Source of the DNA: an uncultured delta proteobacterium
GTDB lineage: Bacteria; Desulfobacterota; Binatia; UBA9968
Direction: 5' to 3'
Assembly: GCA_963755715.1 (NCBI GenBank)
Contig: CAVWLW010000066.1
Coordinates: 1-11,284 of the forward strand
DNA: 11,284 nucleotides
The translations under genes and the position numbers were made by a program. Positions 1-11,284 of this stretch are shown here, one piece after another. The notes below the pieces were generated by a model. It did not search any database, was not told the DNA's origin, and saw nothing but the letters and a program-made list of their open reading frames with translations. Each line of letters begins with the position of its first letter. The stretch's first letter is position 1.

Positions 1-109
1 GCATGGCGCGACTGCCGCGCACGATCTGCAAGGAACGATAAATGAGAAAAGTGATGATCCCGATATCGATCAGGTCCTGCCAACGAAACTGGCGGATGAG
101 CTCCAACAT
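1..109 (-). CDS. cdaA: Diadenylate cyclase CdaA/DacA, N-terminal part (runs off the window)
   Basis: Not in the ORF track. Manual translation from ATG at 109 gives MLELIRQFRWQDLIDIGIITFLIYRSLQIVRGSRAM, which matches the CdaA N-terminal TM pattern (D-x-x-D-I...IY...RG[TS]RA). It starts 4 nt after the folP stop, consistent with known ftsH-folP-cdaA synteny. Confidence 0.88.
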   Translation of the reverse strand, partial: MLELIRQFRWQDLIDIGIITFLIYRSLQIVRGSRAM

Positions 110-113
110 CGGC

Positions 114-1043
114 CTATGCCTGCGGCTCGCTGGGGCCGAAGCGGATCGCGTCGGCGATCCGCGCGGCGCGGCAGGTTTCGCTCACGTCATGGACGCGGAC
201 GATGTTGGCGCCCGCCAAAATCGCTGCAACCGCCGCAGCGAGGCTGCCTTCTAAACGGCCGGGCGGGTCTAGATCCAAGATCTTGCCGATAAATCCTTTG
301 CGCGACACGCCGACGAGCAGAGGCTGGCCCAAGGCGGCGAGCGCCGGCAGGCCGCGCAGCAATAGCAAATTGTGCTCGAGGTTTTTGCCAAAGCCGATGC
401 CTGGATCGAGGACGATGTGATCCTGGGCAATGCCCGCGTCCATCGCTTCGAATATCTGCGCCGCAAGAAAGTCCCGCACTTCGCGCACGACATCGGTGTA
501 ATGCGGATCTTGCTGCATGGTTTGCGGCGTCCCCTGCATGTGCATCAAAATCACCGGCACCTTCTCCGCGGCGAGCATCGGTGCCATCGCCGCATCGAAG
601 CGCAGCGCGCTCACATCGTTGACGATATCCGCGCCAGCGTCGAGGGCCGCGCGCGCGACCGTCGACTTGTACGTATCGATGGAAATCGGCGCGCCGACCG
701 CCCGGCGCAAGCCGCGCACCACCGGCAGCACACGCGCAAGCTCTTGTTCTTCGGATACCGGCTGAGCCCCCGGACGGGTCGATTCGCCGCCGACGTCGAG
801 AATATCCGCACCGCTCGCGGCCATCACCACGCCATCGGCGACCGCCTTCTCGGGATCGTAACGCCGCCCGCCATCGAAAAACGAGTCCGGCGTCACATTG
901 ATGATTCCCATGATCAAAGTGCGGCGCGCGAAATCGAGCTGGCCGTGGCGAGTCGACAAGGAGCCGCGCTCAGCTGCCATCGGTGCTGAAACCGCGGTCA
1001 ACTGATTCAGGGCTCCGGGCAAATCCGGTTTTTCAGACGTCAT
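114..1043 (-). CDS. folP: Dihydropteroate synthase
   Basis: Motifs IMGIINVTPDSFFDGG, DVGGESTRPG, ISIDT, NDVSA, LMHMQG, DPGIGFGK, GVSRK and RVHDV. Alternative start ATG at 980. Confidence 0.97.
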   Translation of the reverse strand: MTSEKPDLPGALNQLTAVSAPMAAERGSLSTRHGQLDFARRTLIMGIINVTPDSFFDGGRRYDPEKAVADGVVMAASGADILDVGGESTRPGAQPVSEEQELARVLPVVRGLRRAVGAPISIDTYKSTVARAALDAGADIVNDVSALRFDAAMAPMLAAEKVPVILMHMQGTPQTMQQDPHYTDVVREVRDFLAAQIFEAMDAGIAQDHIVLDPGIGFGKNLEHNLLLLRGLPALAALGQPLLVGVSRKGFIGKILDLDPPGRLEGSLAAAVAAILAGANIVRVHDVSETCRAARIADAIRFGPSEPQA

Positions 1044-1062
1044 CGATATTCCGTTCCCAAAA

Positions 1063-1089
1063 TCACAAAAGCGACTCGAATCGAGTCGC
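1063..1089 (-). terminator. Putative intrinsic terminator or attenuator between ftsH and folP
   Basis: Perfect inverted repeat GCGACTCGA-A-TCGAGTCGC at 1071-1089, followed on the minus strand by TTTTGTGATTTT. The U-tract is short. Confidence 0.55.
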
Positions 1090-1204
1090 CGAAAGTTTGC
1101 GAGACACTCTCTCCCGCATCCGACGAGATCGGCTTTCGGGAGAGTAGGATCGGAGATTTGGAACGTGGAGTTTTCGGAGCCGATGGCTCCAGCAAGGAAA
1201 GCGC

Positions 1205-3043
1205 CTAGGCGATAGCCGCTGCGGCCGACGAAGCAAGCGGGTCTCCACCGTTCCCGCCAAACTCTTTGACGATCGCGTCGATCTCGGATCCGTCCAAAAC
1301 TTCCTTCTCGAGTAGCGATTCAGCAACTTTATGGAGGAGCCGTAGATTGGTTTTCAACAGGTCCTTGGCTTTATGATAGCTATCTTGAATGATCCGTCTG
1401 ACCTCGGCATCGATCTCGATCGCAGTGCTCTCGGAGTAATCCACTTTCTGGGTAAAATCTCTCCCTAAAAAGATCTCTTCCTCTTTTTTCCCGAATGTCA
1501 TCGGACCGAGTTTTTCGCTCATGCCCCACTCGCATACCATACGGCGCGCCAACTCCGTCGCCTTTTCAATGTCGTTGCCGGCGCCGGTCGTCATGTGGTT
1601 GAGCACGAGCTCTTCCGCGACTCGGCCGCCGAAGAGAATCACTAGGTTATTGAGCAAATAATCGCGCGGATAAGTGTGTTTTTCATCCATCGGCAGCTGC
1701 TGGGTCAAACCGAGAGCCATGCCGCGCGGAATAATCGTCACTTTGTGAATCGGATCCGCCCCCGGTAAAAGCTTCGCCACCAGTGCGTGTCCCGCTTCGT
1801 GATAGGCCGTGTTGCGCTTCTCTTCGTCGCTGATGATCATGCTACGCCGCTCAGCTCCCATCATGACTTTATCTTTGGCCAGCTCAAAGTCGCGCATATC
1901 GACTTTTTCTTTGTTGTTGCGCGCCGCCAGGAGCGCCGCTTCGTTCACCAGATTTTCCAGATCGGCGCCGGCAAAGCCTGGGGTCGAGCGGGCAAGCACG
2001 CTGATATCCACATCCGTTCCGACCGGTACTTTGCGCGTGTGCACTTGCAAGATTCCTTCGCGACCCTTGATATCGGGTCGTGGCACGACAACGCGCCGAT
2101 CAAACCGTCCCGGGCGGAGCAGGGCCGGATCCAACACATCGGGACGATTGGTCGCGGCGATGAGAATGACTCCTTCGTTCGCTTCGAAGCCGTCCATTTC
2201 GACCAGCAGCTGGTTCAGCGTCTGCTCGCGTTCGTCATGGCCGCCGCCGAGACCAGCGCCGCGATGGCGCCCAACGGCGTCGATTTCGTCAATGAAGATA
2301 ATGCAGGGTGCATTCTTCTTGCCCTGAACAAATAGATCGCGCACTCGCGAAGCGCCGACGCCAACGAACATTTCGACGAAGTCCGATCCGCTGATGCTGA
2401 AGAACGGCACGCCTGCTTCGCCGGCGATGGCGCGGGCCAACAAAGTTTTCCCTGTCCCCGGAGGGCCAACCAAAAGGCAGCCCTTGGGAATCCGGCCGCC
2501 CAGCTTGGTGAACTTCTTGGGATCCTTTAAAAAGGCAATGATTTCCTGCAGGTCGTCTTTCGCTTCATCCACCCCGGCAACGTCGCTAAACGTCACCCGA
2601 TGCTGGTTTTCGGTGAGCAGTTTCGCCCGGCTCTTGCCGAAGGACATCGCCTTGCCACCGCCCACCTGCATCTGGCGCATGAAAAATATCCACACGCCGA
2701 TCAGCAAGAGCATGGGAAACCAGTTAAGCAAAAGCACCATGTACCAAGGCGAATCTTCCTCGGGCTTAGCAGCGATCTTAACTTTTTTCTCACGCAGTGA
2801 TTTCACCAATTCGGGGTCGTTCGGTGCGAAAGTGCGAAAGCGTTCGCCGTTTTTGTATTCTCCTTGAATATTATGGCCTTGAATCGTGACCTTCTGCACG
2901 TCGCCGCGATCGACCGACGTCATGAACTCGCTGAAAACGATTTCCGGTTCGCGCCCGTGCTGTTTATTAAAGACACTAAAGATCGCGAGGAAAATCAGTG
3001 CCAGAACTAGCCATAAGGCGATATGTTTCGATGACTGACTCAA
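1205..3043 (-). CDS. ftsH: ATP-dependent zinc metalloprotease FtsH
   Basis: Two N-terminal TM helices, Walker A GPPGTGKT, Walker [32 protein letters not shown] and HEAGH zinc motif. Start moved from 3055 to TTG at 3043 ([13 protein letters not shown]) because GGAGG lies 5 nt upstream. Confidence 0.98.
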
Positions 3044-3072
3044 ACGCTCCTCCAAAGTCTAAGAACGAAAAA

Positions 3073-3101
3073 AGTGTAACACACGCGACTACTTCGATCA
3101 A
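3073..3101 (-). promoter_or_regulatory. Sigma70-type promoter for ftsH
   Basis: On the minus strand, -35 TTGATC (3101-3096), a 17-nt spacer ending in TGTGT (extended -10 TG), and -10 TACACT (3078-3073), in the AT-rich tilS-ftsH gap. Confidence 0.65.
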
Positions 3102-3118
3102 TAATATCTTATGGAAAG

Positions 3119-4537
3119 CTAAGTCTCGATAGGGACCGCCTTCACGCAAATACAGGCAGCCGTTTTTTCCGATACTCGAGCTATTTCGCTTCTGCCAAAG
3201 CCGGGGATCCAGAGAATTTCTTCGCCCATGGTCAAAAGCGGGCATCGGGCCCGGATTGAAAGGGGAACTTTCTTTTCAATGAAGAGATCTTTAATTTTCT
3301 TGTGGCCGGCCATGCCGAGAGGCTGAAATCGGTCGCCGCGGCGAAAATTGCGCACCGCCAAATGCCCAGTCAGGCAAGAAGCGTCAAATGCCGCTTCCAT
3401 GAGACCACCTTCGAGCTGGAGCTGTGTTTTCGCGGCCAATTCGCTTTGAAATTCTATAGACGCTTCATCAATGCGCAACCTGGTGCCGACTTCTAAGCGG
3501 TAACTATAACAGACCGGTTTTAATCCTCGGGACCGGCGCTCCAATCTGAGCTTTTCATATTTGCGGACCAATTCCCATCCGCCGGGAATCGACAAGCGCC
3601 CCTGCGCCGGTCCCTCTTCAATTAGACGCAGCAGCGCCTCGATGTGAACGAAATCGATACCACGCAAATGGCCGCGCGTTTGCTCCAGCCAAAAGCGGAG
3701 CACTCGCCTTTGCAGCGCCTTCGGCTCTCCGAGCAGCGCCGTCCGGCTAAGACCGGTCCCATCGTGAATCCGGTCATGGCGTTTTCGCGCCACCTCTTCT
3801 AAAAATAAATCCTCGTCGCGAAACACCTGCGCCTGCTGGCCGAGCCGGCTGGACAAGCCATCGTCAACACGCTCGTGAATCTTTGGCATCAGTTCCAACC
3901 GAATCCAGTTACGAAGAAACGCCGAGTCCTGATTGCTCCGGTCGATTCTGTAGGCGAGCCCCTTTTCTGCCAGATACGCGAGGATCTCTGATTTCGAAGT
4001 TTCAAGCAGCGGGCGAATGACGGTCAGTGTATCCGGTGAGCCATTGGCCAGACGAAGTTGTTGCAGCGGCGACATGCCACCCGATCCCTTCTTGCCCGCG
4101 CCGCGCAAAAACCACATCATCACCGTCTCCGCCTGATCATCCCGGGTATGCGCGGTAGCAACCTTGCCCAAACGGCGATCTTTGACCATCTCGGCAAAGA
4201 AACGATAGCGCTCCACCCGAGCCAGCGCTTCAAGATTGCCCTTGCCCGCGTCCGACTTCATCCGTGGCAGATCGACCTCTTTTAGGTGGAATGGCAGACT
4301 GAGCTTCTCCGCCATTGCCGCCACAAATTCAGCATCTTCCTTCGCTTCTTCGCCGCGAATCCCATGCTGCAAATGCGCGACTTCGAGGGATAACTTAAAT
4401 TCTTCCCGAAGCTCGCACAGCAGGTGCAACAGCGCCACCGAATCCGGCCCGCCGGAGACGGCAACGAGAACGCCATCGCCGGGTGACAGCAAGCTGTATC
4501 GGATCGCCAGGTTTCTTAGATCCCGTCCAATTGCCAT
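3119..4537 (-). CDS. tilS: tRNA(Ile)-lysidine synthetase
   Basis: PP-loop AVSGGPDS, ARVERY, TAHTRDDQAET, IRPLL, DRSN...RNWIR, and C-terminal GDRFQPLGMAGHKKIKDLFIE. Lies directly upstream of ftsH. Confidence 0.97.
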   Translation of the reverse strand: MAIGRDLRNLAIRYSLLSPGDGVLVAVSGGPDSVALLHLLCELREEFKLSLEVAHLQHGIRGEEAKEDAEFVAAMAEKLSLPFHLKEVDLPRMKSDAGKGNLEALARVERYRFFAEMVKDRRLGKVATAHTRDDQAETVMMWFLRGAGKKGSGGMSPLQQLRLANGSPDTLTVIRPLLETSKSEILAYLAEKGLAYRIDRSNQDSAFLRNWIRLELMPKIHERVDDGLSSRLGQQAQVFRDEDLFLEEVARKRHDRIHDGTGLSRTALLGEPKALQRRVLRFWLEQTRGHLRGIDFVHIEALLRLIEEGPAQGRLSIPGGWELVRKYEKLRLERRSRGLKPVCYSYRLEVGTRLRIDEASIEFQSELAAKTQLQLEGGLMEAAFDASCLTGHLAVRNFRRGDRFQPLGMAGHKKIKDLFIEKKVPLSIRARCPLLTMGEEILWIPGFGRSEIARVSEKTAACICVKAVPIET

Positions 4538-4539
4538 CG

Positions 4540-5611
4540 CTAGATGTTTAGTTTCCCCGCGTACCCGGTCATTTCAACGTAACCATTTCCGGTCACGGAT
4601 TTTTTCCTAAACTCTCCTGTGATTCCAACCGCCCCCTCCCAATAGGTCACTCTCGTGCTGCGATTAGTGATCAACTCTTGCTCTGGAAAGGCGGGACTGA
4701 TTTCCAGCTCGATGTTCTCCGAGGGAATCATCACTTTCCATTTCATCGGATAGTTCGCGCCGCTGCTGGGGCTTTTCCAGCGATCCATTACTTCAACACG
4801 GTAGTCCTTGAGATCAAGGTGTTTGGATGTACCGTCTGCATTCACCAAGGTACCACTGGAGTACGGATCGACCGAACCATCCTTTCGGCGCATCAGGTAG
4901 AGCATCAATTCGGTATTGTTGTCGAGCTGAATGCTAAACCAGTCCCAGCCGACCTGATCCTCGCCCAGTTGATTGCTGCCGAACTCGTGGTCCATCCAGC
5001 TCACACCGCGGACCGTTTCCTTCTTGCCGTCAATGATTAATTCGCCGTCGGTTTGTATGCGCGTCAATGAATAATAATAGGACGCTCGTCCCTCGCCCTC
5101 TGCTTTTCTGCTCAAGCCATTCTCCCCGTGCAGCACGGCAGGTTTGAATGACTTGAGCGACAATCGGAGCTGCGTTCCGCGGTCATTGACTTGAACGTGG
5201 TGAACCTTCTCATCCCCTTCGACTTTCCAATTTTCGTTCCAAACTAAATACCGGTCTGTCGCGGCGCCGGCCTTGTTATTGTAACCGCGATTGATTCGTT
5301 CGCGGAACGTGAACTTCTTCGCAGCTATGTCCGAAAGCGCAAAATGCGCCATGTACAACTCAGTGAACAGCGGCGACTCTTTTGTTTCCTTCTGCCGGTC
5401 GCGCACCCCGAAACGAAAAAAAGTAACTTGGTAGCCGTACTTTTTGCCGCTCTCGGTTTGCCAAATGACCCGTGTAGTACCACCATTCGGTTTTGAAGTC
5501 GGGATGGGAATAGTGAGCGGCGGGAAATGTCAATTTTCGTCCGGGCAGGGCAAGCTGGTAAGTGAAGCCGACAACGAATAAATAAATACCCATCAATACC
5601 GCGGCGACCAT
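4540..5611 (-). CDS. AttH/CrtC-like (carotenoid 1,2-hydratase family, lipocalin-like) secreted protein with one +1 frameshift near 5461
   Basis: Family motifs FPAAHYSHPDFKTEWWYYTGHL, then after skipping one base QTESGKKYGYQVTFFRFG, MAHFALSD, ASYYYSLTR, SWMDHEF, GWDWFSIQL, YWEG and GYVEMTGY. Hydrophobic N-terminus MVAAVLMGIYLFVVGF. Start uncertain (5611, 5593 or 5659). Confidence 0.85.
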
Positions 5612-5683
5612 TGCAGGGCCGGCGAATTCACGGTTCGCTTTGTTAATTTGCAGTGCCATTTCGACTAGTGTTATAGGGAGCCT

Positions 5684-6521
5684 ATGGATAAACAATATAC
5701 GCGCGAAACCTTGCTCACAACAGCAAGTGAATTGCAGCGAAAACTCGGCGCTGAAAATCTTTGCATTATTGACGTGCGACCGGCGGAAGATTACGCCAAC
5801 GGGCATATTCCCGGCGCGACGCACTTCGACTTGTTTGGCCTCAGCTTGATCGACACCAGCGACGCGCCGCTCAAGGCCTTCATGTTCATGATCCATCACG
5901 TGCTCGAACTGCGCGGCGTCAACGAATCGAAGGAAGTCGTGTTTTACGAAGACAATTCCGGCATGCGCGCAGCGCGGGGATTATGGTTTCTCGAATATTA
6001 TCGGCCATCCGAATGTCAAAGATGCTCGACGGCGGGTTTCCAGCCTGGAAAGCCGCCGGTGCGCCGGTTACGTCGGATGCGACGCCGCCCAAAGCTGCGT
6101 CATTTAAAATCGCGGAGCGCCGAGACGTTTTAGCGACGCACCGATGACGTGCTTCGCTCGCTCGATCAGAAGCAGATCGCCATCCTCGACACGCGCAGCG
6201 AAGGTGAATATCTGGGCACGCATGTGCGCGCGGCGCGCGGCGGCGCGATTCCCGGCGCGATTCATATCGAGTGGACCGACAACATCGCTCGCCGACGGCA
6301 AATTCAAATCCAACGACGAACTTAAAGCGATGTACGATAAAGCCGGCATCACGCCGGACAAAGAAGTCGTGTCTTACTGCCAGGGCGGCTATCGCGCGGC
6401 GCATAGCTATGTCGCCTTGCGCTTGCTCGGCTTTCCGAAAGTTCGCAACTACATCGGCTCGTGGAAAGAGTGGGGCGACCGCGCCGATCTGCCGATCGAA
6501 ATTCCCAAGCCGGCGAAATGA
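5684..6521 (+). CDS. Tandem-domain rhodanese/sulfurtransferase with four +1 frameshifts (likely sequence errors, possibly a pseudogene)
   Basis: N-domain IIDVRP..Y..GHIPGA and VVFYED...AAR. Reconstructed across shifts at ~6001, ~6020, ~6139 and ~6289: EYYGHPNVKMLDGG.AWKAAG.PV...[28 protein letters not shown]...YCQGGYRAA...[10 protein letters not shown] (rhodanese C-terminal signature). RBS GGGAG at 5676-5680. Confidence 0.9.
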
Positions 6522-7489
6522 TCTTACGCGAGCGCATTTATTTCTTTTCGCTGTTAGTCGCGCTGTCCGCCTTGGCGAATCCACGACTGGCAGCGGCAGC
6601 TGATTTAAGAAAAGTCACGTTCTCCTATTCGGCGGTGAGTATGACTTGGTATCCGGTGAAGGTTGCGCTCGAAAAAGGCTTCTTCCGCAGCGAAGGAGTG
6701 GAACCCCAGCTGATTCAGATGAATGGCAACGTCGCCACGGTGGCTCTGGCCAACGGTTACATCGATTTTTCATTGAATATTTCCCCCGTGCTCAACGGCG
6801 CGATGCAGGGCTTGGGGACAAAACTCGTCGCAGCGCTAAATTCCCGTCCGCTGTTCGCCCTTGTGGTGCGGCCGGAGATCAATGCGCCGAACGATCTCAA
6901 GGGAAAAGTGTTCGCGGTGAGCTCTTTCGGCAACACCCAAGCGATCCTGACGGAAAAGCACTTACAGCACTTGGGGCTGAAGAAAGGTGAATACCAGCTG
7001 CTGGCGATGGGCGCGACGCCGGCACGGATCGCCGCTTTGGAGAAAAACATCGCACAGGGAAGCTTGATGCCACTGCCGACCAATGTTCAGCTCGAAAACA
7101 AAGGCTATCGCCTGCTCGGCAACACAGCCGAAATCGTCATCAATCCGATCGCCGGTCTCGGCGTCCACGAAGACAAGATCAAGAAAGATCCCGACCTGAT
7201 CAAACGCGTGCTTCGCGCGTCGCTGCGAAGCCTGCAACTTTTGCAAGCGAATGCCAAAGACACGGTTAAAACTCTCATGGCTTGGACTCGCGCCACAGAA
7301 AAGGACGCGCTCCGTTCGCTGGAGTTGGCCAAGCCCGGTTTCAGCAGGAACGGCATGCTGACCGACGACGATCTCAGTATCGAATGGAATTTCATTCAGC
7401 AGCAGACCAAGAAAACCAGCGTACCGGTGTCGATCGCGCACGACATGACACTGCTAAGAGACGTGCAGACCGAGATGGGGCTTCGCTGA
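6518..7489 (+). CDS. SsuA/THI5/NMT1-family ABC substrate-binding protein with signal peptide
   Basis: ATG at 6518 overlaps the rhodanese TGA (ATGA). Signal peptide [28 protein letters not shown]. Family motifs [36 protein letters not shown] and RIAAL. Confidence 0.85.
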
Positions 7490-7516
7490 TTCGAGGTGTG
7501 ATTAGGCGACTAAGAC

Positions 7517-7566
7517 TAGACGCAACGAGTTCTGTAGTTAAATTAATCTAACGGGAATAGAAGGAG
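7517..7566 (+). promoter_or_regulatory. Putative promoter (TAGACG-N16-TAAATT) and RBS AAGGAG for the 7574 gene
   Basis: AT-rich 84-bp gap with -35-like TAGACG at 7517-7522, -10-like TAAATT at 7539-7544, and AAGGAG at 7561-7566, 7 nt before the ATG. Confidence 0.45.
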
Positions 7567-7573
7567 ACAAATC

Positions 7574-8521
7574 ATGCGCACACTAGATCTTTTGGCCAGC
7601 GACTCATCGCACCTGCCCTTTCTCTATGTCTTCAAGGAATCCAAGGTGATGGAAAAGTACGGCTATGAAATCGATCTGCATATTGTCGGCGGCGCCAAGG
7701 CGCCGACCATGGCGCACCGCGCCAAGCTCGCGCTCGCCGGCGAAATCGATTTTCTCAGCGGCCTGCATCACGAAACCTATCGCGAGCGCGCCAAAGGCGA
7801 AAAGCGCCTGACCTATCTCGCGCAAGCGCAGAACAATTGGGACGACCGGCTGGTCGCGTTGCCGGAAATCAAGAATGTGGAAGATCTGAAAGGCCGCAAG
7901 ATCGTCTGCCACTCTAAGGCGCCCTGCGTGTCCGGCAATCTGCGCGCGGTGTTGGAAACCTGCGGGCTCAAGCCCGAGGAGATCAACATGGATGTGATCA
8001 ACGACACGTCGGGTAAATTTTTGGATTTCGTCGATGAAATCACTTCGGGTAAAGCGGTGGCGGCGCTGGTTGACATGCCGTTTGACCTCTACGGCATCAA
8101 AAAGGGGTTGCATGTCGTCGATCTGCCGGATCGCCCGGTGATTCATAACACAACCTTGCTCGCGACCAGCGATTACATCAAAGCCAACGAGGAAACGGTC
8201 AACGCATTCATCAAGGGATTCATCGAAGCGCTGCACTTCTTCAAAACCCAACCGGCTAAAGTTGTGCCGATTCTGAAAAACAATCTCGCCAAGCGCTATG
8301 GCTTGCAAGACGACGAGTACTACATTCATCTGCAGCGCGAATGGGCCAAGCTGCTCAACAAAAAGCCCTATCCGCTACCGGCTGCAATTCAGAACGTCTA
8401 TGACCTCGACGTCGGCAAAGACCCCAAGATGCATCACATCGGTCCGATGGAACCGTGGGATTTACACTATCTCAGGAAAATCGACGACAGCGGCTTTATC
8501 GATCAACTCTACGCCCAATAG
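7574..8521 (+). CDS. SsuA/THI5/NMT1-like periplasmic-binding-fold protein lacking a signal peptide (predicted cytoplasmic)
   Basis: Family motifs MEKYGYEIDL, LAGEIDF, IKNVEDLKGRKI, GLKPEEI, FIKGFIEALHF and LRKIDDSGFIDQLY. Strong RBS. In-frame TAA at 7544-7546 excludes an upstream leader. Confidence 0.8.
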   Translation: MRTLDLLASDSSHLPFLYVFKESKVMEKYGYEIDLHIVGGAKAPTMAHRAKLALAGEIDFLSGLHHETYRERAKGEKRLTYLAQAQNNWDDRLVALPEIKNVEDLKGRKIVCHSKAPCVSGNLRAVLETCGLKPEEINMDVINDTSGKFLDFVDEITSGKAVAALVDMPFDLYGIKKGLHVVDLPDRPVIHNTTLLATSDYIKANEETVNAFIKGFIEALHFFKTQPAKVVPILKNNLAKRYGLQDDEYYIHLQREWAKLLNKKPYPLPAAIQNVYDLDVGKDPKMHHIGPMEPWDLHYLRKIDDSGFIDQLYAQ

Positions 8522-8526
8522 GAATC

Positions 8527-9906
8527 ATGCCGAGTATCGATCTGCGCCACTTTCTCGGCGTGCTGAGCAGGCACGGCGAACTGCTCAGGGTGGCCGACGA
8601 AGTCGATTTGCGCTACGAGGTCTGTGAATTTCTGCGGCAAGCCGACCGCGCCTGCGGGCCGGCGCTTTCCTTCGAGCGCGTCAAAGGCCATTCGATGAAA
8701 GTCGTCGGCAATCTCGTCGGCACCAAAAGGCGCCTGGCGCTGGCCTTCGGCCTGCGCAGCGAAGACAAACTGCTGGAGATTTATCGGAAGCGACGCGGCG
8801 CTGGAGGCAAACCGCGGCGCGTTAAAGACGGACCGGTCAAAGAGGTCGTACTGCGAAACAGCAAGCAAGTCGATCTGAATGCTCTGCCGATCCCGATCTA
8901 CCACGAAGAAGACGCCGGCCCGTACATCACTTGCGGCATTCTCACCGCCAAAGATCCGGAAACCGGATTGAGAAGCATGGGTTTACATCGGCTCCAGGTG
9001 AAGGACAGTCGCCACTTGGGCATCCATTTGGCGAACCCGCCGATCTCGCGCTTCGTCGCCAAGGCCGAAGAAAACAATCGCCCGCTCGATGTCGCGATCA
9101 GCCTGGGAGTTCATCCGATTCTCTTGCTCGCCTCCATCGTCAGCTCACCGACTGAAGATAAAGTCGCCATCGCCGGCAATCTGCTCGGCAGCCCGCTGGC
9201 GTTGACCAAATGCGAGACTTCGGACGTCGACGTTCCGGCGCATGCCGAAGTCGTCATTGAAGGAAAAATTCTGCCGAAGGTACGAGAACCGGAGGGTCCG
9301 TTCGGCGAGACTTCGGGATACTATTTCAGCGATCAGAGCCATGTGATCGAAGTCACGGCGATCACGCACCGAAAGGATCCCATTCTGCAGGCGCTTCATC
9401 CCACATCACAGGAAGTCGCATTGCTCTGCGGCCCGGCGGGCGAAGCCGAGATCGCTCAAATGCTGCGCGAAAAGGGGTTCGCCGTGGCCGATCTGGCGCT
9501 CAGCGCGCCGAGCGGCCGAACTCACGTGGTCGTGTCGTTAAAGAAGCGCCACGACTCGGACCCGAAACAATTGTTGCATTTTTTGCTCGCCGGCGTGCCG
9601 TATATCAAGCACGCCGTCGTGGTCGACGACGATGTCAACGTCCAAGATCCGGGAGATGTCGAATGGGCGATCGCCACCCGCGTTCAAGGCGATGCGGATC
9701 TCGTTATCATTTCCAACCTGCGAGCCAGAAGCATCGATCCGTCCAAAAAAGATGGCATGTTCACCGCCAAGGTCGGCGTCGACGCGACCGTGCCGATAGC
9801 CGAACGACATAGATTCAAAAGAATCGGCGTTCCCACCGAGGTGACGCAGTCCGTGACGAAGCGCCTGGCCGCGATCATGCCCGTAACCACAGCGACGCGA
9901 AGCTAA
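8527..9906 (+). CDS. UbiD-family (prenylated-FMN) decarboxylase
   Basis: DLRHFL..L...GEL, GPAL.FE.VKG, VVGNL, DL..LPIP....EDAGPY, GLHR, AEVVIEG, EGPFGETSGYY, VVVDDDVNV.D..DVEWAIATR and KVGVDAT. ATG at 8527 is 5 nt after the upstream stop. The ORF-track start at 8455 overlaps the upstream gene. Confidence 0.93.
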   Translation: MPSIDLRHFLGVLSRHGELLRVADEVDLRYEVCEFLRQADRACGPALSFERVKGHSMKVVGNLVGTKRRLALAFGLRSEDKLLEIYRKRRGAGGKPRRVKDGPVKEVVLRNSKQVDLNALPIPIYHEEDAGPYITCGILTAKDPETGLRSMGLHRLQVKDSRHLGIHLANPPISRFVAKAEENNRPLDVAISLGVHPILLLASIVSSPTEDKVAIAGNLLGSPLALTKCETSDVDVPAHAEVVIEGKILPKVREPEGPFGETSGYYFSDQSHVIEVTAITHRKDPILQALHPTSQEVALLCGPAGEAEIAQMLREKGFAVADLALSAPSGRTHVVVSLKKRHDSDPKQLLHFLLAGVPYIKHAVVVDDDVNVQDPGDVEWAIATRVQGDADLVIISNLRARSIDPSKKDGMFTAKVGVDATVPIAERHRFKRIGVPTEVTQSVTKRLAAIMPVTTATRS

Positions 9907-9969
9907 GCCTGAGTTCTGCTGGCTGAAAAGTAAGTGTTTCTCACCAGGAACCGAAAACGAAAATCAATC

Positions 9970-10521
9970 ATGCCGAAGACGGCTATTTCATTTCTGATCG
10001 GCATCGCCTGTTGGCTGACCGCTGCGTCACCTTTTTTCGCTGCGGAACCTGAAGCTCAGCGAAAGATTGTCCTCACAAGCGCGGCGTTCCAACATGGCGC
10101 GGACATTTCGCGCAAATACACTTGCGACGCCGAAGATGTTTCGCCGCCGCTTCGTTGGACGAATGCGCCGGCGGCAACAAAATCATTTGCGTTGATCGCC
10201 GACGATCCCGACGCGCCGGGCGGAACATGGGTGCACTGGGTGATTTACGATTTGCCGGCGGATACGAAAGAACTCCCCGAGGCCGTCGCAAAAACGGAGG
10301 CTTTGCCCAGCGGCGCCAAACAAGGCGTGAATGATTTTCGCAAGCTCGGCTACAACGGCCCCTGCCCGCCTCCCGGGTCGGCGCATCGTTACTATTTCAG
10401 GCTCTATGCGCTCGACGCGCCGAGCGATCTCAAGGCACGGGCGACTAAACTGCAGGTGCTGGAAGCAATCAAGGGGCATGCGCTCGGCGCAGCCGAGCTC
10501 ATGGGACGCTACAAGCGATAG
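9970..10521 (+). CDS. YbhB/YbcL-family Raf kinase inhibitor-like (PEBP) protein, secreted
   Basis: YTCD..DVSPPLRW, DDPDAPGGTWVHWV and GYNGPCPPPGSAHRYYFRLYALD. Signal peptide MPKTAISFLIGIACWLTAASPFFAA from ATG at 9970. Confidence 0.93.
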   Translation: MPKTAISFLIGIACWLTAASPFFAAEPEAQRKIVLTSAAFQHGADISRKYTCDAEDVSPPLRWTNAPAATKSFALIADDPDAPGGTWVHWVIYDLPADTKELPEAVAKTEALPSGAKQGVNDFRKLGYNGPCPPPGSAHRYYFRLYALDAPSDLKARATKLQVLEAIKGHALGAAELMGRYKR

Positions 10522-10598
10522 CGCGGGACTGTGATCGCCGGTTTTAGCGTTCCCTGCCGGCGCGCGGTAGCTCAAAGCAGCGGGTCAAAGACAAAAAA

Positions 10599-11284
10599 CT
10601 ATCTCACTTCGATGATCAACGGCGCAGCGCGTGTCGGCTGCGGCTGCAGAATTTGCGGCGAGTTGTCGCTAAACACCATCGGCTCGCCGATCCGCCACAG
10701 ATACAACGGATGCTGGTCGCCAACCGAGTCACGATAGGTTTCCGCAACTTTCGGCTGCCAATCGCCCATATCGAAGACGTAGGAAACCACCCGCGCGCCC
10801 GGCTTGAGCTGCCGCAGCAGTTGCGGCCGGACCGCGAGATTGCCGTCATAGGATAGGTAGAGGGTCACCACCGATGCGGGCGACAAATTCGCGGTTAGAA
10901 AATCCTGTTCGCGGATCTCCACCAGTTTTTCCACGCCTTCCCGCCGCGCGTTCTCACGGGCCAATTTCACCAGACCGGGATCGATCTCGAAGCCGACGCC
11001 CCGAACTCCATATTTCTTCGCCGCAGCAATGAGAATGCGTCCGTCGCCCGAGCCGAGATCATAAACCACGTCGCCTTTTTTGACTCCGGCAAGAGTGAGC
11101 ATGCGCTGCACCACTTCCTGGGGCGCCGGATCGAACGGCGCCACTTGACCGGGTCCGCGGGTTCGCTCATCGCCGGGCGCATTATCGGCATAGCGGCGAT
11201 CGGGTTGGGGTGTTCCCGGAACATAGGGAACATACGGCGCATAGGGTGTAACGATTGTCGTGTCGAAGTAGCCGGGAACGTCGT
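10599..11284 (-). CDS. Class I SAM-dependent methyltransferase (FAM173/aKMT-like); 5' end lies outside the window
   Basis: P.PQEVVQRML.LA.V..GDVVYDLGSGDGRI.I.AAKKYG.RGVG.EIDP, ASVVTLYL and LKPGARVVSY.FDMGDW. The frame is open with no stop from 11144 to the window end (DVPGYFDTTIVTPYAPYVPYVPGTPQPDRRYADNAPGDERTRGPGQ). Confidence 0.88.
   Translation of the reverse strand, partial: DVPGYFDTTIVTPYAPYVPYVPGTPQPDRRYADNAPGDERTRGPGQVAPFDPAPQEVVQRMLTLAGVKKGDVVYDLGSGDGRILIAAAKKYGVRGVGFEIDPGLVKLARENARREGVEKLVEIREQDFLTANLSPASVVTLYLSYDGNLAVRPQLLRQLKPGARVVSYVFDMGDWQPKVAETYRDSVGDQHPLYLWRIGEPMVFSDNSPQILQPQPTRAAPLIIEVR
11220..11246 (-). repeat. Three imperfect 9-bp tandem units encoding PYA-PYV-PYV
   Basis: Plus strand aacataggg-aacatacgg-cgcataggg, in frame within the methyltransferase extension. 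Confidence 0.6.

Follow-up and report, generated by a model that had tools for sequence, protein, structure and literature searches.

A Cytoplasmic NMT1/SsuA/THI5-Fold Protein Encoded Beside a UbiD-Family Decarboxylase: A Core Gene of a Binatia-Type Genus and Its Apparently Accessory Neighbor

In the 11,284-nucleotide stretch of contig CAVWLW010000066.1 analyzed here (the window), two genes on the forward strand closely adjoin. The first (7574..8521, identified by its open reading frame, Pfam, and an AF2 model) encodes a signal-less protein of 315 residues with the NMT1/SsuA/THI5 fold. The second (8527..9906, identified by Pfam and TIGR00148) encodes a prFMN-dependent decarboxylase of the UbiD family, closest to HmfF. 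A sequence-only reading of this DNA had proposed that the two constitute a tight two-gene enzyme system. Is the NMT1-fold protein indeed a dedicated partner of the decarboxylase, or does it have a function of its own?

The junction between the two genes is as that reading described it. The stop codon of the 315-residue frame (TAG, 8519-8521) lies 5 nt before the UbiD ATG at 8527, and the ribosome-binding site of the UbiD gene overlaps this stop. Ahead of the first gene (7544..7573, forward strand, from the sequence), an in-frame TAA at 7544-7546 precedes the ATG by 10 codons, and a strong ribosome-binding site, AGGAG (7562-7566), lies 7 nt ahead of the ATG, both again as proposed; by eye, and uncounted, an AGGAG-like site is found a few bases 5' of the start in most of 43 orthologous loci. 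The suggestion that the pair has its own promoter-like gap is not backed by a crude sigma-70 scan of 5800-10700, which gave 0 promoter-like sites where 1.8 are expected. Terminator-like sites occur at chance level (8 found, 7.6 expected).

The absence of an export signal from the 315-residue protein is borne out by comparison. Its N-terminus maps onto strand 1 of the fold, which begins at residue 2 in the AF2 model. An in-frame stop lies 5' of the start in 43 of the 43 orthologous loci examined, no more than 45 codons away in 41, and none of the 43 shows a hydrophobic 10-mer in the part of the open frame that precedes the start. Paralogs of the same clade likewise lack an upstream hydrophobic segment at 64 of 65 informative metagenome loci; the query for that scan was a 10-sequence paralog alignment, so that the loci sample clade paralogs rather than orthologs of the window gene itself. 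All 32 aligned members of the signal-less clade start at strand 1. We place the 315-residue protein in the cytoplasm, within an NMT1/SsuA/THI5-fold clade whose members consistently lack a signal.

This conclusion conflicts with the name that orthologs carry in public sources, [quoted passage not shown] An ABC substrate-binding protein is expected to have a signal peptide or lipobox; the 315-residue protein has neither, and the public name is contradicted because the signal is missing. An ordinary exported binding protein, either with a miscalled start or with a non-classical export route, would agree with that name and with the overwhelmingly signal-bearing character of the family in this genome (about 400 of 445 open reading frames), but the upstream stop, the position of strand 1, and the uniformity of the 43 loci make it hardly credible. 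The score against the SsuA family model TIGR01728 (25.2 bits, cut-off 163.5) also speaks against it, as does the window itself, where a permease or ATPase gene, of the NitT/TauT type or any other, is absent from the 11 open reading frames, in agreement with the sequence-only reading.

What fold, then, has this cytoplasmic protein adopted? Pfam PF09084 (NMT1/THI5-like) matches residues 47-228 at 38.4 bits, above the cut-off of 20.5, and also matches 28 of the 32 members of the signal-less clade. The AF2 model (pLDDT 95.5, pTM 0.92) upholds the proposed Venus-flytrap, or type II periplasmic binding protein, fold: in a fold search (VIA) it gives Z scores of 20-22 to SsuA, CmpA, NrtA, ThiY, and THI5 over 270-296 residues. 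The enzymes among the matches are THI5 (4h67, Z 21.3), DszB (19.4), MqnD (17.1), and 4,5-dihydroxyphthalate decarboxylase (9jp7, 14.7), and the cytoplasmic regulatory domains of NrtC/CmpC appear at Z 21.3 (9u9z_C), 21.0 (8wm7_C), and 20.9 (9uak). Since binders and enzymes tie to within 1-2 units of Z, catalysis and binding are not separable by fold.

With the binding proteins SsuA, TauA, NrtA, CmpA, and ThiY the 315-residue protein shares the two-lobed type II architecture at 10-15% sequence identity. It differs from them in having no signal peptide, lipobox, or cognate permease or ATPase gene, and in two clade-specific features evident in a 32-member alignment: a G-x-H motif and, at the C-terminus, a segment reading WDLHYLR...GFID. 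It resembles THI5/NMT1, DszB, MqnA/MqnD, and 4,5-dihydroxyphthalate decarboxylase in being signal-less, stand-alone, and cytoplasmic, and, at the level of the fold, in having conserved histidine and cysteine residues at loop positions; sequence-level membership in any of these enzyme families is not detectable. The signal-less clade is well populated, with 34 representative clusters matching at E <= 1e-30, a number that rises to 259 when the limit is E <= 1e-10, and has no characterized member.

It might be supposed that the protein is simply one of the known enzymes of this fold, a THI5-like HMP-phosphate synthase or an enzyme resembling DszB, MqnA/D, or 4,5-dihydroxyphthalate decarboxylase. 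The Pfam family, the Z scores just given, and the invariance of histidines among orthologs agree with such an assignment. The identities to these chains, however, are 9-14% (13% for THI5), and a single-sequence search of PDB sequences gave no relative, only a chance match (E 0.85). In the profile search the binding proteins come first (SsuA, E 2.3e-22; TauA, 2.7e-22), ahead of NrtC (4.5e-14) and of THI5 (7.8e-13, residues 17-157), while 9jp7 reaches only 0.003 over some 50 residues. PF02621, the MqnA/D model, does not match the 315-residue frame, and no Rfam family, the TPP riboswitch included, is matched anywhere in the window (E <= 1). We regard identity with a known enzyme as very improbable. 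Literature searches, together with passages of PMC13040137, produced no description of the dihydroxyphthalate decarboxylase fold.

Two specific roles were considered and rejected. HMP-P synthase of the THI5 type uses an active-site lysine, which forms the PLP Schiff base, and a sacrificial histidine; the genome encodes ThiC (630 bits) and thus needs no THI5 route to thiamine, and, as noted, the window has no Rfam match. For a futalosine role, PF02621 gives two weak matches, 30.8 and 23.8 bits, both elsewhere in the genome.

The neighboring decarboxylase is readily placed in its family. All three UbiD domains (PF20695, PF01977, and PF20696) score above cut-off, and the TIGR00148 score of 353.2 bits exceeds the cut-off of 244.85. 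The best solved relative is HmfF, 2,5-furandicarboxylate decarboxylase (6h6v/6h6x, 330 bits, residues 5-436), and the automatic JGI name for orthologs is "2,5-furandicarboxylate decarboxylase 1"; the curated models used include none for HmfF, which is to be read as the closest solved structure only. The product falls below the equivalog models for VdcC (291.6 against 650 bits) and the MqnL type (mena_SCO4490, 226.5 against 495.9) and below the E. coli UbiD model PRK10922 (186.8 against 788). No curated equivalog model is passed. An hmfG/ubiX gene is not found next to the UbiD gene; the genome has two flavoprotein-family matches elsewhere.

If the NMT1-fold protein served this decarboxylase as an enzyme or as a carrier of substrate, cofactor, or metal, the two genes should travel together. 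Several observations favor such a dedicated system: the 5-nt gap with its overlapping ribosome-binding site; the spacing of 4-5 nt, which is kept at every locus that has a UbiD gene; and an RNA-library contig across the junction. In all 5 genomes that carry both genes, this one included, UbiD comes directly after the NMT1-fold gene. In four RNA libraries, contigs cover parts of all four genes of the locus (stretches without cover carry no reading), and one contig (8344-8686) spans the junction, though contigs of this kind cannot prove a single transcript.

The distribution of the UbiD gene argues in the opposite direction. It lies downstream at 6 of 44 orthologous loci; when the count is confined to the 42 with enough downstream DNA, the number is again 6. 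Of the six copies three are intact, one is cut by the contig end, and two are decayed. Among 30 genomes of the same genus, 26 yielded an ortholog of the NMT1-fold protein and 4 yielded one of UbiD; 22 of the 26 carriers gave no UbiD ortholog at E <= 1e-100, where absence means "not found," because the search scored part of the first-look candidates (27 or 37 in each genome) and many of the assemblies are incomplete. In a gene tree of 40 tips all UbiD-bearing loci fall within a single clade of 8 (SH-like support 0.977), of which five have the UbiD gene, one has a pseudogene, and two have none. The tree fits one gain of UbiD followed by losses. One relative (L009) encodes a 100% identical NMT1-fold protein but lacks the counterpart of window positions 8505-10598, and with it both the UbiD gene and the PEBP gene that follows. 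Conversely, UbiD relatives of 67-68% identity in two genomes of another family (G043 and G045) adjoin a Tpt1/KptA gene, and no ortholog of the NMT1-fold protein was found in either genome. A complex prediction for the two proteins scored 0.00 in two runs and carries no weight either way.

Judged by adjacency across orthologs and co-occurrence across genomes, the pair does not behave as a two-gene system. Because the UbiD gene is recent and often lost, the proposed enzyme system is not supported. A lack of conserved linkage to ubiD had been named beforehand as an outcome that would count against it, and this is the outcome observed. The probability of a dedicated system is accordingly small, and the two-gene claim should be dropped; annotating the two genes as a unit would mislead. 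The best reading is that the UbiD gene is here an accessory, co-transcribed module and not an obligate partner.

Selection on the two genes points the same way. The median pN/pS of the 315-residue gene is 0.088 (n = 42 loci), against 0.181 (n = 4) for UbiD. Among eight neighboring genes only ftsH is lower (0.052); the upstream paralog (0.140), a CrtC-like gene (0.196), an MTase gene (0.255), the PEBP gene (0.287), and tilS (0.407) are all higher. The 315-residue protein is conserved to nearly the same degree as FtsH, and its gene, with orthologs in 26 of 30 genomes, belongs to the core of its Binatia-type genus and is under strong constraint.

A more regular companion lies on the other side. 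Directly upstream (6518..7489, forward strand; Pfam and translation), and overlooked by the sequence-only reading, is a second NMT1/SsuA-like gene (Pfam NMT1, 73.5 bits; NMT1_2, 44.8 bits), whose product appears to be a secreted solute-binding protein: a hydrophobic, signal-peptide-like N-terminus starts from the ATG at 6518. The two proteins are 23% identical over 148 residues. This paralog is the commonest conserved neighbor of the 315-residue gene, present at 33 of the 44 orthologous loci: at 31 of these one HSP covers at least 50%, at another the copy is cut by the contig start, and at the last it is split over frames. It is absent from 8 loci, and a short C-terminal remnant persists in 3 more, so that this partnership is not obligate either.

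The association of a cytoplasmic binding fold with a periplasmic one recalls NrtC/CmpC, whose C-terminal NrtA-like domain is a cytoplasmic copy of the binding protein that it accompanies. That domain senses its ligand inside the cell and acts in cis. By analogy, the 315-residue protein could be a non-catalytic sensor that reports the internal level of the solute which the adjacent secreted binding protein helps to take up, and that feeds back on transport. The NrtC/CmpC domains are among its best fold matches (Z near 21), the NrtC profile is matched as noted above, and the clade repeatedly adjoins genes for secreted binding proteins and transporters. In a sister family, homologs that share about 50% identity with it and are also signal-less lie beside SBP_bac_5 and Dpp/Opp-type ABC genes at 4 of 7 loci and beside SBP_bac_5 and TctA at 3 of 7, with a divergent MFS gene at 6 of 7. 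Within the host genome, the C26 paralog and paralogs of the C27b type adjoin secreted binding-protein genes of other families. These neighborhoods, with the frequent upstream paralog, also favor a tie to solute uptake as such. Proximity to ABC permeases, which had been named as evidence against the proposed enzyme system, is found for some of the sister-family homologs but not for the window gene.

Against a sensor, the 315-residue protein is free-standing, fused neither to an ABC ATPase nor to any output domain, and no output domain is encoded adjacently. Only window proteins served as queries in the screen of the 44 orthologous loci, and Pfam was run on parts of two of them; neither in those two nor in the window was a gene for a transporter membrane or ATPase component seen, the one exception being an MFS_3 gene in L040. 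The entry titles of the stand-alone cytoplasmic proteins among the fold matches (THI5, DszB, MqnD, and 4,5-dihydroxyphthalate decarboxylase) identify them as enzymes, and many signal-less paralogs in the host genome sit in catabolic clusters without transporters. A sensor seems unlikely on balance, though its probability is not negligible.

The residues to which the sequence-only reading drew attention as likely cleft residues (H13, H65, H66, C112, H113, and C118) are all in place in the translation. Among 26 orthologs of 65-93% identity, H13, H65, H66, and C118 never vary, and at least 90% of the sequences retain C112 and H113. Across the wider clade of signal-less proteins, H65 is the only one of the six that remains invariant; C118 aligns with histidine in paralogs.

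The explanation that we favor, with somewhat better than even confidence, is that the 315-residue protein is a cytoplasmic member of its clade, the product of a core gene, with a function that is independent of UbiD and linked to uptake, and that UbiD is an optional extension. Our best reading makes it a ligand binder of the cytoplasm, probably enzymatic, whose role is connected with solute uptake; the earlier idea of an enzyme or cytoplasmic binder stays plausible. The usual gene unit consists of a secreted NMT1-type binding protein followed by the cytoplasmic 315-residue protein. The two lobes of the latter may close on a small organic molecule, probably a carboxylate anion, in a cleft presumably lined by the conserved loops that carry H13, H65/H66, W89-D90-D91-R92, C112-H113, C118, D167 to D171, and H191 to T194. 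There is a nearly even chance that the protein transforms its putative ligand; that it holds or senses the ligand without catalysis is a possibility to which we give somewhat less credence. In either case its role would be tied to solute uptake and not to prFMN chemistry. The HmfF-like UbiD gene was added once, in one sublineage, 4-5 nt behind the stop codon, and has since been lost or has decayed in several members. In the window lineage, the likely task of the co-transcribed UbiD is to decarboxylate a (hetero)aromatic acid, either the ligand of the NMT1-fold protein or a derivative of it, and so to give the pathway an optional extension.

Some functional link to UbiD chemistry may nevertheless exist, as suggested by the conserved spacing and by the composition of the host genome. 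This Binatia-type genome contains about 445 NMT1-like open reading frames, roughly 17-46 of them without a signal, together with 49 UbiD loci; BPD_transp_1 matches number 113 for all ABC types together. NMT1-like neighbors occur at 15 of the 49 UbiD loci against 392 of 3792, an approximately 3-fold enrichment (Fisher p ~1e-4) that counts also in favor of a dedicated system. The NMT1 frames beside UbiD comprise 2 of 46 without a hydrophobic N-segment and 13 of 399 others, numbers too small to test. A paralog of the C30 type, 34% identical, belongs to a module of UbiD, NMT1-fold, and haem-oxygenase-2- or TenA-like genes that is kept at 6 of 7 informative metagenome loci as well as in the host genome, and this, too, is a point for a UbiD-serving role. 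The window presents what would be a second, younger recruitment, with the UbiD and NMT1-fold genes in the reverse of the C30-type order.

A broader proposal, which we consider rather unlikely, is that the cytoplasmic NMT1-fold proteins of Binatia form a family of uncharacterized enzymes or substrate handlers that UbiD decarboxylases have enlisted on more than one occasion. Were it correct, a binding fold would work alongside prFMN enzymes, perhaps by capturing the acid substrate (or bicarbonate or CO2, in view of the likeness to CmpA), perhaps by carrying out a step that precedes or follows (de)carboxylation. In the host lineage both NMT1-like proteins and UbiD enzymes are very greatly expanded and occur close together at more than the expected frequency, which points to an unexplored means by which an uncultured phylum of soil bacteria handles acids of the aromatic or heterocyclic kind. 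Among the matches listed, literature searches of titles and abstracts gave no relevant account linking UbiD with NMT1 substrate-binding proteins and nothing relevant on such proteins in Binatota; nothing was found on Binatia with UbiD.

An expanded "orphan" binding-protein family has a precedent in the Bug/TctC proteins of Bordetella (PMC11452294, abstract). As in that case, the NMT1-like family of the host is greatly enlarged and scattered beside catabolic genes; the host expansion differs in belonging to another fold family, NMT1 and not TctC, and in including a minority without a signal.

The last gene considered here, downstream of UbiD on the forward strand (9970..10521; Pfam PBP, 155 bits, and translation), encodes a PEBP/YbhB-YbcL protein with a signal-peptide-like N-terminus. 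Its frame opens at a GTG at 9934, with the hydrophobic segment lying after the ATG at 9970. It is a variable neighbor, found downstream of the NMT1-fold gene at 12 of the 44 orthologous loci.

The 315-aa protein encoded at 7574–8521 (+) most plausibly belongs to an uncharacterised, signal-less clade of the NMT1 fold, works in the cytoplasm and has a role that is independent of UbiD and linked to uptake. The HmfF-like UbiD gene that follows it (8527–9906, +) joined the locus recently in the lineage of the window and is optional there. The sequence-only reading had proposed that the two genes form a dedicated enzyme system. The observation behind that proposal is real, and all of its sequence-level statements were confirmed: a TAA stop lies in frame 10 codons ahead of the ATG, AGGAG lies 7 nt ahead of it, 5 nt separate the stop of the 315-aa ORF from the UbiD ATG, and H13, H65, H66, C112, H113 and C118 are found where they had been placed. 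The interpretation as a dedicated two-gene system is unsupported. A secreted NMT1-like paralog directly upstream (6518–7489, +), whose N-terminus resembles a signal peptide, had been overlooked. A crude scan for sigma-70 sites (0 found against 1.8 expected) lends no support to a separate promoter in the 84-nt gap ahead of the pair.

A model that AlphaFold2 computed from an alignment of 101 rows (mean pLDDT 95.5, pTM 0.92) and comparisons with Foldseek and VIA-align agree on the proposed Venus-flytrap, SsuA/THI5-like fold; in the model, residue 2 is the start of strand 1. The structure groups with SsuA, CmpA, NrtA, ThiY and THI5 (Z 20–22 over 270–296 aligned residues), and DszB (Z 19.4), MqnD (17.1) and 4,5-dihydroxyphthalate decarboxylase (9jp7; 14.7) rank lower. 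Binders and enzymes are tied in this comparison, so that the fold cannot tell which the 315-aa protein is; an enzyme is slightly favoured over a non-catalytic binder or sensor.

Relatives of the protein are likewise signal-less. None of the 43 orthologous genome loci has a hydrophobic 10-mer in the open frame ahead of the start, and all 43 have an in-frame stop upstream, within 45 codons in 41. Among the best 120 of 618 database relatives, most of the full-length proteins are 315–316 aa long. When representatives clustered at 50% identity were searched exhaustively, 1044 matched at E ≤ 0.001, 34 of them at E ≤ 1e-30. The alignment begins at their own first residues in the better full-length representatives (28–49% identity, 300–335 aa), 32 such proteins aligning from strand 1, and is offset by about 30 residues in the weaker ones, which fits a signal peptide. 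Of the 65 informative metagenome loci that encode same-clade paralogs, 64 have no hydrophobic segment upstream. The sister-family homologs of about 50% identity (seven loci in genomes G037, G039, G041 and G012) share the lack of a signal and retain motifs equivalent to H13 and H65/H66.

The conservation expected of the His and Cys residues holds among orthologs but only in part in the wider clade. Across 26 orthologs (65–93% identity) H13, H65, H66 and C118 never vary, and C112 and H113 are retained at 90% or more; since mean column identity in this alignment is 78%, such conservation argues only weakly for special roles. The 32-member clade has just four invariant positions, G63, H65, G75 and G131, H65 being the sole survivor of the residues singled out. 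In the paralogs the C118 column holds a His, part of a G-H-P motif, and the hallmark of the clade is a C-terminal WDLHYLR...GFID segment.

The tight pairing with UbiD is not conserved. Scanning a single genome for each species gave 44 loci with orthologs 76–100% identical, in which downstream UbiD was scored by tblastn with the proteins of the window. It was found in six of the 44, or six of the 42 that are informative, two loci (L022, L046) ending too early to judge. The gene is intact in three loci (L010, L011, L048), runs for its first 47 residues to the contig end in L024, and is split over frames in L047 and L026. Where UbiD is missing, the next gene is a methyltransferase or PEBP gene. 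Of 30 genomes of the same genus, 26 gave an NMT1-fold ortholog (E ≤ 1e-80) and 4 a UbiD ortholog (E ≤ 1e-100); across the family the former was found in 29 of 36 genomes. Without two genomes flagged as unpublished (G005, G035), the NMT1-fold counts become 25 of 29 and 27 of 34. In these counts, for which 27 or 37 first-look candidates were scored per genome and several genomes are incomplete, a missing gene is one not found rather than one proven absent. All four UbiD orthologs lie directly behind the NMT1-fold gene, although in genome G021 both genes are broken or partial.

In a midpoint-rooted FastTree phylogeny of the gene DNA (40 tips; L047 and three other loci with incomplete or broken copies excluded), all UbiD-bearing tips fall within one clade of eight (SH-like support 0.977), comprising five with UbiD, one with a decayed UbiD and two without. 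The nearest relative, locus L009, encodes a 100% identical 315-aa protein and is 93.6% identical in DNA up to window position 8505, with about 150 nt in place of 8505–10598, the UbiD and PEBP region. The simplest history is a single insertion of UbiD behind a pre-existing NMT1-fold gene, followed by losses. L009 matches the window at 1921–8505 and 10598–11284, and pS and pN for its 315-aa gene are 0.157 and 0.004.

The UbiD protein of the window scores above the threshold of the general UbiD model and below those of the specific equivalogs. Among solved structures it is closest to HmfF (6h6v/6h6x; 330 bits, with 179 for E. coli UbiD), and its orthologs carry the automatic JGI name "2,5-furandicarboxylate decarboxylase 1". 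Two flavoprotein-family (UbiX/CoaC-type) matches occur elsewhere in the genome.

The conserved UbiD module is that of a different signal-less paralog, on contig C30 of the same genome, and it is better conserved than the pair in the window. This paralog is 34% identical to the 315-aa protein and lies between a UbiD paralog upstream and a haem-oxygenase-2/TenA-like gene downstream. A search with an alignment of paralogs collected 80 metagenome loci, 9 of which encode orthologs of the C30 protein at 72% identity or more. UbiD is directly upstream in six of the seven with enough upstream DNA (L151 lacks it), and a haem-oxygenase-2-like match follows in five of the nine. A cytoplasmic NMT1-fold protein working with UbiD is thus not absurd at the level of the family. 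The module is found at G000:C30:80099-84438 of the genome itself (loci L004 and L054) and at metagenome loci L146–L148, L152, L158 and L159. A second UbiD and NMT1-like pair follows it in L152 and L159, and L153, cut at its start, shows the downstream pair too. Other subtypes have fixed neighbours of their own: an OmpA-like gene; SBP_bac_1/11 with CsgG-like genes; or isochorismatase-like with DUF763 genes.

Both families are very large in this genome. The assembly (7.4 Mb, 76 contigs), of Binatia type to judge by the names under which sources list the orthologs, holds 445 NMT1-like ORFs, as found with a profile made from paralogs within it. Of the 445, 46 have no hydrophobic N-segment, and about 17, by eye, have a clear Met just ahead of strand 1. 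With 113 BPD_transp_1 matches, all ABC importer types pooled, most NMT1-like binding proteins must lack a dedicated ABC permease. An NMT1-like ORF lies within 300 nt of 15 of the 49 UbiD loci, 13 signal-bearing and 2 signal-less (those of the window and contig C30), against 392 of 3792 other long ORFs (odds ratio 3.8, p about 1e-4, a value that overstates the case because paralogs are not independent). Other signal-less paralogs adjoin Amidohydro_2, cupin, Rieske, TenA/haem-oxygenase-2-like, arylmalonate-decarboxylase-like and MmgE/PrpD genes, GntR/IclR/RpiR regulators and secreted binding proteins. Another NMT1 gene lies within 300 nt of 125 of 425 NMT1 genes.

The NMT1-fold gene is under strong purifying selection. 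Compared with the window, 42 loci give it a median pN/pS of 0.088, between ftsH (0.052) and the upstream paralog (0.140), followed by UbiD (0.181, n = 4), the CrtC-like gene (0.196), the methyltransferase (0.255), PEBP (0.287) and tilS (0.407); with pS near saturation, the ranking alone is safe. The secreted paralog, only 23% identical to the 315-aa protein, is the commonest neighbour (33 of 44 loci, with remnants in 3) and is still dispensable. In loci L016, L017 and L035 it is reduced to its last 28–36 codons, with 30 N-terminal codons also kept in L035; these deletion scars show that this neighbour too has been lost repeatedly. The sister-family homologs adjoin an SBP_bac_5 gene, accompanied at four loci by permease and ATPase genes of Dpp/Opp type and at three by TctA, and a divergent MFS gene is present at six of the seven. 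At these loci (L069–L075) the homolog sits between the MFS and SBP_bac_5 genes, past which lie the Dpp/Opp-type ABC genes or an unassigned ORF and TctA; three of the loci have a DAO-family oxidoreductase close by.

The plus strand continues past UbiD with a PEBP/YbhB gene (9934/9970–10521), which has a signal-like N-terminus, so that the products of the four genes alternate: the first and last are secreted and the two between them cytoplasmic. Each of the four genes is covered in part, at 88–100% identity, by contigs of four RNA libraries from four studies; one contig of 370 nt spans the NMT1-fold/UbiD junction (8344–8686), though such contigs may include DNA and are no proof of a single transcript. 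On the minus strand lie folP (114–1043), ftsH (1205–3055), tilS (3119–4537), a CrtC/Lipocalin_9-like gene (4540–5406 and 5360–5899) and a methyltransferase gene (10599–11282). A 221-aa minus-strand ORF (5919–6584), which overlaps the upstream NMT1-like ORF at the listed 5′ end of the latter, has no Pfam or NCBIfam match and may not be a gene, since tblastn finds it in just 2 of 44 loci at 33–43% identity. The two CrtC-like halves overlap in different frames, and their L009 counterpart is a single 452-aa ORF (L009 2620–3978). Homopolymer runs of T and A at the overlap mean that the split comes either from misassembly or from a genuine frameshift.
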